In this document: one piece after another, positions 1-64,000 of the stretch
How the letters are laid out: each line of letters begins with the position of its first letter
Numbering within the stretch: the stretch's first letter is position 1
Origin: an uncultured Lentisphaerales bacterium
Lineage (GTDB): Bacteria > Verrucomicrobiota > Lentisphaeria > JABSQK01 > CAJWLW01
DNA length: 64,000 nucleotides
Direction of reading: 5' to 3'
Assembly (NCBI GenBank): GCA_964460215.1
Contig: CAYWQM010000005.1
Coordinates: forward strand, 16,211-80,210
Program-made: the position numbers and the translations under genes
Notes under the pieces: model-generated
Told to the model about the DNA's origin: nothing
What the model saw: the letters and a program-made list of their open reading frames with translations, nothing else
The model's database searches: none

Positions 1-20
1 ATCTCAACGAGAAAGGCGAG

Positions 21-2546
21 TTGCAGTGGGCAAGCGAGTGCCGGGACCCGGCGGTGCATATTTTTCGGGTTGCCAACGGCTACGAACTCTCTGTCGACAA
101 CGTTGACGTGTCCATCAATGACCACCCCCTGATGGCCAATGCCGAGTTGGCCGACCTGCGCAAAGCCAGGACGGCTGTCCGCACCGTGCTCGTTAGCGCC
201 GTGACCGAGCTGCTCGCCAAGCTGCCGGCTGATATTCGGGTCGAAAGCAGCCTGATTTACAGCCGGGACTACTGTGACGCGCTCAATCGCCTCATCGATC
301 ATTATTCCGCGCTCAACGTCGTCGATGAACAATTACAACGACTTGACCGTGACGATTATGATGATTTCTCCGCCTTCGAAGTGACTGTCAGGAAGGCTGT
401 GGAATTCGAGGATTATTCTCGAACTGACTCTGTCGAGCGGCTTCGCAAAAGTCTTGTTCGCAAACGCGATCTACTGGATAACAAAGCCCTGCCATCGATC
501 TCATGCTCGTATACGCGGCTTCCAACCGAGCAGCTGGATGCGATAGCTGTTGCGATCAGCGATCTTGAAACGCGTTGTGCCAAAGAGGCCGAACAAGTGA
601 GGGGCGAACTTGGAAAAATGGTGGACTCCCTTGGGGAGGACAGCTCGCTTGACGAACTGCTGACGCACCTGCGGGCATCGGAGACCGACTATGACAATGC
701 CCGGCAGCTCCAGTGCGGTGATTTTATCTCGATCGGGTCATTCACTGTTGAAGTGAATCGTCTTACCGGCATGTCCCTGGTCTCTCGCCGTCAGAATCCT
801 TTTGACGTTGACATGACCTATTTCGATGTCGACGAAATTTTCAAGCCGTTGATGGTGAGCTTCGTAAGCACACGAATGGAACAGGCCGACAGCGTCGATG
901 TTGAGCAGGCCGAGAAGGCGATAAGCCAGGAGATTCTCGACAGTATTAAGGAGATACGGGACACTTTCCGTTTCGATAGTCGAATTATCGACCTGGAATC
1001 GGCAACAGAAGATAATCCACTGGTTCTCTGCCGGGCTGGTGATTTCGGCCATACGGCCTATTACGTCATCAGTGGCGAATTGTCAGTGATTATGGATCGT
1101 GCCGCGCTTCAGCTCCAGTCGTCGGACGGCCGTCATACGGTCAAGAAGAGAGGATTATCCAAGATCATTGCCCAGCTTTGGCAGAACAAGAGCCAGGTAA
1201 GGGAGTGGCGATCATCCGTGAATAAGGGGAAGGGGGACGCCGGCGATGCCGGCGAGTATATGTTCCTGCAGGATTCCGATGCCGTCTTTGACGTCCGCGA
1301 AGGCGGTCGATATGAGTTGGTGAATACCATCTGCGCCGGCGAGCTTGTCGGTGAGCTTTCGGCGCTCGGCCGCACACCGCGGACGGCAACGATTTTGGCC
1401 AACAAAAGCGCCCGGGTGCTGGAGATTCGCTGGCAGGGACTTCGTGATCTTCGCAGCAGCAGCAGCATCTTCAAAAACTTGACCGATGCCGCCTATCGCG
1501 AGCGTGCTCTCGACATGCATCTGCGCCGTATCGACGCCTTCAGTAAGCTTGATGATGCCGATCGCCAGCGCCTCGCCGAAAAGGTCGAGCTCAGAACGAT
1601 CGGTGACTTCAACTGGCACATGTCTTTTATCGACCTCATGAAGGAAGGCTCTGATGCCCGTGACGAGATTGAGCCCATCGTCGCTGCGGAGGGACAATAT
1701 CCGGATGCGTTGATTCTCATACGCTCCGGTTTCGCCCGGGTTTCCCGTGAATATCATCATGGGCAGCGCACCGTCAGCTATCTCGGCAAGGGCGCGTATT
1801 TCGGCCTCGACGAACTCCTCCATAATTATCAGAATCCAGATGATGAAATCTGCTTTCGCCATAGCCTGAGGGCGATCGGTTACGTCGACGTGATCTTTAT
1901 CCCCCGTGAGGTTGTTTATGAGTACATCTTTGATAAAGATGCCAGCTTTAAGCCGCAGGCTGCCGATACGCACAGCGAACTGCGCACCTTCGACATCAAC
2001 GTTGATCAGATGGTCGTCGAGGAGTTAGTCGCTCAGCGCAGTATCAACGGCACGGCTGCAATGCTCATCGACATGGATCGCTGTACGCGCTGCGATGACT
2101 GTGTCCGGGGCTGTTCGAATGCGCATGATGGCAATCCGCGTTTCATTCGCCACGGCCCGATTGTTGACAACTTCATGATTGCCAACGCCTGTATGCACTG
2201 CAATGACCCGGTCTGCATGATCGGTTGCCCGACCGGGGCGATCCAGCGGAATATGGGCGGCGGCGAGGTCATTATTAACGATCTCACCTGTATCGGCTGT
2301 TCTGTGTGCGCCAACAGCTGTCCGTATGACAACATCCGGATGGTGAATGTGATCGACGATGAGGACAGTTATGAGTATGTGTCTGACCCCGCGACAGAGC
2401 GACCGGTCCAGAAGGCCACTAAATGCGACCTCTGTGTCGACCAATTGGGTGGCCCGGCCTGTGTCAATGCCTGTCCCCACGACGCCCTGAAGCGTGTCAA
2501 TCTGAGCGATGTCCCGTCACTCGAAGCCTGGCTGAATGAACGATGA
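21..2546 (+). CDS. Multidomain redox/sensor protein: ~330-aa coiled-coil-rich N-terminal region of unknown function, two cyclic-nucleotide-binding (CAP_ED) domains, C-terminal 4x[4Fe-4S] ferredoxin module (DmsB/NrfC/HybA-like)
   Basis: cNMP phosphate-binding cassettes are visible in the translation: GDFGHTAYYVISGELSV...GELVGELSALGRTPRTATILA and ALILIRSGFARVS...GKGAYFGLDEL. Four Cys clusters follow: CTRCDDCVRGC, CMHCNDPVCMIGCP, CIGCSVCANSCP, CDLCVDQLGGPACVNACP. The stop overlaps the next gene's start (ATGA at 2543-2546). The 5' end may be truncated or the start uncertain because the ORF begins near the window edge. Confidence 0.7.
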   Translation: MQWASECRDPAVHIFRVANGYELSVDNVDVSINDHPLMANAELADLRKARTAVRTVLVSAVTELLAKLPADIRVESSLIYSRDYCDALNRLIDHYSALNVVDEQLQRLDRDDYDDFSAFEVTVRKAVEFEDYSRTDSVERLRKSLVRKRDLLDNKALPSISCSYTRLPTEQLDAIAVAISDLETRCAKEAEQVRGELGKMVDSLGEDSSLDELLTHLRASETDYDNARQLQCGDFISIGSFTVEVNRLTGMSLVSRRQNPFDVDMTYFDVDEIFKPLMVSFVSTRMEQADSVDVEQAEKAISQEILDSIKEIRDTFRFDSRIIDLESATEDNPLVLCRAGDFGHTAYYVISGELSVIMDRAALQLQSSDGRHTVKKRGLSKIIAQLWQNKSQVREWRSSVNKGKGDAGDAGEYMFLQDSDAVFDVREGGRYELVNTICAGELVGELSALGRTPRTATILANKSARVLEIRWQGLRDLRSSSSIFKNLTDAAYRERALDMHLRRIDAFSKLDDADRQRLAEKVELRTIGDFNWHMSFIDLMKEGSDARDEIEPIVAAEGQYPDALILIRSGFARVSREYHHGQRTVSYLGKGAYFGLDELLHNYQNPDDEICFRHSLRAIGYVDVIFIPREVVYEYIFDKDASFKPQAADTHSELRTFDINVDQMVVEELVAQRSINGTAAMLIDMDRCTRCDDCVRGCSNAHDGNPRFIRHGPIVDNFMIANACMHCNDPVCMIGCPTGAIQRNMGGGEVIINDLTCIGCSVCANSCPYDNIRMVNVIDDEDSYEYVSDPATERPVQKATKCDLCVDQLGGPACVNACPHDALKRVNLSDVPSLEAWLNER

Positions 2547-3361
2547 CGCTCCACAAGCGGCGGCGCCGGAACATCATATTATTCTCTGTCGTCAGTCTGC
2601 TGACCATCTGGATCAGCTTCCTCTGCGACCGCAATCATACCGATATCCGCCACTTCAGCGGTTGGCTGATGTTCGCTCTGGTCGTTTTTCTCGCCGCTTT
2701 TAATCTGCGTAAACGCCTGAGCTTTCTGCCCATCCTGCGAGCGGCTACATGGCTGCAACTGCATATTTATCTGGGCCTGTTCTGCGGCCTGATCTTTGTC
2801 ATACACGTTGGTGTTGGGTTGCCCAATGGTCCTTTGGAAATAACCTTGTCGCTCCTATTCCTTCTTGTGTTTGTAAGTGGGATTGTCGGGCTCGCCCTCA
2901 GCCGGATCTTACCGCGTCGCCTCACCAATCAGGGTGAGGAAATTATTTTTGAGCGGATGCCGATCTACCGTCGCCAACTCAGGGACAAGGCAGAGGAGCT
3001 GGTCCTGTCGTCATTGACGTCCAGTCGATCCAAGATGCTTGCGGAGTTCTATAGCGAAGAGCTGGCAGTGTTTTTTGTTGCACCGTCTTATCTGCTCTAT
3101 CACCTGTTCATGGGGCAGCGACCGTTGAATCGGATTCTGGAAAAAATCGATAATCAGAAACGCTATTGCAATGACTCCGAGTGTGAACTGATCGAGCAGC
3201 TTCGCGAATTAGTAGTCAAGACGTACGAACTTGATCGCAGCCAATATTTGCAGGGGCTCCTGAAGGTTTGGCTGTTTATCCACATTCCTGCCACCTTCGC
3301 GCTGTTCGCTTTCATTGTCCTGCATGTGATCCTCATCCACGCATATGTGGGGTCAGGCTGA
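2543..3361 (+). CDS. Polytopic membrane protein (~5 TM) with conserved intramembrane His residues; putative heme-b/quinone-interacting anchor (DUF4405-like guess)
   Basis: Hydrophobic segments LFSVVSLLTIWISF, WLMFALVVFLAAF, LHIYLGLFCGLIFVIHVGV, ITLSLLFLLVFVSGIVGLAL and WLFIHIPATFALFAFIVLHVILIHAYV contain His. Start is coupled to the upstream stop; its own stop (TGA 3359-3361) overlaps the next ATG (TGATG). Confidence 0.5.
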   Translation: MTLHKRRRRNIILFSVVSLLTIWISFLCDRNHTDIRHFSGWLMFALVVFLAAFNLRKRLSFLPILRAATWLQLHIYLGLFCGLIFVIHVGVGLPNGPLEITLSLLFLLVFVSGIVGLALSRILPRRLTNQGEEIIFERMPIYRRQLRDKAEELVLSSLTSSRSKMLAEFYSEELAVFFVAPSYLLYHLFMGQRPLNRILEKIDNQKRYCNDSECELIEQLRELVVKTYELDRSQYLQGLLKVWLFIHIPATFALFAFIVLHVILIHAYVGSG

Positions 3362-5760
3362 TGCAATTGCAGGAATTCCGCCATGATCAGAGCAGCTATG
3401 AGCGACCCGGCCAGAAATGGGTCTGCGGCCGACTGGCAGACGGCCGGCCATGCAGCTGCGGTCCGAAACCCAATGGCCGATGCAGCCAGTCGGATAATCC
3501 ATGCAAGCCACAGCTGAGCCTTCGCTGTAAGCGTAATATGCTGGCCCTGTTTGTCTTTCTCGGCAGTTGGGTGATTGTCGGCGTGGCGCTGTTTCTGCAA
3601 AATGAAACGGATGTATACATCTCGCCGGGTGAACTGAGCTTCCATCACGGGATAGTTCGCGACGAGGACGGGAAGACGAATTGCGGAGCCTGTCATGACA
3701 TGAACGCCGATCATGGTTGGCTGAACGCCGCGGTGTCGCCAAAAACCGCCTTGGACCACAGCCGGAAATGTCTGGATTGTCATTTTCTTGACAAGTCTGA
3801 CGATTTGCTTAAGCCGCATGGCCTTGCCAGCGGGCGTGGATTTTCCGCTGCGATCAAGGAGAAATTTGATGTGGATGTGGCGTGTAGCAAATGTCACGTT
3901 GAGCATAAGGGGTTCAATGCTCCGGTCACCGTGCTGAGCGATGCGCAGTGCCAGTCCTGCCACGAAAAACAGTTCGATGGCTTCAATCAGGGGCACCCGG
4001 AGTTTACCCTGTACCCCTACGCCAATCAGGTCAGCGTCAGGTTCGACCACCGACAGCATCTGGACGTCAAGTCAAAGGAGATGAAGGCGATCGGCGGCAA
4101 ATGCAGCCATTGCCACGTCCCGTCTGCGTCCGGGCGAATGATGCAACACAGGCCTTTTAAGGAGACTTGTGCTGCTTGTCATCTCAACCCGAATCTATTT
4201 AACAAGTCTTCGGCACAACTCACCCTCCTCAAGCTCAACCCACCCAGCGCCTCCGATGCGGCAGATATCACGCCGTTGATGCGGCTTTTCTCTCCGGAAT
4301 TGAATCGTCTTGCAGAGAGTGAAAGCGCCGATCCTGTCAGTGTCCATATGGCGACTCGACGCTTCCTCCGTCAGTTGCAGCTGGGGTTGCCGCTGGTCGA
4401 ATCCCAGTCTGGCCCGGTACGATCTATCTTTGAACGCCTGTCTGCCGACACGGTAAACGAAACGATGGGGGCTGAGGAGCTTGACCGCAGCCTGTTCTAC
4501 TATGATTATGCCAAAGACACTGAACAGGGTAAGGCTTGGATATACTGGCTGCTGGCCTCCCGCTTAACCGACAAAGACATCAATGCTGTTGAAGAACGGC
4601 TTGTGCAGCGCTTCGTGGATGTGAACAGTGGGGGCCTGAGCGGGGAATTCGAGTTCTTCAAGCTGCTGGACGCGGAGAATTCTCTGCATGATCTCGTCAC
4701 CGCCGCCGTGGCCTCCGGCAAGCTGGCAGCCTACACGAAGGGGGTGATCGCTGCCGATGATCCCGAAATTGAGGCGATTGTCAACTATCTGAAGTCTGAC
4801 CAGATGAAGATGCATATTGCCGAGATCGTAAAATCTATTCCACCGAATTTAAAACTATCGACCCCCGAGAAGGCGCTCAAGAAGCAATTGGACAAGATCG
4901 CAAAAAAACTCAGTCCCGAGGAGAAGGCGCTCCCTGTCCGTGACCGGCTTTGCAAGCTCATCCTGGAGGACCGGGCAAGGGGAAAGTTCAAAAAATACAG
5001 TTCCTCGTTGTTGAAGAAAAAGGACAAAAACCTTTACACCTACCTCTCCAAGACCAAGGCTGCGGACCTGGAGAAGACAAAGGTGGATGATTGCCTGAAG
5101 GCCATCGACTCGAGCCTCTCGAAAATCGCCAACCTCCTGGCAATCGAGGGCGGTGCGGCGTCGAAGTTGCCGGTCATGCCGAAGGGGTTCAAGCCCCGCT
5201 GGGAGCCGCCGCCAGCCGCGACGGTCCGCCATCGATTGGAGGTGGCATCGATAAGCAATTGGCGCTTTGAGGCGTCCAATGATTCTTTGATCTACACCAG
5301 CACTGGCCATGCGGATCCGGTCTTCAAGGCGGTACATGAACTGGCGGCGCAATTGAGTGACAAGGCATCTCCAAAACTCCTTGCGGAGTTGTCACGAGGA
5401 GGGCAGTGCCGGTTCTGTCATCAGCCGGAAATAAGCTTTCGCACGGAGCCGCGGCAGGTGCAGATGAAGTGGGTAACGGCCAAGCCCAAGCGGTTGCAGA
5501 AATTCAATCACGAGCGCCACGCCGGCCTTGATTGCCGAACCTGTCACCAGTTCAAGGAAGAAAATAGCGCTGTTGCCACTCTTTTCCCCGGCTACAAGGG
5601 AAGCTTCGAGCCGATTAGTCGGTCGCTGTGCGCGAGGTGCCATCAACCCCAGAAGGTTGGCGACGGCTGTCTCAAGTGTCATAACTACCATCCCATGTCA
5701 CTGGCCCATGACAAGCAGCAGCACGAATACCTCCTGCGCCTCTTCCGCCGTCAGAAATAA
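3361..5760 (+). CDS. Decaheme c-type cytochrome, N-terminal Cys-rich cytosolic tail plus single TM anchor
   Basis: Ten CXXCH motifs: CGACH, CLDCH, CSKCH, CQSCH, CSHCH, CAACH in the N-terminal block and CRFCH, CRTCH, CARCH, CLKCH in the C-terminal block. TM helix MLALFVFLGSWVIVGVALFL is preceded by CGRLADGRPCSCGPKPNGRCSQSDNPC. A ~400-aa heme-free, Lys-rich middle region is present. Start chosen at the ATG at 3361 (ORF track opens at 3268 but that 5' part overlaps the upstream gene). Confidence 0.8.
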   Translation: MQLQEFRHDQSSYERPGQKWVCGRLADGRPCSCGPKPNGRCSQSDNPCKPQLSLRCKRNMLALFVFLGSWVIVGVALFLQNETDVYISPGELSFHHGIVRDEDGKTNCGACHDMNADHGWLNAAVSPKTALDHSRKCLDCHFLDKSDDLLKPHGLASGRGFSAAIKEKFDVDVACSKCHVEHKGFNAPVTVLSDAQCQSCHEKQFDGFNQGHPEFTLYPYANQVSVRFDHRQHLDVKSKEMKAIGGKCSHCHVPSASGRMMQHRPFKETCAACHLNPNLFNKSSAQLTLLKLNPPSASDAADITPLMRLFSPELNRLAESESADPVSVHMATRRFLRQLQLGLPLVESQSGPVRSIFERLSADTVNETMGAEELDRSLFYYDYAKDTEQGKAWIYWLLASRLTDKDINAVEERLVQRFVDVNSGGLSGEFEFFKLLDAENSLHDLVTAAVASGKLAAYTKGVIAADDPEIEAIVNYLKSDQMKMHIAEIVKSIPPNLKLSTPEKALKKQLDKIAKKLSPEEKALPVRDRLCKLILEDRARGKFKKYSSSLLKKKDKNLYTYLSKTKAADLEKTKVDDCLKAIDSSLSKIANLLAIEGGAASKLPVMPKGFKPRWEPPPAATVRHRLEVASISNWRFEASNDSLIYTSTGHADPVFKAVHELAAQLSDKASPKLLAELSRGGQCRFCHQPEISFRTEPRQVQMKWVTAKPKRLQKFNHERHAGLDCRTCHQFKEENSAVATLFPGYKGSFEPISRSLCARCHQPQKVGDGCLKCHNYHPMSLAHDKQQHEYLLRLFRRQK

Positions 5761-6031
5761 TCGAAACCTGTAGCCATATCACCATAAATTTCCCGTAGTA
5801 ATTTGTTCGTGATGTTCCCCCACATCGCGGTTGCCCGCGTGTGAATCAGCAGGGCGCCTTGATCTATCATCGGTCTCACCGTAAACGCATCTGCGGCCCG
5901 CCAACGTGCCGGGTGCCGTCCCGGTGGTCGGCATATCACCCGTTAACTTTATGTTGGTCAATAAAAAGAAGAGGCGTAGATTAGAAAAGCATGTCCCTTT
6001 GCTTTATGGCATATGACAATGACAGGGTGAC

Positions 6032-6841
6032 GTGACAATGAAACTTACAGCAGAAGAAGTAGCCAAATTTGAAGACGAAGGATATTTATTTTTTCCCAAC
6101 AAGTTTTCCAGTGCCGAGGCGAAGGTCCTGAAAAATGCCGCGGGTGATGTCTATGCTATGGACCGCGAGGAAGTCTGGAGGGAAAGTTCCGGTGTCGCCC
6201 GCACGGCATTCGCGGCCCACACGTACCATGAAGCCTTCATGCGCCTTGGCTGCCACCCGAGATTGATCGGGCCTGTAAGCCAGCTGCTCGACGGGCAGGT
6301 CTACATACACCAGTATAAAGTCAATGCCAAAGCCGCCTTCGACGGTGACGTCTGGCAATGGCATCAGGACTATGGCACGTGGAAACGCGACGATGACATG
6401 CCGGAACCCAGGGCCATGAATATCGCTGTATTCCTTGACGATGTGACCGCGGCCAATGGGCCCCTTTTGTTTATTCCAGGCAGCCACAAACTCGGCGTCA
6501 TAGATGCAGGGCACGACCTTGAAACCACCAGCTATCCGCTGTGGACACTGGATCGGGAAACAGTAACTGAACTGGCGGAACGGGGTGGCTGTGTCGCGCC
6601 AACTGGTCCGGCAGGCAGTGTCCTCCTGTTTTCATCCCTGATGGTTCACGCAAGCCCTCCAAACATCAGCCCATTTGGACGGATCATCGTTTATCTTTCC
6701 CTGTGTCAGGTTGATAATCACATCCGGCAATTCAACCGCGAGGAATGGATTGCACACCGTGATTTCACACCAATCGAGCCCCTGGCCGATGATTGCCTCG
6801 AAGAACTGATAGGTGACGGTGGACAAGGGGCAGCGGAGTAG
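6032..6841 (+). CDS. Phytanoyl-CoA dioxygenase (PhyH) family Fe(II)/2-oxoglutarate dioxygenase, ectoine-hydroxylase-like
   Basis: VWQWHQDYGTWKRDDDMPEP...NGPLLFIPGSHK resembles the EctD/PhyH signature (W-H-x-D ... GPL..IPGSHK). Confidence 0.75.
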   Translation: MTMKLTAEEVAKFEDEGYLFFPNKFSSAEAKVLKNAAGDVYAMDREEVWRESSGVARTAFAAHTYHEAFMRLGCHPRLIGPVSQLLDGQVYIHQYKVNAKAAFDGDVWQWHQDYGTWKRDDDMPEPRAMNIAVFLDDVTAANGPLLFIPGSHKLGVIDAGHDLETTSYPLWTLDRETVTELAERGGCVAPTGPAGSVLLFSSLMVHASPPNISPFGRIIVYLSLCQVDNHIRQFNREEWIAHRDFTPIEPLADDCLEELIGDGGQGAAE

Positions 6842-7023
6842 CCGGAACAGGGCGAGCTTGCGGAGTTGTTTGATTGAAGAGGCAACTAAAATTGTATTAC
6901 GGGCAATGACAACCGGCTCGATTGATCGAACCCGAAAGCTCTCCCGCCACCGCGGGACCGTTCCGGGCTGTTCATCTCACCGTTGGTCCATGAGGCTTTG
7001 TCAGAGGACACAGGAGTAAGGCG

Positions 7024-7440
7024 ATGAAAGGAATTAAGGCCGCGGCAATCCAGTTTACTCACGCGCCTGGGGACAAAGCGTTTAACTGGGGGAGGATTCG
7101 ATCGTTCGTTAGGGAGGCCGCTGCGCAAGGCGTGGACCTCATTGTTTTTCCGGAGATGTGCATAACCGGCTACTGGCATGTGAGGAAGCTCTCCAGGGCA
7201 GAGGTCGAGTCCCTGGCCGAGTCTGTTCCGGCCGGCCTCTCGACGCAGGAACTGCTTACACTCGCAGCGGCCAATAACATGACCATTGGCGCCGGACTCA
7301 TCGAGATCACCGATGCCGGAGAACTGTTCTCTCATGCGTGGCCAAAGAAAGGTAGCGGAGAGAAGCACCCCTTCTGGATACCATGCACAAACCCTCTTGC
7401 GAAAGAAGAGATCCTCTCTAACCTTCGGGCATTCTCATGA
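7024..7440 (+). pseudogene. N-terminal fragment of a carbon-nitrogen hydrolase (nitrilase superfamily); homology ends at ~7329 (..ITDAGELF)
   Basis: AAIQFTHAPGDKAFNW...DLIVFPEMCITGY...TIGAGLIEITDAGELF matches the N-terminal half of CN_hydrolase including the catalytic-Glu FPE motif. Downstream residues (SHAWPKKGSGEKHPFW...) have no family similarity. Its stop overlaps the start of the inserted transporter gene (ATGA at 7437-7440). Confidence 0.55.
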
Positions 7441-8306
7441 TCGTTAACGTTCTTCTGCCACTCATTCTCGCCTTTATCATGTTCTCTCTTGGGCTGGGAC
7501 TAAAAAAGGCTGATTTTACCCGCGTGGTGCAATTCCCTACCGCCTTTGGAGTAGGCCTATGCAACCAGCTATTCTTGCTTCCTGTCATTGCCTTTGCCTT
7601 AGTAAAAGCCTTTAACCTTAGCGGTGAACTGGCAGTGGGCATGATGATTCTTTCCTTCTGTCCAGGAGGCGTGACCACCAATGTTTTGGCCCGCCTTTCT
7701 AAAGGAAATGTCCCACTTTCCATTTCCATGACCGCCTTCACCAGTCTTGCGTCGATTCTGACCGTTCCTTTTTTAGTAGCCCTGAGCGTTCGGCACTTTT
7801 TAGGGGCTGAAGCACTTGCTGTGAATGTTGGCGAGCTAGGCATCAAAATGTTCCTTATCACCGCCGTTCCCGTTCTCCTGGGGATGCTCGTCACGAAGAT
7901 GGCACCGGGCTTCACCAAAACAGCGTCTAAACCAATTTCCTTAATCGCCATTGGTCTCTTCTGTCTCATGATTGTCGCAGCGCTTGCTAAGAACTGGGAC
8001 GTCGTTGCAAAGCATTTCCCAACCCTTGGTCCTGCCCTCATCACGCTCAATATCACCCTGTTAGCGGTCGGTTTTCTTAGCTCGCGCCTCGCCAAGCTCG
8101 ATACCAAAGATGCCTCCACGATCAGCATCGAATCTGGAATCCAGAATGGGACTCTTGGTATCGCTGTGGGCGCTCTTATCGCCGCTGGAACGGCCGAAAC
8201 CCTTCCTCCAACAACCGTTCCTTCAGCCGTTTACGGAGTCTCCATGTACTTAGTTTCTATTCCCTTTGTCATCTGGAGAGCGAAAACAAACCGCTCTAGC
8301 GATTAG
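7437..8306 (+). CDS. Bile acid:sodium symporter (BASS/SBF) family transporter
   Basis: ~9 TM helices; LSFCPGGVTTNVLARLSKGNV is characteristic of BASS. GC (~50%) and codon usage differ from the flanks (~62%). Confidence 0.75.
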   Translation: MIVNVLLPLILAFIMFSLGLGLKKADFTRVVQFPTAFGVGLCNQLFLLPVIAFALVKAFNLSGELAVGMMILSFCPGGVTTNVLARLSKGNVPLSISMTAFTSLASILTVPFLVALSVRHFLGAEALAVNVGELGIKMFLITAVPVLLGMLVTKMAPGFTKTASKPISLIAIGLFCLMIVAALAKNWDVVAKHFPTLGPALITLNITLLAVGFLSSRLAKLDTKDASTISIESGIQNGTLGIAVGALIAAGTAETLPPTTVPSAVYGVSMYLVSIPFVIWRAKTNRSSD

Positions 8307-8480
8307 AGAAACTTGCGACTTGGCAACTTCCAAGGGAATGAAATTCGCCCTCTACCTTCAATACAGATCTCCCGTCAGTACCGTGGGCCTGCTCAAGGAG
8401 GTCAAGGGAATTGGTTCCTCTGGTGCTATTTTCCTTCCGCACCACGGAATCAAAGGTGACGAGCACGACAATCTCGAGAT

Positions 8481-9161
8481 AACACCTATGTCGTTGCCAT
8501 GCCGGACGGTCGTGTTGAAAGCCATCGCAAGCTCCACTGTTTCATCAGCGAGCATATGAAGTCTGGCGATGCGTACACGGTGTTCGATATCCCGCAGGGT
8601 GCCCGCGTAGGTGTTCTCATCTGTTTTGACAATAACATTGGTGAGAATGTGCGAATAACGGCGCTGAAGGGCGCGGAGATCCTGTTGGCGCCGCACCAGA
8701 CAGGCGGGTGTGATTTTCCGAGTCCCCGTTGCATGGGTAAGATCGACCCGCAGTTGTGGGAAAACCGAGACCGTGATGCCGCCGCGATCGAGGCTGAATT
8801 TCGTGGGCCCAAGGGGCGAGAATGGTTGATGCATTGGCTCCCGGCTCGAGCTCATGACAATGGGCTGTTCCTGGTCTACAGCAATGGTGTGGGTGTTGAT
8901 GACGACGAGGTGCGTACGGGCAACGCCATGATCCTCGACCCCTACGGCGACATTCTGTCCGAGACGTGGGTGCCGCGGGATGCAATGGCCGTGGCGGACC
9001 TTGATCCCGATTGTCTCGACATGTGCACGGGTCAACGTTGGTTGACAACTCGCCGGCCGGAACTGTATGGGCCGCTCATTGAGCGATCCGGCAAGGAGAA
9101 AGATACGCGCACGGTGCGCTTTGCCAGGAAACAATCACCCGACCAGGCTCCGTCAGGCTAA
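8481..9161 (+). pseudogene. C-terminal fragment of the same carbon-nitrogen hydrolase (first ATG at 8499; homology starts ~8481 right after an in-frame stop)
   Basis: NTYVVAMPDGRVESHRKLHCF...GARVGVLICFDNNIGE...LFLVYSNGVGVDDDEVRTGNAMILDPYGDIL matches the CN_hydrolase C-terminal half (YRKLH Lys, catalytic Cys in ICFD). It continues exactly where the 7024 fragment stops (..GELF | NTYVV..). Confidence 0.55.
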
Positions 9162-9300
9162 CAAGCGGCCCGAGCCGACGGTGGGGACGCTGCAGGATAT
9201 TGCCGCCTGCGAGGCAGCCTGAAAAAACAGTCGCTGAGGAGCCGGGTGGCACTGAAAGAAGCCTGGCACTGCTGAGCTGCTCGGAGCAGCCGCAGTTCAT

Positions 9301-9948
9301 TCAGAAAATGCCGTGGTCGAGATACGCCTGCTGCGGATCTTCGCCTTGCAGGATTGCTTTGCGCACCAGGCTCTCGGTCTGCATCACCTTTTCGGTCTCT
9401 TCGATCACCGGCTCGGCAAGGTCGCCGGGGATGATGACGATGCCATCGCGATCGCCGAGCACATAGTCGCCGGTGGCGATCGTCACGCCGCCGATATCAA
9501 TCGGTTCGCCGAAGGTCTCAGGCAGCCAGCGCCCGACGATGTCGTGCGGCGTGAAGTAGCGGCAGAAGACCTTGAACCCGAAGCGGATGATATAATCGGA
9601 ATCACGGCAACCGCCGTCGACGATGTAACCGCGGACGCCGCGGAAGAGCATCGTCTCGGCCGAGAGCTCGCCCATGTGCGCGATAGTGGCGTCATTCGGT
9701 TGGCAGATGACCACGTGGTCGCCCGGGGCTTTTGATAACATGCCGGTCCACTGCAGCAGGGTCTCATGTGGATCCGCCGCCTGGGCGCGGCCGCTCAACG
9801 TCCAGATCCGGCCGGCAACTTTCCAGGTCGGCTCGATCGGTTTGATATCGGTGGGCAGTGTCTGTTCTGCAAAACCGCGGTTTCTCAAGACGTCATAAAC
9901 GGCGGCGGAATAACATTGCTCGAGACGCTGTGCAAGGTTGTCACTCAT
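9301..9948 (-). CDS. RraA-family protein (RNase E regulator / 4-hydroxy-4-methyl-2-oxoglutarate aldolase-like)
   Basis: GELSAETMLFRGVRGYIVDGGCRDSDYI is an RraA/MenG-like motif; ~215 aa. Confidence 0.8.
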   Translation of the reverse strand: MSDNLAQRLEQCYSAAVYDVLRNRGFAEQTLPTDIKPIEPTWKVAGRIWTLSGRAQAADPHETLLQWTGMLSKAPGDHVVICQPNDATIAHMGELSAETMLFRGVRGYIVDGGCRDSDYIIRFGFKVFCRYFTPHDIVGRWLPETFGEPIDIGGVTIATGDYVLGDRDGIVIIPGDLAEPVIEETEKVMQTESLVRKAILQGEDPQQAYLDHGIF

Positions 9949-9966
9949 GTCAAATCCCTTCCGGGT

Positions 9967-10407
9967 TCATAGCATTTGGATGAATTCGACTTCGATACCG
10001 TCCGGGTCGCTCACGTACAGCAGTTTCGCGACCTTCGTGCCATCGCGCGCGAGGATGATCGGCCCGCGCCATTGCCGGAGCCCGCGACGCTTGAGCGTAT
10101 TCAGCGTTCGCGCCACGCTGTCGACCTCGAAACAGAGTCGCACGGCACCCACGTCTGACATCTTGCGTGACCGCTTGCGACTCTTCGGCCGCAGGTATTC
10201 GACAAGCTCGAGGGGATACCCGTCCGCCTCGGCTTCGACGAACGCGACACGAACCCGCGCGCCATCGGCCTGCAGGATCTCATCGTAGCTTGGCCCTTCG
10301 CGCACGGCATCGCGGGTCAGGCGCATGCCGAGCAGGTCCCGATAGAACGCCAGAGAGGTGTCCATGTCGGAGACAACAAGCAGACAGCGATGTGGGTGCA
10401 GCTTCAT
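9967..10407 (-). CDS. VOC/glyoxalase-bleomycin resistance family protein
   Basis: MKLHPHRCLLVVSDMDTSLAFYRDLLGMRL...VRLCFEVDSV has a glyoxalase-like fold pattern. The ORF extends to 10479 but the start at MKLHP (10407) is more plausible. Confidence 0.65.
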   Translation of the reverse strand: MKLHPHRCLLVVSDMDTSLAFYRDLLGMRLTRDAVREGPSYDEILQADGARVRVAFVEAEADGYPLELVEYLRPKSRKRSRKMSDVGAVRLCFEVDSVARTLNTLKRRGLRQWRGPIILARDGTKVAKLLYVSDPDGIEVEFIQML

Positions 10408-10668
10408 TGTGTGTCCGCGATTTTGAGGAAGGCGATACCGAACCATGGCGGCGTCGACGGTGATGCGGAGTCGTTGCATTGTAATGAGTTGTCGTATCCG
10501 TTATTCTACTACTTCACGAACGAGAAGCGAACATTATCGGAGCACACGGATCCGTCGTTGTGCAACCTGCCCAGACACGCGGATCGGGTACCGGCACTTG
10601 CAACTTGCCACGTAGCGGCTGAGCGTATACACTTGCACCCGAAAAACCACTTGTAGGAGAGATCTACC

Positions 10669-11976
10669 ATGCATGCAGCAACTGCGAAACTTAATGAACT
10701 GGTCGAACAGGATCTGGCGATCAGGAATGGACCGCAAGCGGTTGAGGAGGCTGGTAGCCAGGCGGATTTGTTTCATTGGCCAATTGTGACGGAAGAAGAC
10801 GAGCAGGCAGTGCTCGAAGTGTTGCGTGACGGCGGTCGGCCGTCGGGCACGGACATCAGCATGCAGCTCGAAGCCGAGATGGCAGCGTGGCATGGTGTGA
10901 AGCACGGATTGACCTATCCCAACGGCACACTGGCATTGCAGACGGCTTTCTGGGCGGCCGGCGTCCGTTGCGGCGATGAGATCATCGTTCCCAGCATCAC
11001 CTACTGGGCCAGTGCCATGCCGGCATTCGCGCTCGGTGCGACCGTCGTCTATGCCGACATCGACGCAGATACGCTGTGTATAGATCCGAACGATATCGAG
11101 CGGCACATCAGCCCGCGCACGAAGGCGATCGTGCCGGTGCATTATTGCGGACATCCGTGCGACATGGACGCGATCCTGCCGATCGCCCAGAAGCATGGAC
11201 TGAAAGTGATCGAGGACGTATCGCATGCCCAGGGTACCTTGTACAAGGGCAGGATCGTCGGATCGTTCGGAGACGCCGCGGCGTTTTCGATGATGTCGGC
11301 CAAGAGCTTCGCTGCCGGTGAAGGCGGCATGCTGATCACCGACGACGACGGCATCCAGCAGCATGCCATCGCCTATGCGCACTATGCGCGACACGAGTCG
11401 CTCGAGCATCCGGACCTGGCGCCGCTGGCCGGCATACCGTTCGGCGGCATCAAGGGGCGGCTCAATCAGATGTGCTCGGCTGTGGCGCGGGTGCAGTTCA
11501 AGTATTACCCGGACCGAATCAAAAATATCCAGGCGGCGATCAACCGGTTCTGGGACCTGCTTGCGGACACCCCGGGCCTGCGAGCGCATCGGCCCGCGGC
11601 GGACTCCGGCAGCACGATGGGCGGCTGGTACTGTGCGGTCGGGCATTACCTGCCGGAGGAACTCGGTGGTCTGCCGGCGGCAAAGTTCTGCGAAGCGGTC
11701 CGGGCGGAAGGCAGCGACACGAATGCGGGCTGCAATTTCCCCTTGCACCTGCACCCGGTGATGAACGACGCTGATATCTACGGCGACGGCAAGCCTACGC
11801 GCATTGCCAACTCCGGTCGTGACCTGCGCCAGCCCGAAGGTTCATTGCCGGCGGCGGAAGCAACGCGCGGCCGGGTCATCACTATTCCGTATCTGAAGCA
11901 CGACCGGCCGGAAGCCGTCGAGCAGCACGCCGCAGCATTCCGCAAAGTCGCCTTGCAGGCGGACAAGCTCGTCTAG
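10669..11976 (+). CDS. DegT/DnrJ/EryC1/StrS-family PLP-dependent (sugar) aminotransferase
   Basis: WPIVTEEDEQAVLEVLRDG...GDEIIVPSITYWASAM...AIVPVHYCGHPCDMDAIL...SFSMMSAKSF (Lys in SAKS) is typical of DegT family. Confidence 0.85.
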   Translation: MHAATAKLNELVEQDLAIRNGPQAVEEAGSQADLFHWPIVTEEDEQAVLEVLRDGGRPSGTDISMQLEAEMAAWHGVKHGLTYPNGTLALQTAFWAAGVRCGDEIIVPSITYWASAMPAFALGATVVYADIDADTLCIDPNDIERHISPRTKAIVPVHYCGHPCDMDAILPIAQKHGLKVIEDVSHAQGTLYKGRIVGSFGDAAAFSMMSAKSFAAGEGGMLITDDDGIQQHAIAYAHYARHESLEHPDLAPLAGIPFGGIKGRLNQMCSAVARVQFKYYPDRIKNIQAAINRFWDLLADTPGLRAHRPAADSGSTMGGWYCAVGHYLPEELGGLPAAKFCEAVRAEGSDTNAGCNFPLHLHPVMNDADIYGDGKPTRIANSGRDLRQPEGSLPAAEATRGRVITIPYLKHDRPEAVEQHAAAFRKVALQADKLV

Positions 11977-12156
11977 TGTCTATGTCACAACCGTTGCATG
12001 TTTCGCTCGGTTCGGAGCACGGCGACTTCATCGGCATTTCACACCTGCCGGCCGGCGCGGCTGCCTTTCCAGGCACGGTCAAACTTGCACGCGTGTCCGA
12101 TTGCGCGCGCGCGACGGCGATTGGATACGAACGCAAAACGAGGAGTTGAAGACAAT

Positions 12157-13212
12157 ATGAGTGGCAAGAGCAAGAAAATACGCGTCGGTTTGATCCGCTG
12201 CGACACGCATGGCATGTGGTACGGACCGCTGATGGAGAAACACGATCCGTTGCTTCTCCGCGAACCGATGCCGGTTGGCGAACCGTCCAAGGAATCGTGG
12301 CAGCAGGGTGGCAACTGGTACTATTTCTATACCTACTACTGCCGGCCGACGATGATGACTGCCAAGCAGGTCAGTGGTTTCGAAATCGTCAAGCTGTGGG
12401 ATGCAGATCGTAGCCTTGCGGAGATGGCGTCGAAAGTGTTTTATGGTCGCCCCGTAGTTTGCGATCGCCTCGAAGATGTCAGTGACGACGTCGACCTTGT
12501 TTTCATTTCCGACTGCAATGGTGACGGCAGCGACCATCTTGAGTTGTCGACGCCGGGATTGAAGAAAGGCGTGGCAACATTTATTGACAAACCGTTCGCC
12601 TATACGCTGAAAGATGCTTACAAGATGCTGCGGTTGGCGGATAAACATGGTGCCCCGCTGATGAGTCTGTCGATGATGCGCACGGCGCCGACGGTCGTAC
12701 AGTTTCGTAATCGCCTGGCTGAAACGGGCGGCTGCAATTTCGGATCGATCTATGGCGGCGGGACGCCACTGGCGGGATTGTACCACTCGATCGCCCTGAC
12801 TCAGGCGACGTTCGGGACCGGGATCGAGTCGGTACAGGCGATGGCCGGGCCGCGTCAGACGCTGATCCATCTTGGTTATGGCGACCGTGCCGGCCGACCC
12901 GAACAGGGCGTGACGGTGAACTGCAACGTCGGTCCGACCTTTCACTGCGCTTTCTACCTGAGCGCACTCGGTCCGAAGACTAAAATCAATTCCGAGGACA
13001 TCGGGGACTGGGTCAATCCCGCTTCGGCCGCCGAGGTGTTGAAACGCATCAGGCGCATGATGCGCACCGGCAAACCGACGGAGACTGCAGCGGACATGGT
13101 CGAGCAGGTCGCCGTGGGCGAGGCTTTTCGGCAAGCGCTCGAGTCGGGGAAGATTGTCAACGTCCGGTCATTGATCCGGCGCACCGGAGGCAAGGCGTAT
13201 CTTGCCGAATGA
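12157..13212 (+). CDS. Gfo/Idh/MocA-like oxidoreductase (divergent, no canonical GxGxxG)
   Basis: KIRVGLIRCDTHGMWYG...VVCDRLEDV...GVATFIDKPFAYTLKDAYKMLRLADKHGAPLMS parallels the Gfo/Idh/MocA N-terminal layout. RBS AGGAG lies ~11 nt upstream of the ATG at 12157. The ORF track's 11998 start is unlikely. Confidence 0.55.
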   Translation: MSGKSKKIRVGLIRCDTHGMWYGPLMEKHDPLLLREPMPVGEPSKESWQQGGNWYYFYTYYCRPTMMTAKQVSGFEIVKLWDADRSLAEMASKVFYGRPVVCDRLEDVSDDVDLVFISDCNGDGSDHLELSTPGLKKGVATFIDKPFAYTLKDAYKMLRLADKHGAPLMSLSMMRTAPTVVQFRNRLAETGGCNFGSIYGGGTPLAGLYHSIALTQATFGTGIESVQAMAGPRQTLIHLGYGDRAGRPEQGVTVNCNVGPTFHCAFYLSALGPKTKINSEDIGDWVNPASAAEVLKRIRRMMRTGKPTETAADMVEQVAVGEAFRQALESGKIVNVRSLIRRTGGKAYLAE

Positions 13213-13320
13213 GCGATTGGCTGTAGCACCCGCGGAACCGCCGGTTGAATTGCTTTGCATGCATTGCATATTCCGCGTTGCTCTCTACCAAGTGCAACCT
13301 TAACCTGCAGGCAACCAACT

Positions 13321-14112
13321 ATGGCAGCAAAGAAACACATCGTCTCTGCTCAACTTTATACTCTGCGCGACTATACACATAGCGTTAAAGAGATCGTCAA
13401 GTCGATGCGTAAAATCCGCAAGATCGGTTACACCTCGGCGCTGTTTTCCGCCATGGCGTCGCTCGATCCGGCCGAGCTGCGGCGACTCATGACGGACGAA
13501 GGTGTCGAGCCGATCAGCGCCCATGTCGGTCTGGATGAATACGCAGACATCCCCGCTGTCGCCGCCCAGTGCCATGGCTGGGGTGTCAAGCATGTGGTGA
13601 TCCCGTATTTGCCGCTCGACTCCGTACCGACCGTCGCCAGTTGGAAGAAGATAGCCCGGCAATTTTCGGCGTACGGCAAAGCGCTTGCGAAGGAAGGCGT
13701 CATTCTGCTGTACCATAATCATGCCTTCGAGTTCCAGAAGTATGGCATACGCGGCGGCAGAGGGGGGCAGGTGGGCTTGGATATCCTGTTCGAAAACAGC
13801 GATCCGCGGTACCTGCAGTCCGAGCTCGATATCGGCTGGGTCGCGCGTGGCGGACATAATCCGGTGACTTGGGTGAAGAAACTGAAGGGGCGCCTTGATC
13901 AGGTGCATGTAAAGGACTGGGGCATGCTCAACAACGAACCGGTGTGGCGCGCAGTAGGCGAGGGCGGCATCGAATGGCCGGCGGTCATCAAGGCTTGCAA
14001 GGCGTCCGGCACAAGGCATTTCATCGTCGAGCAGGACGAATGCCCGATCACTAATAACCCGTTCAAGAGCATGCAGATCAGCTTCGAGAACCTGCAGGCG
14101 CTCGGGATGTAA
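13321..14112 (+). CDS. Sugar phosphate isomerase/epimerase (xylose-isomerase-like TIM barrel)
   Basis: Length ~263 aa. IGYTSA...HVGL...HGWGVKHVVIPY...ILLYHNHAFEF...ELDIGWV is the AP-endonuclease-2/XI-like TIM pattern. Confidence 0.75.
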   Translation: MAAKKHIVSAQLYTLRDYTHSVKEIVKSMRKIRKIGYTSALFSAMASLDPAELRRLMTDEGVEPISAHVGLDEYADIPAVAAQCHGWGVKHVVIPYLPLDSVPTVASWKKIARQFSAYGKALAKEGVILLYHNHAFEFQKYGIRGGRGGQVGLDILFENSDPRYLQSELDIGWVARGGHNPVTWVKKLKGRLDQVHVKDWGMLNNEPVWRAVGEGGIEWPAVIKACKASGTRHFIVEQDECPITNNPFKSMQISFENLQALGM

Positions 14113-14114
14113 AT

Positions 14115-14966
14115 TTATCCGCGCGCTGGCTCCGTCATCTCTTCGCGAGCTTTGGCCGCCAGTGCCGCCAGGTGCCCGTCGTTTGCCATGCCCTGTTCCA
14201 GATGGACCAGCCGTTGCGCGTTCGCCGTTGCCATCATGGTTTCACCGTACATACGGTCGATCCAGAACCGGGCGTTTCCGGCGATATGATCCTTGAGCTC
14301 GGGGATCTGATCGTCCGGGAAGCGCTGCGAACAGTTGATGGTGAACATGCGCCGCCGGGGATCGCCACCGAAGGCCGCGTGTTTCAGGTTGTGATTGAAC
14401 ACCAGCACGTCGCCTGGATCGGTCTCCAACGCGATTGCCGGCAGGTCCTTGCCTTCCACACCCCAGAGTAACGGTTTCTTTTTCGGTATTATCTGCTGCA
14501 GCTTTTCGGAGTAGGTGTCGCCGGTGTTGTGACTGCCGGGGATGACGCGCAGGCAGCCGGTCTCACGCGTCAGCGGATCAAGGTAGAGCGCGATCTTGAC
14601 ATAGCGCAACACCGCCGGGTGCCAGCCGTCCGAGTGCCAGACCGTGTCGCCGGCGTAGTAGTTGCCGTCGGAACCCATGTAATTAAAGTTGTTCCCGAGC
14701 AGACTGCAAAGCAGACCGTAGATGCACGGTTCCTCAAGCAACGCACAGAGCCGCTCATGCTGGTCGATAAATGGCACGATACAGGAGCGCTGCGTAGGGT
14801 CGTGTGCCTTGCCGTCGTGCCCATCGCCGCGTGTTGCCCAGATTTCATCGAACGCGGCAGTGATCTCTGCGATACTGTCGGCCAGTGCTCCGGGCAATGC
14901 CAGAAAACCGAACGTATCGAAGAATTCCAATTGTTCAGGTGTGAGATCGTGTGATGACATGGACAA
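14115..14966 (-). CDS. Phytanoyl-CoA dioxygenase (PhyH) family protein
   Basis: TVWHSDGWH...LRVIPGSHN...HNLKHAAFGG is an Fe/2OG PhyH-like His-x-Asp...His arrangement. Confidence 0.75.
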   Translation of the reverse strand: MSMSSHDLTPEQLEFFDTFGFLALPGALADSIAEITAAFDEIWATRGDGHDGKAHDPTQRSCIVPFIDQHERLCALLEEPCIYGLLCSLLGNNFNYMGSDGNYYAGDTVWHSDGWHPAVLRYVKIALYLDPLTRETGCLRVIPGSHNTGDTYSEKLQQIIPKKKPLLWGVEGKDLPAIALETDPGDVLVFNHNLKHAAFGGDPRRRMFTINCSQRFPDDQIPELKDHIAGNARFWIDRMYGETMMATANAQRLVHLEQGMANDGHLAALAAKAREEMTEPARG

Positions 14967-15148
14967 CTCCGTATTGTCCCAATAAACTGGACGGTGGCCA
15001 CTGTTTTTTCAAGATGACGTCGCTGCGAATGCGTGAGTGCGCGCAACTATAATGAGACTGAAACTGTCGATTATGTCGATATTGTCATTTCGGCAGCCGG
15101 GCTGCTGATCGTTTTGTCTACGACAGGCTGAAGGGCAGGGTACTGCGT

Positions 15149-15790
15149 TCAGCGCATTGCCCACAGCAAACCACGACGCTGGATCTCACGCGCCTCGGGC
15201 ACGTCGAAGTCGCTGGCGACATGGCCGAGAGAAGAGTAGAAAACCCGGCCCTTGTCGCAATAGCGTTTCCACACTACCGGCATGACACAGCCGTTGGCCC
15301 ACGGCGCTTCCTCGCATTCAATCGTGGTTGTGACCAGGACCTCGTTTGACGGGTCGACATGCATGTAATACTGCTCCGAGTGCATCGCGAAATCGTTGAG
15401 GCCCGCGGTGATCGGATCGTCGTGATCAATGATCTGGACGGTGTAGTCTTTGACATTGTCCAGATGAGCTACCCACTGGCCGCCGACGATGAACTGGTAT
15501 GGCGTAGATTGGCGGAAGGCATCGCCCGCGCCGCCGTGCCAGCCTCCGAAACCGACCCCGGACTGCACTGCGGCAGCAAGTGCTTCGCACTGATCACCGC
15601 TGATTTCGGACATCGTCCAGCAGGGCACGATCAGATCGTATTGCGTCAAGTCCCGGTCGGTCAGGCACTCAAGCGTGTCGGTGATGGTTACTTCGCAGCC
15701 TTCGGCGCGCATGAGGCTGGCGAATATGCCGGTTGTTTGCTCGGGGTCATGGCCGTCCCAGCCGCCCCACGTCATTAAGACTTTCTTCAT
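15149..15790 (-). CDS. ThuA-like (trehalose-utilisation / class-I glutamine-amidotransferase-like) protein
   Basis: [15 protein letters not shown]...[11 protein letters not shown]...SSLGH is a ThuA-family signature; ~213 aa. Confidence 0.75.
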
Positions 15791-15926
15791 GCGTCAACCC
15801 CGTTGTTGTCATTTGCAAGATAAGTAAGTACTGCATCTCCTTACGGATTCAAATGGGGTAGAACCGAATCTGTCGTTATCTTGCTGCACCGTTGCACAAA
15901 TCAACGATCCACGATATTCTTATCCG

Positions 15927-17072
15927 ATGCCCTCACTTCAGTTCCACACAGGCCTTCTTGTCTTGGCAATGTCAGCCATGCATATGGCTGCGGCTGTTGT
16001 CGCGGAAGAGAACCATGCCCGGGCGGAAGCGGCGCTTACCCGCGGTGCGGAGCGGTTGCTGGCGTTGCAGAACGACGACGGATCATGGGGGAAACCGCCG
16101 ATGATCGGGATCACAGCCCTATGTGTCATTGCTTTGCACGATGCCCCCGGCATCGATGCCGGGAAACGCGACGCCGCGATCGATGCCGGTATAGAGTTCC
16201 TGCTTGCCGATCTTGACGAGGACGGCACGGCAGAGAAGTTCTTCGGGCTGCGTAGTCAGTCGGCCTTCTGGGAGAAGACGCCGCGCTACGCCACCTATTC
16301 GATCGCCGTCACGCTCCTGGCCATGGCGACCGTTGACAAGCCCGAACACATACCACTGATCAAACGTGGCCGTGCCTACCTGCGTACGCTGCAGCGGGTC
16401 AACCCCAATTCAAAGCACCACGGCGGCTTCGGCTATGGTGCCGGTGGCCGCAGCGCCAACCTGTCGATTACTGCCTGGTCCGCCGAGGCCATGCACCACA
16501 CAGCCTATGTCGAGGGTGACGAGCACGGTGCAGACCCGACCGTGACAGCACAGAACGAGGTAATGTGGGCGTCGATCGAAGCATTTCTCGAGGCAACTCA
16601 GAAAAATCCGACTGTGGGCCAAGATGCTGCCGAGGACAGCGATGCCGGCGGACTCGGCTACAAGCCGTCGAAGGATGCCTCGAAAGTGGTTGTCAGCGGA
16701 GCGATGAGCTATTCCGGGTACAAGACCATGTTGTACGCCAAGCTGCCGCCCGATGATGTTCGCGTCCGGGCAGTGCGGAAATACATCGCTGCGAACTACG
16801 ATTTGTCTGAGGATCCCGGCAGGGGGAAGGCCGGTTATTACTACTATTTGCACGCGATGGCGAGGGCGCTGGACGCGGCTGGTTTGGATAGTCTGAAGCT
16901 TACGGACGGGCGTTTGGTCAAATGGCGCGAGGAGATTATCTCTGTGCTCGTTGGGCTGCAAGGCGAGGATGGCGGCTGGCACAATGCGTACGGCAAGTAT
17001 ATGGAATCGATCCCGGAGCTGGTGACGGCCTACGCCATGATGACCCTCAAGACCACTCTCGGTACCCCGTAG
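15927..17072 (+). CDS. Secreted prenyltransferase/squalene-oxidase-repeat (alpha-alpha toroid) protein
   Basis: Signal-peptide-like N-terminus. Repeats LQNDDGSWG and LQGEDGGWHN are typical of the terpene-cyclase/prenyltransferase beta-subunit repeat family common in PVC bacteria. Confidence 0.6.
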   Translation: MPSLQFHTGLLVLAMSAMHMAAAVVAEENHARAEAALTRGAERLLALQNDDGSWGKPPMIGITALCVIALHDAPGIDAGKRDAAIDAGIEFLLADLDEDGTAEKFFGLRSQSAFWEKTPRYATYSIAVTLLAMATVDKPEHIPLIKRGRAYLRTLQRVNPNSKHHGGFGYGAGGRSANLSITAWSAEAMHHTAYVEGDEHGADPTVTAQNEVMWASIEAFLEATQKNPTVGQDAAEDSDAGGLGYKPSKDASKVVVSGAMSYSGYKTMLYAKLPPDDVRVRAVRKYIAANYDLSEDPGRGKAGYYYYLHAMARALDAAGLDSLKLTDGRLVKWREEIISVLVGLQGEDGGWHNAYGKYMESIPELVTAYAMMTLKTTLGTP

Positions 17073-17169
17073 CGCCGTACTCGCCCTTTTGCATTGATAC
17101 CTGCCGGAGGTGCGCTCCTCCGTTTGATTGCCAGCGCGACGGTCCTTTCTCAGGCTTGTTCTGCGGACA

Positions 17170-17526
17170 TCACGTAGCCCAGCTGAGTTTCGGCGGCTTG
17201 GTGAGCAGTAGCCGTGTGACCAGCATTTCATTCTCGCGATCGATCGTCAGCATGTTCTCGATCATCGACCTGAGATCGTCCAGCAGTTGCGTGCGTTCCA
17301 GTTGTTCGGCAGTCGACAGCGGATCGAGCACGGCGTCGAATTCCTGCTTACGGTCATCGTCGAAGCTGATGACGACCTCACTCTTTTTTCGCATAATCTC
17401 GACGATATCCTCGGGTTCGAGCATGTTGGCGCTGGTGTAGTGCCGGTTTTCGTCTTCGAACATGGCGAGCAATTCCTGGCCATGATCAATCTTTTTACGG
17501 AGTCCGGTGAATGTGTCAGTGATCAT
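17170..17526 (-). CDS. Hypothetical acidic 118-aa protein
   Basis: Clean intergenic ORF with protein-like composition; no recognisable motif. Confidence 0.35.
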   Translation of the reverse strand: MITDTFTGLRKKIDHGQELLAMFEDENRHYTSANMLEPEDIVEIMRKKSEVVISFDDDRKQEFDAVLDPLSTAEQLERTQLLDDLRSMIENMLTIDRENEMLVTRLLLTKPPKLSWAT

Positions 17527-18278
17527 TTCAATCCTCTGTCTCGAAGTACGTCAACCTGTTCGGGGACGGCTCGAGGTATTGTGTATGTTGGGGCTTTTCT
17601 TGCAGGGCTTGGTTTCCTGTGACTGCCGCATGGTCTAAATGCTGCAGTCAGTATCGATCAGATCTGCGGTCGTTACCGCGTTGGCCAGCTGGCGCCGGGA
17701 CAATGACTCTGTCCACTCTTTATCACCGACGTCTTTCAGCATTCGCTCGAATATTCTGTCCCGAGCATTCGGGTTGTTTTATCCGGCGAACGCCGGGGCC
17801 TGTTGATGTAAGGGCTCGTAGGCATGTTCCTTCGCATGACTTCGCGGATGTTTTCCTGCCGGCAGCGGTCGAGCAATTGCATTCATCGAGCGCGTCCGGT
17901 GTGGCTGCCTTTTAATGCAGCAGATTTCGTTCCACCTGCAGTCCAAGTCGATCACGCGTGTCTGTGATGTTGGGTACGCTGCCGTACTGCGCCCTGATCG
18001 TGTACGCTCCGGAGCAGCGGTTTTTGCGCAATCCCCGAAGCACCCGTCTGATCTTTGCCAGCCACGGCGGCAGTAACTCTGTGATCTGCGACATCTCCCA
18101 GCGTTACAAGATCGACAAGACCGGAGGCCTGTTCGATGACTGTAATTGGTCGCTTGCTGCCGGACGGACTTCACGTTGTCGGGCTGCTTTCTTCCGTTCC
18201 GTCTTTTAATCTTGGGGATTTGCGCTAATTCTTTGAGCGTATTGAATGGCATGTAATCGATTTCCCGGAAAATTGTTC

Positions 18279-19649
18279 ATGTTTGACTGGCAAGAACTTG
18301 TTGAAGCTGCGGCCGCCCGTGTCGTACCCGCCGATATCCCGTTACCTGCCGTGTCGGTGATCAGGACAGACACGCGTACCCTCGAGCAGGGTGATATGTT
18401 CCTGGCTTTACGCGGTGAGCACTTCGACGGCCATGACTTTGCCACTGCCGCCGTGGACCAGGGCGCTGCCGCCTTGTGCGTCGATGAGCAGAAGGTCGAA
18501 ACGATCGTGGCAGCGACGGGCGGGACGACACCATGCCTTTGTGTCGGGGACACGCTTGCTGCCTATCAGTCTATTGCACGGCTGCACCGTCGCGGTTTTC
18601 CGAATTTGAAGATGATCGCAATCACCGGCAGCAGTGGCAAGACCAGCACCAGGACAATCGTTGGTGCTGTGCTGTCACGGTATTTCGATGGCGCCGTGCT
18701 CACTACGACGGCCAACACAAACAATCATGTCGGGGTGCCGCAGAATCTGCTGCGTCTCACGCCGGATCATCGCGGTGCCGTGCTCGAGCTCGGCACAAGC
18801 GGCCCTGGTGAGATCTGTCTGCTGACCGCATTGGTCGAGCCGGACATTGCGATTCTCACCAATGTCGGGCCGGTACATCTCGAGGGACTCGGGAGCGTTG
18901 ACGGCGTGGCGCGGGAGAAAGCCGGGGTGTTCTCGAAGCTTGGCAACCACGGAACCGCAATCCTGCCGGTGGAACTGCGGCACCATCCGCAGATCGCCCC
19001 AAGCCTGCCTGTGGACCGGGTGCTGACCGTCGGTAACGCCGGGTCCGGCGCCGACGTTGAAATAACATATTGCGGCGGCGACCTTACGTCGGCGAGGGTG
19101 ATCGTCTGCAGGGGTGGTCGTGACGTCGAATTTTCGTGGGCGTTGCCGGGCGCGCATCAGGCGATGAATGCCGGATTCGCTTTTGCGGTGGCCCAGGTGC
19201 TGGGAATCGAGGATGACTGTGTCGTTGAAGGGCTGACGACGTGTCGGCTGCCGGGGATGCGCACGCGCATCGTCGAGCACGACGGGGTTACCTGGATCAA
19301 CGATGCCTACAACGCCAACCCGGACAGCGTCAAGGCATTGCTCGACTGGCTGGCATCGGTATCTGATAGCTGCGGACACGTCCATATCGTTCTGGGCGAT
19401 ATGCTCGAACTCGGGCCGGACACGGCTCAATATCACGCGACGGTCCTGGCATATGCCTGTGAGCATCTGCCAGGCGCCAGGATTTTGCCGTTCGGGCCGT
19501 TAATGGCGACGGCCGCGCGGTCGTTCGGTCTCGATGCGTTCGAGGACATCGAGGACCTACGTCAACACATTACCTCTTACGTTGCCGCCGGCGATTTAAT
19601 CGCCGTAAAAGCCTCGCGCGGCATGGCCCTGGAGCGCATCATTCCATGA
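18279..19649 (+). CDS. murF: UDP-N-acetylmuramoyl-tripeptide--D-alanyl-D-alanine ligase
   Basis: VIRTDTRTLEQGDMFLALRGEHFDGHDF...IAITGSSGKTST...TANTNNHVGVP. Start taken at MFDW (ORF track begins at 18246). Confidence 0.85.
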   Translation: MFDWQELVEAAAARVVPADIPLPAVSVIRTDTRTLEQGDMFLALRGEHFDGHDFATAAVDQGAAALCVDEQKVETIVAATGGTTPCLCVGDTLAAYQSIARLHRRGFPNLKMIAITGSSGKTSTRTIVGAVLSRYFDGAVLTTTANTNNHVGVPQNLLRLTPDHRGAVLELGTSGPGEICLLTALVEPDIAILTNVGPVHLEGLGSVDGVAREKAGVFSKLGNHGTAILPVELRHHPQIAPSLPVDRVLTVGNAGSGADVEITYCGGDLTSARVIVCRGGRDVEFSWALPGAHQAMNAGFAFAVAQVLGIEDDCVVEGLTTCRLPGMRTRIVEHDGVTWINDAYNANPDSVKALLDWLASVSDSCGHVHIVLGDMLELGPDTAQYHATVLAYACEHLPGARILPFGPLMATAARSFGLDAFEDIEDLRQHITSYVAAGDLIAVKASRGMALERIIP

Positions 19650-20413
19650 ACATTCTTCTTACCAATGACGATGGCTGGAACTCGCCGCTGCTGCCGTTCA
19701 CCGCCGATTACCTTCGAGAGATGGGCGACCTCACGATCGCGTTGCCGCAGGATGAGCAAAGCTGGACCGGCAAAGCGATGACACGGTTCGGCAGGTTGCA
19801 GGTGGAAGAGCGGGAGTTGTCCGGGGTAACCGGCTACAGCATCAACGGGCGTCCGGCGGACTGCGTCAACCTGGCCCTGCATCATCTCTGCCCGAAGCTG
19901 CCGGACCTGATTGTCTCGGGAATCAACATGGGGGCCAACCTCGGGGTTTCCTTTATTGTGTCATCCGGCACTGTCGGCGCTTGCATGGAAGGGAATATCG
20001 CCGGCGTTCCCGGCATTGCCCTGTCGCAGTGCCTGCAGCCGGAGACGTACAAGCAGTGGGTGAACGAGCAGCATCTGCCGGCTGCTGCCGTTGATGACCT
20101 TTGTCGCCACCAGCGGCAATTCCTCGATGCTGCCCTGGCTGATCTTCGGGCTCGCGAGGATGCCTTCTCGAAGCCGATCACCTGGAATGTGAATATGCCG
20201 CATACACCCGATGATAACTGGAGCGTTGTCCACACCAATGTCGGCCGCACCTCTTACGGCTCCTGTTTTGTTCGCGACGAGGCGACTGGGGACTATCGGC
20301 ACGATTTGCAGTCGGTCGACTCCGATGGCGACCAGGCATCCGATGGGGCCGTGGCGTATTTCAACGGCCATGTCAGCATCAGCCGCATTGACATATGGCA
20401 GCTCGGCAGGTAA
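19646..20413 (+). CDS. surE: 5'/3'-nucleotidase SurE
   Basis: MNILLTNDDGWNSP...SGINMGANLG. ATGA overlap with the murF stop. Confidence 0.85.
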   Translation: MNILLTNDDGWNSPLLPFTADYLREMGDLTIALPQDEQSWTGKAMTRFGRLQVEERELSGVTGYSINGRPADCVNLALHHLCPKLPDLIVSGINMGANLGVSFIVSSGTVGACMEGNIAGVPGIALSQCLQPETYKQWVNEQHLPAAAVDDLCRHQRQFLDAALADLRAREDAFSKPITWNVNMPHTPDDNWSVVHTNVGRTSYGSCFVRDEATGDYRHDLQSVDSDGDQASDGAVAYFNGHVSISRIDIWQLGR

Positions 20414-20526
20414 CACGGTTCCGTAATTATTTCCCCGCAGCGTAATCTTATCGAGCTCCGGGCTTCACCCGCTCCCACTTCGCCGGCGTCGTTTACCTAT
20501 AACGACTTGCCGCGCTACATTCCCCT

Positions 20527-21330
20527 ATGTCCAGCAAATCAGCAAAGGGTATCAAGTACGAGACAGGCGTTGCCACGGAGGTGACGGACTTGCTGACGGT
20601 TGAAGCGCCGTTGCAGGTGACGATCAACGGCAATCCCTTTACCGTCACGATGCGCACGCCCGGCGACGACTATCGCCTGGTCACCGGGCTGCTGTTTACC
20701 GAGGGTGTGGTCAAGCAGAGCAAAGACCAATTCCCTTACAGTGAGGAGAAAGACCCTGACAGCGGCGTCATCGTCGGTGTCGATCTCCAGATCCCCGAGG
20801 TGTTTCTGTGCGAGAACCTGCAGGCGAAACGGTCACTGCTGATCAACGCTGCCTGCGGTGTTTGCGGTACCCGTGAACTGGCGGACTTGAACCTGACCGG
20901 CGAACCGCTCGAGCCGCGAGACGTCCTCGACGTCGGCATCCTGCCCGGGTTGGCCGAAACCATGCGCCGGCGCCAGCGCGTGTTTGAAGAGACCGGGGGT
21001 ATCCACGCTGCAGCAGCGTTCCGGTTCGACGGCGAATGCCTTTGCGTTTTTGAGGATATCGGTCGCCACAACGCCGTCGACAAGGTCGCCGGTTTCTTAC
21101 TCGAGACCGATGACATCGGCGGTGCCGACATCCTGTTCGTCAGCGGCCGTGTGTCGTTCGAGATCGTCTCAAAGGCCTGGTACGCCGGCATTCCATACCT
21201 GGTTGCGGTCTCCGCACCATCGACCCTGGCAGTCGACATGTGTGAGTATTGGGGGATGTCGCTGATTGCCTTCTGTCGCGAAACACGCGCGACAGTTTAC
21301 GCTAATCCACAGAATGTGCGTGGTGTGTAA
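20527..21330 (+). CDS. fdhD: Formate dehydrogenase accessory sulfurtransferase FdhD
   Basis: GRHNAVDKVAGF motif and conserved Cys (NAACGVCG); ~267 aa. Confidence 0.85.
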   Translation: MSSKSAKGIKYETGVATEVTDLLTVEAPLQVTINGNPFTVTMRTPGDDYRLVTGLLFTEGVVKQSKDQFPYSEEKDPDSGVIVGVDLQIPEVFLCENLQAKRSLLINAACGVCGTRELADLNLTGEPLEPRDVLDVGILPGLAETMRRRQRVFEETGGIHAAAAFRFDGECLCVFEDIGRHNAVDKVAGFLLETDDIGGADILFVSGRVSFEIVSKAWYAGIPYLVAVSAPSTLAVDMCEYWGMSLIAFCRETRATVYANPQNVRGV

Positions 21331-21551
21331 AGACGGCGTCCCCTGCCAAAACCGCCCGGCGCATGCTGTGACGTTTGCACGAGAACCGAGTCCTTGCGCA
21401 TCACCAGTTTCTCCTTGCAATCGGCTATAGATATTGCTATCCTATTAGTAGCCAACCTTTAACACCCACAAGCCAGTCGGCTTGTCTCCAGCCGCTGTGA
21501 TGCGGTTACGGTTTATTATGCCCGGTCACCGGGCTTACCGCGGGATTATGC

Positions 21552-23219
21552 ATGTCTAGGAATATAAGCGCGTTGTCCGGCCGTAAAGGCCTCGACGACA
21601 ATCTTTTCGAACGCATCGTCAAGATCGGTGCCAACCCTGCCTCGGCACCCGATCACGAGCTGCTGGCGAAGGAATACCTCATTGGTGAAGCGATCACCTT
21701 TGGTGCCGCATCCTTTTACGACCTGATCAGTGAAGAGGTTGCCTCAAAAAAGGCCCTGGTCTGCGACGGCAGCGCCTGTCTCTGTGCTGGCACCCAGGAC
21801 AAGGTTGTCGATGAACTCAAGAAGCACATGGACGAGTCAGAGATCGGTACCATCACCTGCCTCGGCCGGTGCCACGAGAACGCGGCGTTCTACTACGGCG
21901 GCTGGAACTACTCCGGCACTGCGATCGACCAGCTCGATGGGGTCATCGGTAAAGAGGGCACCGGTTCGAAAGACAGCTACCACGTCGAATCCCTGCTCGA
22001 TACCCCTATCCTTACGGCCGAATTTCCCGGTGTCGACAGCTATTACGCAGTTTTTCGCGATGGCGTACTGAAGAAGACCGGCGATGAGCTTATCGCCGAG
22101 GTCCAGGCCTCGAACCTGCGCGGCCGCGGCGGTGCCGGATTCCCGACCGGTTTCAAGTGGAACGCTGCCAAGGAAGCGCCGGGCGACAAGAAGTATATTG
22201 TCTGCAACGCCGACGAAGGCGACCCGGGTGCCTATATCGACCGCTATCTACTTGAGCAGCAGCCGCACAGCGTGCTCTTCGGTATGATGGCTGCCGGCTA
22301 TGCGGTCGGCGCCGACGAAGGGTGCCTGTACATTCGCGCCGAGTATCCGGATGCAGTCCAGATCATCGGCCGCGCCATCCAGGAGCTCGAAGGCTGCGGC
22401 TTGCTCGGCGACAATATCTGCGGCTCGAGTTTCTCGTTTTCATTCAAGGTCGTGGTCGGTGCGGGCGCCTACATCTGCGGCGAAGAAACGGCCTTGCTCG
22501 CTTCGATCGAAGGCCGCCGGCCGGAAGTTGATGTGCGGCCGCCTTTCCCGACGACCGAGGGGCTGTTTGGCAAGCCGACAGTCGTCAACAACGTCGAGTC
22601 CTTCGCCAACATCCATGAGATCGTTGCAAATGGCGGTGCCGCTTATGCTGCTGTCGGCACCGAGAAGTCGGCCGGCCCCAAGCTGCTGTGTCTCGACGGA
22701 ATGTTCAACCGCCCGGGCCTCTTCGAAGTGCCGATGGGTACGCCCCTGTCCACCGTGGTCAATGAGCTTGGCCAGGGATTCCGACAGCCGGTCAAGGCCT
22801 TGCACATCGGTGGGCCGCTCGGCGGGCTGGTGCCGATCGCTAAAATCGATTCACTGACCGTTGATTTCGAGTCCTTCAGCAACGGCGGCTTTCTGCTTGG
22901 CCACGGCAGCATCGTCTGTGTGCCAGAGTCGTTCCCGATGATCCGCTACGTCGAGCACATCCTCGACTTTTGCGCCTTCGAGTCCTGTGGCAAGTGCTTT
23001 CCCTGCAGGCTCGGTTCGACTCGAGGTCACGAGCTGGTGACCGGTGCCATCGAGGGCGGCGCGCTGATCGATCGCCAACTCTTCGAAGACCTGATCGAGA
23101 CAATGGAGAAAGGCAGCCTCTGTGCCCACGGCGGCGGCATACCGTTGCCAATCAGGAACGCTTTGATGTACTTTAATGATGAACTGAAGCCGTATTTTCG
23201 CGAGGACGCTGCATCATGA
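21552..23219 (+). CDS. fdsB: NAD-dependent formate dehydrogenase beta subunit (fused NuoE-like + NuoF-like domains)
   Basis: N-terminal thioredoxin-like 2Fe-2S region (CDGSACLCAG...CLGRCHENA). NuoF FMN/NADH motifs GRGGAGFPTGFKW, and 4Fe-4S ESCGKCFPCRLG. Confidence 0.85.
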   Translation: MSRNISALSGRKGLDDNLFERIVKIGANPASAPDHELLAKEYLIGEAITFGAASFYDLISEEVASKKALVCDGSACLCAGTQDKVVDELKKHMDESEIGTITCLGRCHENAAFYYGGWNYSGTAIDQLDGVIGKEGTGSKDSYHVESLLDTPILTAEFPGVDSYYAVFRDGVLKKTGDELIAEVQASNLRGRGGAGFPTGFKWNAAKEAPGDKKYIVCNADEGDPGAYIDRYLLEQQPHSVLFGMMAAGYAVGADEGCLYIRAEYPDAVQIIGRAIQELEGCGLLGDNICGSSFSFSFKVVVGAGAYICGEETALLASIEGRRPEVDVRPPFPTTEGLFGKPTVVNNVESFANIHEIVANGGAAYAAVGTEKSAGPKLLCLDGMFNRPGLFEVPMGTPLSTVVNELGQGFRQPVKALHIGGPLGGLVPIAKIDSLTVDFESFSNGGFLLGHGSIVCVPESFPMIRYVEHILDFCAFESCGKCFPCRLGSTRGHELVTGAIEGGALIDRQLFEDLIETMEKGSLCAHGGGIPLPIRNALMYFNDELKPYFREDAAS

Positions 23220-25966
23220 ATAAAATTGCCTATCTCGATGGCGAGTCATACGAAATCGAAGCAGGTGAAACCCTGCTGAATTTTATCGAGCGACAGCGTG
23301 AGAAGGGCTGCGTGCCGACACTGTGTTATGACGACCGCCTCGAGCCCTTCGGCTCCTGCCGCGTCTGCTCGGTCGAAGTCGCCCTCAGTGAAGACGGACC
23401 GCGCCGCATGGTTGCGGCCTGCCATACCCCGGTCGCCGAGAATATGTGGGTATTCAGCGAATCCGACTCAGTCAAGAAGCTGCGCAGGAACATTGTCGAA
23501 CTGGTCGTCACCGATTACCCGTTGCAGAGTCTCGAGTCACCGCCCAATGGCGATGCCGAGCTCAAGAAAGTCATTGACCAGGTGGGGCTCGACATCCATT
23601 CCGTGCGTTACCCGGCCGGCAAGAACCACGCCGATCGTCAGCAGGACACCTCGCATCCGTACATGCGCGCCGACCTTTCGAAGTGCATTAACTGCTATCG
23701 CTGCGTGCGTGCCTGTGACGAGATCCAGGGGGAGTTCGTGCTGAACATGGCCGGCCGAGGCTTCGACAATCACATCATTATGGGGGCCGACGAACCGTTT
23801 AAGGACTCGCCGTGCGTTTCCTGTGGTGCCTGTTCGCAAACCTGTCCGACCGGTGCCATCACAGACATCCACAAACTCCAGGTGCACGAGGCCGAACGGA
23901 AGGTCCGCACGGTCTGTACGTATTGCGGCGTCGGCTGCAACCTCGAAGTAGCCGTCGGCCCCGGCGACAACATCCTGTCGATTGAAGCGCCGCCCGATGC
24001 CGAAGCGAACCGCGGCCACACCTGCCTGAAAGGGCGCTACGCCTTCAAGTTCCAGAGTCACCCCGAGCGCCTGCAGAGTCCACTGATCCGCCGTGGCGAA
24101 GAATTCGAGGAAGTGTCCTGGGACGAGGCTTACGATTACATCGCCGAGAAGCTGTCCGGTGTCAGCTCCGAACATGGGCCGGATGCCATTGCCGGCATAT
24201 CGTCGGCGCGCTGCATGAATGAAGAGAACTATCTGATGCAGAAGTTCATCCGTGCAGTCATCGGCACCAACAACATTGACTGCTGTGCCCGCGTTTGTCA
24301 TTCACCGACGGCGCTCGGCATGCAGTGGGCCTTCGGAACTGGTGCCGGCACCAATTCGACAGAGTGCCTGAAAAATACCGACCTGATCATGATCATCGGT
24401 GCCAATCCGACGCACGCACACCCCGTGACCGGCGCCCGCATCAAACAGGAAGTCATGAAGGGCACGCCGCTGATCGTCATCGATCCGATCGTGACAGAGA
24501 TTGCAGAGCACGCGAAATACCATCTGGCCCTGCGCCCGGGTACCAATGTCGCGCTGCTCAACATATTCGCTTATTATCTCGTGGACGAGAACCTTATCGA
24601 CAAGGAGTTCGTCGAAGGACGCTGCGAAGGCTATGACGACTATGTCGAGCAGTTGCGCCAGGTCGACATCGACGCGATGGAAGCGGTTTGCGGTGTCGAT
24701 CGTGAACTCGTGCGTGAAGCCGCGATCGCCTACGGCACCGCCAAGAATGCCATGAGCTTCCACGGCCTGGGCGTCACCGAGCACAGCCAGGGTACCAAAA
24801 CTGTCACCATGATTGCGGACCTTGCAATGATGACCGGTAACCTCGGACGCACCGGTGTCGGCGTCAATCCGTTGCGCGGCCAGAACAACGTCCAGGGTGC
24901 CGCCGACATGGGTGTGCAGCCGCATCAGGGCGCCGGCTACCTGCCCGTCACCAACCCGGACAGCCAGGCGAAGTACGAAAAGATCTACGGCGTCCCGGTA
25001 CCGAAAGAGATCGGCTATAAGATCCCACAAATGTTCGACGCGGCCGTGGCCGGCAAGCTCAAGGCTCTGTGGATCATGGGTGAGGACGTTGTACAGACCG
25101 ATCCCAACACCAAGCACGTGATGGAGTCGCTGGAGAGCCTCGACCTCCTGGTGGTCCAGGAAATTTTTATGACCGAAACGGCCAAGCTGGCGCATGTCGT
25201 TTTGCCGGGCGCCACGTTCCTGGAGAAAAGCGGTACGTTCACCAGCGCCGAGCGCCGGGTGCAGCGCTGTAATCAGGTCGTGCCGCCGCTGGCGGGGACG
25301 AAGTCAGACGGCCAGATCATCGTCGATATCATGAACCGCATGGGATACGAGCAGGCCGGCTATGACCCCGATGTCACGCTGCAGGAGATCAGCCAGATCG
25401 TCCCGTTCTTTGCCGGTGCCAAGTGGGACGAGTTCGGTGACAACGGCAAGCAGTGGCCGATCAAGCCCGACGGCAGCGACACCAAGATCCTGCACACCGA
25501 GACATTCAAGCGTGGCCGCGCCAAGTTCCATTTCTGGGACTTCGAAGAGAGCCGGGAGCTGGTTGACAACAGCGCTGAATTTCCGTTTATTCTGACGACT
25601 GGTCGCAAGCTCGAGCACTACAACTGCGGCACGATGACTCGGCGTACCGGCAATCTGCAGTTGCTCAGCGAAGACGTCCTGGTGATCAACCCGGTTGACG
25701 CCGAGAAGAAGAACATTGCCGATGGCGACACCGTGCGACTGTTCTCGGTCCGTGGCGAAGTGAGTCTCACGGCGGAAGTCTCGACCCGCGTCAGGCCCGG
25801 GGTGATCTACACGACCTTCCACTTCCCTGAGCAGATGGTCAATTACGTCACCAGCAATGTCCAGGACGCGGATTCCCTATGTCCCGAGTACAAAGTCGTT
25901 GCCGTCGACGTTGAGCGAGTCGCGACGGCTGCCACGGCTGAGCACGCCGAGCTGGCAAAGGCTTAG
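23216..25966 (+). CDS. fdsA: NAD-dependent formate dehydrogenase alpha subunit (molybdopterin oxidoreductase; Cys-type, no in-frame TGA)
   Basis: N-terminal 2Fe-2S (CRVCSV), 4Fe-4S motifs CINCYRCVRAC and CVSCGACSQTCP, CTYCGVGC Mo-bisPGD domain. Active-site region CCARVCHSPTA has Cys where SeCys would be. ATGA overlap with fdsB. Confidence 0.9.
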   Translation: MNKIAYLDGESYEIEAGETLLNFIERQREKGCVPTLCYDDRLEPFGSCRVCSVEVALSEDGPRRMVAACHTPVAENMWVFSESDSVKKLRRNIVELVVTDYPLQSLESPPNGDAELKKVIDQVGLDIHSVRYPAGKNHADRQQDTSHPYMRADLSKCINCYRCVRACDEIQGEFVLNMAGRGFDNHIIMGADEPFKDSPCVSCGACSQTCPTGAITDIHKLQVHEAERKVRTVCTYCGVGCNLEVAVGPGDNILSIEAPPDAEANRGHTCLKGRYAFKFQSHPERLQSPLIRRGEEFEEVSWDEAYDYIAEKLSGVSSEHGPDAIAGISSARCMNEENYLMQKFIRAVIGTNNIDCCARVCHSPTALGMQWAFGTGAGTNSTECLKNTDLIMIIGANPTHAHPVTGARIKQEVMKGTPLIVIDPIVTEIAEHAKYHLALRPGTNVALLNIFAYYLVDENLIDKEFVEGRCEGYDDYVEQLRQVDIDAMEAVCGVDRELVREAAIAYGTAKNAMSFHGLGVTEHSQGTKTVTMIADLAMMTGNLGRTGVGVNPLRGQNNVQGAADMGVQPHQGAGYLPVTNPDSQAKYEKIYGVPVPKEIGYKIPQMFDAAVAGKLKALWIMGEDVVQTDPNTKHVMESLESLDLLVVQEIFMTETAKLAHVVLPGATFLEKSGTFTSAERRVQRCNQVVPPLAGTKSDGQIIVDIMNRMGYEQAGYDPDVTLQEISQIVPFFAGAKWDEFGDNGKQWPIKPDGSDTKILHTETFKRGRAKFHFWDFEESRELVDNSAEFPFILTTGRKLEHYNCGTMTRRTGNLQLLSEDVLVINPVDAEKKNIADGDTVRLFSVRGEVSLTAEVSTRVRPGVIYTTFHFPEQMVNYVTSNVQDADSLCPEYKVVAVDVERVATAATAEHAELAKA

Positions 25967-26357
25967 CAGCCTGCCGCGAAATAGGAATCTACCGTTGCAG
26001 CCAGTCCAACACGGCAACCGCTGCTACGCTGTACACGAGCGTGCGGCGCGACGCCCGCTACTATCCGCAGTACGTCACCCAATACGCTGACCTTGTCGAC
26101 GACTGGGATCTGCCGGCGAAGGACCGCACTGCACGGGACTGGTCGCCGCCGCCGTTGACGATGCGGCGCGGCGAATATGAAGTGCTGGCGCGGTGGCCCG
26201 ACAAAAACCTTGGGAATTGGGCCACATGCAGCTCATCTGCTTCGACAAACTCAATCCGCATGCCCCAGCCTTCACGGCACAGCAGCATCTTGCCAAACAC
26301 AGTGTTTGCGGCGTTTGTGTGGCTTGGGTTGACGCTTACCGTCGTTTCCATGCCGTT

Positions 26358-27692
26358 TCACGTCCAGGCAGCACCGTTGGGGAAGTCGTGGCGATCGAGG
26401 GATTCGGGATGCATGGTGATGCTGTAGCCGGGCTGCGTGGGCAACTGATAACGACTGTTGCGCATCACGACCGGATCGACGAAGTGTTCGTGCAGATGAT
26501 CGGAATACTCGATGACGAAGTTGTCGAGGTCCGGCGCGACGGCGACATAATTGAATGCCGCGAGGTGCTGAACGTATTCGCACAATCCCACCCCGCCGGC
26601 GTGCGGGCAAACCGGGATACCGAACTTGGCGGCCATCAGGATCACGGCGAGGACCTCGTTGACGCCGCCCAGCCGGCAGCTGTCGATTTGGCAGAAAGCC
26701 ATCGCCTCGGCCTGCATGTACTGCTTGAACAGAACGCGGTTGCTGATGGTCTCGCCGACGGCGACGCCGATCGGGGCGATGCCTTTGGCGATACGGGCGT
26801 GGCCGAGGATATCGTCGACATGGCTCGGCTCTTCGAACCACACGAGATTGAATTGCTGGAAGTGCTGCATCCAGTCGATGGCTTCGTTTATGGTCAGGGT
26901 TTGATTGGCATCGACCATCAGCCAGCCGTCCGGCCCGATCTCCTCGCGGATGAGCCGGGCGCGATTGACTTCGGCTTCGAGGTCGGCGCCGATCTTCATT
27001 TTGAAGCGGGTCCAGCCCTCCGCCTGGTATTTATGCACCAGATCGCGGACTTCGCTGTCGGTATAGCCGAGCCAGCCGGCACTGGACGTGTAGGACGGCA
27101 TGCCAACCTCTCGCAACGCCTCGGCGCGGTCGGTCTTGGTGGCGGCGTTGGCCTCGAGAATCGAACGGGCTTCGTCCGGCGTGAGGGCGTCGGTGATGTA
27201 GCTGAACTCGACGTGGTCCACAAGCTCGGCCGGTTCCATGTCGGCGAGGAGCTGCCACAGGGGCTTGCCGGCCTGTTTGGCACGGAGATCCCAGAGCGCG
27301 TTGATGAGGGCGGCAACGGCAAAATGCTGCACGCCTTTCTCCGGGCCGAGCCAGCGCAACTGACCGTCGTTGGCGAGCCCGTACCAGAAGTGGTGCATAT
27401 CTGCGAAGATCGCTTCGACATTTTGCCCGAGTACGTGCTCCTTCAGTGCTTCGATCATCGCGACACAGACTTCATTGCCCCGGCCCAGCGTGAAGGTGAT
27501 GCCGTGTCCGGTCAGACCGGGGACATCGGTTTCGAGTGTCACGTAGGGACATGAATAGTCGGGATCTTTGTGGATCGCATCGGAACCGTGCAGGCCGTCG
27601 GAGGTCAGAAAGCGAATATCACGCACGGATATGTTTGTAATCGTGGTCGGCACAGGGCCTCCGATAGGGTAATTGTCATAATGAGGAAGCAA
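26358..27692 (-). CDS. Enolase-superfamily dehydratase, L-fuconate dehydratase-like (MR/MLE family)
   Basis: ~444 aa. KIGADLEAEVNRARLIREEIGPDGWLMVDANQ...FEEPSHVDD...IAVGE...QIDSCRLGG is the MR/MLE metal-binding pattern with fuconate-dehydratase-like length. Confidence 0.8.
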   Translation of the reverse strand: MLPHYDNYPIGGPVPTTITNISVRDIRFLTSDGLHGSDAIHKDPDYSCPYVTLETDVPGLTGHGITFTLGRGNEVCVAMIEALKEHVLGQNVEAIFADMHHFWYGLANDGQLRWLGPEKGVQHFAVAALINALWDLRAKQAGKPLWQLLADMEPAELVDHVEFSYITDALTPDEARSILEANAATKTDRAEALREVGMPSYTSSAGWLGYTDSEVRDLVHKYQAEGWTRFKMKIGADLEAEVNRARLIREEIGPDGWLMVDANQTLTINEAIDWMQHFQQFNLVWFEEPSHVDDILGHARIAKGIAPIGVAVGETISNRVLFKQYMQAEAMAFCQIDSCRLGGVNEVLAVILMAAKFGIPVCPHAGGVGLCEYVQHLAAFNYVAVAPDLDNFVIEYSDHLHEHFVDPVVMRNSRYQLPTQPGYSITMHPESLDRHDFPNGAAWT

Positions 27693-27719
27693 CGATAAAC
27701 TATATCTGGATAATTTGGG

Positions 27720-27905
27720 TTGTCACGACTTCAGCAATTACACATGCAGTCATCGCAGCAATCGAATTGCCTCACGCCGATCTCAAAAGATCATTCGGCA
27801 TTCACGTTGATTGAACTTCTAGTAGTTATTGCCATTCTTGCGTCGATGTTGCTGCCGGCCTTGTCGTCCGCTAAAGGGGCGGCACAAGACGTTTTGTATG
27901 AATAA
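27720..27905 (+). pseudogene. Truncated prepilin-type N-terminal cleavage/methylation domain fragment (remnant of a DUF1559/H-X9-DG gene)
   Basis: [29 protein letters not shown] is followed immediately by stop; no H-X9-DG domain. Confidence 0.5.
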
Positions 27906-27992
27906 CATGAAACTGCAGAAGGCGGATTACTCGGGATATGCCGTGATCGCACCGTTTAATCCACTGTACGTCGTGGAAGGCCCCTAACCGTA

Positions 27993-30461
27993 GTGAGCGT
28001 CGCCATGACCGATTCCGAGCCGGCATTCTCCGCCAAATGGATCGGCCCACCCGGGGACGCCTTGGCGAACTGCACCTTTCTTGCACGGCAGCAGTTTACT
28101 GTCGATGTCGTCATTCCGGATCGTGTGATCCTGCGTATCGCGGCGGACTCGCGATACGTTGCGTTCCTGAACGGCGACTGCCTCGGCGCCGGCCCGGTCC
28201 GCGGCACGGATGAACGGTTCTTCTTCGACAGTTACGAGATTGCGCCGCTGCTTGTCGCCGGCGCCAACTGGCTGGCGCTCCAGGTGCATTGTCCGATCAC
28301 GCCCGTTACCAGCGCGGTGCCACCGGTCGCACCCGCGGTCTGGGCCCAAGGCTCGCGGTGCGAAAGCCCGGGGTGCGAAGGCTCGTCAGTAGCCGAGCGG
28401 TGCGATCAGCTGATCAGGACCGATGCAACATGGCAGATCAAACACGATCCGTCGTACCGCACGGATACTCTCTTCTACACGCATCACATCGGTTATTCGG
28501 TGTATTGCGATCTGCGCAACGAACCCGCCGGCTGGCAAACCGGCGCCGACGGGCACGACGGCTGGGCGAGCGCAGTAGAACTCGCCGATGCGCATGGCCA
28601 TGGCGGCCGCAGGTTGTGCCCGCGCGACATCCCAGCATTGACGGCAGACCGGTATCCGCCGGCTTCGGTGGTCGATTGTGGCGGCGTGCCGTCGCATGAT
28701 GAAGAGACGGAGGAATCCGTTGCTTTTGCCGATCTCATGCAGATGGAGATGCACTTGCACACCGCCATCCCCCGGATCTTGGATCCCAATGTAATCACCC
28801 ACAATAGTCCGGTTCAGATCGTTCCCGCAAATCCGCTGACACCATTGGCGCGCGGTGAAGGTGCGTATCTGATACTGGATTTCGAACGCGCAGTCTGCGG
28901 CGGGCTCGAGCTCGACGTCGAAGGCCCCGCCGGCACGATTGTCGATATTGCCTACGACGAAGCTGTACTGGATCGGCGGGTCAATCCGCGCGCAGTAAAC
29001 CCAAACGGCAGCGTCTACCGCTTTGCGGACCGCTATGTCCTGCGCGAGGGCCGGCAACAGATTTCGGGCCGGCTGCATGATCGCGGATTCCGCCTTGCAC
29101 AACTCGTGTTTCGCCGCTTTCCTGGAACCGTCACGATTCATGGCGTTGCGGCAGAAGACCGCGTGTACCCGATTCCGCTCGAAGGCCGATTCGAGTGTGA
29201 CGATCCGTATTTGAATCGGTTATGGGAAAAATCTGTCGCTACGATAGGCGCCTGTTCGATGGATCTTTTTGTCGACTGCCCCTGGCGCGAACAGACCCTG
29301 TGGCTGGACGATTACTTTCAGGAGAACCTGTTCTATTTCACGATCACCGCAGACGCGCGATTCCCCGCGCGCAATCTGCGGGTGAGCGCTGACGGCGCCC
29401 TGTCGACCGGACAGTTCCCGGGGCGCTATCCGTCGTCCCGCGAGTTGCTGTTGCCCGTCACATCGGCCAACTGGGTGATGGTGTTGAGTGATTACTATCA
29501 TCGTACCGGCGATCTCGAGCTGGTCACCGAGCTGATACCATACGTCGATGGCGTCATCGGCCTTTACGAATCCTGGCAGGATCCGGACAGTCTCGTTGCG
29601 GACCGATCGGACATGTGGAATCTCATTGACTGGGGCTACGAGATCAGCGGCGTACAGCTCGGCGGGAAAACCGCACCGTTGAACATGACTATCGCCGCTA
29701 CGTGCAAACTGGCGTCCAACCTGCATGCTGCATTGGGGCATGCGGACCGGGCAACACAGCTTTCGGCACGTGCACGGGAGATTGTCGCCGCCCTCGAGCA
29801 GACATTGTGGGATGATGATGCACGCCGGTTTCGGGATTGCACAGCGCCCGGCGACGGCCGCCAGACGGCCAGTCAGATTCCTCATGCCCTTGCCGTCTAT
29901 TATGATCTGCTCGACCACGACAAACGCGAAGCGGCGCTAGATGTTCTGACCGCAACGGATGTCGTCGAAGCGGAATACAGCTACCAGTTGTTTGTGCTAG
30001 AGGCGTTAGCCCGGTGCGGGCGGACGGACCATGCGCTGTCCATCATCCGCGAGCGCTGGCGGCACATGGTCGAATCGGATTCGCCGACGCTCTGGGAGGT
30101 AGAGGACGGAAAGTCGGCGATGACCGGCTGCGGCAGCCTGTGTCATGGCTTCTCCTGCGCCCCGCTGGTATTCATGCAGGCGGTGATCCTTGGCGTACGA
30201 CCGATGCAACCGGGGTTTGCGGAGTTCGCAGTGGCGCCGCAGCAGCTCGGATTGCAACACGCCAAGGGCGCGGTTCCGACACCTCACGGCCTGATTCATA
30301 TGGAATGGACAGCACGCGCAAGCGGAGCGCCGCGGCCCCCAGGACACAATGACGGCGAGCTGGACATCAGACTTACAGTGCCGGCGGACACAACGGCAGT
30401 TTTGCCCGACGGCCGGCGGCTGTCCCCGGGAACGCATGCGGTGGTTCTACAGTCTGGATAG
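27993..30461 (+). CDS. Alpha-L-rhamnosidase (GH78 family)
   Basis: ~822 aa. FVDCPWREQTLWLDDYF (C-P-x-RE-x-GW-x-GD-like motif) and six-hairpin region; architecture typical of bacterial GH78. Confidence 0.75.
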   Translation: MSVAMTDSEPAFSAKWIGPPGDALANCTFLARQQFTVDVVIPDRVILRIAADSRYVAFLNGDCLGAGPVRGTDERFFFDSYEIAPLLVAGANWLALQVHCPITPVTSAVPPVAPAVWAQGSRCESPGCEGSSVAERCDQLIRTDATWQIKHDPSYRTDTLFYTHHIGYSVYCDLRNEPAGWQTGADGHDGWASAVELADAHGHGGRRLCPRDIPALTADRYPPASVVDCGGVPSHDEETEESVAFADLMQMEMHLHTAIPRILDPNVITHNSPVQIVPANPLTPLARGEGAYLILDFERAVCGGLELDVEGPAGTIVDIAYDEAVLDRRVNPRAVNPNGSVYRFADRYVLREGRQQISGRLHDRGFRLAQLVFRRFPGTVTIHGVAAEDRVYPIPLEGRFECDDPYLNRLWEKSVATIGACSMDLFVDCPWREQTLWLDDYFQENLFYFTITADARFPARNLRVSADGALSTGQFPGRYPSSRELLLPVTSANWVMVLSDYYHRTGDLELVTELIPYVDGVIGLYESWQDPDSLVADRSDMWNLIDWGYEISGVQLGGKTAPLNMTIAATCKLASNLHAALGHADRATQLSARAREIVAALEQTLWDDDARRFRDCTAPGDGRQTASQIPHALAVYYDLLDHDKREAALDVLTATDVVEAEYSYQLFVLEALARCGRTDHALSIIRERWRHMVESDSPTLWEVEDGKSAMTGCGSLCHGFSCAPLVFMQAVILGVRPMQPGFAEFAVAPQQLGLQHAKGAVPTPHGLIHMEWTARASGAPRPPGHNDGELDIRLTVPADTTAVLPDGRRLSPGTHAVVLQSG

Positions 30462-30736
30462 TGTCGCGGCAATAGTCTTGAATGGCAGGGACCTAAGGTC
30501 TTAGAAGTGAACAGCCGACATTCGCTTGGCGGCGTCAGTAGCGAGCGTCGCGCCGCGCGCTCGGAGACGTGATGAACGCAAGGGCACCGTCGGAATTCCA
30601 AGCTTTTTTCGCGTATTCGGTCGCGAACACGTCGGGATGTCTGTTTCGCATCCACTTCCGTTGTCATCTTGATTCAGGCAAGACTACATTTGCGGCTTCG
30701 ATTCAACATCATCAGTTCATCAGGCGAGGCAGACCA

Positions 30737-31489
30737 ATGGGGCAGAGACTGGAAGATAAGATCGCGATCGTCACTGGTAGCGGGCGCGGTATCGGAGGGG
30801 CCATCGCGCTGGCTTTCGCCCGTGAGGGTGCGCATGTGGCCATTGCGGAGCTGGACGACGAAACCGGCGACGCGATGGCAAAGAAGATCCAATCCCTCGG
30901 CCGGCGAAGCCTCTTCGTCAAGACCGACATGTCGGTGAAAGGCGAAATCGATGCCATGGTGGCGTCCGTGTTGGCGGAGTTCGCAACGATCGACATTCTG
31001 GTGAACAACGCCGGCGTCCATCTGATGGCGCCGTTCCTGGAAGTTCCCGAAGAGATGTTCGATCGGACGATGAATACGAACCTGAAGAGCCAGTTCTTCT
31101 GTACCCAGGCAGTCGGACGTCACATGGCAGAACGGCAGCAGGGAAAAATCATCAACATCAGTTCAATTTCTGCCGAGATCGCAGATCCCGGCGCGTCCCA
31201 CTACTGCATGAGCAAAGGGGGCATACAGATGCTGACCCGCGCGGCGGCGCTCGAACTGGCAGAGTATAACATCCAGGTGAATGCCATCGCGCCCGGCACG
31301 ATCAAGACCAAACTGACGCCGTGGTACGACTCGCAGGACTCGGTGGACTACTGCGCGAAGTTCGTGCCCGCAGGCCGCTTCGCCATGCCCGAAGAGCTGT
31401 GCGGCGCCGCCCTTTATCTGGCGTCCGATGACGCCAGTTACACCACGGGTGCAACCATTGTCGTCGATGGCGGATTGATGACGCAATGA
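30737..31489 (+). CDS. SDR-family oxidoreductase (short-chain dehydrogenase)
   Basis: TGSGRGIGGAIALAFAREGA...NNAG...S..YCMSKGG (TGxxxGIG, YxxxK). Start at MGQRL (ORF track begins 30569). Confidence 0.85.
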   Translation: MGQRLEDKIAIVTGSGRGIGGAIALAFAREGAHVAIAELDDETGDAMAKKIQSLGRRSLFVKTDMSVKGEIDAMVASVLAEFATIDILVNNAGVHLMAPFLEVPEEMFDRTMNTNLKSQFFCTQAVGRHMAERQQGKIINISSISAEIADPGASHYCMSKGGIQMLTRAAALELAEYNIQVNAIAPGTIKTKLTPWYDSQDSVDYCAKFVPAGRFAMPEELCGAALYLASDDASYTTGATIVVDGGLMTQ

Positions 31490-31536
31490 AGCCGTACATT
31501 CCCAATGCCTGAGAGACCCATGGTGACACGTATCAT

Positions 31537-31917
31537 GTGGCACAGAACTGCGCCCATGCGTCAGATGACAATCCCGGCACCGAATCGCTTCCGCTAAAGA
31601 CCATTTCCGCTGCGACGGACAGGGCCCGTGTCTTCGATCAGATCCTGATTGACGAAGGCGGGGACCGCGAACAGGTGCCGATCACCAGACACGGAACGCC
31701 CTGGGAGGCAAACAGCCTGCTCCTCTTCCGTGCGGTCCCGGGCAAGGCGGTTTATCTGCTCGGATCTGATCCGTTTGAGGCCGATTGGGAAACAGTTGCC
31801 GACGGTACATACCGAGCGCAACTCCCTGCGTCACTCTTCGGCGATGAGACGTACAATCCGTACGAACGCAGTTGTGTGGTGGACGAACCGGGGATTGCGC
31901 GCCTCAGCGACTGCTAG
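31537..31917 (+). CDS. Hypothetical 126-aa protein, N-terminus resembles the start of right-handed beta-helix (pectate-lyase-3/DUF1565-like) proteins; possibly a truncated remnant
   Basis: GTESLPLKTISAATDRARVFDQILIDEGG parallels G-x-x-x-PF-x-TI-x-A-x-x-A-x-x-GDTI. Protein is far shorter than family members. Confidence 0.3.
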   Translation: MAQNCAHASDDNPGTESLPLKTISAATDRARVFDQILIDEGGDREQVPITRHGTPWEANSLLLFRAVPGKAVYLLGSDPFEADWETVADGTYRAQLPASLFGDETYNPYERSCVVDEPGIARLSDC

Positions 31918-31963
31918 TAGTTGACGTTCCAAACGTCAGTGTTGCCGGGGTCGAGGGAATCGC

Positions 31964-32710
31964 TCAGTTGCCGCCGCCATAATGCGAATTCACAGCCCGC
32001 CACCGAAAATGCCAGTCAGTGCTGAGCGCGATCTCCAGGTATGGATCGCCGATGAACCCCGCACTGCCATCGTAATAGACTACACCGTAGCCGTCGGCGT
32101 GTGATCTGGTGGCATTCCCGTCTCCGTCCCAATAGGACCAGTGCTCGGGGTTTTCACTGATGATCGTGCCGGGCTTCCAACCCTCATCCGCGGTTGGTGT
32201 AACAACCCGAAAGGTATGTTCGTAGGAGACGGAGCAGCCTATATCCGGTGTCTGCACGATACCCCACAGCGCCATTTCCTCTTCTCTGCTACGACCATAC
32301 CCGAAAGGATCCGAGCCGTCCTCGGCCGGGCAGTAGAGGCTTTCCAGGGTCGGCAGGTACCCGTCGCTGCGCAGGTAGCCTGCGTCAGAGTTGTGGTTAT
32401 AGGCCCAGGCCATGGAGTGAGCGGTCGTTCCGTAGTATCCGTGCCCGAAGTATCCCGGCGCTGGCGAAGGAGTATTCTTCTGTGGCATCACCCAGCCGCC
32501 CCAGTCATCAGCATATATCAGGGTTGCAAGCTGTGTCTGCTTGAGGTTGTTGATGCACACAATCCGATACGCTCTTCGCTTGGCTTCATTGAGTGCTGGC
32601 AGCAGCAGCGAGGCAAGAATAGCGATGATCGTAATTACCACGAGTAACTCTATGAGCGTGAAAACTCTGCAACGCATGGGAGGGCTGGAAATGACAGTGT
32701 GGATTTTCAA
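31964..32710 (-). CDS. DUF1559 / H-X9-DG domain protein with prepilin-type N-terminal cleavage/methylation domain
   Basis: [32 protein letters not shown]-terminus and C-terminal [14 protein letters not shown] (H-x9-DG). Confidence 0.85.
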
Positions 32711-33005
32711 ACCTACATGATGTTGAACGATTTTAATTTCCTTTTTCTGTTGTACTATAGAGGCCCGTTCAGCTGTGCTATAATACCGTTGAAATCAGAC
32801 GTTTTACAACGTTGTCCTGGAGTTTCGGATTGACGTTTGTGGGGCCTATTAGCCTTGGCTTTGGCCGGAATGATTCATAAACTGACGGACAGGATTTTTA
32901 CGGCTTTTCAAGGTCAGTAATACTGCTATGGGACGCGGCCTGGAATTCGAGGCACGATGTTGGCGGCTTTTTGCTCATTGACGACGATTGGCGTAAGTTT
33001 GAGCC

Positions 33006-33935
33006 GTGCAATTCACAACGAACAGGACTCGTATCATGGCGATGATGCCCATGACGGCAACCAGACCGCACCAGGACTCCACGGAATTGTTGTTGGATCC
33101 ACCGGCATTACGGGCCCGGGCAGACGAACAGGGGTACTTCTGCTTCAAGGGACTGCTGCCGGCCGCCGACGTGCTGGCGGTCCGACGCCAGATTCTCGAG
33201 ACCTGTCAACACCACGGATTTCTCGACGATCAGGCACCGCTCGAAAACGGTATCGCCAGGAATGATTTCTTTATCCGTGAATCCGGCACTGACCCCGTGT
33301 GGCTTGCGTACTACAAGGACATCCTTAAGCTGCATGATTTTCATGCACTCGCCCAACACGAAAATCTCCTGGCGGTGCTCGAAACTCTGATCGGCGAACC
33401 GGTGTTGCCGCACAGTCGCAATATTTCGATGGCCCTTTTCCCTCGAGGCGTCGAGACAACGACACCGGCGCACCAGGATTTCAATTTCATCGGCGGCACG
33501 GAGGAAACCTGGACGGTTTGGATTCCGTGCGGAGACTGTCCGCTGAGCCTGGGCGGGCTGGCGATAGTACCCGGGTCAAATCACTGGGGATTCAAGGAAC
33601 ATGCGGCGTACGATCCGACCGTTCCCAGTTGTCTCGACTTTCCCGCCGACAGCGTTTGGGCGGTAAGTGAGTTGACAACCGGCGACGTACTCATGTTTAA
33701 AAGCACTACCGTGCACCAGGGCGTGGCAAACCCCAGCCCCAATCAGATCCGGTTGTCGCTCGATTTCCGCTATCAACCACGGTCTCACCCAGTGCGCAGC
33801 GATTCGCTGGAACCGCACATGCAGATATTGACGTGGGACGAGGTCTACCAGGACTGGCCGGCCGATGACCCGCTGAAGTACTACTGGAAGGACTGGCCGC
33901 TAAACATCGTCGAAGAAACAGCCGCTCAGGGATAG
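33006..33935 (+). CDS. Phytanoyl-CoA dioxygenase (PhyH) family protein
   Basis: PAHQDFNF...LAIVPGSNHWG...STTVHQG is an H-x-D...H 2OG-oxygenase pattern. True start ambiguous among several early Met codons (33006-33051). Confidence 0.65.
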   Translation: MQFTTNRTRIMAMMPMTATRPHQDSTELLLDPPALRARADEQGYFCFKGLLPAADVLAVRRQILETCQHHGFLDDQAPLENGIARNDFFIRESGTDPVWLAYYKDILKLHDFHALAQHENLLAVLETLIGEPVLPHSRNISMALFPRGVETTTPAHQDFNFIGGTEETWTVWIPCGDCPLSLGGLAIVPGSNHWGFKEHAAYDPTVPSCLDFPADSVWAVSELTTGDVLMFKSTTVHQGVANPSPNQIRLSLDFRYQPRSHPVRSDSLEPHMQILTWDEVYQDWPADDPLKYYWKDWPLNIVEETAAQG

Positions 33936-33942
33936 ATCTGTT

Positions 33943-36900
33943 ATGCAAAAAAAGTCGCCATCCACCGATGAACTGGCACAGCTGTTCGCCGAGCCGCCGC
34001 TCGAGTACAGCGATTTCATGACCTATTTCTGGGAGTCAGGCAAGCTCTCTAAAGAGCAGCTGACCTGGCAACTCGAACAGATAAAGGCGAAAGGCGTCGG
34101 CGGTACCTGGTATTATCCTCGCTACGTGCGCGGCGAGCCGCACGCGCAGCCACCCTACTGGAGCGATGACTGGTGGGAATTCTTCGAACACTATGTCGCC
34201 GAACACGAGCGCCTCGGCATGACGGTCTGGTTTGCCGACTGGACCGGACAGGAATCGTGGCAGGACAAACTGCGCGCCGAGAGTGAGCACAACCCGGATC
34301 TGAAAGGCGGCCGGCTGGTCATCCATCAGGCCGAGGGGCGTGACGATGAAACGCTGCAGCTCGAAATTCCTGCTGATGAGGAATTGCTCTGTGCACGAGC
34401 CTTTCGTGTCATCCAGGGCGCGTCACCGCAAAGTCTAAACGAGACAATCAGGCTCGACGGCGACGACAGCCTCGACCTCGCCGACAGGATTGCCGACGGG
34501 CGGCTGAGTTGGCAGGCGCCGGACGGGGCGTGGATGGTCGCAGTGGTTTGTAGCCAGCCGCACGACCTTGACTACCTCAACCCGCATGTGGCCCAGCGTT
34601 GGCTCGATATCTACTGGGAACCGCACATCGAACATCTCGGGCGATTTGTGCCGGATACGCTGCGCGGATATCTGCAGGACGAAATCTATGTGCTGGGCGG
34701 CAATATCGTTTACGCGGAGAGCCTGCTGGCGCGATTCCAGTCGGAGAACGAGTACGATCCGCGCCCGCACCTGGTCGGTCTGTTCCATGATATCGGCGAC
34801 TTCACCGACAAGATACGATGCGAATACTACGACGCGATGTCGGCTTTGCTCGAGGAGAATCTTTACCGACCGCTCTCCGACTGGCACGAGGCGCGTGGCA
34901 TGCAGTTCAGCACCATCGCCACGTGGGGACGGCAGAGCATGCTGGGGCAGACCTACCAGTACGGTGACATTTTCCGCCTGTGCCGCTGGTTTCACATCAC
35001 CGGCAACGAGGACCCCGGCCACACCGAGCCCGGCGGCCGATGTTTTGCAGACGCCAAGTTGTCCAGCTCGGTTCTGCATCTGTACGAGCGCGACCGCGCT
35101 GCGATGTGCGTCTACTGGGGGTCCGGACATGGCATGACCCAGGAAGAAAACCTGGCGTGGACGAATGAGAATTATGCGTACGGTCTGAACATGTACAATA
35201 CCCATGGCGGCCTCTACGGCAGTCTCGGGAGCTGGTACGAATGGGTGCCACCCTCCGTGCACTTCCGGCAGCCGTACTGGGAGCATTGGGATTGCTTTAC
35301 GCAACATGTGTCGCGCCTCAGCGCGATCCTGAGCCAGGGTGTGCATCGTGCTGACGTGGCCTTGCTGTATCCGCTAACCTCGGTCCACGCGAACTGGTTG
35401 AAGGGCGATCACTTCACTGCTGCCGGGGACGAAGTCGAGATGGAAGGCATGGCCCTGGCCCAGCAAATCTATACAAGCGGGATCGACTTCGATTTCGTCG
35501 ATGACCTCAAGCTGAACGAAGCCACTGTCAACGATGGTATCCTGCATATCGACGAACTCGAGTTCCGGGTCGTGCTGATGCCGCCGATGACTACGATTCG
35601 TACCGATACGCTTGAGAAAATAAAAGCCTTCTACGAAGGCGGCGGCACCGTCATCGCTGTAAGTCATTTGCCGGGCGGTTCGGCGGAGCACGGCCGCAAC
35701 GACCCGCGCATCCGTGAGCTGTTGACAGAGCTGTTCGGGATCTCCACCAGTTCAGATTATATCCACGCCGTCGGTAGATCAACCCAGGAAGTGAGCCGTA
35801 TCAGCACGCAGCGGCATGCGGACGGCGGCCAGGCCATTTTTATCCCGCAGCCGGAATTGCACAGCAACGTCTGGTACGATCCGGGTTTCTTCCGGACCAA
35901 AGCCGACACGTCTTCCGTTATTGCCAACGCGATCGAACGGGACGTGGTAGCATCGGGCGGAGTAACGCTTAGCGAAGCCGGGGATATTTACCACACACAC
36001 CAGCGGATCGACGCGCTCGACGTCTACTTCCTCTACAACGTGCGGGCTGAAAAGAGAAGCCTGACATTCACCTTTCGAGTCGAGGGTGACCCCGAAATAT
36101 GGGATACCTTCAGTGGCCGGATCTTGCCGTATCATCGGTTCGAGCGCCACGAAGGAAAGACGACAGTGCGGCTGGAGATGGAGCGGAATCAGGGCATCGT
36201 TCTGGTGTTCAGGGCCGGCGAGCGCCCCCAAATCGTGCATGACGATCTCGACACGGTCGTCGATGTGCAGGCCGGCGCCGAAGGTCTGGTGATCGACGGC
36301 TACTGCACCACCGGCGGCCGCAAGCAGGTGCGCATCCAATCCGGCACCGAAACCTGCATCGGTGAGGCAAGGATCGAATCGCCGCCGCCGCCGATTAATC
36401 TGGTGGGCGATTGGGACTTCGAGCTGCGGCCGACGATGGACAATCGCTGGGGCGACTGGCGTTGGCCTGCGAGTGATACCATGGTCGAGCCCGAGGCGCG
36501 AATCTTTCGATACCGCGAGGAAGCGGCCGGCGCCGGCTGTGCCGCGGGCTGGCACCAGCCAGACTTCAACGATGCCGCCTGGGACGAAGTCACATATTCT
36601 TTCGGACCGTACTGGCTCGGGCTCGGCCCGTTCGCGGACGGTGCGGAACCTGACGACATCGCATCGATCATTGCCGGGGACACCGATCCCGAGGGCGTCT
36701 GGGAAGAACATGTTTTTTCGCAGGCACTGGGGCACCTCAGCATGGACGTTTACGGTGCCCATGCCGGCGTCCACGGTCTCGACGATCACTTCATCTACTT
36801 CCCGGCGACCGGTGATGAAGAAGATTCATGGCGCTGTTTATTCACCTGGGTGCACGTTTCGGAAGCGGGCGACTGGAATTTTCATTTCGGCCACGGCGCC

Positions 36901-37875
36901 GGTCAGGATCAGCACGAAGAACTCTGGGCGTACGATACCGGTGGTCAAGGCGGTGTCGGGCAACGGGCCTGGATCAATGACCGCGAGATCGTGACGTTCG
37001 GCCCGGATCAGCAGGCCGCTATCGTGCCGGTGCGTCTGGAGCAGGGGCTGAATCGGGTCATGATCAAGTTGCTTCACCATCAGGGGCAATCGATAAATAT
37101 TTATGCAGCCTTCCGCCCTACAGATGATGCCGCCGCGCAAGAAACACCGCCGCCGCCATATTTGAAATGGTTCGCCGGTGATAACTTGCCGACATACGAC
37201 ATTGCGCCGCACACTACTGGCCGGGTGGGCTGGTACCGTTTCGAAGCGCCGGCAGGGACACGGACGATCACAGTGCCCCTCGAGGCTGCTGCGGCGCAAG
37301 CCTGGGTCAACGGCAATGAGGTCGAGATCCGCGACGGCTGTATCGATGTCCCTGCAACTCTGGACCGTGTCGAAGGATCGCCAATAGCCGACAGTGTTAC
37401 TCAGATAGCATTGCGGTTGGAGCAAACGCCCGGATGCTATGCCGGGGCAGCAATCCCTGAGCCTGTGAGATTCACCTGTGACCCCACGCGCATGCCTTTG
37501 GGTGACTGGTCCGGCTATGCCCTGGAAACATACTCCGGCGGCGCTGTCTACAGCAAAGAGTTCACGCTGACCGCGGCGCACCTGGACGCGGCGATAACCC
37601 TAGATCTGGGAGAGGCGCGGATCAGTGCCGAAGTCGAGGTCAACGGCCGATACGTCGGCGTCGGACTGGGCCGTCCCTACTGCTTCGACATCACAGAATA
37701 CGTCCGCGAGGGCGTGAACGCATTGAAAGTGACCGTCTACAATTCGCTGGCGAACCACTATGCCGTTGCGTTCCCGTCGTCGTATGTGTTCGAGGGCCAG
37801 ACCGTGTCCGGACTGCTCGGTCCGGTGGAGCTGCGGTTCAGCACGCGGGTGCGGTTGACGGCAAACGCCCAGTGA
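33943..37875 (+). CDS. Very large (1310 aa) glycoside hydrolase-like protein (GH106/GH2-like; C-terminal galactose-binding-like beta-sandwich)
   Basis: C-terminal EVNGRYVGVGLGRPYCFDITEYVREGVNALKVTVYNSLANHY matches the GH2-N/GH106 sugar-binding beta-sandwich pattern (NG..VG...PF.FDIT..L..G.N.L.V.V.N). The N-terminal region resembles rhamnosidase-type catalytic modules. Located next to GH78 and fuconate dehydratase. Confidence 0.55.
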   Translation: MQKKSPSTDELAQLFAEPPLEYSDFMTYFWESGKLSKEQLTWQLEQIKAKGVGGTWYYPRYVRGEPHAQPPYWSDDWWEFFEHYVAEHERLGMTVWFADWTGQESWQDKLRAESEHNPDLKGGRLVIHQAEGRDDETLQLEIPADEELLCARAFRVIQGASPQSLNETIRLDGDDSLDLADRIADGRLSWQAPDGAWMVAVVCSQPHDLDYLNPHVAQRWLDIYWEPHIEHLGRFVPDTLRGYLQDEIYVLGGNIVYAESLLARFQSENEYDPRPHLVGLFHDIGDFTDKIRCEYYDAMSALLEENLYRPLSDWHEARGMQFSTIATWGRQSMLGQTYQYGDIFRLCRWFHITGNEDPGHTEPGGRCFADAKLSSSVLHLYERDRAAMCVYWGSGHGMTQEENLAWTNENYAYGLNMYNTHGGLYGSLGSWYEWVPPSVHFRQPYWEHWDCFTQHVSRLSAILSQGVHRADVALLYPLTSVHANWLKGDHFTAAGDEVEMEGMALAQQIYTSGIDFDFVDDLKLNEATVNDGILHIDELEFRVVLMPPMTTIRTDTLEKIKAFYEGGGTVIAVSHLPGGSAEHGRNDPRIRELLTELFGISTSSDYIHAVGRSTQEVSRISTQRHADGGQAIFIPQPELHSNVWYDPGFFRTKADTSSVIANAIERDVVASGGVTLSEAGDIYHTHQRIDALDVYFLYNVRAEKRSLTFTFRVEGDPEIWDTFSGRILPYHRFERHEGKTTVRLEMERNQGIVLVFRAGERPQIVHDDLDTVVDVQAGAEGLVIDGYCTTGGRKQVRIQSGTETCIGEARIESPPPPINLVGDWDFELRPTMDNRWGDWRWPASDTMVEPEARIFRYREEAAGAGCAAGWHQPDFNDAAWDEVTYSFGPYWLGLGPFADGAEPDDIASIIAGDTDPEGVWEEHVFSQALGHLSMDVYGAHAGVHGLDDHFIYFPATGDEEDSWRCLFTWVHVSEAGDWNFHFGHGAGQDQHEELWAYDTGGQGGVGQRAWINDREIVTFGPDQQAAIVPVRLEQGLNRVMIKLLHHQGQSINIYAAFRPTDDAAAQETPPPPYLKWFAGDNLPTYDIAPHTTGRVGWYRFEAPAGTRTITVPLEAAAAQAWVNGNEVEIRDGCIDVPATLDRVEGSPIADSVTQIALRLEQTPGCYAGAAIPEPVRFTCDPTRMPLGDWSGYALETYSGGAVYSKEFTLTAAHLDAAITLDLGEARISAEVEVNGRYVGVGLGRPYCFDITEYVREGVNALKVTVYNSLANHYAVAFPSSYVFEGQTVSGLLGPVELRFSTRVRLTANAQ

Positions 37876-38007
37876 GTCGCTACCGGGAATAGGCTGTCCG
37901 GCAGCTGGGAATTCGCAGCCTGTCAGGCCGGAATCCACTATCAATTCCCTCGCGCCCCCGATTTCCATCGCCTCAGGAGTAAGCTTGGGCCCAGCCCCCC
38001 TCGGGGG

Positions 38008-38307
38008 TCAACGGTGGCCGCTGCCGGGACTCCGTCCCGTCGATCCGCTGGTTTGTCCTCCGCGATCGTTGTTTTCCCAAAAACCGTCCTTACCCTCGAA
38101 CGGCGACCTGGCTTTCGGTACCGTTTTTTCTTTATCGGTTGCGGGGACGTCCTCCGCCGGTTCCCGTTCGGCCGCGGCCTTTATGCGTTCCTCTTCGGCG
38201 GCGGCGTGGGCCGCCCGGGCTTCCCCGTCGTCTTTTGACAGGCAACACTTCTTGTATTTCTTGCCGCTGCCGCAGTGGCACGGCTCGTTGCGTCCCAGTT
38301 TTGCCAT
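38008..38307 (-). CDS. SEC-C motif (SecA C-terminal metal-binding-like) domain small protein
   Basis: MAKLGRNEPCHCGSGKKYKKCC is the SEC-C zinc-binding motif; Gly/Ala/Glu-rich tail. Confidence 0.75.
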   Translation of the reverse strand: MAKLGRNEPCHCGSGKKYKKCCLSKDDGEARAAHAAAEEERIKAAAEREPAEDVPATDKEKTVPKARSPFEGKDGFWENNDRGGQTSGSTGRSPGSGHR

Positions 38308-38494
38308 CTGTCCATCTCCCGAGTCGGGTTGTGATCTATTTTACTTTGACTGTAGATAATTTAGCCTCACAATTAGGGAATTGTGAAAGGGCGACAACGG
38401 ATTGATGAAAAAGTAACGGGCGAGATGACCGTAATTGCCCTGACCTGGTTCCCGTGCTACCGCGCCTGCCGCCCTGAGAACCGAAATCCGCGAA

Positions 38495-38565
38495 CATTAT
38501 TACAAAAACAATATTAGATAAATATATAACTAAGTATATATACATCTAATATATTATCATTTCAG
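38495..38565. other. Extreme AT-rich island (~20% GC) inside a 457-bp intergenic region
   Basis: cattattacaaaaacaatattagataaatatataactaagtatatatacatctaatatattatcatttcag in a ~62% GC context. Lies between the stop of the ldh-like gene and the promoter side of the SEC-C gene. Confidence 0.6.
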
Positions 38566-38764
38566 CATGGTTTTGTGGTGGTTCCGGGGTGAGTTTTTTG
38601 GGGAAGTGTGTGATGTATTTGGCTTATTATAAATGTGTTACGTAGTATGATATTTTGCGGGGATACGACGATGCTGGTATGGAATATTCATATATTTCGA
38701 ATCAAAAACTGGTAGGGAGGACCGGTGTTGTTCGCGTCGGAGGATTTCATTTGGCGTGGATTGA

Positions 38765-39826
38765 TCAGGGAATCGATGTCGAAACGCCAAACTCGTGGGC
38801 GATCATGCAAATTTCCGCCCAGGTCGTTTTTTCGGGCAACGGGATACCGGTTCTGCTGCGTTCCTCGTACTTTCGAAACTCCGGCTCACCAGGAATCAGG
38901 ACCTCGTCGAATCCTTCGGCTGCTGGGCTGCTCCTGAGGTAATCCATGTTCTCCTGCACCCGCTGACGGAAGTTTTCCGGATCGGGAAAGCTCGCTGCGC
39001 TGATAGCGATCATCGCCATGTTATTGTGATGCTCGCTCACTTCTGTCAGGTTCTCTCCGCCCAAAGCGCTTCCCAGCAGCGCGGTGAGGATTCCCAGCCC
39101 GAATCCCTTGTAGCCCAGATCGCCGCCGAGCGGCAGGATGTTGCCTCTGGGCGGGCCGTAGAAATCTTTCGGGTCCGTGATCGCCCGACCCTGCGCATCA
39201 ATGACGTTGCCGGGCGGCAAGGTCTGCCCTGCGGCGTGAGCCGCACGAATTTTGCCTTCCGCCATTGTCGCCGTCGACATGTCCAGGACGACCGGCCGGT
39301 CCGTGCCGGGTGCTGCCCAGGACACCGGATTGGTTGCCAGCCGACCCTCGCGGCCGCCGAAGGGTACGACGAAGTGTCCCAGGCTCGGCAATACGGGTAC
39401 AGCGATGGTTGCAATACCGATCATCTCCGCCTCGGCAACCTTGGTCGTATACGCCCCGAGGCGACCGGTGTGTGGGAAGTTCCGGCTGGTCACGACACTC
39501 ATGCCGTGTTCGCGGGCCTTGGCGATGGCAACGTCTGTGAGTTTATGGGCGCCGACCTGGCCGAAGTTGAGATGAGCATCGACGATGGCCGACGTCGGTG
39601 TCTCGTTGTCAACCGTGATCGGCGCCGCAGGCTTAACGCGCCCGGCCTTGAATTCTTGGGTGTACTGGAGAATCCGCGTCACGCCGTGGGACTCCATTCC
39701 CATCAAACTGGCCTCGACGAGATGATCCGCAACGATAGCTGCTTCGGCAGCGGGCGCCCCGAAGGCTGTGAAAATGCCGTGAGCAACGTCACGAAGAAAT
39801 TCGGGATCAAAGAATCGAACGCTCAT
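38765..39826 (-). CDS. Ldh_2 family (malate/L-lactate/sulfolactate dehydrogenase type 2) oxidoreductase
   Basis: GMESHGVTRI...VTSRNFPHTGRLGAYT...GGDLGYKGFGLGIL are Ldh_2 hallmarks. Start set at MSVRFF (39826). The ORF extends to 39952 through an AT-rich, non-protein-like stretch. Confidence 0.75.
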   Translation of the reverse strand: MSVRFFDPEFLRDVAHGIFTAFGAPAAEAAIVADHLVEASLMGMESHGVTRILQYTQEFKAGRVKPAAPITVDNETPTSAIVDAHLNFGQVGAHKLTDVAIAKAREHGMSVVTSRNFPHTGRLGAYTTKVAEAEMIGIATIAVPVLPSLGHFVVPFGGREGRLATNPVSWAAPGTDRPVVLDMSTATMAEGKIRAAHAAGQTLPPGNVIDAQGRAITDPKDFYGPPRGNILPLGGDLGYKGFGLGILTALLGSALGGENLTEVSEHHNNMAMIAISAASFPDPENFRQRVQENMDYLRSSPAAEGFDEVLIPGEPEFRKYEERSRTGIPLPEKTTWAEICMIAHEFGVSTSIP

Positions 39827-40133
39827 GAGAGACTCAAAAGGTGTCGGAGATTTATCGGTAACCCATTTATCGCCGTTGACGAAGAGGTATAAGTACTCGA
39901 CCATCGCGGAAAATTCATCTTCGATCTTCCTATATATATTCCGTTTCGTCAATCTTGCCGGCGTTGCCCCAATGAACGGCGTACCTACGCTCAGGCGGCT
40001 TAATCGTCAGCCGCCAGCCGGCGATCGGACAGGGAGTACGAAACGGGGGCGAATGATGACGATGCGCAAACGGCAACCATTCGATACGCTGGAACTGCGT
40101 CATGCCCGGCGGCGCCCGCGAAATCTGTGAGTC

Positions 40134-41597
40134 TCAGGCGTAGCGCTTGGCGCCGAAGGTCTTGCGGACATCGGAACAACGCCCGGGTGTCGGCACGACC
40201 TTGCCGGGGTTGCACAGCCCGGTCGGATCAAAGGTCTCGCGCACACGACGCATGAGGTCGAGAGCGACGTCGTCGAATAGCCAGTTCATCGCCCCGATCT
40301 TCTCGAAACCGATGCCGTGTTCACCGGTCAGGCTGCCGCCAACATCCACGCAGACGCGCAGGATTTCCTCGCCCGCCTGGTGTACCCGTTCGATTTGTGC
40401 GGGATCGCGATCGTCGAACAGCAGCAGCGGATGCAGGTTGCCGTCGCCGGCATGGAAGACATTTGCTACCCGGAGCTCATAGCGCTTGACGATTTCATCG
40501 ATGCGTTCGAGCACTTCGGGCAGCTTGCTGCGGGGGATCACGCCGTCGTGGGTGTAGTAGCTGGGGCTGACGAGACCGACGGCGCCGAAAGCGCCTTTAC
40601 GGGCCCGCCACAGATCAGCGCGTTCTTTGGCGTTGGTGGCGACCCGCACGAACATCGCGTTGTTACGGTCGCCGATCTCGGTGATCCGGTCCGCCAGGTC
40701 GTCCTGGCCTGCACTGATGCCGTCGAGCTCGATCAGCAGTACGGCCCCGGCGTCTTTCGGCAGGCCGATCTTCAAGTGGCTCTCAATGGCATTGCACAAG
40801 AAGCCGTCGATCAACTCGAGTGCCGCTGGGATCATGCCGGCAGCGGTGATATCGCTCACCGCCTGCGAGGCGTCGCGAATCGTCTTGAAGCTCGCCAGCA
40901 AAGTTTTGGTCGATTGCGGATTACGTAAAATGCGCACGGTGATCTTGGTGGCGATACCGAAAGTACCTTCGGAACCGACCAGCAGGCCGGTCAGGTCGTA
41001 ACCGGGATTGTGCCGGACATCGCCGCCGATGTTGACGATTTCGCCGTCCGGCATGACAACTTCGAGCCCGAGTACATGGTTGGTAGTGACGCCGTACTTG
41101 AGCGTGTGGGGCCCACCGGAGTTCTCGGCAACATTGCCACCAATAGTGCAGGCGCTCTGGCTCGATGGATCGGGCGCGTAGTGGTAGCCTTCTTCGCTTA
41201 TATGGCGGGTCAGCATCAAGTTGACGACGCCGGGTTCGACGATTGCGATGCCGCTCTTGAAATCGACCTCGAGAATCTGGGTCATCCGCGAGAGCTCGAT
41301 GATGATGCCGCCGTGCAGAGCCAGTGCGCCGCCGGAAAGGCCGGTGCCGGCGCCGCGGGCGCAAAAGGGCAGGGCATTCTCATTGCACCAGGTGACGATA
41401 CGCTGCACTTCGCCGGTGCTGTGTGCGAAGACGACGGCGGCGGGAGGCAGCTTTTCCAGAGTCGTTCCGTCACAATCGTAGGTCAGAAGATCGGACGAGC
41501 GCTGCAACACATTGTCGTCACCGACGATCTGCTGCAGTTGCTCGATCTGCTCGGTGCTGAGGTCTCGGACCGGCTCGATTGTGGCTGTCTCGGACAT
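40134..41597 (-). CDS. glcD: FAD-linked oxidase, glycolate oxidase subunit GlcD / D-lactate dehydrogenase-like
   Basis: FAD-binding PCMH domain (ARGAGTGLSGGA) and C-terminal FAD-oxidase_C (HAGDGNLHP); ~487 aa. Confidence 0.85.
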   Translation of the reverse strand: MSETATIEPVRDLSTEQIEQLQQIVGDDNVLQRSSDLLTYDCDGTTLEKLPPAAVVFAHSTGEVQRIVTWCNENALPFCARGAGTGLSGGALALHGGIIIELSRMTQILEVDFKSGIAIVEPGVVNLMLTRHISEEGYHYAPDPSSQSACTIGGNVAENSGGPHTLKYGVTTNHVLGLEVVMPDGEIVNIGGDVRHNPGYDLTGLLVGSEGTFGIATKITVRILRNPQSTKTLLASFKTIRDASQAVSDITAAGMIPAALELIDGFLCNAIESHLKIGLPKDAGAVLLIELDGISAGQDDLADRITEIGDRNNAMFVRVATNAKERADLWRARKGAFGAVGLVSPSYYTHDGVIPRSKLPEVLERIDEIVKRYELRVANVFHAGDGNLHPLLLFDDRDPAQIERVHQAGEEILRVCVDVGGSLTGEHGIGFEKIGAMNWLFDDVALDLMRRVRETFDPTGLCNPGKVVPTPGRCSDVRKTFGAKRYA

Positions 41598-41749
41598 TAA
41601 AAATCTCTGTTGTCTCCATGGTGCCGGGAGTCCGGCACCTGCGGTAATGAAGGTACCGCGATGAGGCGTAGTTTCAATGCCGACCTGACTGCGGGTAATG
41701 CGTGTGCTATAGTATTGTTTGATTTTTTGCCCACACTTGGAGACTGGTT

Positions 41750-42826
41750 ATGAGTATCGACCGCATTGTCAAATATCTTAGCGACGAAAGCGACGACCTG
41801 TTGCAGTTCAGTAGCCCGAAGATTTCAAAGGACGAGATACATTTGCCGTGTCCTGACTCGGTGGACAACTATTTCGGTCCGACCGACCGGTCGATGGCGG
41901 TGCTGCGCAATCTGCAGTCACTGATGGATCACGGGCGGCTGGGTGGCACGGGTTACGTGTCGATCCTGCCAGTGGATCAGGCGATCGAGCATTCGGCCGG
42001 TGCTTCGTTCACGCCGAACCCAATCTATTTCGACCCCGAAAACATCGTGCGGTTGGCCATCGAGGCGGGCTGCAACGGCGTTGCGTCGACGTTCGGCGTG
42101 CTTGGCAGCGTCGCGCGGAAGTACGCGCACCGCATCCCGTTCATCGTCAAGATCAATCACAACGAACTGATGACGTTGCCGAATGAGTTTGATCAAGTGA
42201 TGTTCGGCTCGGTCAAGCAGGCGTTTGACATGGGCGCGGTGGCGGTTGGCGCGACGATTTATTTCGGTTCGCCACAGAGCACCCGGCAGATTGTCGAGAT
42301 CGCCGAGGCCTTCAAGACGGCGCATGACCTCGGTATGGCGACGGTTTTGTGGTGCTATCTGCGCAATCCCGGTTTCAAGGTCGGTGACGCCGACTATCAT
42401 ACCAGCGCTGACTTGACGGCACAGGCCAATCATCTGGGCGTGACCATCGAGGCGGATATCATCAAGCAGAAACTCCCGGAGGTCAACCGTGGCTATCAGG
42501 CGCTGAACGCCGATGGCAGCTATGGCAGCTATGGCAAGTACCACCCCGGGATGTATGACGAGCTGGCGTCTGATCATCCGATCGACCTGACGCGGTTCCA
42601 GGTGGAGAACTGTTATATGGGGCGGGTCGGGCTGATCAACTCCGGCGGTGCCTCGGGGCAGGACGATTTTGCCGAGGCAGTGCGTACAGCGGTGATCAAC
42701 AAGCGAGCCGGTGGCATGGGGCTGATCAGTGGTCGCAAAGCATTTCAGCGGCCGATGTCGGAAGGTGTGAAGCTGCTGGCGGAGATTCAGGAGGTCTATC
42801 TCTGCGACCAGGTCACCATCGCGTGA
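41750..42826 (+). CDS. fbaB: Class I fructose-bisphosphate aldolase (DhnA/FbaB type)
   Basis: ~358 aa. [11 protein letters not shown] and KINHNE motifs are typical of DhnA-type class I aldolase. Confidence 0.8.
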
Positions 42827-43115
42827 TTGCTGCAAGCCGCTCGCGTCCGCTCGCCCTCTCGGGCTCTATGCGGGAATTAGCTTTTGGTGCGCCAGAGCAC
42901 TTTGAGTGCTGATATTTGGCACATATAATTTTTTGCTGGCGCGACTTGACCGATACTCAAGCGTGGCTACCTTATGCCATTAATTATGACTTGAACGCTG
43001 GTTTTTTTTTTGCATGCATTGCTTTGCTGCAAGAAAACAGCGTGACTTCGTACCTCAGTCGCCGTGATGAGGTGTCGAGGGAAAATGACCCGCGGCGACT
43101 TGTAGAGATCAACGG

Positions 43116-43382
43116 ATGAATATCTATGTTGGTAACCTGCCGTACACCGCAGCCGATGACGACTTGAGAAAGCTGTTTGAGGAGTACGGTGCCGTCGACT
43201 CAGCCCGCGTAATCGTTGACCGTGCGACCAACCAGTCGAAAGGCTTTGGTTTTGTCGAAATGGGTGACGATGGCGAAGCTAATGGCGCTATTTCTGCGCT
43301 CGACGGTAATGAGTTCATGGGCCGCCGTTTGCGTGCCAATGAGGCTCGTCCGCGTGAGCGCCGTGAAGGCCCGCGCTACTAA
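43116..43382 (+). CDS. RRM-type RNA-binding protein
   Basis: RNP-2 IYVGNL and RNP-1 KGFGFVEM; 88 aa. Confidence 0.9.
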   Translation: MNIYVGNLPYTAADDDLRKLFEEYGAVDSARVIVDRATNQSKGFGFVEMGDDGEANGAISALDGNEFMGRRLRANEARPRERREGPRY

Positions 43383-43798
43383 TTCAGCCCGCCGCTAGTT
43401 TCTACCGATTCTGACGATACGGCTGTTGCACTTGTCAAGGTTTGACGGTGTGCAGTCTCCTTCTGGTGACTTTCCCGACCTGCCAGTGCGCAGGTGGGGT
43501 GTGTCCGTAGGATGTGCGCCCTGACACTGACTTGCTGGCTTGGCGTGATTGCTTCAGAACTGGTTCAAGCGCAAGAACGATCGGTCGATCTGTCGCGGTT
43601 TCGCTTCGATTGCCGATTCATCAGGCTCTGGCCCCTTGGTCAGGTCCTTGTGGATCGCTATGTGGTCGGCGACTGTGCTTTTTACGGCACGCGTGTTTTT
43701 CAACGCGCTGTTGGCGATTCGCAGGTCGAATTCCGGATGAGTCCGGTCGATCTGATCGACCGTTGTCTCGAATATGCAGACAACGGACCGGATGCAGT

Positions 43799-44374
43799 TC
43801 AGCCCGTGTGGCGCAGGATGTACAGCATGACGTCGCCGTAGTTACGCTCCCGAATAAACTCCCAGCCGGCACGGATGTCTGCCGGGAAAGGCTCCGTGAC
43901 GGGCTGTTCCATGATCACCAGAGCCTTGCCGACCCAGGTGCGGAACGCCTTGTCCGCCAACAACTCGCGACCGCCAACACCATTGCCGTCCTGATCAGGA
44001 TGAAAAGGTGGGTCGGCGAAGATCAGGTCGGGCTGCAATGTTGGCAGCAATTGCGGAGTACGTAAAACCGAGGCCTCAAAAACGCGTGTTGATACCGCCG
44101 CCGGCAGTGCCGATTCGACGCGTGCCAGATTCTTCTCGATGATCCGAATGTTGCGGCGCTTGAGCTCGACGAAGTAGGCTTCAGCAGCACCGCGGCTAAG
44201 GGCTTCCAGGCCCAGGGCACCAGTGCCGGCAAACAGGTCGACAACGACGGTGTCCACCAGCGGTTCGAGCATGGCGAACATTGCCTCTTTGACCCGGTCC
44301 ATGGTCGGTCGTACATCCGTGCCGGGCGGCGGCGTCAGCCGCGTGCCGCGTGCATGTCCACTGATGATTCGCAT
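43799..44374 (-). CDS. rsmD: 16S rRNA (guanine966-N2)-methyltransferase RsmD
   Basis: MRIISGHARG...VVDLFAGTGALGLEALSRGA...IFADPPF (D-PP-F/Y motif). ORF track extends to 44665 but the upstream part is non-protein-like. Confidence 0.85.
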   Translation of the reverse strand: MRIISGHARGTRLTPPPGTDVRPTMDRVKEAMFAMLEPLVDTVVVDLFAGTGALGLEALSRGAAEAYFVELKRRNIRIIEKNLARVESALPAAVSTRVFEASVLRTPQLLPTLQPDLIFADPPFHPDQDGNGVGGRELLADKAFRTWVGKALVIMEQPVTEPFPADIRAGWEFIRERNYGDVMLYILRHTG

Positions 44375-44555
44375 ACTGGGTTCATTCCTGCTCGGGTTGT
44401 GGCTCGGCCGTGAAATCGATCTGTACAACAGTGGCGGGAATTGCCTGGTGCCACAAAGGAAAATATAAATTCGGTACCGGATGATCGAACTGCACGGCCG
44501 AGGTTGCCCTGCCACAAAAAAAAGAAACCACCCCGTACCACGACCTTCGCTTTGC

Positions 44556-46100
44556 TCACTCCCACTCGATTGTGCTCGGGGGCTTTGAGCTGATGTCGTA
44601 GCAGACGCGGTTGACGCCGCGCACTTCGTTGATGATGCGGTTGGAGATGCACTGGAGCAAGTCATACGGCAGACGCGACCAGTCGGCGGTCATGCCGTCC
44701 TGACTATCCACAATACGCAGGGCGATCGTATTTTCGTACGTGCGTTCGTCGCCCATGACTCCGACACTCTGCACTGGCAGCAGTACTGCGAAGGATTGCC
44801 ACACCTTGTAGTAACAATCGGCTTTGCGCATCTCGTCGATAACTATTGTATCGGCCTGGCGCAGGACAGCGAGACCTTCACGGTTGACCTCGCCAATAAT
44901 ACGTACCGCCAGACCGGGGCCCGGGAACGGCTGGCGCATGACAACATCTTCGGGCAGACCGAGCTGGCGCCCGACTTCGCGGACCTCGTCCTTGAAAAGC
45001 TGGCGCAACGGCTCGACCAGTTCGAGATTCATGACACTTGGCAGGCCGCCGACGTTGTGATGGCTCTTGATCATGGCGCTCGGGTTGCCGTCGATCGGTA
45101 CGCTCTCGATGACATCCGGATAGGTCGTACCCTGAGCCAGGAAACGGGCGTTGCTGAACTTGCGGGCCTCTTCCTCGAACACCGTGATGAACTCGTTGCC
45201 GATGATTTTACGCTTGGTCTCCGGATCGGTGATACCGGCAAGCTTGTCGAGGAATCGCTCCCCCGCCGAGATGCAGTCCAGGTTCATCTGGAAAGCGCTG
45301 CCGAACAGCCGTTGTACGGCTTCTACCTCGCCTTCCCGAACCACGCCGTTGTCGACAAAGATGCAGTTGAGCTGTTGACCGATCGCTTTGTGAATCAACG
45401 CCGCCGTGACCGAGGAGTCAACGCCGCCGCTCAGGCCCAGGATGACCTTGCCGTCACCTACCTGTTCACAGATCTCACCGACGCTGCGCTCGATGAAGGA
45501 TTTCATTGTCCATTCACCCTTGCAGCCGCAGACGCCATAACAGAAGTTGGACAGGATGTCGGTGCCGTTCGGTGTGTGAACCACCTCCGGGTGGAACTGC
45601 AAACCGTAAATTCCTTTCGTGTGGGCTACAGCTGCAAACTCACTGTTGGCAGTGGTTGCGACAGGCTGGAAGCCATCCGGCAGTTCGAGGACTTTATCCC
45701 CGTGGCTCATCCATACGCGCTGTTCGTCCGGGGTGTCGCGGAACAGGGGCTGCGGCTCGACGACGTTCAGCGTGGCGGGGCCATATTCCCGATGGGTGCC
45801 GGGGACGACGCGGCCACCCAGGTGATGGGCGATAAGCTGCAGCCCGTAGCAGATACCCAGGATTGGAATGCCCAGGTCGTAAATGCCGCGATCACAGTGG
45901 GGCGCGTTCTCGTCGTTGACACTGGCCGGACCGCCGCTCAGGATTATGCCGTCGGGGTTGATGGCGCGAATCTCAGCCGGGGTCAGCCGGTAACTGACGA
46001 TCTGGCTGTAAATATTCAACTCGCGGATGCGGCGGGCAATCAGCTGGGTGTACTGCGAGCCGAAGTCGAGGATGATAATTTTCTCATGAATATCGTCCAT
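44556..46100 (-). CDS. guaA: GMP synthase (glutamine-hydrolysing)
   Basis: GATase [17 protein letters not shown]...GICYG plus the ATP-PPase SGGVDSSV P-loop and C-terminal dimerisation domain ...PSTIEWE. Start at MDDIHEK (46100). Confidence 0.9.
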
Positions 46101-46357
46101 CAATATCTCATGCGCTTGGAGGATTTTTTGTCGCGAATGCGGATCAGACTCTGACAGGAGGGGCAGCGGGTCATGCTCTCGATGCGCTTGCCGATAAAGA
46201 TCAGCCGGCACTCCCGGCAACGGCAGAGCAGCTCTTCGGAAATGTTCCATCCGTGCGTGTTGTCCTGCCACCACTGGCGGATACAGGCGATGCCGGCAAT
46301 CAACATGATGAGTACAGTCAAGAATGTAAAAAGATTATCAGTTCCAATCGCGATCAT
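46100..46357 (-). CDS. Hypothetical small protein: one TM helix + CxxC...CxxC zinc-ribbon
   Basis: [18 protein letters not shown] then [25 protein letters not shown]. Stop overlaps the guaA start (TGATG). Overlaps the 3' end of the upstream ORF by ~20 nt. Confidence 0.3.
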
Positions 46358-47276
46358 GCCATCCTTCGCGGTCTTTGGGTTCCGGGTTCTCAGTCACGTT
46401 CGGCAGAAAGCGCCAGTGGCAGGCGAACCGCGCCTTGCCTTCGAGCCATTCAGGTGCCGTTTCCTGCATACGCTTCCGGCTGGCTTTGTCATTGAACAGC
46501 TGCCGGATATGTGCCAGCGCCAGATCATCAAGTACCTCGGCGCCACAGCCGCCGGCTTGGAGGACAGTAAAGCGTCGACCGGAACTCTTCAACCCTTCCG
46601 GATAATCGCCCATGCGCGGGCGCGCCCCCTCCGGGAACAGCGGCCCCATCGGCAACACCACAATGTGCGTCGGACCGCCGGTCGTGAATGTCTCGTCAGC
46701 GAGCGCCGGTGGCAGTTGTAGTGGCGGCAGCCGTGGTTCCGGGCGATTATCGGCATCAGTCCAGACGATGTCGTCTGGAATCGGGCCGGGTTCGGCAATA
46801 TCGTCAACCGTTGGTGCCAAATACCGTCGGGCGCGGTCACGTTCGAGTCGCAATGCGGTTACCGCCGGCGACATGCTCGTCGGCTGGAAGTCTTGCGGTT
46901 CATCCGATTCGATTTTGATCTCGTGGCGGTCGAAGTAGGAGAACGGCCGATGGAAATCGGTGTTGCGAATACGGCTGAATCCGTATTCCCGGTTGGGCAT
47001 AAACATTAGTTTCGGGTCGAGCACGTCGCGCCAAGCCAGCAGGTTCTTCAGCCAGACGTTGCTGTCTCTGCGCGGGTCAAATTCTTTGTCGTCGGTAGGG
47101 ATGAACACGATGTCGGCCCGTTTGCGCGTCACTTCACTGGCACGGCCATTATCGGATTCAATGCGTAGGGCGAAGCAGATGACAGTGTAAAAAAGCCCTA
47201 CTGCCACGATGGCAGCGATGTAGTCGCGTGCATAATGAGTAGTGGGGCGTTGTATTTTTTTGTCATGGGTTGCCAT
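46338..47276 (-). CDS. Hypothetical membrane-anchored protein with Pro-rich segment (possible TonB-like partner of ExbBD)
   Basis: N-terminal TM YIAAIVAVGLFYTVICFAL; Pro-rich RPEPRLPPLQLPPAL...PMGPLFPEGARP. Immediately downstream of exbB-exbD on the same strand. No clear TonB C-terminal motif. Confidence 0.4.
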   Translation of the reverse strand: MATHDKKIQRPTTHYARDYIAAIVAVGLFYTVICFALRIESDNGRASEVTRKRADIVFIPTDDKEFDPRRDSNVWLKNLLAWRDVLDPKLMFMPNREYGFSRIRNTDFHRPFSYFDRHEIKIESDEPQDFQPTSMSPAVTALRLERDRARRYLAPTVDDIAEPGPIPDDIVWTDADNRPEPRLPPLQLPPALADETFTTGGPTHIVVLPMGPLFPEGARPRMGDYPEGLKSSGRRFTVLQAGGCGAEVLDDLALAHIRQLFNDKASRKRMQETAPEWLEGKARFACHWRFLPNVTENPEPKDREGWHDRDWN

Positions 47277-47300
47277 ACGGAAAGACCGGTTTTCAACGCG

Positions 47301-47714
47301 CTACCGCTTATCGACTTCGGTAGGTACGATTACTTTCGAGGCGTACTTGCTGGCGATTGACATGATGCGAGCGATGTCGTTGTAAGTTGTATCCTTGTCG
47401 GCGCTGATGATGATGATCGGCTTGCTCTCGCGCTCTTTTGACACCTCGATGAGCTTAGCCTTGAGCGCGTCCCAGTTCTCGACCGTCTGGTCGTTGAACC
47501 ATAGTTGGCTGTCTTTGGTAAAATAGATCACCATCTTGTCGGCGACCGTTTCGACCTCCTGCTCCTGGGTGTTCGGGAAACTCACGGTGATGCCCTCCTG
47601 GACTACCACCTTGTCGCCGATCAGGAAAAAAATCTGCAGCAGAAAAATCAGATCCAGAACCGCCGGTGCCGCCAGCAGAAAACCGTTCTGCGGTTTCAGG
47701 CGGCGCTTAAACAT
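47301..47714 (-). CDS. exbD: Biopolymer transport protein ExbD/TolR
   Basis: Single TM plus periplasmic domain ...PIIIISADKDTTYNDIARIM. Start at MFKRRLKP; overlaps the exbB stop. Confidence 0.8.
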   Translation of the reverse strand: MFKRRLKPQNGFLLAAPAVLDLIFLLQIFFLIGDKVVVQEGITVSFPNTQEQEVETVADKMVIYFTKDSQLWFNDQTVENWDALKAKLIEVSKERESKPIIIISADKDTTYNDIARIMSIASKYASKVIVPTEVDKR

Positions 47715-48399
47715 CGGCAACCTCCGCCTCGACCTTGGCAGCATTGTCGTTACTGTCCTCGCCGTTGTTTTCGATGCGGATATCATTCTCGATCAGGAAA
47801 TGAATCATCTCCGCCGCCGCCTTCTCCATGTCCAGTACGATATTGTCGATCCGAGCCACGAAGTAGTTGTATGACGCGTTGGCGCCGATAGCTACAACCA
47901 TACCGGTGGCCGTGCTGATCAGCGCCATCCATATGCCCCCGGCCAGACTTGGCACATCAACGAAGGTACCGGCGTTACTCATGGCTTCGAACAGACGGAT
48001 GATGCCGATCACTGTACCGAGCAACCCCAGTAGGATTGAGATCGCGGCAATGCCTGCCAGACCGCGCACCCACTTCTCAAGCCGCGGGATTTCCGCCAGA
48101 CTCGAGTCCTGCACGGCCTGACGCATCCGCGCCTCACCCTTGCCACAGTTCAGGATTGCCGCGCGCAGGACGTGGGCGACCGGGCCCGGCGTCTCGTCAC
48201 ATATGCTGACGGCCTCCAGGACGTTGCCGCGGCGCAGCACGTTCATCACGCCTCGCATGAACTCCGGCACGTTGATATGTGCGCGGTGAAAATGCAGGAT
48301 GCGTGCGATGACGATGACCAGGGCAAACGTGCCCAATGCGAAAATGATCCACGTGACCTCACCGCCACGTTGCAGGATTTTAGTTATCAGGTCGGGCAT
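47707..48399 (-). CDS. exbB: MotA/TolQ/ExbB proton-channel family protein
   Basis: Three TM helices; LAGIAAISILLGLLGTVIGII...AGGIWMALISTATGMVVAI typical of ExbB/TolQ. Confidence 0.85.
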   Translation of the reverse strand: MPDLITKILQRGGEVTWIIFALGTFALVIVIARILHFHRAHINVPEFMRGVMNVLRRGNVLEAVSICDETPGPVAHVLRAAILNCGKGEARMRQAVQDSSLAEIPRLEKWVRGLAGIAAISILLGLLGTVIGIIRLFEAMSNAGTFVDVPSLAGGIWMALISTATGMVVAIGANASYNYFVARIDNIVLDMEKAAAEMIHFLIENDIRIENNGEDSNDNAAKVEAEVADV

Positions 48400-48614
48400 G
48401 GTCGGTCAAGGCCGGGAGGCGTTTGATGTATTTGAGATGTTTGGGCTGGGTACCTGGACCGGTTAATATACGCCTTTCCCCGGCGCTTTTTCCATGTGTG
48501 ACAATTGCAACATGACCAAATACTTTTGACGCCATCGCGAGGCCAATGTTCGTCGCGCCCCAGAGCGAATGTCAATGAGGTCGACTTCAGCCTCGAAAGG
48601 TGTCCTGAGCGCCC

Positions 48615-49808
48615 TTAACCGTCGGCGTCAAATGGAGTCGGCCGCAGACACAGCCGCGAAATGCAGTCGTTAAATGTCTCGCGACCGCTGAGGATGTCGA
48701 TCTCGACCCGCATCCACAAAACCGGCAGGTCTCGCCGTCCCAGTAGCGGGAAGCGCACTGCATCTTTCTCGGTTGTCAGAACCAGTTCTGCCCCTTTCTC
48801 ATGTGCGGCGTTGATGAAATCGATGACCTCCTGCTGCGAATACCGGTGATGATCGGCGTAGCGGTCGAAATGAACGAGCTCGGCACCGAAGTCGCGCAGA
48901 AAAGATTCGAAACTCTCGGGCGCCGCGATGGCGCAGATCGAGGCGATTTTCTTGCCTTTGAGTATCTCAAGCGATTGCCGATCACCGGAGTACAGATTCT
49001 GCAGGTACCGTGGCTTGTGTGTGCACTCGATAATCTCGGCCCGGTGGTTGTGGCGCTTGATGAAACTCTTGAGATGGCGCAGGTGGGTGCCGCCAGTGGA
49101 TTTCGTCAGAAAGATGTAGTCAGCGCGCCGCAGGTTTTTGATCGGCTCACGCAACAGGCCGCGCGGTAGCAGATGGTGGTTGTCGAACGGTGCCGTCGCG
49201 TCGATCAGCAGGATATTCAGCCGCGGCTTCAGAAACAGATACTGAAAGCCGTCGTCCAGTATCAGGGTGTCGACGTCGAATTTGTTGATGGCGTAGCGGC
49301 CGCTTTTGACCCGATCCTTGTCAACCAGTACCACGACGTTGTCCAGGTTGTTGGCCAACATGTACGGCTCGTCACCAGCCATCTCTGAGTTCAGAAGCAG
49401 ACGTTTGCCGTCGCTGACGACACGTGGTGGCACGTCGTCAGCCCGGCGAAGACAGAAATCGGCGAGTCGCTCGAGAAACGGCTTGCTCTTGCTGCGGTAG
49501 CCGCGGCTCAGCACCGCCACCTTTCTGCCGTTTCGCGTCAGTACTCGCGAAAAGACCTCGACGACTGGTGTCTTGCCCGTACCGCCGACTGTCAGATTGC
49601 CAATGCTGACCACTAGGCAACCGAGCGTCCGCGGCCGCAGCATGCGCTGGTTATACAGCGAAATGCGCAGTTGCACAAGGTTGCGGTAAATCCGTGAAAG
49701 TATGAACAACCCGGCCATTGCCAGGGCGTCCAGGGGGGAGTGCCGGCTCTCACGAATGAGATCGGTGAAGTAGGTCTCGGCGTTTTCGACAAAGTGACGA
49801 AATGTCAT
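48615..49808 (-). CDS. lpxK: Tetraacyldisaccharide 4'-kinase (lipid A biosynthesis), with ~60-aa C-terminal extension
   Basis: [19 protein letters not shown]-loop and ...VLSRGY; 397 aa vs ~330 typical. Confidence 0.8.
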
Positions 49809-49836
49809 GGCAGCTGCTGGTCTGCAGAGTGGATAC

Positions 49837-50313
49837 TCACAGACCGGTATACATGTCGTCGATCATCGGGTAGTCCAGCACTTCGTCGGGTCCGAACCAC
49901 AGGGCCACTTCGCGTTCGGCATCCTCTGGATTGGCGCTGGCGTGGACCAGGTTGCAGAGGAACCGGTCGGGTTCGCGTTTCAGGGTCTGGTGCGCATAGT
50001 CGCCGCGAATTGTGCCCGGCAACGCACTGGCCGGCTCCGTATCGCCGACGAGTTGACGTACCTTGGCGATAGCTCCGGTGCCGCCCAGCACAAACACCAG
50101 GGCCGGGCCGACGGTAATGTACGCTTCCAGCGCCGGGTAGAACGGTTTGTCGACGTGCTCGGCGTAGTGTGCTTTTGACTGTTCCGCGGTTGTCTGCACA
50201 AAGCGCATGGCGTGGATCTTTAGGCCGACGTTCTCGAAGCGGCTGATCAAGGTGCCTGCCATGCGACGCTGAACGCCGTCGGGTTTGACGATTATCAGGG
50301 TCTTTTCGTACAT
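49837..50313 (-). CDS. ndk: Nucleoside-diphosphate kinase
   Basis: MYEKTLIIVKPDGVQR...NLVHASAN (active-site His). ORF track extends to 50667 but the upstream part is non-coding-like. Confidence 0.9.
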   Translation of the reverse strand: MYEKTLIIVKPDGVQRRMAGTLISRFENVGLKIHAMRFVQTTAEQSKAHYAEHVDKPFYPALEAYITVGPALVFVLGGTGAIAKVRQLVGDTEPASALPGTIRGDYAHQTLKREPDRFLCNLVHASANPEDAEREVALWFGPDEVLDYPMIDDMYTGL

Positions 50314-50491
50314 GTTCGAATTCCTTTGAGTCAGCGTGGTAGAGAAATGATAGAGGAATGGTGAAGGAAAAGGCGGTAAACTACGGTCGTGACCCGGAAT
50401 ATCAAGGCAGTTGAATACAGTAGAGCCATGCGGGCGCTTTGCCGTTTTTGTCGACCTTGCATTGACGGGAACCACAGGCATCGTATCTGAC

Positions 50492-51496
50492 ATGAATACG
50501 CCAAGGATCAAAACCACTACGGTCGGCTCGTATCCGCTCCCGGATTGGCTCACTGCAATGCCCAGTGAACAGTCGGTGATCGATGCGACGCGAGTTGTTG
50601 TCGATACGCAACGCCAACTCGGTATCGATTTGCCGACAGACGGTGAACTGTACCGGTTCGATGTCAATCATCCGGATACAAACGGCATGATCGACTACTT
50701 CATTCGCCCACTGGACGGTGTCCGTTCCGAGGTGGGCTATGGCGACTGGCAGGCGTTTGCCGCACAAAAGAGCATGTCGTTCCGTGCCAAACCCGCCGGC
50801 GTCGTTGACAGTGCGATTGGGGAGGGGAGCCTCAATCTTGTGGCGGACTGTGAGCGCGTCGTGCAGACAGCCGGACGCAAGGTAAAATTCACTGTCACCA
50901 GCCCGTATATGCTGGCTCGGACGCTCCTCGACAATCACTACAATGACTTCGAGGCGCTACTTATGGCGTTGGCCGAAGTGATTGCCGTGCAGATCCGGGA
51001 GATCGACTGCGAATGCGTGCAGATCGACGAAGCCAACATCACCGGCAACCCCGGTGACGGCGAGATCGCGGCGAAGTCGATGAATATTCTGCTCGATGCC
51101 GTGCGGCACGAAAAGGCCGTACACTTCTGCTTCGGCAACTACGGTGGCCAGACGATCCAATCGGGTACCTGGAAGGAACTCGTTGGATTCCTTAACGCGT
51201 TGCACACCGATCACTTGGTGCTGGAATTGGCGCATCGGCCGGACGACGATCTCGAGGCGCTGCGTGATGTGTCACCAGACATCAAGCTCGGACTCGGTGT
51301 AATCGATGTGAAAGTCAACCGCGTGGAGAAGCCGGATGAAGTGGCTGCACGTATCGAGAAAGGAGAAAAAACGCTGGGCGAAGGCCGCCTCGGCTGGGTG
51401 CATCCCGACTGCGGCTTCTGGATGCTCAAGCGATCGATCGCGGATCGCAAGATGGCGGCTCTTGTACAGGGCCGCGACCTCTACCTCGGCAGATAG
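50492..51496 (+). CDS. Cobalamin-independent methionine-synthase-like (MetE C-terminal-domain family, UROD/MetE-like) protein
   Basis: TTTVGSYPLPDWL...IQIDEANI...HFCFGNYGG...WVHPDCGF is the MetE catalytic-domain Zn-ligand pattern (His/Cys/Glu/Cys). Start at MNTPRIK. Confidence 0.7.
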   Translation: MNTPRIKTTTVGSYPLPDWLTAMPSEQSVIDATRVVVDTQRQLGIDLPTDGELYRFDVNHPDTNGMIDYFIRPLDGVRSEVGYGDWQAFAAQKSMSFRAKPAGVVDSAIGEGSLNLVADCERVVQTAGRKVKFTVTSPYMLARTLLDNHYNDFEALLMALAEVIAVQIREIDCECVQIDEANITGNPGDGEIAAKSMNILLDAVRHEKAVHFCFGNYGGQTIQSGTWKELVGFLNALHTDHLVLELAHRPDDDLEALRDVSPDIKLGLGVIDVKVNRVEKPDEVAARIEKGEKTLGEGRLGWVHPDCGFWMLKRSIADRKMAALVQGRDLYLGR

Positions 51497-51602
51497 CGGG
51501 ACAGTTTCTCCGAACATGCATCCCGCGGCAAAGCCCTAGTCAGGCAATCTCACGACGACCCACGAAGCTCACGAGTTCGAAAACAACCGTATTCTGCGGG
51601 AC

Positions 51603-52658
51603 CTACTTCGACGCTACAAAGAAGCTGTCGTAGACATGGCTGCGGACAATGACGTAGGCTCCCGGCATGGTCGGCACGTAGCTGGCGCCGAAGCTGGGAT
51701 CGGCGGTTTCCATCATCAACATGCACTGGGCGATGAAGCGCTGCCATTTCAGGGGTTCCTCGATATTGTCGAGACCAAAATAGGCGTGCACTCGTCCGCG
51801 ATGCTTCCTGCCGTAGTTGCGCAGTTTGACGAAGAGCCCCAGACCGATGGTGTTGGCAAACACCGGCACGGGTGCGCTGGCGGATGAGGTGGTTTCGTTC
51901 TGGTCGATTGTGCCGAAGGTCAGCGGTGCACCGCGTACCCACAGAACCTGCTCCGCCAGGGAGCGGTTGAGGCGTACGCCGAAGGTACTTTCCCAGAACA
52001 TGATGTGACCGATCTTGCCGACGCCGCCGGTAAAGATGACGCCGGCGCCTTTGTTCATCAAGCGATCGACTTTCTTCTCGTAACTGTGCAGGTGCTTGCC
52101 GGCGGCGAAGTTACGGTTGCTCACCGGAATCTGATGTGCCGCGTCGAGCAGGTCGAAGAACTGTTCGGCCATGTCCTGGCGGAACGTGGTCATATACGGA
52201 TAATCCTTTTTCGCTATCATCTCACCGTCTTGCGTTGCCCACTCATCCATTGCGAAGGTATGTATCAGCGAGGTATCGACGGTGCCGAGCTTGTTGATGA
52301 GCTGTGCGATGATCGGATACTGCCCCATGGGCCCGACCGGCGTGATCCAGATGACCGGGCGTCCGGCTGAGGTATGCTCCGTCAGGCGATTGAAGATGTT
52401 GATTGCCATCGTCGAGTTGTGCATCTCCAGCGAATCCACGATCTCGACGCCAAAGTCGCTGTGCCAGTGTTTCTTGCGCTTGAGCAGATCCTTTGGCTTC
52501 GGCGGCTTGGTGCGGACGCGGTCCCGCACGGCCTGCACGGTACCAGAGTACTCGGCGGGATGGCCGATATATGATTTCGAGCGGCCGATTTTATGTTGAT
52601 TCTTGTCGACAATAGCTTGCAGCTTCTTGGTGGCTTCGGGGATATTGGTCTCGATCAT
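51603..52658 (-). CDS. Glucosamine-6-phosphate deaminase / 6-phosphogluconolactonase-family-like protein with ~70-aa Lys-rich N-terminal extension
   Basis: VIFTGGVGKIGHIMFWE resembles the G-x-G-x-DGH-x-A-x-F motif of the NagB/Pgl fold (Lys replaces Asp). Confidence 0.5.
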   Translation of the reverse strand: MIETNIPEATKKLQAIVDKNQHKIGRSKSYIGHPAEYSGTVQAVRDRVRTKPPKPKDLLKRKKHWHSDFGVEIVDSLEMHNSTMAINIFNRLTEHTSAGRPVIWITPVGPMGQYPIIAQLINKLGTVDTSLIHTFAMDEWATQDGEMIAKKDYPYMTTFRQDMAEQFFDLLDAAHQIPVSNRNFAAGKHLHSYEKKVDRLMNKGAGVIFTGGVGKIGHIMFWESTFGVRLNRSLAEQVLWVRGAPLTFGTIDQNETTSSASAPVPVFANTIGLGLFVKLRNYGRKHRGRVHAYFGLDNIEEPLKWQRFIAQCMLMMETADPSFGASYVPTMPGAYVIVRSHVYDSFFVASK

Positions 52659-52774
52659 CAGTGTCTCCTTAATGTGGCTGAAGGGTAAAAGCGTTTCTGG
52701 TAATCCCGGCTCTTAATCTGGCGGTTCACGAGATCACAAACTCAAAATAAGGGTATGCACGTGTCTGTCAAGGA

Positions 52775-54946
52775 TCACTCCTCGCGCTTTTCCTCAATTC
52801 CGCTGCCGGACGACGGTCGCCAGTAGGCGCGCAGCACCAGTTCCGCCAGTTTCGACTGGGGTGAGTAGTGCGGCTCGTCGGGGAACGGCGGGCGATTGGC
52901 GCTCCAGTTCCACCAGAATATCCCGGCAAGCCAGTCGCGGCGCGGAAACACTTCGAGCACGGCATGATAGCAGGCGGCCTGCTCGATATTGTCGAGCTTG
53001 GCGCGGTTGCCTGACCAGTACCAGGGTCGGACGTTGGCGCCATCCTGGTTGTTGAAGCCGACTTCGGTAAATATAATCGGTCGCTTCTGGTCACTCGCGA
53101 ATTGCTCCAAACGCTCGGCCCAACCCTCGTAGCCTGCGATGATCTCGCGGAGTCCGGCATTCTTATCGCGCGTTGCTTCGAAATAAGCATCGATACCGAT
53201 GTAATCGAGAGCGTTCCAGAAACGCACGACATAGAAATTGTCATGCAGCGCGGCGTATGTGAGCTTGCCCTTGTAGCCACGTTTGCGGACATTGTCAATC
53301 AGGTTTTTCCACTCACGGGTGTAGGGCGTCATCTTCTTCAACTCCACCCCGACACAAAAAATCTCAACCTGCTCGGCGATTGCCAGATCGATATACGGCA
53401 TGAGGAAAGACGTGTAGCTGGCGAACCAGGCTTTGACGTCCCTTTCGCTTGGTTTGATGAGGCCGCGCCACATGTGGTCATCTTTCGCTTCGATAGCCAG
53501 GTTGAGGTGGGGCTTGAGCATGATCCGCAGACCGGCGTCTCGGGCTGCCTGGATGACCGTGCGTATTTCGTCGACGGTGAGCGTCTTTTCAGGGTCGGAG
53601 ATGATCTCGACAGACCGAGGCCCGTGCTGATAGCCGGTCATTGAGAGGCTCACGCGGTCAGCGCCCGAAGCCTTGATGTCGCGCAAAGCTTGGCGCCAGT
53701 GACTGTCCTGCAGATCGCGCCTGGACCAGATCGGCAGGGCCATGCCCTTGTAATAGGCCGTTGCCTTTTTGCCGGTCACGCCGTTGTCGGTGGCTAGTTT
53801 CTGCAACAGCTGTCGGTCAAGTGAGACCAAATGAACTGGCATCTCATGCACGTAGGCCAGGGCGTCCCGCCATTGTGACATTGCCGATGCTGCCTGGATC
53901 GGTGTCTCCGGCGGCGGAAAACCGTTTCGGATGGCGAAATTCACCCCATCTGGATCATCGCTCAGGTGCTCCACGAACTGCCGACGCGGCGGCAGCTCGC
54001 GCCATTCGCTGCGCAGCGGATGAAAAAGAAACAGATGTTCGTCGCCGTCTTGGTCACGGAAGGTGACGGTCGCGGTCGTATAGTCGTCGTCACGCATGTC
54101 GACAACGTCGAGCTGCCCCTTTATCGGCGGCCGGACGATTTGCCAATCTTCGGTTTTTCGGTCGCAGGAAAGCAGGTGGCTGCCGGCGGCAATCAACAGA
54201 CGGTCCCTGGTGATCGCCACGTAGCGCACAGTGGTCCGTTCGCAGCCGAATGCTGCCACCTTTGGTGCCAGGTCGGTGCGGGTTCGTGTCGACTCGTCGT
54301 AGACCTGAAGAAATTTACCCTCGACAGCGATCCAGACGCGCATACGATTATCACGCTCGCGCCAGGTTTTCAGGATGCGGCCGCCGACCTCATCGAGAAT
54401 TTCAAAGCGCGTCACCTCGGCAGCGAAGGTATCGGTTTTCAGTAACTGGTCGAACTGGCTCTGCACCATGTCGCGGCTGCCCGGATCGCTGATTGCGGCG
54501 ATCAATGCGCGGGCGTCAGCCAATTTGATGTGATTGAAGAACATCGCGTTTGACTGCACGGCGCCGGCCAGGATTTTTGCAATTCCCGCAGACTGCCCGT
54601 CAACCAGCAGCACGTGTGCCTGCAACAGGTGGTAGCGGGCGCTGTAAGGTCGCAGCCGCAGGGCGGTGCGGGCGCAGGCTGCCGCCGCGGAGACGTTGTC
54701 GAGTGCCAGGTAGGTCCAGCCGAGCCGGCTCCAGAGCGGGTCGTTGAGCGGATCCTCGCCCAGTTGTGCCGCGAGTTTCTTGCGGATGTGCTCGACGTTG
54801 TTGGCCTGGACCCGCGTCGCGGCCATTTCCATGACGTATTCGCGCGATAGCAGTGAGTCGTCACCGGCGGCCGGCAGGCACAGCAGAGAAAGCAACAGCG
54901 CTGCGCCCAGTTGCAGCCGCCTTCCGTGTCTGGCGCACCGTGGCAA
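52775..54946 (-). CDS. Secreted TPR-like repeat + clan GH-A-like TIM-barrel glycoside hydrolase (GH113/GH5-like) protein
   Basis: Signal-like RRLQLGAALLLSLLCLPAAG; N-terminal helical repeats. C-terminal ..RPIIFTEVGF..GIFWWNW pattern resembles retaining GH-A nucleophile-Glu regions. Start probably a TTG near 54946 (the ORF to 55120 overlaps the upstream gene). Confidence 0.45.
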   Translation of the reverse strand: MPRCARHGRRLQLGAALLLSLLCLPAAGDDSLLSREYVMEMAATRVQANNVEHIRKKLAAQLGEDPLNDPLWSRLGWTYLALDNVSAAAACARTALRLRPYSARYHLLQAHVLLVDGQSAGIAKILAGAVQSNAMFFNHIKLADARALIAAISDPGSRDMVQSQFDQLLKTDTFAAEVTRFEILDEVGGRILKTWRERDNRMRVWIAVEGKFLQVYDESTRTRTDLAPKVAAFGCERTTVRYVAITRDRLLIAAGSHLLSCDRKTEDWQIVRPPIKGQLDVVDMRDDDYTTATVTFRDQDGDEHLFLFHPLRSEWRELPPRRQFVEHLSDDPDGVNFAIRNGFPPPETPIQAASAMSQWRDALAYVHEMPVHLVSLDRQLLQKLATDNGVTGKKATAYYKGMALPIWSRRDLQDSHWRQALRDIKASGADRVSLSMTGYQHGPRSVEIISDPEKTLTVDEIRTVIQAARDAGLRIMLKPHLNLAIEAKDDHMWRGLIKPSERDVKAWFASYTSFLMPYIDLAIAEQVEIFCVGVELKKMTPYTREWKNLIDNVRKRGYKGKLTYAALHDNFYVVRFWNALDYIGIDAYFEATRDKNAGLREIIAGYEGWAERLEQFASDQKRPIIFTEVGFNNQDGANVRPWYWSGNRAKLDNIEQAACYHAVLEVFPRRDWLAGIFWWNWSANRPPFPDEPHYSPQSKLAELVLRAYWRPSSGSGIEEKREE

Positions 54947-54947
54947 C

Positions 54948-57413
54948 TTAGATCCCGAGACTGCTGAGGCGGATCTGTTCCTCGCTCGAGAAATCACTGA
55001 CACAGGTATGCCCGGGAAGCGGCAGGATCTTTTGGTGGATGGCGTCGACCAGCCATTCCGGTTGCGGGAAGAAAGCTTTCTCCAGCTCGTACGCCGGGGT
55101 GATCCAGTTGCGCGATCCAATGACTACGGCAGGGGCATCGAGATAGTCGAAAGCGAGTTCCGTGATGTTCTGGGCGACGTCGTTGAGGAAGGAGCCGCGC
55201 TGGCAGGCGTCACTGCATAACAAGACGCGTCCGGTCTTTTTCACTGATTCGACGATCGGTGCGTAGTTCAGCGGCGCCAGCGTGCGCAAATCAACGAGTT
55301 CCGCTTCCAGTCCGTAGCCTTGCAGTATGTCAGCGGCCTTGAGGGCGGTGTACAGCGTATGGCCGGCAGTGACGATGGTGACGTCCTTGCCGCTTCGCTT
55401 GATGTCCGGCTCGCCGAGCGGGACTTCGTAGAACCCCTCCGGCACGCCGTCGGGCTGGAACAGTTCGCTGATCTCGTAGCTGCGCTGGGATTCGAAAAAG
55501 ATGACCGGATCGGTGCCGCGCAGTGCGGCGTTCATCAGGCCTTTCGCGTCGTACGGAGTGGCTGGAAAGACGACCTTGAGCCCTGGTATGTGGGTGCACA
55601 GACTCGAGAAATCCTGGGAATGCTGGGCGCCGTATTTCGAACCGACCGAGACGCGGATGATCACCGGCATTGGCAGTACACCCGCACTCATGGCCTGCCA
55701 TTTGGAAAGCTGGTTGAAAATCTCGTCGCCCGAGCGCCCGAGGAAATCGCAGTACATCAGTTCGGCAATGACACGACCACCGCATAGTCCGTAACCGACG
55801 GCGGCCCCGACGATGGCACCTTCGGAAATCGGCGAATTGAACAGGCGCTGGTAGGGCAGGGCTTCGGTCAGACCGCGGTAGACCGCGAAGGCCCCGCCCC
55901 AGTCACGGTTCTCCTCGCCCCAGGCGACCAGTGTCGGATCGGTGTAGAAGCCGTCCAAAATCGCCTCGAAAAGGGCGTCGCGGTACTGCACCGCTTTACC
56001 TTTGGCGAGCTCTTTGCCGCTGTCGTCGACACCTTTGCGGCTGCGGCGGGCGATTTGCTTGACGCGCGGATTGTCTTCCTTCGGCATGTTGACCGTGCAT
56101 TCCCGGTCTTCCATTTTCTCGATGTTGTTGTCGGAGTACATGAACCGGGCAACAGCATCGCGGTCGGTCGACGGGTCGAGACGCGGCGACAGCTCGTCGT
56201 CCATCGCCAGCTTCAAGGCGTTTACCATGATTGCAACGGTCTCTTCGCGGATCGTGTCGAGCCGGTCCTGGGTACAGACCTCGTGTTTGACCAGATCGTC
56301 GCCGTAGATGATGATCGGGTCGACGGCTTCCCAGGCCGCAATCTCCTCGCGTTCACGATAGGAGGAAGCGTCGGAAGGCGAGTGTCCGGAAACCCGGTAG
56401 GTGAGGGTGTCGAGAAGTACCGGTCCTTCTTTCTTCTTCAGTACATCGATCTTGCGCTGAAAGGCGTCGATGACGGCCAGCGGATTGTAGCCGTCGACGC
56501 GTTCGCTATGCATCTGGTCGCGATTGGCGCCAGCGCCGACTCGTGCCATGATTTCCTGGCCCATGGTTTCGCCGAGGGTCTGACCGCCCATGCCGTAGAG
56601 GTTGTTCATGACGTTGATGATCAACGGCAGCCCACCCTTGAACTCGCCTTCCCACAGCTCCTTGTACTGCCCCATCGTGGCCATGCAGATCGCTTCCCAG
56701 ACAGGCCCGCAACCCATCGAGGCATCGCCGATATTACAGACGACGACGCCGGGCTTCTGATTGATCTTCTTGAACAGTGAGGCGCCGACCGAGATGTCCG
56801 CCGAACCACCGACAATGGCGTTGTTCGGGTAAATGCCGAAGCCAGGGAAAAAAGCGTGCATCGAGCCGCCGAGACCGCGGTTGAAACCGGTTTGTCGCCC
56901 GAATATTTCCGCCAGCGCGCCGTATACCAGGAAATCTGTCGCCAGTGCTTTGACGTTGTCGTGCTTGTTGCGCTCGACGACCCGCAACGCCTCACCGGCG
57001 AACTGGTCTTCCATGATCTGCAGCAGCGTGTCGTCCTGGTTCTTGGCGATGGCGCTCAGCCCCTTTGCCAAAATCTCCCCGTGGCTGCGGTGTGAACCGA
57101 AAATAAAATCGTCGGTGTCAAGTACATAGGCCTGGCCGACAGCCGACGCTTCCTGGCCGATCGACAAATGTGCCGGCCCCGGGTAGTTGTAGGCGACGCC
57201 ACTGTATTCGCCGGTCGTCTTGATCAGGTTCAGCATCGTCTCGAACTCGCGGATCACCGCCATATCGCGGTAGATTCCGATCATTTCCTCGGGCGCAAAG
57301 TTCTTGACCTCGGCAGCGAACGAGCGGTGATAGTGGTTGACCGGGATGTCAGCCAGTTTGACATGGCTGCGTTTACGAACTTTTTTCGGATCGATGAACT
57401 GTGATTTGGGCAT
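54948..57413 (-). CDS. 2-oxoacid dehydrogenase E1 component, fused alpha+beta subunits (TPP-dependent; PDH/acetoin/BCKDH type)
   Basis: Alpha part ..SIGQEASAVG...GSHRSHGE..GGSMH.. and beta/transketolase-like part ..NSPISEGAIVGAAVGYGLCGGRVIAELMYCDF...; 821 aa. Confidence 0.85.
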   Translation of the reverse strand: MPKSQFIDPKKVRKRSHVKLADIPVNHYHRSFAAEVKNFAPEEMIGIYRDMAVIREFETMLNLIKTTGEYSGVAYNYPGPAHLSIGQEASAVGQAYVLDTDDFIFGSHRSHGEILAKGLSAIAKNQDDTLLQIMEDQFAGEALRVVERNKHDNVKALATDFLVYGALAEIFGRQTGFNRGLGGSMHAFFPGFGIYPNNAIVGGSADISVGASLFKKINQKPGVVVCNIGDASMGCGPVWEAICMATMGQYKELWEGEFKGGLPLIINVMNNLYGMGGQTLGETMGQEIMARVGAGANRDQMHSERVDGYNPLAVIDAFQRKIDVLKKKEGPVLLDTLTYRVSGHSPSDASSYREREEIAAWEAVDPIIIYGDDLVKHEVCTQDRLDTIREETVAIMVNALKLAMDDELSPRLDPSTDRDAVARFMYSDNNIEKMEDRECTVNMPKEDNPRVKQIARRSRKGVDDSGKELAKGKAVQYRDALFEAILDGFYTDPTLVAWGEENRDWGGAFAVYRGLTEALPYQRLFNSPISEGAIVGAAVGYGLCGGRVIAELMYCDFLGRSGDEIFNQLSKWQAMSAGVLPMPVIIRVSVGSKYGAQHSQDFSSLCTHIPGLKVVFPATPYDAKGLMNAALRGTDPVIFFESQRSYEISELFQPDGVPEGFYEVPLGEPDIKRSGKDVTIVTAGHTLYTALKAADILQGYGLEAELVDLRTLAPLNYAPIVESVKKTGRVLLCSDACQRGSFLNDVAQNITELAFDYLDAPAVVIGSRNWITPAYELEKAFFPQPEWLVDAIHQKILPLPGHTCVSDFSSEEQIRLSSLGI

Positions 57414-57451
57414 AAATCAGATTCCGTATTGCAGATTGCGGCTTGCAGTTG

Positions 57452-58717
57452 TTACAGGAACAATGCCAGGTCGAAGTCAGCGATGTTTGCACACAGCGCC
57501 TTAAGATACGCTGCAGCAGGTGCGCCGTCGACAGCACGATGATCGATGGTCAGGGACAATCCCAGGTACGGGCGCATGACGTAGTCGTCATTTTCCTGCA
57601 CCGGGCGCGGTGTAATCGTGTTGACACCGAGGATGGCTACCTGAGGTAGATTCAGCACCGGTGTGAATGACTCAATGCCGAAAGAACCGAGATTGGAAAT
57701 GGTGAAGGTGCCGCCGGTCATCTGGTCGGCGGCAATTGTGCCGTCATGCACCTGGCCGACAAGTTCCTTGCCGGCCAGCGCCAGCTCGTTCAGCGTCATG
57801 CCGCTGGCGAACGGAATAACCGGTACCAGCAGACCGCGCGGGGAGTTGGCGGCAAACGCCAGGTGCACGTTCTCGAACTGGCGTATCTTGTCGCCCAGAA
57901 AATGAGCGTTCATCTCGGGGAACTGCAGCAGTGTTCGAACCGTTGCGTATGCCACCAAATCGTTGATGTTGATGTCCGTGATGCCGAATTTCTCGCGCCG
58001 CTCCTTGATGACACGGCGACAGGCCATGATCGCAGTAGCGTCGGCACCGGCGGTGAGCGTGAACTGCGCTGCCTGCTGCAGCGATTCGACCATACGCGTA
58101 GCGATGATCTTGCGGATGTTGCTGAGCTTGATGTCCTTGATGCTATCACCTTCGAGCACCGGCCCAGGCGCTACGGTGTCCGTGGCGGAAACAGATGCAG
58201 TCGCGGTCGCCGATGCGGGGGGCGCTGCCAGAACGTCGCGTTCGATTACCCGTCCCTGTGGCCCGGAACCGGACAGGCTGCGAGGATCGATCCCGGCAGT
58301 TGTCGCGGCATGGCGCGCCCGCGGGGAAACGCCCTGATTGATCCCCGACGCGGTCGTGGCGGTGTCCGGCTGAACCGGGGTTGCTGGCGTGGCCAATGCA
58401 GCTGGTGGCGTTGCAGCTTCGCACTCTGGCGCTGCCGGTGCGGGGGCCGCGGCCGGTGCGAACGACTCAGTGTCTTCACCGTCATCGCCAATCACTGCCA
58501 TATTGCTCAGCACTGGGACATCGTCGCCTTCATCGTAGAAAGTGGCGAGCAGCGTGCCGGCTACCGGCGATTCAAACTCGAACGATGCCTTGTCGGTCTC
58601 GTAACTGAACAGAATATCACCGGCAGCGACGGTGTCGCCCTCAGATTTACACCATTCGATCAGGACACAGACCTCGACAGACTGGCCCTGAATTGGCATT
58701 GCGATAGGGGTTGCCAT
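57452..58717 (-). CDS. Dihydrolipoamide acyltransferase (E2) of the 2-oxoacid dehydrogenase complex
   Basis: Lipoyl domain ..GDILFSYETDKASFEFESPVAG.., Ala/Pro-rich linker, catalytic DHRAVDGAPAAAYL. Start at MATPIAMP. Confidence 0.85.
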   Translation of the reverse strand: MATPIAMPIQGQSVEVCVLIEWCKSEGDTVAAGDILFSYETDKASFEFESPVAGTLLATFYDEGDDVPVLSNMAVIGDDGEDTESFAPAAAPAPAAPECEAATPPAALATPATPVQPDTATTASGINQGVSPRARHAATTAGIDPRSLSGSGPQGRVIERDVLAAPPASATATASVSATDTVAPGPVLEGDSIKDIKLSNIRKIIATRMVESLQQAAQFTLTAGADATAIMACRRVIKERREKFGITDININDLVAYATVRTLLQFPEMNAHFLGDKIRQFENVHLAFAANSPRGLLVPVIPFASGMTLNELALAGKELVGQVHDGTIAADQMTGGTFTISNLGSFGIESFTPVLNLPQVAILGVNTITPRPVQENDDYVMRPYLGLSLTIDHRAVDGAPAAAYLKALCANIADFDLALFL

Positions 58718-58918
58718 TGGCAGCTCCGCGTTCGTTGAATAGCCAAAGCAGAACTTGAAATATAACACGGATTACCGAACTGTCTCCGCTGTGCAGAAGC
58801 TGTTTAGAAGGGAAAACGCGAGGGGGCATCGCTGACTGGGGCGTCAATGCGAGCGTAAAAGTACTATCCCTGTTACGATCTCAACTCACAGAGGCAGCGG
58901 TACAAAAACGCGTGCGGA

Positions 58919-59557
58919 TCACCGCGGCGGCTTACTCGCGTATAGCGTCATCATGGATAGGAAGAATAGAAGGCAGGCTGTGAACTCGCCGACCTCTTCG
59001 ACGTAAGCGACGTAGGATAAGGGCGGGCCAGCGTCCGCGGCGGTCTGGCAGAAAGCTTCACAGGCGAATGCCACAGCGAAGCCGACCATGCCGGCGAGGA
59101 AGGTGAGCAGCGGCACCCGGTGGCGTGCCAGGACCGGCAACAGCCAGATCAGTGACAGGCAGGCCCCGGCCAGGTAGGCGCCCAGTACCCAGCTGCCGAA
59201 TCGCTCGTGAATTTCGAACAGCTCGTCGCAGCCGCCGAACAGAAAACCCGCACCGACAGGGAACAGCACCCAGGTGGATTGGTCTGTGTCTGGTCGGCGC
59301 CTGTGCCGGATACCGATTGCTGTTGCCAGGTAGCCCGCACTGATCAGGCAGGCGGCGGTCAACCAGTTGATGGCGTTGTGCTGATGGATTACCGATTGAC
59401 CGTCGTCCGTTTTCCCGGTCGCCAGGTCCCAGCCGACCAGCATGAGCACAACGGTGGCGCCCAGGATCAGTCCGATCGGCACGATAACATTGCCGGTAGG
59501 CGCTGCGACGGTTGCTTGTTTGCCATCGTCGGGTGTGGTGGGGGTGGAGCGGTCCAC
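58919..59557 (-). CDS. Hypothetical polytopic membrane protein
   Basis: Several hydrophobic helices (IVPIGLILGATVVLMLVGW, WLTAACLISAGYLATAIGI, VLGAYLAGACLSLIWLLPVL ...). Confidence 0.45.
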   Translation of the reverse strand: MDRSTPTTPDDGKQATVAAPTGNVIVPIGLILGATVVLMLVGWDLATGKTDDGQSVIHQHNAINWLTAACLISAGYLATAIGIRHRRRPDTDQSTWVLFPVGAGFLFGGCDELFEIHERFGSWVLGAYLAGACLSLIWLLPVLARHRVPLLTFLAGMVGFAVAFACEAFCQTAADAGPPLSYVAYVEEVGEFTACLLFFLSMMTLYASKPPR

Positions 59558-59640
59558 AAATTTCCTTTTTTAAGCTTTTAAGCCGACGCGGTCCCCATAG
59601 CGGAATCCGCCTCCCAACATTCCGGTTTGCCGATGTCTGT

Positions 59641-60312
59641 TTACTTCAGAAGTACGGGGCGAAAGCCGAAGTTGATGAGGCGGCTGGTCGGTTCTCGGCG
59701 GTAGCGGTTGTCGATGCGCAGGTACTCAGCCTGGGTGGTGCTGAAGGATCCGCCGCGCAGCTCGCAGGAGGTGCCCCCGGCCTCGAACGTCCACTCGTAG
59801 GCGTTGCCGCCGATGCCGATCAGGCCCCAATCGTTTTCGCCCGCTTCTTCGACCGGACAGGTCACGGGAAAACCATCGTTGTAACCCTTGATAGATTCCC
59901 AGTCCGAAAAACATTCGTGGGCGGATTCGTCGCTGAAATTGCCGTACTTCGGTGGCCACTCGTTGCCCCAGGGGTACATGCGGCCGTCACCGCAGCGAGC
60001 CAGTCTCGTCCATTCGTTGTGGCTCGGCACGCGGAAAATGTATGTGTCGTCCAGGTCGCCGGATTCGATATCTCGTTCGGTCAGCCACTCACAAAACTGC
60101 CCGACGTCCTTGTAGCTGACACCGACGACCGGCTGGCGGTCTTCTGCGAGCGAGTGCCCCGCGTAGTCGCCGCTGTCGTGATCCGGGCGGAAACGGCGGT
60201 ATTCGTCGTTGGCGATCATATTTTTCGCAACCCACATGCCAACGGCTTCGATCCAGACAAACGGAATATTCAGCGTCGGGGACGTCCAATTTTGTCCGGG
60301 AAATGGTGGCAT
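59641..60312 (-). CDS. Formylglycine-generating-enzyme (FGE/SUMF1) family protein
   Basis: VVGVSYKDVGQFCEWL...RVPSHNEWTRLARCGDGRMYPWGNEW...RGGSFSTTQAEYLRIDNRYRREP is the FGE-sulfatase domain. Start at MPPFPG with a GAGGGA-like RBS. ORF track runs to 60459. Confidence 0.75.
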   Translation of the reverse strand: MPPFPGQNWTSPTLNIPFVWIEAVGMWVAKNMIANDEYRRFRPDHDSGDYAGHSLAEDRQPVVGVSYKDVGQFCEWLTERDIESGDLDDTYIFRVPSHNEWTRLARCGDGRMYPWGNEWPPKYGNFSDESAHECFSDWESIKGYNDGFPVTCPVEEAGENDWGLIGIGGNAYEWTFEAGGTSCELRGGSFSTTQAEYLRIDNRYRREPTSRLINFGFRPVLLK

Positions 60313-60828
60313 CGAGTTCCCTCGAAATGTCGCTAATGTCGAGATTGCAATGGGTTCAGTCCATCGATTGCGGCTGATAAATAATATAGATGCAACACCG
60401 AGAGTAGCAACTTTTGCTGTTTGCGCACGGCCGTTTGTCCAAATAAACAAGGTGGACACTGGAGGTGCGTAGCTTTCGCGATATAGTATCCGCTTTTGCC
60501 TCCAATTGGCCCATCACTCGCAGTGAAAACAACCCATTTTCAATGCGGGGAATCCATGAGTGGAAGCGAAGTTCCAGCCGGTAATCGATTCGATCAAAGC
60601 CGAAGGCATTTAGGGCGGCTGAAGCGAAAGCCAAGCAAATCACCAGCGGCGTCGAAACGCGTCTCACGCAAATCGTTGATGACCCGTTTCGCAAAGCTAA
60701 AGACAATGTCGATGCCGGAACCCGCATCGGTAAACAGGACGGCAACGTCCACTACGACTTCAGCGGCGGTGGCGTTGCTGAAATGCCGATGCAATACCTC
60801 GGCCGCGGCGTACTGAATTGATGCGTGA

Positions 60829-61332
60829 TTGAACGCGGCACCGCGAATTGCCGCCCGCGCAACAACCAACTTCGAAATCCGGACGATGATCTCAATGCCA
60901 GCCAACAAGTACGATTACTTCGCCGGCTCCCTGCCGATGCTCAAGGCCGACGGCAGCCAGGGCCTGAGTGTCGGGGCATTCCTCGATGACTGCGAGCAGC
61001 AACTCACTTCGGCCGATTTCCAGGCGTTGACCGCTGCCCGGCGCGGTGCCGAGGAATTGTCCAGCCATGCTATTGCCCGCGCCTGGCAGCAGCACGATCG
61101 CGAAGTCCGTAATCTGCAGGCCGGAGAGGCGCTGTTCAAACTGCAGTTGCTCGAGCGCCAGCAGTCGTTCAGCTGCGAGGCCGGACATGAGGTGCTGGAA
61201 CAAGCCCGCAGCAGCCTGGCATCAGTCGGATCGTACACCATAGAGATTCGTAGGAATCGTTGTTTCCCTGATTCTGCTTCTGATAGGCTCAGGCACGACA
61301 TGGGCCTCCGCGGGGAGCTCGGCGTTGGGTGA
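60829..61332 (+). CDS. Hypothetical protein
   Basis: 167-aa ORF with protein-like composition (..MPANKYDYFAGSLPMLKADGSQGLSVGAFLDDCEQQL..). No recognisable motif. Overlaps an antisense ORF, so coding status is uncertain. Confidence 0.3.
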   Translation: MNAAPRIAARATTNFEIRTMISMPANKYDYFAGSLPMLKADGSQGLSVGAFLDDCEQQLTSADFQALTAARRGAEELSSHAIARAWQQHDREVRNLQAGEALFKLQLLERQQSFSCEAGHEVLEQARSSLASVGSYTIEIRRNRCFPDSASDRLRHDMGLRGELGVG

Positions 61333-61740
61333 TCCAGACTTCACGGCGTCTGGGGTGGGGTACTTCTGTGTACTCATCTTTGTCTGCGCCTATATCCTGG
61401 TGATGAGCGAGGAGTACTTGCAGCTCAGAAAGTCAAAGCCTGTGTTGGTGGCCGCGGGGTTTATTTGGCTTTTGACAGCTTGGGCCTTGCAGTCTCAAGG
61501 GTACGATTCCCGCTACGCTGAACCGGGCCGTCCGGGCAACTATATAATTTGAAGGAAGACCCTTCGGAATCTAGAAATCTTTGGGAAGAGAAGCCGGGGA
61601 TTGTTAAAGAACTATCTGACTTGCTTAAAAAGGTGAAAGGCGGGGATGCCTGAGCTAAGTTCTGTAATTGACTTAATGGCCCATACCTTAATAAACGGTA
61701 GCAGCCCCTTTCCCGAACCGGAATCGGGCAGATTTGAAAC

Positions 61741-62271
61741 ATGGCGTACAAGGTATTTATCTTTACATTGTTAATGATCACCTGGGTTGTTCTCTCAGGG
61801 CAGTTCGACGCTTTTCACTTGGCTCTGGGCCTGATCTCGTGTGGCCTGGTGACGTGGATGTCATCGGACTTGTTATTCCAAACCCGCGAGCAGTCGGTTG
61901 GAGAGAGGGTCTGTGAAGGTTGGAGGTTGGCTTTTTATTTTTTGTGGATGATCTGGCAGATTTTTCTGGCGAACATTGCGGTTCTGCGACTCGCTTTGTC
62001 GCCTGATGCGATGAAGAAAATCAATCCGAGCATTGTTCACTTCAAGACCGGACTGAAATCCGACTTCGCCAAATTTCTGCTCGCCAACTCGATTACCCTA
62101 ACCCCTGGAACGGTGACGATTAAAATCATGGGGGATGACTTTTATGTGCATGCAATTAATGATGCGGCGGCGGCGGGATTAGATGGTGAAATGGAACGCC
62201 GCATTGCCCGCATCTATCGTTCTGAGCGGGATGCTCGGGGTGGCAACTCGGACGGAAAGGAGTCTGCCTGA
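61741..62271 (+). CDS. mrpE: Na+/H+ antiporter subunit E (MrpE/MnhE; MbhA-like)
   Basis: ..LANSITLTPGTVTI.. (TLTPGT signature) and 2 TM helices. Confidence 0.8.
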   Translation: MAYKVFIFTLLMITWVVLSGQFDAFHLALGLISCGLVTWMSSDLLFQTREQSVGERVCEGWRLAFYFLWMIWQIFLANIAVLRLALSPDAMKKINPSIVHFKTGLKSDFAKFLLANSITLTPGTVTIKIMGDDFYVHAINDAAAAGLDGEMERRIARIYRSERDARGGNSDGKESA

Positions 62272-62272
62272 T

Positions 62273-62584
62273 ATGATCACTTTTTTCATGTGGGCGGGAA
62301 TTGCCTTATTGATCATGATGATCCCGATTTTTTATCGGATGAATATTGGGCCGACGGCAATTGATCGCATTGTCGCGGTCAATGTGATTGGTACTAAAAC
62401 AGCTATACTACTTGTTTTTATAGGCACGATTTTTCCCGGACAGAGGATCGGGATGTTCGTGGATTTTGCCTTGGCGTACGGGCTGTTGAATTTCATCGGC
62501 TCACTGGCAGCAGCGAGATTTTTCCATCGTTCCAAAGCGACGGGAGGAAAAATTGATGTTGCGGGAGACGCAAGGAAATCCTGA
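62273..62584 (+). CDS. mrpF: Monovalent cation/H+ antiporter subunit F (MrpF/MnhF; MbhB-like)
   Basis: ..GPTAIDRIVAVNVIGTKTAILLV.. is an MrpF motif. Start at MITFFMW (ORF track opens 62183). Confidence 0.75.
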   Translation: MITFFMWAGIALLIMMIPIFYRMNIGPTAIDRIVAVNVIGTKTAILLVFIGTIFPGQRIGMFVDFALAYGLLNFIGSLAAARFFHRSKATGGKIDVAGDARKS

Positions 62585-62587
62585 GTT

Positions 62588-62953
62588 ATGATTATCGATA
62601 CAATCAGCATAATTCTCATCGTAGCGGGCCTGGTGTTTTTCTTTGGCTCGGTTGTCGGAGTGATTCGCTTCCCTGACTTTTACACACGCATGCATGCTGC
62701 GGGCAAGGGAGATACTTTGTCGAGTTTGCTCGTGGTGATGGGCTTTGCGGTTTATCATTTCGGGCAAGTACATTGGACAAATTTTGTATGGGCGGATTTG
62801 CTGGTCATAGTCAAACTGCTCGCTATTTGCGCTTTCATCATGCTGACGTCACCGACGGCTACGCATGCGCTGATGGATGCCGGGTATGAGGACGGAATCG
62901 AACCGTTGACGCGCAAGGAAGGGAATGCCTTGTCTCAAAACGAAAGCGAGTAA
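62588..62953 (+). CDS. mrpG: Monovalent cation/H+ antiporter subunit G (MrpG/MnhG; MbhC-like)
   Basis: VIRFPDFYTRMHAAGKGDTLSSLL is the classic MnhG motif. Confidence 0.85.
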   Translation: MIIDTISIILIVAGLVFFFGSVVGVIRFPDFYTRMHAAGKGDTLSSLLVVMGFAVYHFGQVHWTNFVWADLLVIVKLLAICAFIMLTSPTATHALMDAGYEDGIEPLTRKEGNALSQNESE

Positions 62954-62974
62954 TAAGAGAATATTTTTCACAGC

Positions 62975-63220
62975 ATGATCTGGCAGTTCGACATCATTAT
63001 TCTTCTTTTCCTCGTGGTCACCGCAGTGATCTCGTTACGGGTGAAAGATTTACTGGCAGCATCAATGATCTTCGGGACTTACAGTTTTCTCATCTGTCTG
63101 CTGTGGGCGGGGATGGGGGCCGTGGATGTGGCATTTACCGAAGCCGCGGTGGGGGCGGGTATCAGCGCGGTTATTCTGATCGCCACCGTTTACAATACTA
63201 AAAGAAAATCATCGGATTGA
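62975..63220 (+). CDS. Small membrane subunit, MbhD/DUF4040-like (MrpB N-terminal-domain-like)
   Basis: 81 aa, 2-3 TM helices. Sits between mrpG and mrpB, as MbhD does in Mbh-type modules. Confidence 0.5.
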   Translation: MIWQFDIIILLFLVVTAVISLRVKDLLAASMIFGTYSFLICLLWAGMGAVDVAFTEAAVGAGISAVILIATVYNTKRKSSD

Positions 63221-63224
63221 ATTT

Positions 63225-63986
63225 ATGAAGTGGGTTGGACTTATCGCAGTTTTGTTTACCGGAGGGCTTTTGCTTTCGGCTGTCGATGATTTCCCTTATT
63301 GGGGGAATGCAGAGTCGCCGGCTAATGACAGTGTGGTGTCGCATTATTACATTGAAAATACGATGAGGGATACCGGGGTGCCGAACATGGTGACCGCGGT
63401 GCTGGCGGATTATCGTGGCTTCGACACCATGCTTGAAACGGTTGTTGTCTTGATAGCGGTCATTGCGATTATGGCCATCCTGCGAGTCATGAATCAGACG
63501 CCGGGTGGAGCGAAGCCTTCGGCGCCTCATGCGATTGGTGACCATCATGACATTATTGTTGGTACTACCTGTCGCTTATTGGTTCCGGTGTTGCAGCTGT
63601 TTGCTCTATATGTGATCGCGCATGGCCATCACAGCCCGGGCGGAGGATTTCAGGGCGGAGTCATTCTGGGGACGAGTTTCATTTTGTTGGCATTGGCAAA
63701 AGGTTTGAATCCCGTTCTGGAGCGATTACCGGAAAAACGTTACGTGAAATTGGCTTTTGTTGGCGTTGCCATCTACGCGGGTTTCGGAGTGATGTGTCAG
63801 TTTCTGGGAGAGAACTTTCTCGACTACGGTGTGTTGCATGTGTTGATGCCCGCAAGCGACGCAGCTCAGGCTCGATCCCACAGTATGCTGGGCGTGGAAA
63901 TCGGAGTAGCGTTCACTGTGTCAGCGATCATGTTTGCAATTTACGCCAATCTGTCTTCGAAAGGTGAACTGGAGGGAGGTCTGTAA
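63225..63986 (+). CDS. mrpB: Na+/H+ antiporter subunit B (MrpB/MnhB; MbhE/F-like)
   Basis: NMVTAVLADYRGFDTMLE and HGHHSPGGGFQGG are MnhB signatures. Confidence 0.85.
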   Translation: MKWVGLIAVLFTGGLLLSAVDDFPYWGNAESPANDSVVSHYYIENTMRDTGVPNMVTAVLADYRGFDTMLETVVVLIAVIAIMAILRVMNQTPGGAKPSAPHAIGDHHDIIVGTTCRLLVPVLQLFALYVIAHGHHSPGGGFQGGVILGTSFILLALAKGLNPVLERLPEKRYVKLAFVGVAIYAGFGVMCQFLGENFLDYGVLHVLMPASDAAQARSHSMLGVEIGVAFTVSAIMFAIYANLSSKGELEGGL

Positions 63987-64000
63987 TTATGGGTGCTTTT

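Follow-up and report, generated by a model that had tools for sequence, protein, structure and literature searches.

The three overlapping genes on the + strand at the 5' end of the analysed window, a DNA stretch of 64,000 nt, could be identified as ptdE, ptdF and ptdG, the inner-membrane half and 3' end of the seven-gene Ptd or PCC4-subgroup-II cluster, since their content and order agree with the published ptdABCDEFG and PCC4-II clusters. Judged by its predicted products, the cluster looks like an electron wire that connects the inside of the cell with its surface and bears a cyclic-nucleotide sensor on the iron-sulfur (FeS) subunit. The cluster is already published and the trio is not new. 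It appeared as "PCC4 subgroup II" in He et al. 2017 (PMC5566968), and was named ptdABCDEFG in a 2023/24 preprint (bioRxiv 10.1101/2023.11.21.568154) on Alphaproteobacteria UBA11136 from marine oxygen-deficient zones (ODZ), which calls PtdF a ferric-reductase-like membrane protein and mentions the cNMP domain of PtdE. A preliminary description of this DNA had considered the combination unfamiliar, a view superseded by these two accounts. Searching the literature for functional studies of Ptd or PCC4 yielded none, but only these two descriptive papers and one passing mention.

Organization of the locus

As described by He et al. 2017 (PMC5566968), subgroup II consists of an Fe-S pfam13247 gene upstream of a gene for a 5-TM SGxxG/WX3HX13H protein, together with a porin, a redox gene and cytochromes with 4, 5 and 10 haems, and is carried by marine Proteobacteria and Planctomycetes. 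In the window, a Fer4_11 gene (ptdE, E 2.2e-10) lies directly upstream of the inner-membrane-protein gene, which is directly followed by a decahaem cytochrome gene, and the cNMP-binding domain belonging to the Ptd cluster is present in PtdE. The overlaps reported earlier were confirmed at both positions, the ptdE stop with the ptdF start (ATGA at 2543–2546) and the ptdF stop with the ptdG start (TGATG at 3359–3363). The genes had previously been taken for a self-contained three-gene module; instead, they form the 3' half of a seven-gene cluster whose other products are an NAD(P)H/FAD/[2Fe-2S] reductase, a porin and two cytochromes, one pentahaem and one tetrahaem. No cyclase, phosphodiesterase, further Ptd gene or other multihaem ORF was found across the 64-kb window.

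Domain architecture of PtdE

The ptdE gene (1–2546, + strand, reading frame 3) encodes a cNMP-binding protein with four predicted [4Fe-4S] sites. No in-frame stop occurs 5' of nt 21, and a database protein 100% identical to PtdE (P0001) consists of 873 aa; thus, the gene is cut by the window edge, with approximately 26 codons missing from the 873-aa full protein. The TTG at nt 21, formerly taken as the start, is an artefact, as the gene runs off the 5' end.

Pfam analysis of PtdE revealed two cNMP_binding stretches (E 9.7e-21; 74 bits against a cut-off of 27.5), while Fer4_11, Fer4_7, Fer4_9 and Fer4_10 all exceeded their cut-offs. CNB domain A (978–1442, +) carries a canonical phosphate-binding cassette, GELVGELSALGRTPRTATILA, in which G, E, A, L, R and R are invariant in the PtdE family, and a conserved insertion of approximately 70 aa; it matched a CRP model (E 1.1e-5) and the PKA R subunit 3of1. 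CNB domain B (1545–1937, +) contains the best Pfam stretch (residues 553–636 of the 841-aa ORF). Here the cassette is degenerate, and not all members conserve the Arg. The four-cluster ferredoxin domain (2052–2507, +) was recognized as DmsB/NrfC/HycB-like by Pfam, NCBIfam, invariant Cys and PDB matches, the last including HycB3 (7qv7_A, 1.7e-15), ArrB (6cz7_B) and an NrfC-named chain (2vpw_B). Its 16 Cys in four CxxCxxCxxxC(P)-type groups (694/697/700/704, 730/733/738/742, 763/766/769/773 and 808/811/820/824 in the 847-aa numbering) are invariant across 24 homologues and indicate four predicted [4Fe-4S] sites. These results agree with the two cNMP-binding domains and the four-cluster ferredoxin proposed for gene 1. 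Partial NCBIfam matches to DmsB, DsrO, HydN, HybA and NrfC were also obtained (E 1e-16 to 1e-11), every score being far under the equivalog cut-off.

The lineage-specific N-terminal extension of PtdE (3–770, +; approximately 280 aa in the full protein) does not occur in the common PtdE form, which is CNB-CNB-FeS with approximately 570 aa. It is predicted to be helical with low confidence, and no family was found in it by Pfam; in a protein of another lineage (P0007), two FHA domains sit at the same place. The preliminary description had conceded that its reading of gene 1 would fail for an HTH-bearing Crp/Fnr factor. No HTH family was detected in PtdE by Pfam at E <= 1 and the C-terminus is the FeS domain; the Crp/Fnr transcription factor reading was therefore rejected. 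Neither a signal nor a Tat motif was present at the PtdE N-terminus, and a natural PtdE-PtdF fusion (P0155) joins the FeS C-terminus of PtdE to the N-in end of PtdF, which together argue for a cytoplasmic PtdE. The AF2 model of full PtdE had a mean pLDDT of 54, with the FeS domain and the N-terminal extension unresolved, and was excluded from the fold search and from domain-contact claims.

Features of PtdF and PtdG

The ptdF gene (2543–3361, +) encodes a PCC4-type inner-membrane protein of 272 aa. Five TM helices were predicted from the AF2 model, with a cytoplasmic helical insert of approximately 110 aa at residues 125–238, between TM4 and TM5, and the protein is N-in by the positive-inside rule. 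The invariant TM3 motif W70-x3-H74-x13-H88 (2750–2806, +) holds predicted axial ligands of two b haems. It is followed by S112-G-x-x-G116 on TM4 (2876–2890, +), with G113 and G116 invariant, and by W243-x3-H247-x13-H261 on TM5 (3269–3325, +), with W and H invariant. The four His residues (H74, H88, H247 and H261) are invariant in 22 homologues, in line with the polytopic membrane protein with conserved His that had been expected. All three inner-membrane-protein motifs set out by He et al. 2017 (PMC5566968), namely 5 TM, SGxxG on TM4 and WX3HX13H on TM3 and TM5, are present in PtdF. A Foldseek search of the PtdF model against the PDB returned nothing significant (best E 0.4), and the PtdF profile gave no meaningful match to PDB sequences.

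The ptdG gene (3361–5760, +) encodes a membrane-anchored decahaem cytochrome c of 799 aa. It begins with a cytoplasmic Cys-rich segment (3361–3534, +) containing 7 Cys, which family-wide has one or two CxxGPxPxGxC..CxP repeats; no family was found in it by Pfam, and it may serve as a metal site or docking element. A signal-anchor TM helix (residues 60–79; 3538–3597, +) was read from the sequence. Haem motifs 1–6 (3682–4182, +) are separated by a haem-free insert (4183–5406, +) from the cytochrome c7/c3-like haem motifs 7–10 (5407–5682, +), and the spacing between motifs 6 and 7 is 413 aa here and 100–818 aa in relatives. Ten CXXCH motifs are found here and always ten in relatives, so that with the N-terminal anchor the earlier assignment of gene 3 holds.

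Conservation of the gene cluster

E, F and G were direct neighbours in every one of the 63 independent species loci that had 3.5 kb or more of downstream sequence (63/63), a linkage far beyond chance, and the neighbourhood check suggested in the preliminary description thus found the trio kept together across many phyla. A tetrahaem gene lies directly upstream of the trio in 61 of 73 loci, and all seven Ptd families occur within ±10 kb in 20 of 30. PtdE was present in at least 583 species, among approximately 186,000 species genomes, from more than eight phyla, the relatives including Planctomycetota, Verrucomicrobiota, Lentisphaerales, Acidobacteriota, Myxococcota, Nitrospinota, Alpha- and Zetaproteobacteria and SAR324. 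Cultured candidate carriers are Planctomycetales bacterium ZRK34, whose genome was among those scanned, and Oceanospirillum beijerinckii DSM 7166, Hyphomicrobium and Mariprofundus, which appear by name in He et al. 2017 (PMC5566968). Of the 86 fetched loci, no more than 12 shared any further gene family around the cluster; therefore, no molybdopterin catalytic subunit travels with it. The partners typical of DmsB/NrfC, a molybdopterin/catalytic subunit and an NrfD-type anchor, were found neither beside the trio in the window nor conserved around the 86 loci, as had been noted before. In 11 of these 86 loci, from several phyla, the immediate neighbours of the cluster include class III cyclase genes, some of which encode FHA or receiver domains as well, and one locus also has an MBL/PDEase_II-like gene.

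The genes ptdA–D would lie outside the 5' edge of the window and were read from relatives with 91–99% identity, from which we infer that they are directly upstream in this genome. A 91% identical relative (L004) has a colinear A-B-C-D-E-F-G cluster with all four of ptdA–D upstream, and in a 99% identical relative (L006) ptdC and ptdD are upstream as far as the contig end. In the relatives, these upstream genes code for two cytochromes, one with five and one with four haems, for a porin and for a membrane-anchored FAD/NAD(P)H/[2Fe-2S] reductase. PtdC has the motifs RxYS, GGxGxxP and Cx4Cx2C...C and the Pfam families FAD_binding_6, NAD_binding_1 and Fer2. A beta-barrel gene, whose product ends in a C-terminal Phe, always adjoins ptdA, and PtdA itself gave weak Pfam matches to Cytochrom_C552 and NapC/NirT, the NrfA-type matches being below threshold.

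Proposed electron-transfer route and alternatives

The sequence fits the earlier suggestion of a path from a cytosolic FeS protein through a dihaem-b-type membrane protein to a periplasmic decahaem, given the lack of a Tat motif, the N-in PtdF and the E-F fusion. The reading preferred here, to which we give a probability of about one half, is an outward, quinone-bypassing NAD(P)H route through the Ptd carriers with PtdE as its cNMP-controlled link; it draws on the canonical phosphate-binding cassette, the cyclases flanking 11 of 86 loci and the natural E-F fusion. PtdC, an FNR-like FAD/NAD(P)H reductase that is tethered to the membrane and carries a [2Fe-2S] domain at its C-terminus, would oxidise NAD(P)H, and the electrons would next move through four [4Fe-4S] clusters of cytoplasmic PtdE, cross the membrane via two bis-His b haems of PtdF, ligated in this scheme by H74/H247 and H88/H261, and be received by the ten c haems of membrane-anchored PtdG. 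They would then pass to tetrahaem PtdD and on to porin PtdB and pentahaem PtdA at the outer membrane. Such a route would skip the quinone pool and dissipate the membrane potential, and passage through the FeS link would depend on cAMP or cGMP by way of the two CNB domains that PtdE carries in tandem. Outward flow from NAD(P)H (about −320 mV) should be downhill in both redox and membrane potential, the reverse being uphill in both. As a counterpoint to cNMP gating, however, CNB-B is degenerate and a cyclase is absent from the 64-kb window. CNB folds can also bind other ligands, or none. PtdE is dispensable in some lineages, since PCC4 subgroup I is without the FeS gene (He et al. 2017, PMC5566968).

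The same article modelled the reverse flow, in which a donor outside the cell reduces the quinone pool. Extracellular Fe(II) or Mn(II), or some other donor, would then give up electrons to the porin and multihaem cytochromes, PtdG would pass them via PtdF to quinone, and PtdE and PtdC would be accessory or regulatory. We consider such uptake unlikely, as the carriers are mainly heterotrophs from Planctomycetota, Verrucomicrobiota, Alphaproteobacteria and comparable groups that are not known as Fe oxidisers, PtdF is without a known quinone site, and the tightly linked four-cluster FeS protein and NAD(P)H/FAD reductase would be needless for quinone reduction. On bioenergetic grounds, electrons from Fe(II) should also have little or no drive to reduce quinone against the membrane potential. 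An outward chain might instead end at PtdA as an NrfA-family pentahaem enzyme that reduces soluble nitrite, NO, hydroxylamine, sulfite or peroxide, with no extracellular mineral involved. PtdA shares a COG with NrfA, and the cluster occurs in nitrite oxidisers and in nod-transcribing ODZ bacteria (bioRxiv 10.1101/2023.11.21.568154); Nitrospinota loci (L019, L065 and L084) are in the present locus set, and the weak Cytochrom_C552 and NapC/NirT matches of PtdA point the same way. However, a catalytic PtdA appears rather doubtful, considering that its NrfA-type matches stay below threshold and that the dedicated beta-barrel gene always beside ptdA has the C-terminal Phe seen in porin-cytochrome conduits.

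It is highly improbable, in our estimation, that PtdE is only a redox- and cNMP-sensing regulator signalling how oxidised or reduced the cytochrome chain is, while the bulk of the electrons flows elsewhere. Such a sensor might, for example, control a partner via its N-terminal extension or FHA domains; the N-terminal modules are indeed variable (the approximately 280-aa extension here, two FHA domains in P0007), FHA-cyclase and Ser/Thr-kinase genes are near some loci, and PCC4 subgroup I works without PtdE (He et al. 2017, PMC5566968). Nevertheless, an in-line array of four DmsB/HycB-type cubane sites is the architecture of a wire rather than of a sensor, PtdE is without an output domain such as HTH, kinase or GGDEF, and its common form is only CNB-CNB-FeS. 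The strict translational coupling and the natural fusion with PtdF likewise suggest a structural subunit.

Returning to the outward NAD(P)H route, a tentative extension, held with distinctly less confidence than the route itself, would describe Ptd as a second-messenger-gated, quinone-independent "bacterial split NOX", in which cAMP or cGMP on CNB-A switches a four-cluster FeS bridge that links an NAD(P)H flavoprotein to a dihaem-b/multihaem wire. If true, hundreds of species, mostly aerobic and aquatic, would be able to send reducing power from the cytoplasm to the cell surface when needed, whether to dump it or to deliver it; they might use it, for example, to acquire iron reductively, to produce extracellular superoxide or to balance their redox state. 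No earlier case would then exist of a respiratory-type FeS subunit controlled directly and allosterically by a cyclic nucleotide, as PtdE would be.

The cluster is widespread and transcribed in marine oxygen-deficient zones, and it seems to link NAD(P)H in the cytoplasm with the cell surface independently of quinones. Ptd may thereby explain extracellular reductive chemistry in bacteria without Mtr- or Omc-type systems, and direct cyclic-nucleotide control of an FeS electron-transfer subunit would, if true, be a new regulatory principle for electron-transport chains. The share of this window is modest, being a Lentisphaeria-type member with extended PtdE and PtdG. The published descriptions are refined by four predicted FeS clusters, not two, in PtdE, the conserved 6+4 haem layout and cytoplasmic Cys-rich head of PtdG, the recurrence of cyclase genes beside the cluster, and the existence of a natural PtdE-PtdF fusion.

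Comparison with known systems

PtdE has the 16-Cys, four-group pattern of the DmsB/NrfC/PsrB/HycB four-cluster ferredoxins. An ACIII/Nrf/Psr-type module was nevertheless rejected, as an NrfD-type anchor, a conserved catalytic subunit and a Tat signal are all lacking. The Tmc, Hmc and DsrMKJOP transmembrane redox complexes of sulfate reducers follow the same logic as Ptd, with cytoplasmic FeS, a membrane b cytochrome and a periplasmic multihaem c, but their subunits are not homologous to Ptd: they rely on HdrD-type CCG FeS proteins together with b cytochromes of the NarI type, place their four-cluster proteins in the periplasm, and have neither a cNMP domain nor a porin.

MtrCAB and MtoAB combine a decahaem, a porin and a further multihaem cytochrome, as Ptd does. 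PtdG is weakly similar (E 5e-4) to chain A of 6r2q, which we take to be the MtrA decahaem of the MtrCAB entry, although its database label differs. PtdG is, in contrast, membrane-anchored with 6+4 haems and a large insert, and the inner-membrane entry is FeS plus haem b in place of CymA and quinol. MtrA/DmsE decahaems are soluble periplasmic proteins of approximately 300–350 aa, whereas PtdG has 799 aa, a TM anchor and the 6+4 haem layout; with 17.4 bits against a cut-off of 192 (TIGR03508), its assignment as MtrA/DmsE was rejected.

The ferric reductase domain (FRD; PF01794) has 6 TM with His pairs on TM3 and TM5; PtdF has 5 TM with His pairs on TM3 and TM5 and no Pfam Ferric_reduct match. 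From the FRD proteins NOX, FRE and STEAP and from the MsrQ-Fre pair, Ptd differs in that its components are separate subunits and that a four-cluster FeS protein would stand between flavoprotein and haems, with a multihaem c chain as the acceptor. No sequence similarity could be detected to the dihaem cytochromes b, such as the E. coli superoxide oxidase CybB (5oc0), HyaC and FdnI, from which PtdF also differs by its 110-aa cytoplasmic insert and by having no known quinone site.

Among the published accounts of the cluster itself, the available text of He et al. 2017 (PMC5566968), with its model of inward flow to quinone, does not discuss cNMP domains, and the preprint (bioRxiv 10.1101/2023.11.21.568154) gives PtdE two 4Fe-4S clusters, whereas the 16 invariant Cys indicate four. 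The ptdABCDEFG cluster of UBA11136 has PtdE, PtdF and PtdG in the same order as here, and close relatives of this locus have A–D upstream. The present member differs in its host, a Lentisphaeria-like PVC bacterium, in the additional N-terminal extension of approximately 280 aa of PtdE and in the long haem-free insert of PtdG.

Gene layout and gene cluster

Three ORFs on the same strand occupied positions 1-5760 of the window and corresponded to ptdE, ptdF and ptdG. The overlaps reported in the preliminary description could be confirmed for the stop of ptdE with the start of ptdF (ATGA, 2543-2546) and for the stop of ptdF with the start of ptdG (TGATG, 3359-3363). Its placement of the ptdE start at position 21 was wrong: the TTG there is not the start codon and the gene is truncated by the window edge, since frame 3 was free of stop codons upstream of nt 21 and the 100% identical database protein P0001, 873 aa long, started 26 residues earlier.

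The same neighbour genes recurred on contigs with PtdE homologues, whether close or distant. A scan using one genome per species detected PtdE in at least 583 species, and 80 of the matching loci were fetched. The fetched loci belonged to Planctomycetota, Verrucomicrobiota, Lentisphaerales, Acidobacteriota, Myxococcota, Nitrospinota, Alpha-, Beta- and Zetaproteobacteria, and SAR324; two of the genomes were complete, those of Planctomycetales bacterium ZRK34 and Ca. Uabimicrobium amorphum. When every ORF in 86 loci was labelled by HMM and phmmer, ptdE, ptdF and ptdG were adjacent in all 63 loci that extended 3.5 kb or more downstream, which bore out the expected conservation of the trio. A tetrahaem cytochrome gene stood immediately upstream of ptdE in 61/73 loci. 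The further cluster members were this tetrahaem cytochrome, a pentahaem cytochrome, a secreted protein whose C-terminus (...IKF) is typical of an outer-membrane barrel, and a membrane-tethered FAD_binding_6/NAD_binding_1/Fer2 reductase with RxYS, GGxGxxP and Cx4Cx2C motifs; all seven families occurred together within +/-10 kb in 20 of 30 loci.

The gene order was A-B-C-D-E-F-G in a 91%-identical relative (L004) and C-D-E-F-G followed by the contig end in a 99%-identical relative (L006); judged from this order, the window presumably opens within the fifth gene of the seven-gene cluster. The architecture proposed in the preliminary description was thus largely right, but its stand-alone trio is the 3' half of a cluster that is larger in close relatives.

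Beyond ptdG, the window and L006 differed by an indel between near-identical genomes. In L006 an RraA-like gene followed ptdG almost at once, whereas the window held approximately 3.3 kb more, comprising a PhyH gene and split hydrolase/SBF genes (window 5761-9300 vs L006 8103-8420). The carbon-nitrogen hydrolase gene was apparently split, with the fragments and the interposed gene at 7024-7440, 7437-8306 and 8499-9161 (+); the N-terminal fragment matched positions 1-88 of the profile and the C-terminal fragment positions 105-248. The SBF gene (bile acid:Na+ symporter family) between them was complete, and its ATG overlapped the stop of the first fragment. At 62001-64000, the GC content was lower (0.495, elsewhere about 0.58) and the GC skew higher (0.168, elsewhere about 0.03).

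Domain architecture of PtdE

Pfam analysis of PtdE revealed cNMP_binding in two stretches (E 9.7e-21) together with several 4Fe-4S dicluster families, each scoring above its cut-off, while no HTH domain was found. Matches to the NCBIfam models DmsB, DsrO, HydN, HybA, FdhB and NrfC were partial and far under the equivalog cut-offs. Among solved structures, the C-terminal domain was nearest to HycB3/HycB4 of the hydrogen-dependent CO2 reductase, ArrB, HycB and the NrfC-named chain 2vpw_B, and the region of the two cyclic-nucleotide-binding domains (CNB-A and CNB-B) matched a PKA regulatory subunit weakly. The four proposed cubane sites could be supported, because 16 cysteines in four CxxCxxCxxxC(P)-type groups were invariant in the alignment of 24 homologues.

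CNB-A contained a textbook phosphate-binding cassette (GELxGELxALGRTPRTAT), in which the Gly, Glu, Ala, Leu and both Arg were invariant in the same alignment. Its beta-sandwich held an unusual conserved insertion of approximately 70 aa (window 1098-1310) with the motif AQLWxN..PExR, predicted with low confidence. CNB-B scored better than CNB-A in Pfam, yet its cassette was degenerate. PtdE is usually approximately 570 aa long; the window protein and its Lentisphaerales relatives carried an additional N-terminal extension of approximately 280 aa, which was without a Pfam match and was predicted, with low confidence, to be helical. In P0007, a PtdE-type protein of another lineage, two FHA domains sat in its place. 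The conserved RPQRWDxPF marked the N-terminus of the common 570-aa form; its counterpart in the window protein, RRQNPFDVD (774-806), was internal. Neither a signal peptide nor a twin-arginine motif was present in the PtdE sequence, in line with a cytoplasmic location.

Membrane protein PtdF and decahaem cytochrome PtdG

The PtdF family, sampled as 33 word-indexed homologues and 538 representative clusters at E <= 1e-30, consisted of unannotated proteins of about 272 aa with invariant W70, H74, H88, G113, G116, W243, H247 and H261. The motif W-x3-H-x13-H occurred on TM3 and again on TM5, with SGxxG on TM4. The AF2 model (pLDDT 82) displayed five long membrane helices and a helical insert of approximately 110 residues between TM4 and TM5. 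The N-terminus, the loop joining TM2 and TM3 and the stretch after TM4 carried positive charges, a distribution that places the N-terminus and the insert on the predicted cytoplasmic side.

PtdG possessed the ten CXXCH motifs claimed for it, and Cytochrome_C7 and Paired_CXXCH were above threshold in Pfam. PtdG fell short of the DmsE/MtrA decahaem model (17 bits vs 192), and the sole PDB match, a weak one, was chain A of 6r2q, which we take to be the MtrA subunit in the MtrCAB structure. The haems were arranged 6+4 in all 70 homologues, with a haem-free insert (4183-5406) separating haems 6 and 7; the spacing of these two motifs was 413 aa in the window and ranged from 100 to 818 aa. With this split, PtdG differs at sequence level from an uninterrupted haem wire of the simple MtrA type. 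Residues 1-58 (3361-3534) formed a Cys-rich, predicted cytoplasmic head ahead of a single TM anchor. All homologues in the 86 loci shared the head, in the form of one or two CxxGPxPxGxC..CxP repeats; it had no Pfam family and is mentioned neither in the preliminary description nor in the literature consulted. It may serve as a metal-binding site or in the docking of PtdE or PtdF.

Proposed electron route and its alternatives

A gene for an NAD(P)H flavoprotein was tightly linked to the trio. We infer that electrons would pass from NAD(P)H to PtdC, through the four [4Fe-4S] clusters of PtdE and the two haems b of PtdF to PtdG, and then via PtdD to PtdB/PtdA. On established bioenergetics the outward direction is favoured, because redox potential and membrane potential both make this route downhill and the reverse uphill. 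Since a quinone-bypassing route would dissipate the membrane potential, gating is to be expected, and this provides a rationale for the CNB domains of PtdE. Class III adenylate/guanylate cyclase genes adjoined the cluster in 11/86 loci from several phyla (L001 3439-5193(-), L050 4012-5889(-), L061 14712-16943(+) and 8 further loci), including FHA-cyclase and receiver-cyclase-metallophosphoesterase forms; L001 additionally had an MBL/PDEase_II-like gene after ptdG.

A rival direction is inward electron uptake through Ptd, which He et al. modelled for PCC4 as leading to the quinone pool (PMC5566968). Electrons might otherwise be delivered to a catalytic, NrfA-like PtdA, or PtdE might be purely sensory. 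The 843-aa metagenomic representative P0155 was a single polypeptide in which PtdE (CNB and FeS) and PtdF are naturally fused, the C-terminal FeS end of PtdE running into the N-in end of PtdF; such a fusion is also recorded in Oceanospirillum beijerinckii DSM 7166 by He et al. 2017 (PMC5566968).

Comparison with published systems

He et al. 2017 (PMC5566968) name the cluster "PCC4". Its subgroup II is described there as combining a porin and three multihaem cytochromes (4, 5 and 10 haems) with a conserved inner-membrane protein of five TM helices that bears SGXXG and two WX3HX13H motifs, a pfam13247 Fe-S gene upstream of this protein and a redox gene, in marine Zeta-, Gamma- and Alphaproteobacteria and Planctomycetes. 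A preprint (10.1101/2023.11.21.568154) presents the same cluster as ptdABCDEFG, lists PtdE as binding cyclic nucleotides and containing 4Fe-4S clusters, PtdF as resembling ferric reductases and PtdG as a decahaem cytochrome of the periplasm, and calls the function of the cluster "completely unknown"; no functional follow-up on Ptd/PCC4 was found in the literature. The combination regarded as unfamiliar in the preliminary description had thus already been published, including the cNMP-binding FeS protein. The preprint assigns two 4Fe-4S clusters to PtdE, whereas the invariant cysteines indicate four sites here. Ptd/PCC4-II merits experiments, although the window does not hold a new kind of system: the trio is the 3' half of this known but uncharacterised system, and the window copy is a new lineage variant of it in which PtdE is extended and the PtdG insert is long.

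Follow-up and report, generated by a model that had tools for sequence, protein, structure and literature searches.

A decahaem cytochrome of the PCC4/ptd gene cluster with a predicted N-in membrane anchor and a conserved N-terminal cysteine-rich domain

We analysed a stretch of 64,000 nucleotides from an uncultured Lentisphaerales bacterium, here called the window, and identified the open reading frame at positions 3361-5760 as ptdG, the gene of the '10-haem MHC' of the PCC4/ptd cluster and the third gene in a PtdE-PtdF-PtdG arrangement (Table 1). The reading towards which we lean, by a modest degree, is that PtdG is the inner-membrane-anchored decahaem cytochrome of a conserved electron conduit, and that its Cys-rich tail serves as a Cys4 metal-stabilised docking element. 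PCC4/Ptd is a widespread candidate for extracellular electron transfer. In the published models, as far as the accessible text of the more recent one goes, the decahaem protein is soluble and periplasmic, and He et al. 2017 linked the membrane protein to quinone. Three results change this model: the decahaem protein appears to be anchored in N-in orientation, it carries a putatively cytoplasmic Cys4/Cys8 domain without known relative, and FeS and FNR partners are predicted on the same face. Together, these points suggest that, much as in NOX, electrons may be exchanged directly between the periplasm and NAD(P)H or ferredoxin in the cytoplasm, bypassing the quinone pool.

Table 1. Features of the ptdEFG region; positions refer to the window and residue numbers to the respective protein.
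Feature	Position	Strand	Description or basis
PtdE, 841 aa, predicted cytoplasmic	21..2546	+	Pfam, Cys motifs, synteny
PtdF (PCC4 'IMP'), 272 aa, five predicted TM helices	2543..3361	+	motifs, weak Pfam matches
PtdG	3361..5760	+	decahaem c-type cytochrome, predicted N-in anchored, 799 aa
Cys-rich tail, predicted cytoplasmic, aa 1-59	3361..3537	+	conservation, codon pattern, profile search
single TM helix, aa 60-79	3538..3597	+	Kyte-Doolittle hydropathy above 2.5; charge bias
hexahaem block, predicted periplasmic, aa 96-274	3646..4182	+	six CXXCH and Pfam matches
haem-free middle region, aa 275-682 (408 aa)	4183..5406	+	alignment; AF2 low confidence
Lys-rich linker, about aa 481-600	4801..5160	+	sliding composition
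conserved W634...Y645-x4-H650-A-D652 segment	5248..5325	+	conservation in 188 sequences
tetrahaem block, predicted periplasmic, aa 683-777	5407..5691	+	four CXXCH and Pfam match

The PCC4 porin-cytochrome cluster was described by He et al. 2017 (PMC5566968); in the accessible part of a preprint (bioRxiv 10.1101/2023.11.21.568154) it is also named ptdABCDEFG. In the window, the gene for the inner-membrane protein is preceded by an Fe-S gene whose product has PF13247 and cNMP-binding domains, which is the arrangement of PCC4 subgroup II. The decahaem gene directly follows the gene for a five-TM protein with a double W-x3-H-x13-H motif and an SGXXG motif, and the motif set of this protein, PtdF, is identical to the description in PMC5566968. 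The order of 4-haem MHC, FeS protein, 5-TM His protein and 10-haem protein was found in nearly all of 73 related loci, and loci with the PCC4 order came from Verrucomicrobiota, Planctomycetota, Alphaproteobacteria, Myxococcota, SAR324 and other groups. One scan yielded 270 species-level genomes with a match. The closest relative, with 90% identity, was found in Lentisphaeria UBA8228 (contig L005). Directly upstream, this contig encodes a porin-like ORF (ending in ...EFQIKF), followed by an FNR/Fer2 protein and a tetrahaem protein with four CXXCH motifs, and the pentahaem gene is absent from it. PtdC begins with an N-terminal TM helix and then a basic stretch. Further multihaem ORFs were not found within the window, and the porin, tetrahaem, pentahaem and FAD/NAD/Fer2 genes would precede its first base. 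The window copy differs from the usual PCC4 in its one-module tail, a Lys-rich instead of an acidic linker, and a longer PtdE.

PtdE contains two cNMP-binding domains at about aa 406-515 and 553-636 (cNMP_binding, E 1e-20) and a C-terminal four-cluster ferredoxin domain at aa 688-822 (Fer4_11, PF13247, 41 bits against a cutoff of 26.2), with the four [4Fe-4S] Cys motifs at aa 688, 724, 757 and 802. The preprint, in its accessible part, gives PtdE two [4Fe-4S] clusters, whereas four cluster motifs are present here. PtdE thus has the features of four-cluster ferredoxin subunits (Fer4_11; DmsB, HybA, NrfC, DsrO type). The NCBIfam equivalogs for subunits of named enzymes, including DmsB, DsrO and HybA, remained far below their cutoffs, so that PtdE could not be placed in the subunit family of a named enzyme. 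The N-terminus of PtdE was neither hydrophobic nor twin-Arg, the protein is about 250 aa longer than usual, and its gene occupies the same position in about 65 of the 73 related loci. In one genome, PtdE is fused to the N-in end of PtdF. The motifs of PtdF are W70-x3-H74-x13-H88 in TM3, S112-G-x-x-G116 (SGIVG) in TM4 and W243-x3-H247-x13-H261 in TM5, and between TM4 and TM5 a helical stretch of some 115 aa is predicted to form a domain in the cytoplasm. The four His were invariant in 67 of 67 homologues, and PtdF putatively binds two b-haems. Matches of the window PtdF to DUF4405, Ferric_reduct and Ni_hydr_CYTB were weak and below the gathering score; within the family, DUF4405 was matched by 9 of 14 members (best E 1.5e-6) and Ferric_reduct (PF01794) by 5 of 14 (best E 0.017). 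PtdF had no match among PDB sequences. The FeS and dihaem-b partner genes directly upstream of the decahaem gene had been missed in the earlier reading of this DNA.

The original prediction had described a decahaem cytochrome with six N-terminal and four C-terminal haem motifs. The reading frame was recovered exactly as proposed, from the ATG at 3361 to the stop codon at 5758-5760, with 799 codons for amino acids. All ten CXXCH motifs were located in the 6+4 split (aa 108, 137, 175, 197, 248 and 270; aa 683, 725, 757 and 770), far above the expectation from 20,000 shuffles of the protein (mean 0.04, maximum 2). Exactly ten CXXCH were also present in 71 of 73 full-length PtdG homologues from the related loci. 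In Pfam, the hexahaem block was matched by Paired_CXXCH_1 and Cytochrom_c3_2, and the tetrahaem block by Cytochrome_C7 (43 bits, E 3e-11). Across 188 sequences of the family, exactly ten His residues outside the CXXCH motifs were invariant; six of them lie in the hexahaem block (96, 153, 182, 212, 230 and 233) and three in the tetrahaem block (717, 720 and 777). All haem motifs and the ten extra His were kept in homologues of 25-34% identity. This pattern indicates that all ten c-haems are probably bis-His ligated, and because of the probable bis-His ligation the haems of PtdG would have a role in electron transfer rather than in catalysis.

The start codon determines whether the tail belongs to the protein at all. 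Under the rival reading, translation starts at M60 (MLALFV...), the helix is a cleavable signal peptide, and PtdG is a soluble periplasmic decahaem cytochrome. An ATG is indeed present at 3538, and both publications place the 10-haem protein in the periplasm, as far as the accessible preprint text goes. However, translation was shown to start at the ATG at 3361, and the protein sequence of the tail has been kept in 183-186 of 188 sequences across many phyla. This ATG shares one base with the TGA of the upstream ORF (TGATG) and is translationally coupled to the ptdF stop codon. Comparison with L005 gave 9 synonymous and 5 nonsynonymous differences in the tail; upstream of the ATG, the same frame showed a ratio of 1 to 7 and the PtdF frame a ratio of 6 to 2. 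The codon substitution pattern thus changes frame at ATG 3361, which favours this start. In addition, a protein beginning at M60 would be devoid of a charged n-region, and a conserved cleavage motif after the helix was not found. As to the start codon, initiation at M60 is effectively refuted, and a PtdG without its tail is hardly credible. The refutation offered with the original prediction, a tail that is not conserved or a start at the downstream Met, therefore failed.

A single hydrophobic helix was found, in agreement with the earlier claim of one TM segment. Lys and Arg flanking the helix amounted to 4.4 on the N-terminal side versus 1.3 on the C-terminal side, and the N-terminal side was the richer one in 69 of 71 homologues. 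This charge bias supports the predicted N-in signal anchor and speaks against a cleavable signal peptide from M60. Attachment of c-type haem occurs in the periplasm. The sequence features therefore point to an N-in topology, which would put the Cys-rich domain on the cytoplasmic face and the ten c-haems on the periplasmic face of one polypeptide. The accessible part of the preprint presents PtdG only as a periplasmic deca-haem protein and does not mention an N-in anchor; the N-in form proposed here also differs from the periplasmic location given by He et al. 2017, in whose text the term 'cysteine-rich' does not occur.

The tail contains Y13-x-R-P, followed by the four-Cys module W20-x-C22-x8-C31-x9-C41-x6-C48-x-P50. 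Six Cys were counted (22, 31, 33, 41, 48 and 56) and not five as had been stated, and 6 of the 8 non-haem Cys of PtdG lie within the first 59 residues (Fisher p = 4e-6). Within the family, conservation is limited to C22, C31, C41 and C48; they were kept in 183-186 of 188 sequences (at least 97%), across phyla. A profile search with the tail retrieved 676 clusters at 50% identity. In all of the best 150 matches the domain was situated at about residues 1-110, and 94 of the 105 proteins longer than 600 aa among them had exactly ten CXXCH. The domain is therefore exclusive to the N-terminus of the PtdG family. It had no match to Pfam, PDB sequences or PDB folds, and no sequence or fold likeness to zinc ribbon, rubredoxin, ferredoxin, CCG or metallothionein domains was found. 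Apparently, the tail is a conserved cytoplasmic domain that has hitherto not been described; it is 50-90 aa long in the family.

Most homologues have two four-Cys modules and the window PtdG has one. Alignment by hhalign showed that the two modules are homologous (probability 94%, E 1.5e-7) and that their Cys are in register, and the window tail would have a single copy of a unit that elsewhere is duplicated in tandem (2 x Cys4). An AF2 model of a two-module tail had a pLDDT of 86.8 and contained hardly any regular secondary structure, as a metal-knuckle fold would lead one to expect. The four or eight invariant Cys, the confident AF2 model and the predicted cytoplasmic location suggest that the tail is a family-specific, Cys4-ligated metal module. 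A CXXC knuckle is absent from this small, well-defined and confidently modelled domain; for a structural Zn site, this would be uncommon.

From these features we infer haem ligation, the electron path with its direction, and the docking role. Residues 1-59 would be cytoplasmic, residues 60-79 would cross the membrane once, and the remainder with the ten c-haems would be periplasmic. The tail would sit at the cytoplasmic mouth of the putative dihaem-b protein PtdF, next to PtdE and the TM-anchored FNR/[2Fe-2S] protein PtdC encoded outside the window; there it may clamp the PtdG helix to PtdF and arrange the cytoplasmic donors. Electrons could then pass from NAD(P)H via PtdC and PtdE to the b-haems of PtdF, to the c-haems of PtdG and PtdD, and on to PtdA and the porin PtdB.

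Another possibility, which we regard as the less probable one, is that each Cys4 module holds Fe, either in an Fe-S cluster or as a rubredoxin-type site, and relays electrons between the donors in the cytoplasm, the clusters of PtdE or the [2Fe-2S] of PtdC, and the b-haem of PtdF on the cytoplasmic side. As in the original prediction, PtdG would then have redox centres on both membrane faces. All other subunits of the cluster have redox cofactors, and such a function would suit the eight invariant Cys as sole ligands, the loops rich in Gly and Pro, the end in 'C-x-P' and the lack of CXXC knuckles. The two-module tail of 86 aa is big enough for two clusters, and the module ends about 8 residues before the TM helix and hence right at the membrane surface. 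Both modules are also retained in Nitrospirales clusters without PtdE, in which the TM-anchored Fer2 protein is the sole partner on the cytoplasmic side; this retention fits electron entry at least as well as docking. However, an obligatory link is contradicted by lineages with one module, including that of the window, and by at least one lineage (P0016) in which the Cys have been lost and PtdE and PtdF are still present. Because of this variation in module number and the loss in P0016, we prefer docking to an obligatory relay. Likeness to known Fe-S domains was found neither in sequence nor in fold, and four-cluster ferredoxin subunits normally contact the membrane b-haem directly, as FdnH does in FdnH-FdnI. 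The tail might also be a thiol, iron or redox switch that, perhaps jointly with the cNMP-binding domains of PtdE, gates or stabilises the conduit. The presence of two cNMP-binding domains makes it appear that the complex is regulated from the cytoplasm, the tail is dispensable in rare lineages, and many homologues have one or two additional, non-invariant Cys beside the ligand Cys. We nevertheless consider a sensor quite improbable, as no specific pointer to sensing was found and all eight Cys, together with the Gly, Pro and Trp beside them, are invariant across phyla, as is more usual in a site with a fixed structural or cofactor role.

The direction of flow has been viewed differently. In the model of He et al. 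2017 (PMC5566968), electrons move inward, from a donor outside the cell into the quinone pool. On this reading, Fe(II) or Mn(II) outside the cell would deliver electrons to PtdAB, from which they would reach PtdF and quinone by way of PtdD and PtdG, and the FeS protein, the FNR protein and the tail would be accessories. The organisms in which PCC4 was found include Fe(II)-oxidising Zetaproteobacteria and a Hyphomicrobium from Fe/Mn filters, and the dihaem-b scaffold also serves quinone-reactive cytochromes b (PMC5566968). This direction seems unlikely to us, because a four-cluster FeS protein of the cytoplasm accompanies PtdF in nearly every locus, and an FNR/[2Fe-2S] protein that binds NAD(P) is encoded as well in those loci that were inspected closely, a layout typical of NOX/FRE-type outward electron export. 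In addition, many members of the family come from heterotrophic Verrucomicrobiota, Planctomycetota and Lentisphaeria, groups that are not known for Fe(II) oxidation.

In the NOX/FRE (FRD) enzymes, as would be the case here, two b-haems stacked across the membrane receive electrons from an NAD(P)H/FAD module in the cytoplasm and are held by H-x13-H (or H-x12-H) pairs in TM3 and TM5; the two H-x13-H pairs of PtdF lie on the same predicted helices. In contrast, each Ptd module is a polypeptide of its own, the system additionally includes multihaem cytochromes and a four-cluster FeS protein, PtdF has five predicted TM helices instead of six, and Ferric_reduct was matched only below threshold. A far-reaching version of cofactors on both faces would make the tail an undescribed Cys4/Cys8 Fe-S or Fe fold, let the PtdG helix complete a NOX-like six-helix core with PtdF, and yield a quinone-independent conduit from NAD(P)H or ferredoxin to the cell surface. 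We hold this combination to be rather doubtful; if true, it would apply to a system that is widespread in Verrucomicrobiota, Planctomycetota, Lentisphaeria, Alphaproteobacteria and Nitrospirales.

Other known systems resemble Ptd in part. Tmc, Hmc and DsrMKJOP of sulfate reducers also form a transmembrane electron circuit from a cytochrome b in the membrane, a multihaem cytochrome c in the periplasm and a Cys-rich Fe-S protein in the cytoplasm. There, however, an HdrD-like subunit of its own, with CCG motifs, provides the Cys-rich part, whereas the Cys-rich domain of PtdG is a different one, without CCG and fused to the cytochrome c, and the cluster is devoid of an NrfD-like subunit. A sequence relationship to these complexes was not detected. 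In NapC/NirT/CymA and in ImcH and CbcL of Geobacter, the multihaem domain in the periplasm is likewise tethered to the inner membrane by an N-terminal helix; however, these are quinol dehydrogenases essentially without a cytoplasmic domain, and PtdG has a conserved one. Membership of PtdG in NapC/NirT/CymA was rejected, since Cytochrom_NNT did not match at E <= 0.1. Like MtrA/DmsE, PtdG has ten CXXCH and is presumed to act in a porin-cytochrome conduit, and it differs in haem spacing, a haem-free region of 190-689 aa and the membrane anchor. The MtrA/DmsE model (TIGR03508) scored 17.4 bits against an NCBIfam cutoff of 192.2, and this assignment was also rejected.

The region between the two haem blocks had been regarded as a Lys-rich, partly repetitive insert of about 400 aa. 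A haem-free stretch of 408 aa does exist, but it is not an insert, as the gap between haems 6 and 7 is common to the whole family (minimum 190, median 281 and maximum 689; 413 in the window). The Lys content of 9.6%, compared with a family median of 3.3%, agrees with the earlier description, but the Lys-rich part is confined to the linker, with 8-12 Lys per 40 aa. At the equivalent position, most homologues have an acidic linker of the 'DDLL' type. Repetitiveness could not be confirmed: a tandem repeat was not found in the Lys-rich segment, and the sole internal similarity was a 20-aa match with E = 0.028. Thus, only the length and the Lys-rich linker are lineage-specific. A full-length AF2 model of PtdG had a pLDDT of 50 and a helical middle region of low confidence, and because of its poor quality the domain picture was drawn from the alignment only. 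The alignment revealed a conserved, predicted-helical domain, a variable linker and a conserved segment before haem 7; the hypervariable linker is probably flexible, and the last segment would belong to the tetrahaem block. In this segment, W634 and Y645 were each conserved in 183 of 188 sequences, D652 in 178 and H650, one of the ten invariant non-CXXCH His, in all 188, and beta strands were predicted at aa 634-637 and 642-646.

The decahaem cytochrome gene ptdG was found where the original prediction had placed it, with its start ATG at 3361, its last base at 5760, and a product of 799 amino acids (aa). The start codon shares one base with the stop codon of the upstream ORF in a TGATG overlap. 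Ten CXXCH motifs were present in the predicted 6+4 arrangement, six at aa 108-270 and four at aa 683-770. When the PtdG residues were shuffled 20,000 times, the mean was 0.04 motifs and the maximum was two. A single strongly hydrophobic helix, at aa 60-79, was also as described. The preceding tail (aa 1-59) contains six cysteines rather than the five that had been counted, and these represent 6 of the 8 non-haem cysteines of the protein (p = 4e-6). PtdG is not a member of the MtrA/DmsE decahaem group (17 bits, cutoff 192), and the NapC/NirT type was rejected on the basis of a Pfam domain search.

The translation start was analyzed by codon comparison with the best match of PtdG, which is encoded by the Lentisphaeria MAG UBA8228 and has 90% identity. 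In the tail, 9 synonymous and 5 nonsynonymous differences were observed. In the 31 codons 5' of ATG 3361, the cytochrome frame had 1 synonymous and 7 nonsynonymous differences, and the frame of the upstream gene ptdF had 6 and 2, respectively. Because the pattern differs on either side of ATG 3361, translation was concluded to start there. The same comparison ruled out starts at TTG 3268 and at ATG 3538 (M60). The original prediction had allowed that the tail might not be conserved or that M60 might be the true start; neither was the case, as judged from an alignment of 188 sequences and from the codon differences, respectively. Overall, the observation itself was confirmed, while its interpretation was supported only in part.

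The features discussed below are compiled in the table.

Features of the window and of related ptd loci
Feature	Locus	Coordinates	Description
PtdE	window	21-2546	two cNMP-binding domains and a C-terminal Fer4_11 ferredoxin domain; no export signal
PtdE cluster motifs	window	2082-2486	aa 688-822; CxxCxxCxxxC, CxxCx4CxxxCP, CxxCxxCxxxCP, CxxCx7CxxxCP; all complete
PtdF	window	2543-3361	membrane protein; W-x3-H-x13-H on two helices, SGXXG on the helix between
PtdG	window	3361-5760 (+)	decahaem cytochrome
Dioxygenase	window	6032-6841	PhyH/ectoine-hydroxylase-like Fe(II)/2-oxoglutarate dioxygenase, directly 3' of ptdG
PtdC	L005 (UBA8228)	1169-2536	FAD/NAD/Fer2 protein; hydrophobic helix at the start, then a basic stretch
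Split PtdE	L005 (UBA8228)	3775-5154 and 5075-6394	two overlapping ORFs
PtdE-PtdF fusion	L002	5482-8004	840 aa; cNMP domains and four FeS motifs joined to the 5-TM four-His protein
P0016	L085	2503-4779	PtdG homologue; PtdE and PtdF directly upstream
Nitrospirales cluster	L065 (also L079)	4059-11932	pentahaem protein, porin-like 473-aa ORF, 159-aa TM-anchored Fer2-only protein, tetrahaem protein, PtdF, PtdG

The topology of PtdG was deduced from three properties. Nothing hydrophobic precedes the tail, the lysines and arginines flanking the helix number 4.4 on the N-terminal side versus 1.3 on the C-terminal side (with the N-terminal side richer in 69 of 71 homologues), and c-type haem is attached on the periplasmic side of the membrane. 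PtdG is therefore predicted to be anchored N-in, so that the tail would lie in the cytoplasm and the haem domain in the periplasm, in agreement with the original prediction. A disulfide-rich tail in the periplasm was rejected, as it could be reconciled neither with haem attachment on that side of a single-span protein nor with the charge bias.

Conservation of the tail was scored for 188 family members with ten haems. Y13, R15, P16, W20, C22, G23, C31, G34, P35, G39, C41, C48, and P50 were each retained in at least 180 of the 188 sequences, and G28 in 175; C33 and C56 were not conserved. The majority form of the tail, found in 61 of 73 homologues, comprises two modules with eight invariant cysteines. 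Module 1 has the pattern W-x-C-x8-C-x2-GP-x3-G-x-C-x5-C-x-P, and module 2 has the pattern GDRW-x-C-x9-C-x2-GP-x-PDG-x-C-x6-C-x-P-x-RSLR-x-RR, followed by the TM helix. The two modules are homologous with their cysteines in register (hhalign probability 94%, E 1.5e-7). A single module is present in the window and in several scattered lineages, including a Planctomycetaceae MAG, some Alphaproteobacteria, and a Pirellulaceae MAG. In a MAFFT alignment, the window module aligned as a composite of both, with the first half of module 1 followed by the second half of module 2. The tail of P0016 retains the Y-H-R-P motif and has no Cys modules. This protein appears to be an infrequent, naturally occurring "tail-less" form of PtdG.

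The tail matched no Pfam family and no PDB sequence. An exhaustive HMM search of 1.84 billion representatives with the tail profile yielded 676 clusters (a word-indexed search had returned only 16 contig-end fragments). In all of the best 150 of these clusters the domain was located at about residues 1-110, and exactly ten CXXCH motifs were present in 94 of the 105 hits among them that were longer than 600 aa. The N-terminal position and the company of ten CXXCH motifs therefore indicate that the domain is specific to the PtdG cytochrome family.

In the haem domain, exactly ten histidines outside the CXXCH motifs are invariant or nearly invariant (96, 153, 182, 212, 230, 233, 650, 717, 720, and 777). 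Their number fits two predicted His ligands for each of the ten haems (bis-His), in which case PtdG would conduct electrons and not act catalytically. The haem-free stretch of 408 aa had been described as an insert that was Lys-rich and partly repetitive. It is not an insertion, because all family members have such a stretch: the gap between haems 6 and 7 spans 190-689 aa (median 281; window 413). What distinguishes the window protein is a length of about 130 aa above the median and the charge of the linker. The region consists of conserved blocks of predicted helices after haem 6, a hypervariable low-complexity linker, and a conserved W634...Y645...H650-A-D652 segment that was assigned to the tetrahaem block. 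The linker is acidic with "DDLL"-like runs in most sequences, but Lys-rich in the window lineage. Lysine enrichment held only for about aa 481-600 and not for the rest of the stretch, and no repeats were found when that segment was tested. The full-length AF2 model (pLDDT 50) was too poor to describe the middle region. The flexible linker of variable length suggests that the tetrahaem block may be tethered, not rigidly packed, and we speculate that it could reach toward outer-membrane components.

ptdE and ptdF lie directly 5' of ptdG and are translationally coupled to it. On the UBA8228 contig, genes for a tetrahaem protein, an FNR/Fer2 protein, and a porin-like ORF ending in ...EFQIKF follow further upstream; therefore, the window begins inside a larger cluster. 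Relatives of PtdG were found in 270 genomes in a scan of one genome per species, which used a 10-sequence subset of the alignment, as the full 25 sequences contained no stretch that was conserved enough. The gene order on contigs with cytochrome homologues was FAD/NAD/Fer2, c554-like tetrahaem, cNMP/FeS, His-rich membrane protein, and decahaem. Among the 73 loci that could be used, almost all had the decahaem gene preceded by the genes for the tetrahaem protein, the four-motif FeS protein, and the membrane protein, often with a pentahaem gene close by.

This arrangement has been named PCC4 and comprises a porin, three multihaem cytochromes (4, 5, and 10 haems) that were called periplasmic, an inner-membrane protein of five TM helices with W-x3-H-x13-H on TM3 and TM5 and SGXXG on TM4, and, in subgroup II, a PF13247 Fe-S gene 5' of the inner-membrane protein gene (He et al. 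2017, PMC5566968). Carriers named in that paper include Oceanospirillum beijerinckii DSM 7166 and Hyphomicrobium. A 2023/24 preprint renamed it ptdABCDEFG and, in its accessible text, called its function completely unknown, credited PtdE with two 4Fe-4S clusters, and described PtdG only as a periplasmic deca-haem protein (10.1101/2023.11.21.568154). PtdE, PtdF, and PtdG of the window have every testable defining feature, and the window gene is a member of this published decahaem family. The term "cysteine-rich" does not occur in He et al. 2017 (PMC5566968), and literature searches brought up no additional description. The anchoring of PtdG in N-in orientation and its cytoplasmic Cys4/Cys8 domain, which is specific to the family, appear to be undescribed so far. 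The original prediction had singled out both the anchoring and the Cys-rich segment; the Cys-rich tail is a real, conserved, and overlooked domain with a function that is predicted only.

The motifs of PtdE argue for four putative [4Fe-4S] clusters instead of the two in the preprint. At 841 aa, the window PtdE has an N-terminus about 250 aa longer than that of typical versions (about 540-600 aa), and its residues 1-400 had no Pfam match. The splitting of the UBA8228 orthologue probably reflects a frameshift or an assembly error in that MAG. The four motif histidines of PtdF are invariant in 67 homologues, and a search of its profile against the PDB returned only noise. Long upstream ORFs in 14 loci had suggested PtdE-PtdF fusions, but they were open-frame artefacts and contained no FeS motifs. 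The genuine fusion at L002, as a Rosetta-stone protein, places the FeS domain on the cytoplasmic face of PtdF, at its N-in end. The initial helix and basic stretch of PtdC probably form a membrane anchor that leaves the catalytic domains in the cytoplasm. The Nitrospirales clusters contain neither PtdE nor an FAD/NAD domain, though their PtdG retains the two-module tail; a copper/heavy-metal P-type ATPase gene lies just 3' of the cluster at L065.

In the proposed arrangement, four components would meet on the cytoplasmic face. PtdC would contribute its FAD/NAD(P) and [2Fe-2S] domains, which follow an N-terminal TM helix and a basic stretch, and PtdE its two cNMP-binding domains and the four [4Fe-4S] motifs. 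PtdF would add its helical domain on this side, and PtdG its tail, in which the last cysteine is separated from the membrane by only about 8 residues. Within PtdF, the inner b-haem would be held by H74 and H247 and the outer one by H88 and H261. Electrons could pass from NAD(P)H via FAD, [2Fe-2S], four [4Fe-4S] clusters, and the two b-haems to the c-haems of PtdG and PtdD, and then to PtdA and the porin PtdB. This outward flow is favoured; an inward, quinone-linked flow, as modelled by He et al. 2017 (PMC5566968), is a less likely alternative. The layout resembles that of NOX/FRE enzymes with an FeS extension and a multihaem wire added. There is also a likeness to the Tmc, Hmc, and Dsr complexes, but these have their cytoplasmic Cys-rich unit as a separate subunit of the CCG type.

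Each tail module is read here as a putative Cys4 metal site. We lean toward a docking or organizing role over an obligatory relay, because the number of modules varies among lineages and because P0016 has lost the tail cysteines yet keeps PtdE and PtdF, both of which speak against a relay that is indispensable. A redox relay is nevertheless a serious alternative: the tail lacks CXXC knuckles, and both modules persist in the Nitrospirales clusters, where PtdE is missing and all that is left of PtdC is a TM-anchored Fer2 protein.

The dioxygenase gene downstream of ptdG scored 141 bits against TIGR02408, for which the cutoff is 336. No other ptd locus contains it, and a connection with the cluster is improbable. 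In the 64-kb window, ptdG is the sole multihaem ORF, and tRNA genes are absent. Cumulative GC skew climbs steadily over positions 1-64000, and the G+C content falls to about 0.50 in the final 2 kb.

Follow-up and report, generated by a model that had tools for sequence, protein, structure and literature searches.

Two pieces of one nitrilase-family gene surround a complete transporter gene

The window, a 64,000-nucleotide stretch of DNA from an uncultured Lentisphaerales bacterium, holds a nitrilase-family gene in two pieces with a transporter gene between them. The features of the locus are as follows (ORF, open reading frame).

6842-7023, plus strand: intergenic region upstream of the nitrilase gene, the presumed location of the resident promoter
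7024-7327, plus strand: N-terminal fragment of the nitrilase gene, codons 1-101 and the first base of codon 102, with the catalytic Glu (in FPEM)
7024-7440, plus strand: chimeric ORF of 138 aa, made up of 101 nitrilase codons, a fusion codon and 36 codons from the 5' tail of the insert
7328-8478, plus strand: insert, 1,151 bp, 50.6% GC, without target-site duplication, deletion or terminal repeats
7328-7436, plus strand: 5' tail of the insert, 109 nt, of non-coding origin as far as can be told
7437-8306, plus strand: complete transporter gene of the BASS (SBF) family, 289 aa, of the short 9-TM type
8307-8478, plus strand: 3' tail of the insert, 172 nt, polymorphic, without detectable function
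8479-9161, plus strand: C-terminal fragment of the nitrilase gene, from the second base of codon 102 through codon 328 and the stop, with the catalytic Lys (in HRKLH) and Cys (in LICFD)

An earlier note on this DNA had taken the ORFs beginning at 7024 and 8499 for the N- and C-terminal halves of a single C-N hydrolase. Measured against the Pfam profile CN_hydrolase (PF00795), the 7024 ORF covers positions 1-88 (56.3 bits), while the 8499 ORF, the largest of the C-terminal fragment, starting at ATG 8499, covers positions 105-248 (70.9 bits; the cut-off is 23.2). Hence, the overlap in coverage that would have spoken against the note is not seen. Rejoined, the pieces give a 328-aa CN_hydrolase that aligns without gaps at 95% identity to P0001 and has thousands of homologues. 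The two pieces are also equally diverged from the single-copy orthologue (dS of 0.165 and 0.150), which does not suggest that they come from different nitrilase subfamilies. We conclude that they are the halves of one gene, as the note had proposed.

Might these pieces instead be what deletions left of two nitrilase paralogues in tandem, one on either side of a resident BASS gene? Nothing specific favors this history. On the single-copy orthologue one fragment ends exactly where the other begins, the divergence of the two is the same, their Pfam coverage does not overlap, and the sister lineage keeps one intact gene in the same synteny. Such exact complementarity refutes the paralogue explanation, and we give it next to no credence.

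When the protein is aligned to PH0642, the Glu, Lys and Cys residues of the catalytic triad are all found, with Glu on the 7024 ORF and both Lys and Cys on the 8499 ORF; no single polypeptide carries all three. The residue beside the catalytic Cys, a Tyr that is invariant in 29 of 29 outgroups, is Phe here. As the sequence shows, the nitrilase is inactivated, its catalytic residues being split over two pieces.

The insertion interrupts codon 102 without loss or gain of a base

Alignment to six uninterrupted orthologous loci (92-95% nucleotide identity) places the insert at exactly 1,151 bp, with one junction between 7327 and 7328 and the other between 8478 and 8479; no nitrilase base has been lost or duplicated. 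The N-terminal fragment is 94% identical to these six loci (L001-L006) up to base 7327, and the C-terminal fragment aligns with the sister loci from 8479. The empty site reads GAACTGT/ATAAC (slashes mark the junctions); there is neither a target-site duplication nor a deletion, and the boundary is not ambiguous. As GAACTGT/ATAAY it is found in nine intact loci, the same six together with L101-L103. The left junction is GT/TC and the right junction AG/AT. No base is common to both, so the boundary of the insert is unambiguous. At the left junction, the fusion codon is T/TC (Phe, the F of ELF), whereas the original codon was T/AT (Tyr), as in ELYNT.

Hence, the claim that one gene was cut at a single point with about 1.15 kb interposed holds to the nucleotide in the empty-site alignments, and the uninterrupted orthologue that was to be looked for in related genomes exists, first in six loci and, in total, in nine. 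The two junctions previously placed at about 7329 and 8481 are real, but their true positions lie 2 nt further left. The interposed DNA does differ in composition, as had been noted: it is indeed about 50% GC, within the bottom 2.7% of windows of 1,151 nt, and of 38 ORFs the BASS gene is the one with the lowest GC3. However, the flanks are 58% GC and not 62%; the window as a whole is 57.7%.

The insertion recurs in other assemblies

An assembly chimera had been among the alternatives raised for this locus: an assembler or binning step might have spliced in transporter DNA from another organism. The composition of the insert, which differs from that of the flanks, would fit such an artifact, as would several short contigs that terminate near the junctions. 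However, the insertion is present in at least nine other assemblies (L007-L009 and L095-L100) from several ENA and Logan projects, and these carry haplotype-consistent SNPs in flanks and insert. Both junctions are spanned by six of these loci (L007, L008, L009, L096, L097 and L098); of the other three, L099 reaches across the right junction alone, and L095 and L100 across the left alone. The same junctions thus appear in assemblies that are independent of one another, differing in assembler, project and sample. Moreover, a chimera would not put 1,151 bp between adjacent bases of one codon without loss. The recurrence and its SNPs exclude this alternative for practical purposes, and its probability is negligible.

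We also searched for an intact allele within the insertion lineage. None of the 12 P0001-cluster members checked (12 of 12) was more than 95% identical, and a lineage-specific pattern for the empty site gave no matches in JGI metagenomes. Between the window and L007, what looks like an indel at 14451-14886 is merely a run of scaffold Ns.

The insert carries a full-length BASS gene of probable foreign origin

The earlier note had described an intact bile-acid:Na+ symporter-family gene on the same strand inside the insert, and our comparisons confirm it. The product scores 124.4 bits with PF01758 (SBF), for which the cut-off is 24.3, and the match spans positions 1-190 of the 191 in the profile. 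TIGR00841 scores 181 bits, under its 326-bit subfamily cut-off, and we therefore assign membership at the family level only. Hundreds of homologues are 286-291 aa long, and by that measure the 289-aa protein is full length. Its alignment to ASBT_NM begins at residue 40, and that to the 300-aa chain 28sv_A at residue 8.

The closest non-self relatives of this BASS protein are encoded by Verrucomicrobiota genes (64-70% amino acid identity). The sister Lentisphaeria lineage has a BASS of its own that is 58% identical and belongs to a different clade. At the sister lineage's nitrilase locus the insert is missing, and one intact nitrilase gene stands there in the same synteny. The sister-lineage MAG is Lentisphaeria UBA8228. 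The GC3 of the inserted BASS gene is 0.541, whereas the native Lentisphaeria BASS has 0.64 and host genes about 0.70. As evidence of foreignness, composition is weak by itself, since an Mrp-antiporter-like ORF at 63225-63986 that is probably native has a GC3 of 0.555. Judged by the relationships of its gene, the inserted DNA appears to be of foreign origin, and the nearest relatives of the BASS gene lie in Verrucomicrobiota.

Could a donor be recognized from the tails? Searches of the 109-nt and 172-nt tails by tblastx and blastn against the flanks of about 85 BASS-homologue loci gave a best E value of about 0.02. The plus-strand open frames of both tails, compared with 5.8 billion proteins, returned only the self match P0241. 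A 60-codon minus-strand frame at 8299-8478, possibly the 3' end of a convergent donor gene, had no HMMER matches in 1.84 billion representatives and no Pfam match, and a 30-nt exact pattern from the invariant leader had none in JGI metagenome contigs and viral contigs. No second copy of the insert was found in the 5.8 billion proteins, JGI metagenomes or viral contigs, nor did we find any other BASS homologue inside a nitrilase gene.

Across ten haplotypes, the BASS gene carries 7 nonsynonymous and 6 synonymous polymorphisms; three haplotypes alone gave 0 and 5. Most of the nonsynonymous sites lie in a loop private to the window or at residues 4, 284 and 288. This ratio is not significantly different from that of the neighboring PhyH gene (p=0.13). 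We conclude that BASS is under only moderate constraint.

The nitrilase pieces are a decaying pseudogene

Counted within the insertion lineage, polymorphisms in the nitrilase pieces number 8 nonsynonymous and 3 synonymous, compared with 4 and 14 in PhyH (Fisher p=0.018). From this difference we conclude that the pieces are a decaying pseudogene. The N-terminal fragment accounts for 4 nonsynonymous and 3 synonymous polymorphisms, including L39P and F42C, and L64P is also among the nitrilase-piece changes; the C-terminal fragment has 4 and 0, including a T>I change in the conserved NTY block. On the window branch, P67S, Y151F, I61V and V272A alter columns that are invariant in 27-29 of 29 outgroups, and the sister branch has no such change. 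The pairwise dN/dS against the sister lineage is 0.153, which is not elevated, so the decay signal rests on few sites.

The two tails of the insert differ in polymorphism. All 10 haplotypes share one and the same 5' tail (0 of 109 sites segregating), while the 3' tail has 7 segregating sites in 172 nt. The intergenic region at 6842-7023 likewise has 7 in its 182 nt among 8 haplotypes. The 5' tail differs from the 3' tail and upstream intergenic region taken together (0/109 versus 14/354; Fisher p=0.048). Polymorphism in the 3' tail is at the level of neutral DNA.

These observations bear on whether the insert could be a self-splicing intron, with nitrilase still made from spliced mRNA. As in group I and group II introns and other intervening sequences (phage td/nrd, skin and nifD elements), the break in a conserved block (ELY/NT) is clean, and the upstream exon ends in U and the insert in G (U/...G/), as at group I sites; chance would produce these ends about 1 time in 16. 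However, a functional spliced gene is incompatible with a neutral 3' tail and an 8:3 ratio in the nitrilase pieces that includes L39P, L64P and F42C. No Rfam Intron_gpI or Intron_gpII match appeared at E<=10 in 7000-9200, where the 870-nt ORF could lower the sensitivity of the covariance models, and neither the insert nor its 5' tail matched any other Rfam RNA. A group I intron should have a P3-P9 core and P1; we found no core, and by hand the P1 pairing is weak and unconvincing. The GUGYG 5' end, domain V and AY 3' end of a group II intron are likewise missing, the insert ending in AG. The tails fold no better than shuffled sequences. Moreover, the cargo is a transporter and not a homing endonuclease or reverse transcriptase, and, unlike the intervening sequences named above, the insert has no ribozyme, recombinase or direct repeats and sits in a decaying host gene. 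Splicing therefore has only a very slim chance of being the explanation.

The BASS gene may be read from the nitrilase promoter

The region at 6842-7023 lies between the PhyH and nitrilase genes, and its position is conserved in the sister loci. No consensus sigma-70 site was found within it. The TGA of the chimeric ORF overlaps the ATG of BASS as ATGA at 7437-7440. This ORF occurs as seven protein variants in public assemblies, each of 138 aa. The earlier note had pointed to the overlap as a means by which the nitrilase promoter may now express the transporter. The overlap is real, but 36 of 74 BASS homologues begin natively with ATGA (Met-Ile), and hence the ATGA is intrinsic to the start of the gene. 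BASS is probably transcribed from the nitrilase promoter and translationally coupled to the 138-aa ORF.

The insert lacks the marks of known mobile elements

The note's statement that there are no inverted repeats, transposase or integrase withstood closer inspection. Terminal inverted repeats are absent, the ends matching at no more than 13 of 40 positions at any offset, and no other frame of the insert gave any Pfam match. Between 21 and 37.9 kb of the window, a scan of 31 ORFs turned up no integrase domain, and none of the 26 other large ORFs scanned there proved to be a transposase or IntI-like. The terminal inverted repeats, target-site duplication and transposase of a DDE insertion sequence or transposon are thus missing. 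Site-specific integration by a serine or tyrosine integrase, IS110 or Xer/IMEX would leave an identical core, and no base is common to the two junctions. A dif-like reading of the TGTATA target was negative.

Some elements leave neither target-site duplications nor inverted repeats. A non-autonomous, cargo-only element might have been moved in trans by an HUH system of the IS200/IS605 or IS91/ISCR type, or by an undescribed one. The footprint-free insertion and asymmetric ends without inverted repeats resemble IS200/IS605 and IS91, and the invariance of the 5' tail across 10 haplotypes also speaks for such an element. However, neither end has a subterminal hairpin (fold z-scores of -0.9 to +0.7), and the flanks (CTGT and GTTAT) are not known target tetra- or pentanucleotides. 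The ends and target expected of IS200/IS605 or IS91 are therefore lacking, as is a transposase, both in the insert and in the 26 other large ORFs of the 21-37.9 kb scan; the insert is single copy in all collections searched, where these families would show multiple copies, and its 3' end is as polymorphic as neutral DNA. We consider such an element unlikely.

The earlier note had also raised a gene-cassette-like capture. A promoterless ORF with an attC might have entered a secondary site and come under the resident promoter. The insert does resemble an integron cassette in holding a single promoterless ORF of cassette size, with a short leader, downstream of a resident promoter in the orientation for expression. 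However, GTTRRRY and RYYYAAC cores are absent from both strands of 7300-8500, the junctions are unlike the G/TT crossover, and the 172-nt 3' tail, which should carry the attC, has no significant fold (z of -0.86 or +0.02) and is dense in SNPs. Neither an integrase nor an attI was found nearby, and the 26 other large ORFs that were scanned in the 21-37.9 kb interval include nothing IntI-like. Without attC cores or a structured 3' end, capture of the integron type lacks support, and we regard it as highly improbable.

A proposed mechanism

We favor, with somewhat better than even confidence, an end-joining-type capture at a break, followed by pseudogenisation of the nitrilase gene and retention of the transporter on the nitrilase promoter. 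Homology-independent illegitimate recombination, through blunt end-joining or a related repair error, would have sealed a linear foreign fragment into a double-strand break in the chromosome; such joining leaves no duplication and requires no element-encoded ends or enzymes. The captured fragment would be one piece the size of a transcription unit: a 109-nt leader, the complete BASS gene and a 172-nt trailer. Its target would have been codon 102 (Tyr, T/AT) of the single-copy nitrilase-family gene in a marine Lentisphaeria lineage. A single insertion, old enough to have diversified since, would account for the haplotypes seen. The transporter would have been retained and read from the nitrilase promoter via the ATGA stop/start overlap, and this chance in-frame arrangement may explain why this insertion survived.

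Of the three alternatives in the earlier note, an unknown insertion mechanism is the one left, and homology-independent illegitimate recombination of the ordinary sort accounts for it most economically. The region holds three other block indels relative to the sister lineage, two of them with 6-7-nt junction microhomology, and hence illegitimate recombination is active there. In bacteria, however, end-joining and microhomology-mediated events commonly lose or add bases. The blunt junctions on both sides are not what either usually leaves, and they count against the proposal.

Small variable segments without mobile-element features form a major class that has been ascribed to illegitimate recombination (Touzain et al. 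2010, PMC2884548). Like those segments, the insert is gene sized, confined to one lineage and absent from the sister; it lacks insertion sequences, integrase, repeats and att sites, and indels with microhomology junctions lie nearby. It differs from them in that both junctions are blunt, with 0 bp lost, gained or shared, and in that it lies inside a conserved ORF with one intact, apparently retained gene as cargo. The class also covers homology-facilitated illegitimate recombination in transformable bacteria.

A trans-acting, footprint-free enzymatic insertion of cargo-only DNA without recognizable ends, of a kind not yet described, seems to us distinctly improbable. If true, such a process could place a gene without a promoter inside an expressed ORF, in a register that couples its translation. 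The absence of lost, gained or shared bases, the transcription-unit-like content and the invariant 109-nt leader are compatible with it.

Taken as a whole, the event is real and clean, and most likely an accidental capture of foreign DNA of an ordinary kind. On its own it is not a new system but one well-documented case of illegitimate recombination and pseudogenisation. It is a rare natural horizontal gene gain that can be followed to the single nucleotide, since the site is available both empty and filled, the latter in several haplotypes, along with the decay of the disrupted host gene. A foreign, promoterless transporter would here have become established without a mobile element, by taking over the promoter and frame of a resident gene that could be spared. 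Further footprint-free single-gene insertions in this lineage, if found, would point to a specific mechanism.

A BASS gene lies exactly within a nitrilase-family gene

ORF listing, translation and Pfam searches identified three ORFs in the split locus, all on the same strand:

7024-7440, same strand: chimeric 138-aa ORF of nitrilase codons and insert leader; CN_hydrolase, profile positions 1-88
7437-8306, same strand: BASS transporter gene; SBF, 124 bits, profile positions 1-190 of 191
8499-9161, same strand: remainder of the nitrilase; CN_hydrolase, profile positions 105-248

The earlier note had described a nitrilase-family gene in two halves with a complete bile-acid:Na+ symporter-family gene interposed, and both statements hold: the CN_hydrolase matches lie on separate ORFs without overlapping, and the SBF match covers a full-length gene. 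Comparison with PH0642 places the catalytic Glu on the N piece and the Lys and Cys on the C piece. The BASS N terminus at first seemed short, the alignment with ASBT_NM beginning at residue 40. Because its homologues (hundreds) are 286-291 aa long and a solved bacterial BASS of 300 aa aligns from residue 8, we judge the inserted gene from its sequence to be a full-length member of a short-N-terminus subfamily.

Joining the two nitrilase pieces in silico retrieved P0001, an uninterrupted 342-aa protein annotated from a Lentisphaeria MAG, with 95% identity and no gaps across all 328 residues. Six P0001-bearing contigs of the sister lineage are syntenic with the window (92-95% nucleotide identity; cytochrome - PhyH - nitrilase - RraA-like - glyoxalase - DegT) and supply the intact orthologue. 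Their alignment to the window stops between 7327 and 7328 and restarts at 8479; the empty site reads ...GGAGAACTGT|ATAAYACC.... The insert spans 7328-8478 (1,151 bp), with zero bases duplicated and zero deleted at the insertion point. Neither its first nor its last base matches the flank base that corresponds to it, which leaves no ambiguity in the boundaries. In the conserved ELYNT block, it is the Tyr codon (T|AT) that is interrupted. The proposed single clean cut stands, with the junctions moved slightly to 7327|7328 and 8478|8479; the N-terminal half is likewise confirmed, except that its apparent ELF ending reflects a fusion codon where the original was Tyr. With coordinates and GC figures slightly corrected, the observation and its main interpretation are unchanged. 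The nitrilase stop TAA (9159-9161) is CAA in the sister lineage, whose protein extends 14 aa more; this is probably of no consequence, the family's C-terminal tail being variable.

The insertion recurs in independent assemblies

The same filled-site structure was found in nine further assemblies: a 99-kb ENA scaffold with 99.8% identity to the window (L007), ENA assemblies from two other campaigns or samples (L008, L095), a megahit-type ENA contig (L100) and five Logan contigs from runs DRR6838xx and SRR27277808 (L009, L096-L099). Six span both junctions (L007, L008, L009, L096, L097, L098), L099 only the right, and L095 and L100 only the left. SNPs among the assemblies fall in flanks and insert alike. 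This recurrence disposes, for practical purposes, of the assembly chimera that the earlier note had listed as an alternative.

Several of these contigs end near the junctions. Of the Logan contigs (k=31), L009 begins to the left of the left junction, at a distance of exactly 30 nt (k-1), and L099 terminates exactly 30 nt beyond the right one. The start of L008 precedes the left junction by 55 nt. Although they come from different projects, L095 and L100 stop at one and the same window position, 8367, inside the SNP-dense 3' tail. These ends look like assembly-graph forks, which suggest that junction-differing alleles, possibly intact nitrilase genes, coexist in those samples. Neither the P0001 protein cluster nor JGI contigs yielded an intact nitrilase allele from the insertion lineage.

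The split nitrilase evolves like a pseudogene

Polymorphism was compared among ten haplotypes, the window and the nine further loci.

Polymorphism among the ten haplotypes
PhyH (native neighbour): nonsynonymous 4, synonymous 14
Nitrilase N piece: nonsynonymous 4, synonymous 3
Nitrilase C piece: nonsynonymous 4, synonymous 0
Nitrilase pieces combined: nonsynonymous 8, synonymous 3
BASS: nonsynonymous 7, synonymous 6
3' tail: segregating sites 7/172
Upstream intergenic region: segregating sites 7/182
109-nt leader, or 5' tail (7328-7436): segregating sites 0/109

The nonsynonymous-to-synonymous ratio of the combined nitrilase pieces differs from that of PhyH (Fisher p=0.018), and the changes include L39P, L64P, F42C (adjoining the catalytic Glu) and T>I in the NTY block. 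When the 17 differences between window and P0001 were polarised with 29 outgroups, the window branch carried four changes at columns conserved in 27-29 of the 29 (P67S, I61V, V272A and Y151F, the last adjoining the catalytic Cys); the sister branch carried zero. Pairwise dN/dS against the sister lineage is an unremarkable 0.153 (neighbouring genes, 0.12-0.25), which argues that the insertion is recent relative to the split at dS ~0.155. We conclude that the split nitrilase evolves like a pseudogene. Judging by the haplotype sequences, the insertion predates their diversification.

The BASS ORF is intact in every haplotype. Its counts indicate moderate constraint only (p=0.13 versus PhyH), with the nonsynonymous sites concentrated in a window-private loop and at residues 4, 284 and 288. 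E133K and K137T (AAA versus ACC, two adjacent bases; 7833, 7846-7847) are private to the window, the alternative allele being present in each of the other nine haplotypes, and may be a real variant or a consensus/polishing effect; N4K (7448) is a shared polymorphism, with N in seven haplotypes including the window and K in three.

Segregating sites are as frequent in the 3' tail as in the upstream intergenic region. Set against these two (14 sites/354 nt), the invariance of the leader (p=0.048) hints at a function in expression, and the segment may serve as leader, as promoter or in translational coupling. It has no Rfam match and no consensus promoter.

Origin and composition of the insert

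Outside its own cluster, the closest relatives of the inserted BASS (64-70% identity) are nearly all from Verrucomicrobiota MAGs, and in a neighbour-joining tree it forms a long branch amid Verrucomicrobiota-dominated sequences. The sister MAG Lentisphaeria UBA8228 carries its own BASS elsewhere in the genome (L042, DPYP01000596.1); this native protein shares 58% identity with the inserted BASS and groups in another clade of the tree. The sister lineage's native BASS (entry names L042 and L045) is nearly identical to L052, which is binned as Verrucomicrobiaceae MED-G183. Searches of BASS-homologue flanks and of protein, JGI and viral collections detected no homologue of the leader or 3' tail at the DNA or protein level. 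We conclude that the donor is an unsampled organism.

The insert was correctly described as GC-poor (50.6%; window, 57.7%), with flanks at 58% rather than ~62%. Among stretches of equal length it ranks in the bottom 2.7% for GC, and no other ORF of the 38 compared has a GC3 as low as that of BASS (0.541; 0.64 for the native Lentisphaeria BASS, a like-for-like control). Some Verrucomicrobiota BASS homologues have 49-51% GC. Composition alone would not prove transfer, since Mrp-antiporter-like ORFs at 61.7-64 kb are similarly GC-poor. They lie in 61181-64000, the sole other stretch matching the insert's low GC (48-51%), where a row of small hydrophobic ORFs resembles Mrp/Mnh Na+/H+ antiporter subunits (from translations only); ORF 63225-63986 has a GC3 of 0.555.

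No mobile-element signature was found at the insertion

The earlier note saw no inverted repeats, transposase or integrase, and our searches agree. The insert ends match at no more than 13/40 positions at any offset, and a repeat finder gave no meaningful direct or inverted repeats there. Pfam found nothing in the other insert reading frames and no transposase or integrase in 26 other large ORFs (21-37.9 kb of the window). Single-strand folds of the ends, on either strand and across the junctions, were no better than shuffles (z -0.9 to +0.7). The junctions share no core nucleotide, which argues against serine/tyrosine recombinases, IS110-type and Xer-type integration. The inserted unit is single-copy in every collection searched, and no homologue of its BASS subfamily was found inside another nitrilase gene.

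An intron would fit one boundary coincidence, the upstream exon terminating in U and the insert in G. This reading is outweighed by the evolutionary data of the nitrilase pieces and by the RNA searches: no Rfam family, both intron classes included, matched even at E<=10, and GUGYG, the group II 5' motif, is absent at the insert. The gene-cassette-like capture suggested earlier fails as an integron event, attC cores (GTTRRRY / RYYYAAC) being absent from both strands of 7300-8500. The locus does resemble a captured cassette by functional analogy, in that a promoterless gene would have a resident promoter as its driver. It fails the defining tests of integron cassettes, DDE and HUH transposons, recombinase-mediated islands and introns.

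The surrounding region

Three more block differences from the sister lineage, all missing from the window, lie nearby:

5904-5913 (L003 3903-8889): ~5.0 kb; 288-aa ORF, DLH, Usp, ArsB/CitMHS transporter
10468-10473 (L001 5929-9267): ~3.3 kb; CBM9, adh_short, small ORFs
12044-12050 (L001 10853-13601): ~2.75 kb; Beta_helix, Laminin_G_3

Two of the three bear identical 6-7 nt at both ends (GAGTYG, CCTGSCG). By these comparisons, the nitrilase neighbourhood is an indel hot spot. The nitrilase/RraA-like intergenic region varies in length, with ~155 extra nt in TARA contig L004 (11030-11253 versus L003 11030-11098) and ~50 in L002. Elsewhere, the window has three separate PhyH-family dioxygenase genes (6032, 14115, 33006), two rhamnosidase-family genes and, at 20527-25966, a cluster of FdhD, NuoF-like (Complex1_51K) and molybdopterin oxidoreductase genes, probably a soluble formate-dehydrogenase-type module.

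Proposed integration and expression

We favour homology-independent illegitimate recombination, in which a linear foreign fragment would have been end-joined into a break, because it requires none of the missing element features and because three other block indels, two with microhomology, occur in the same 10-kb neighbourhood. Variable segments of this kind, devoid of mobile elements, have been recognised as a major class (PMC2884548).

After such an event, the transporter would be transcribed from the nitrilase promoter. The chimeric ORF is open in all seven distinct variants recorded, and its TGA overlaps the BASS ATG, so that BASS translation may be coupled. The overlap is present as the earlier note reported; the ATGA itself is intrinsic to the BASS start, occurring in 36/74 homologues. 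It is fortuitous that the nitrilase frame, on entering the insert, runs for 36 codons without a stop and then terminates at the BASS start (chance roughly 1/3 x 0.2); selection for an expressible insertion could account for the event's retention.

The weakness of end joining as an explanation is that doubly blunt, loss-free junctions are an atypical product of it. Such exact junctions could instead reflect a trans-acting, footprint-free insertion mechanism of an undescribed kind; we think this very improbable. On the favoured explanation of illegitimate recombination, the locus is best filed as an unusually clean new instance of gene gain by that process, accompanied by pseudogenisation.
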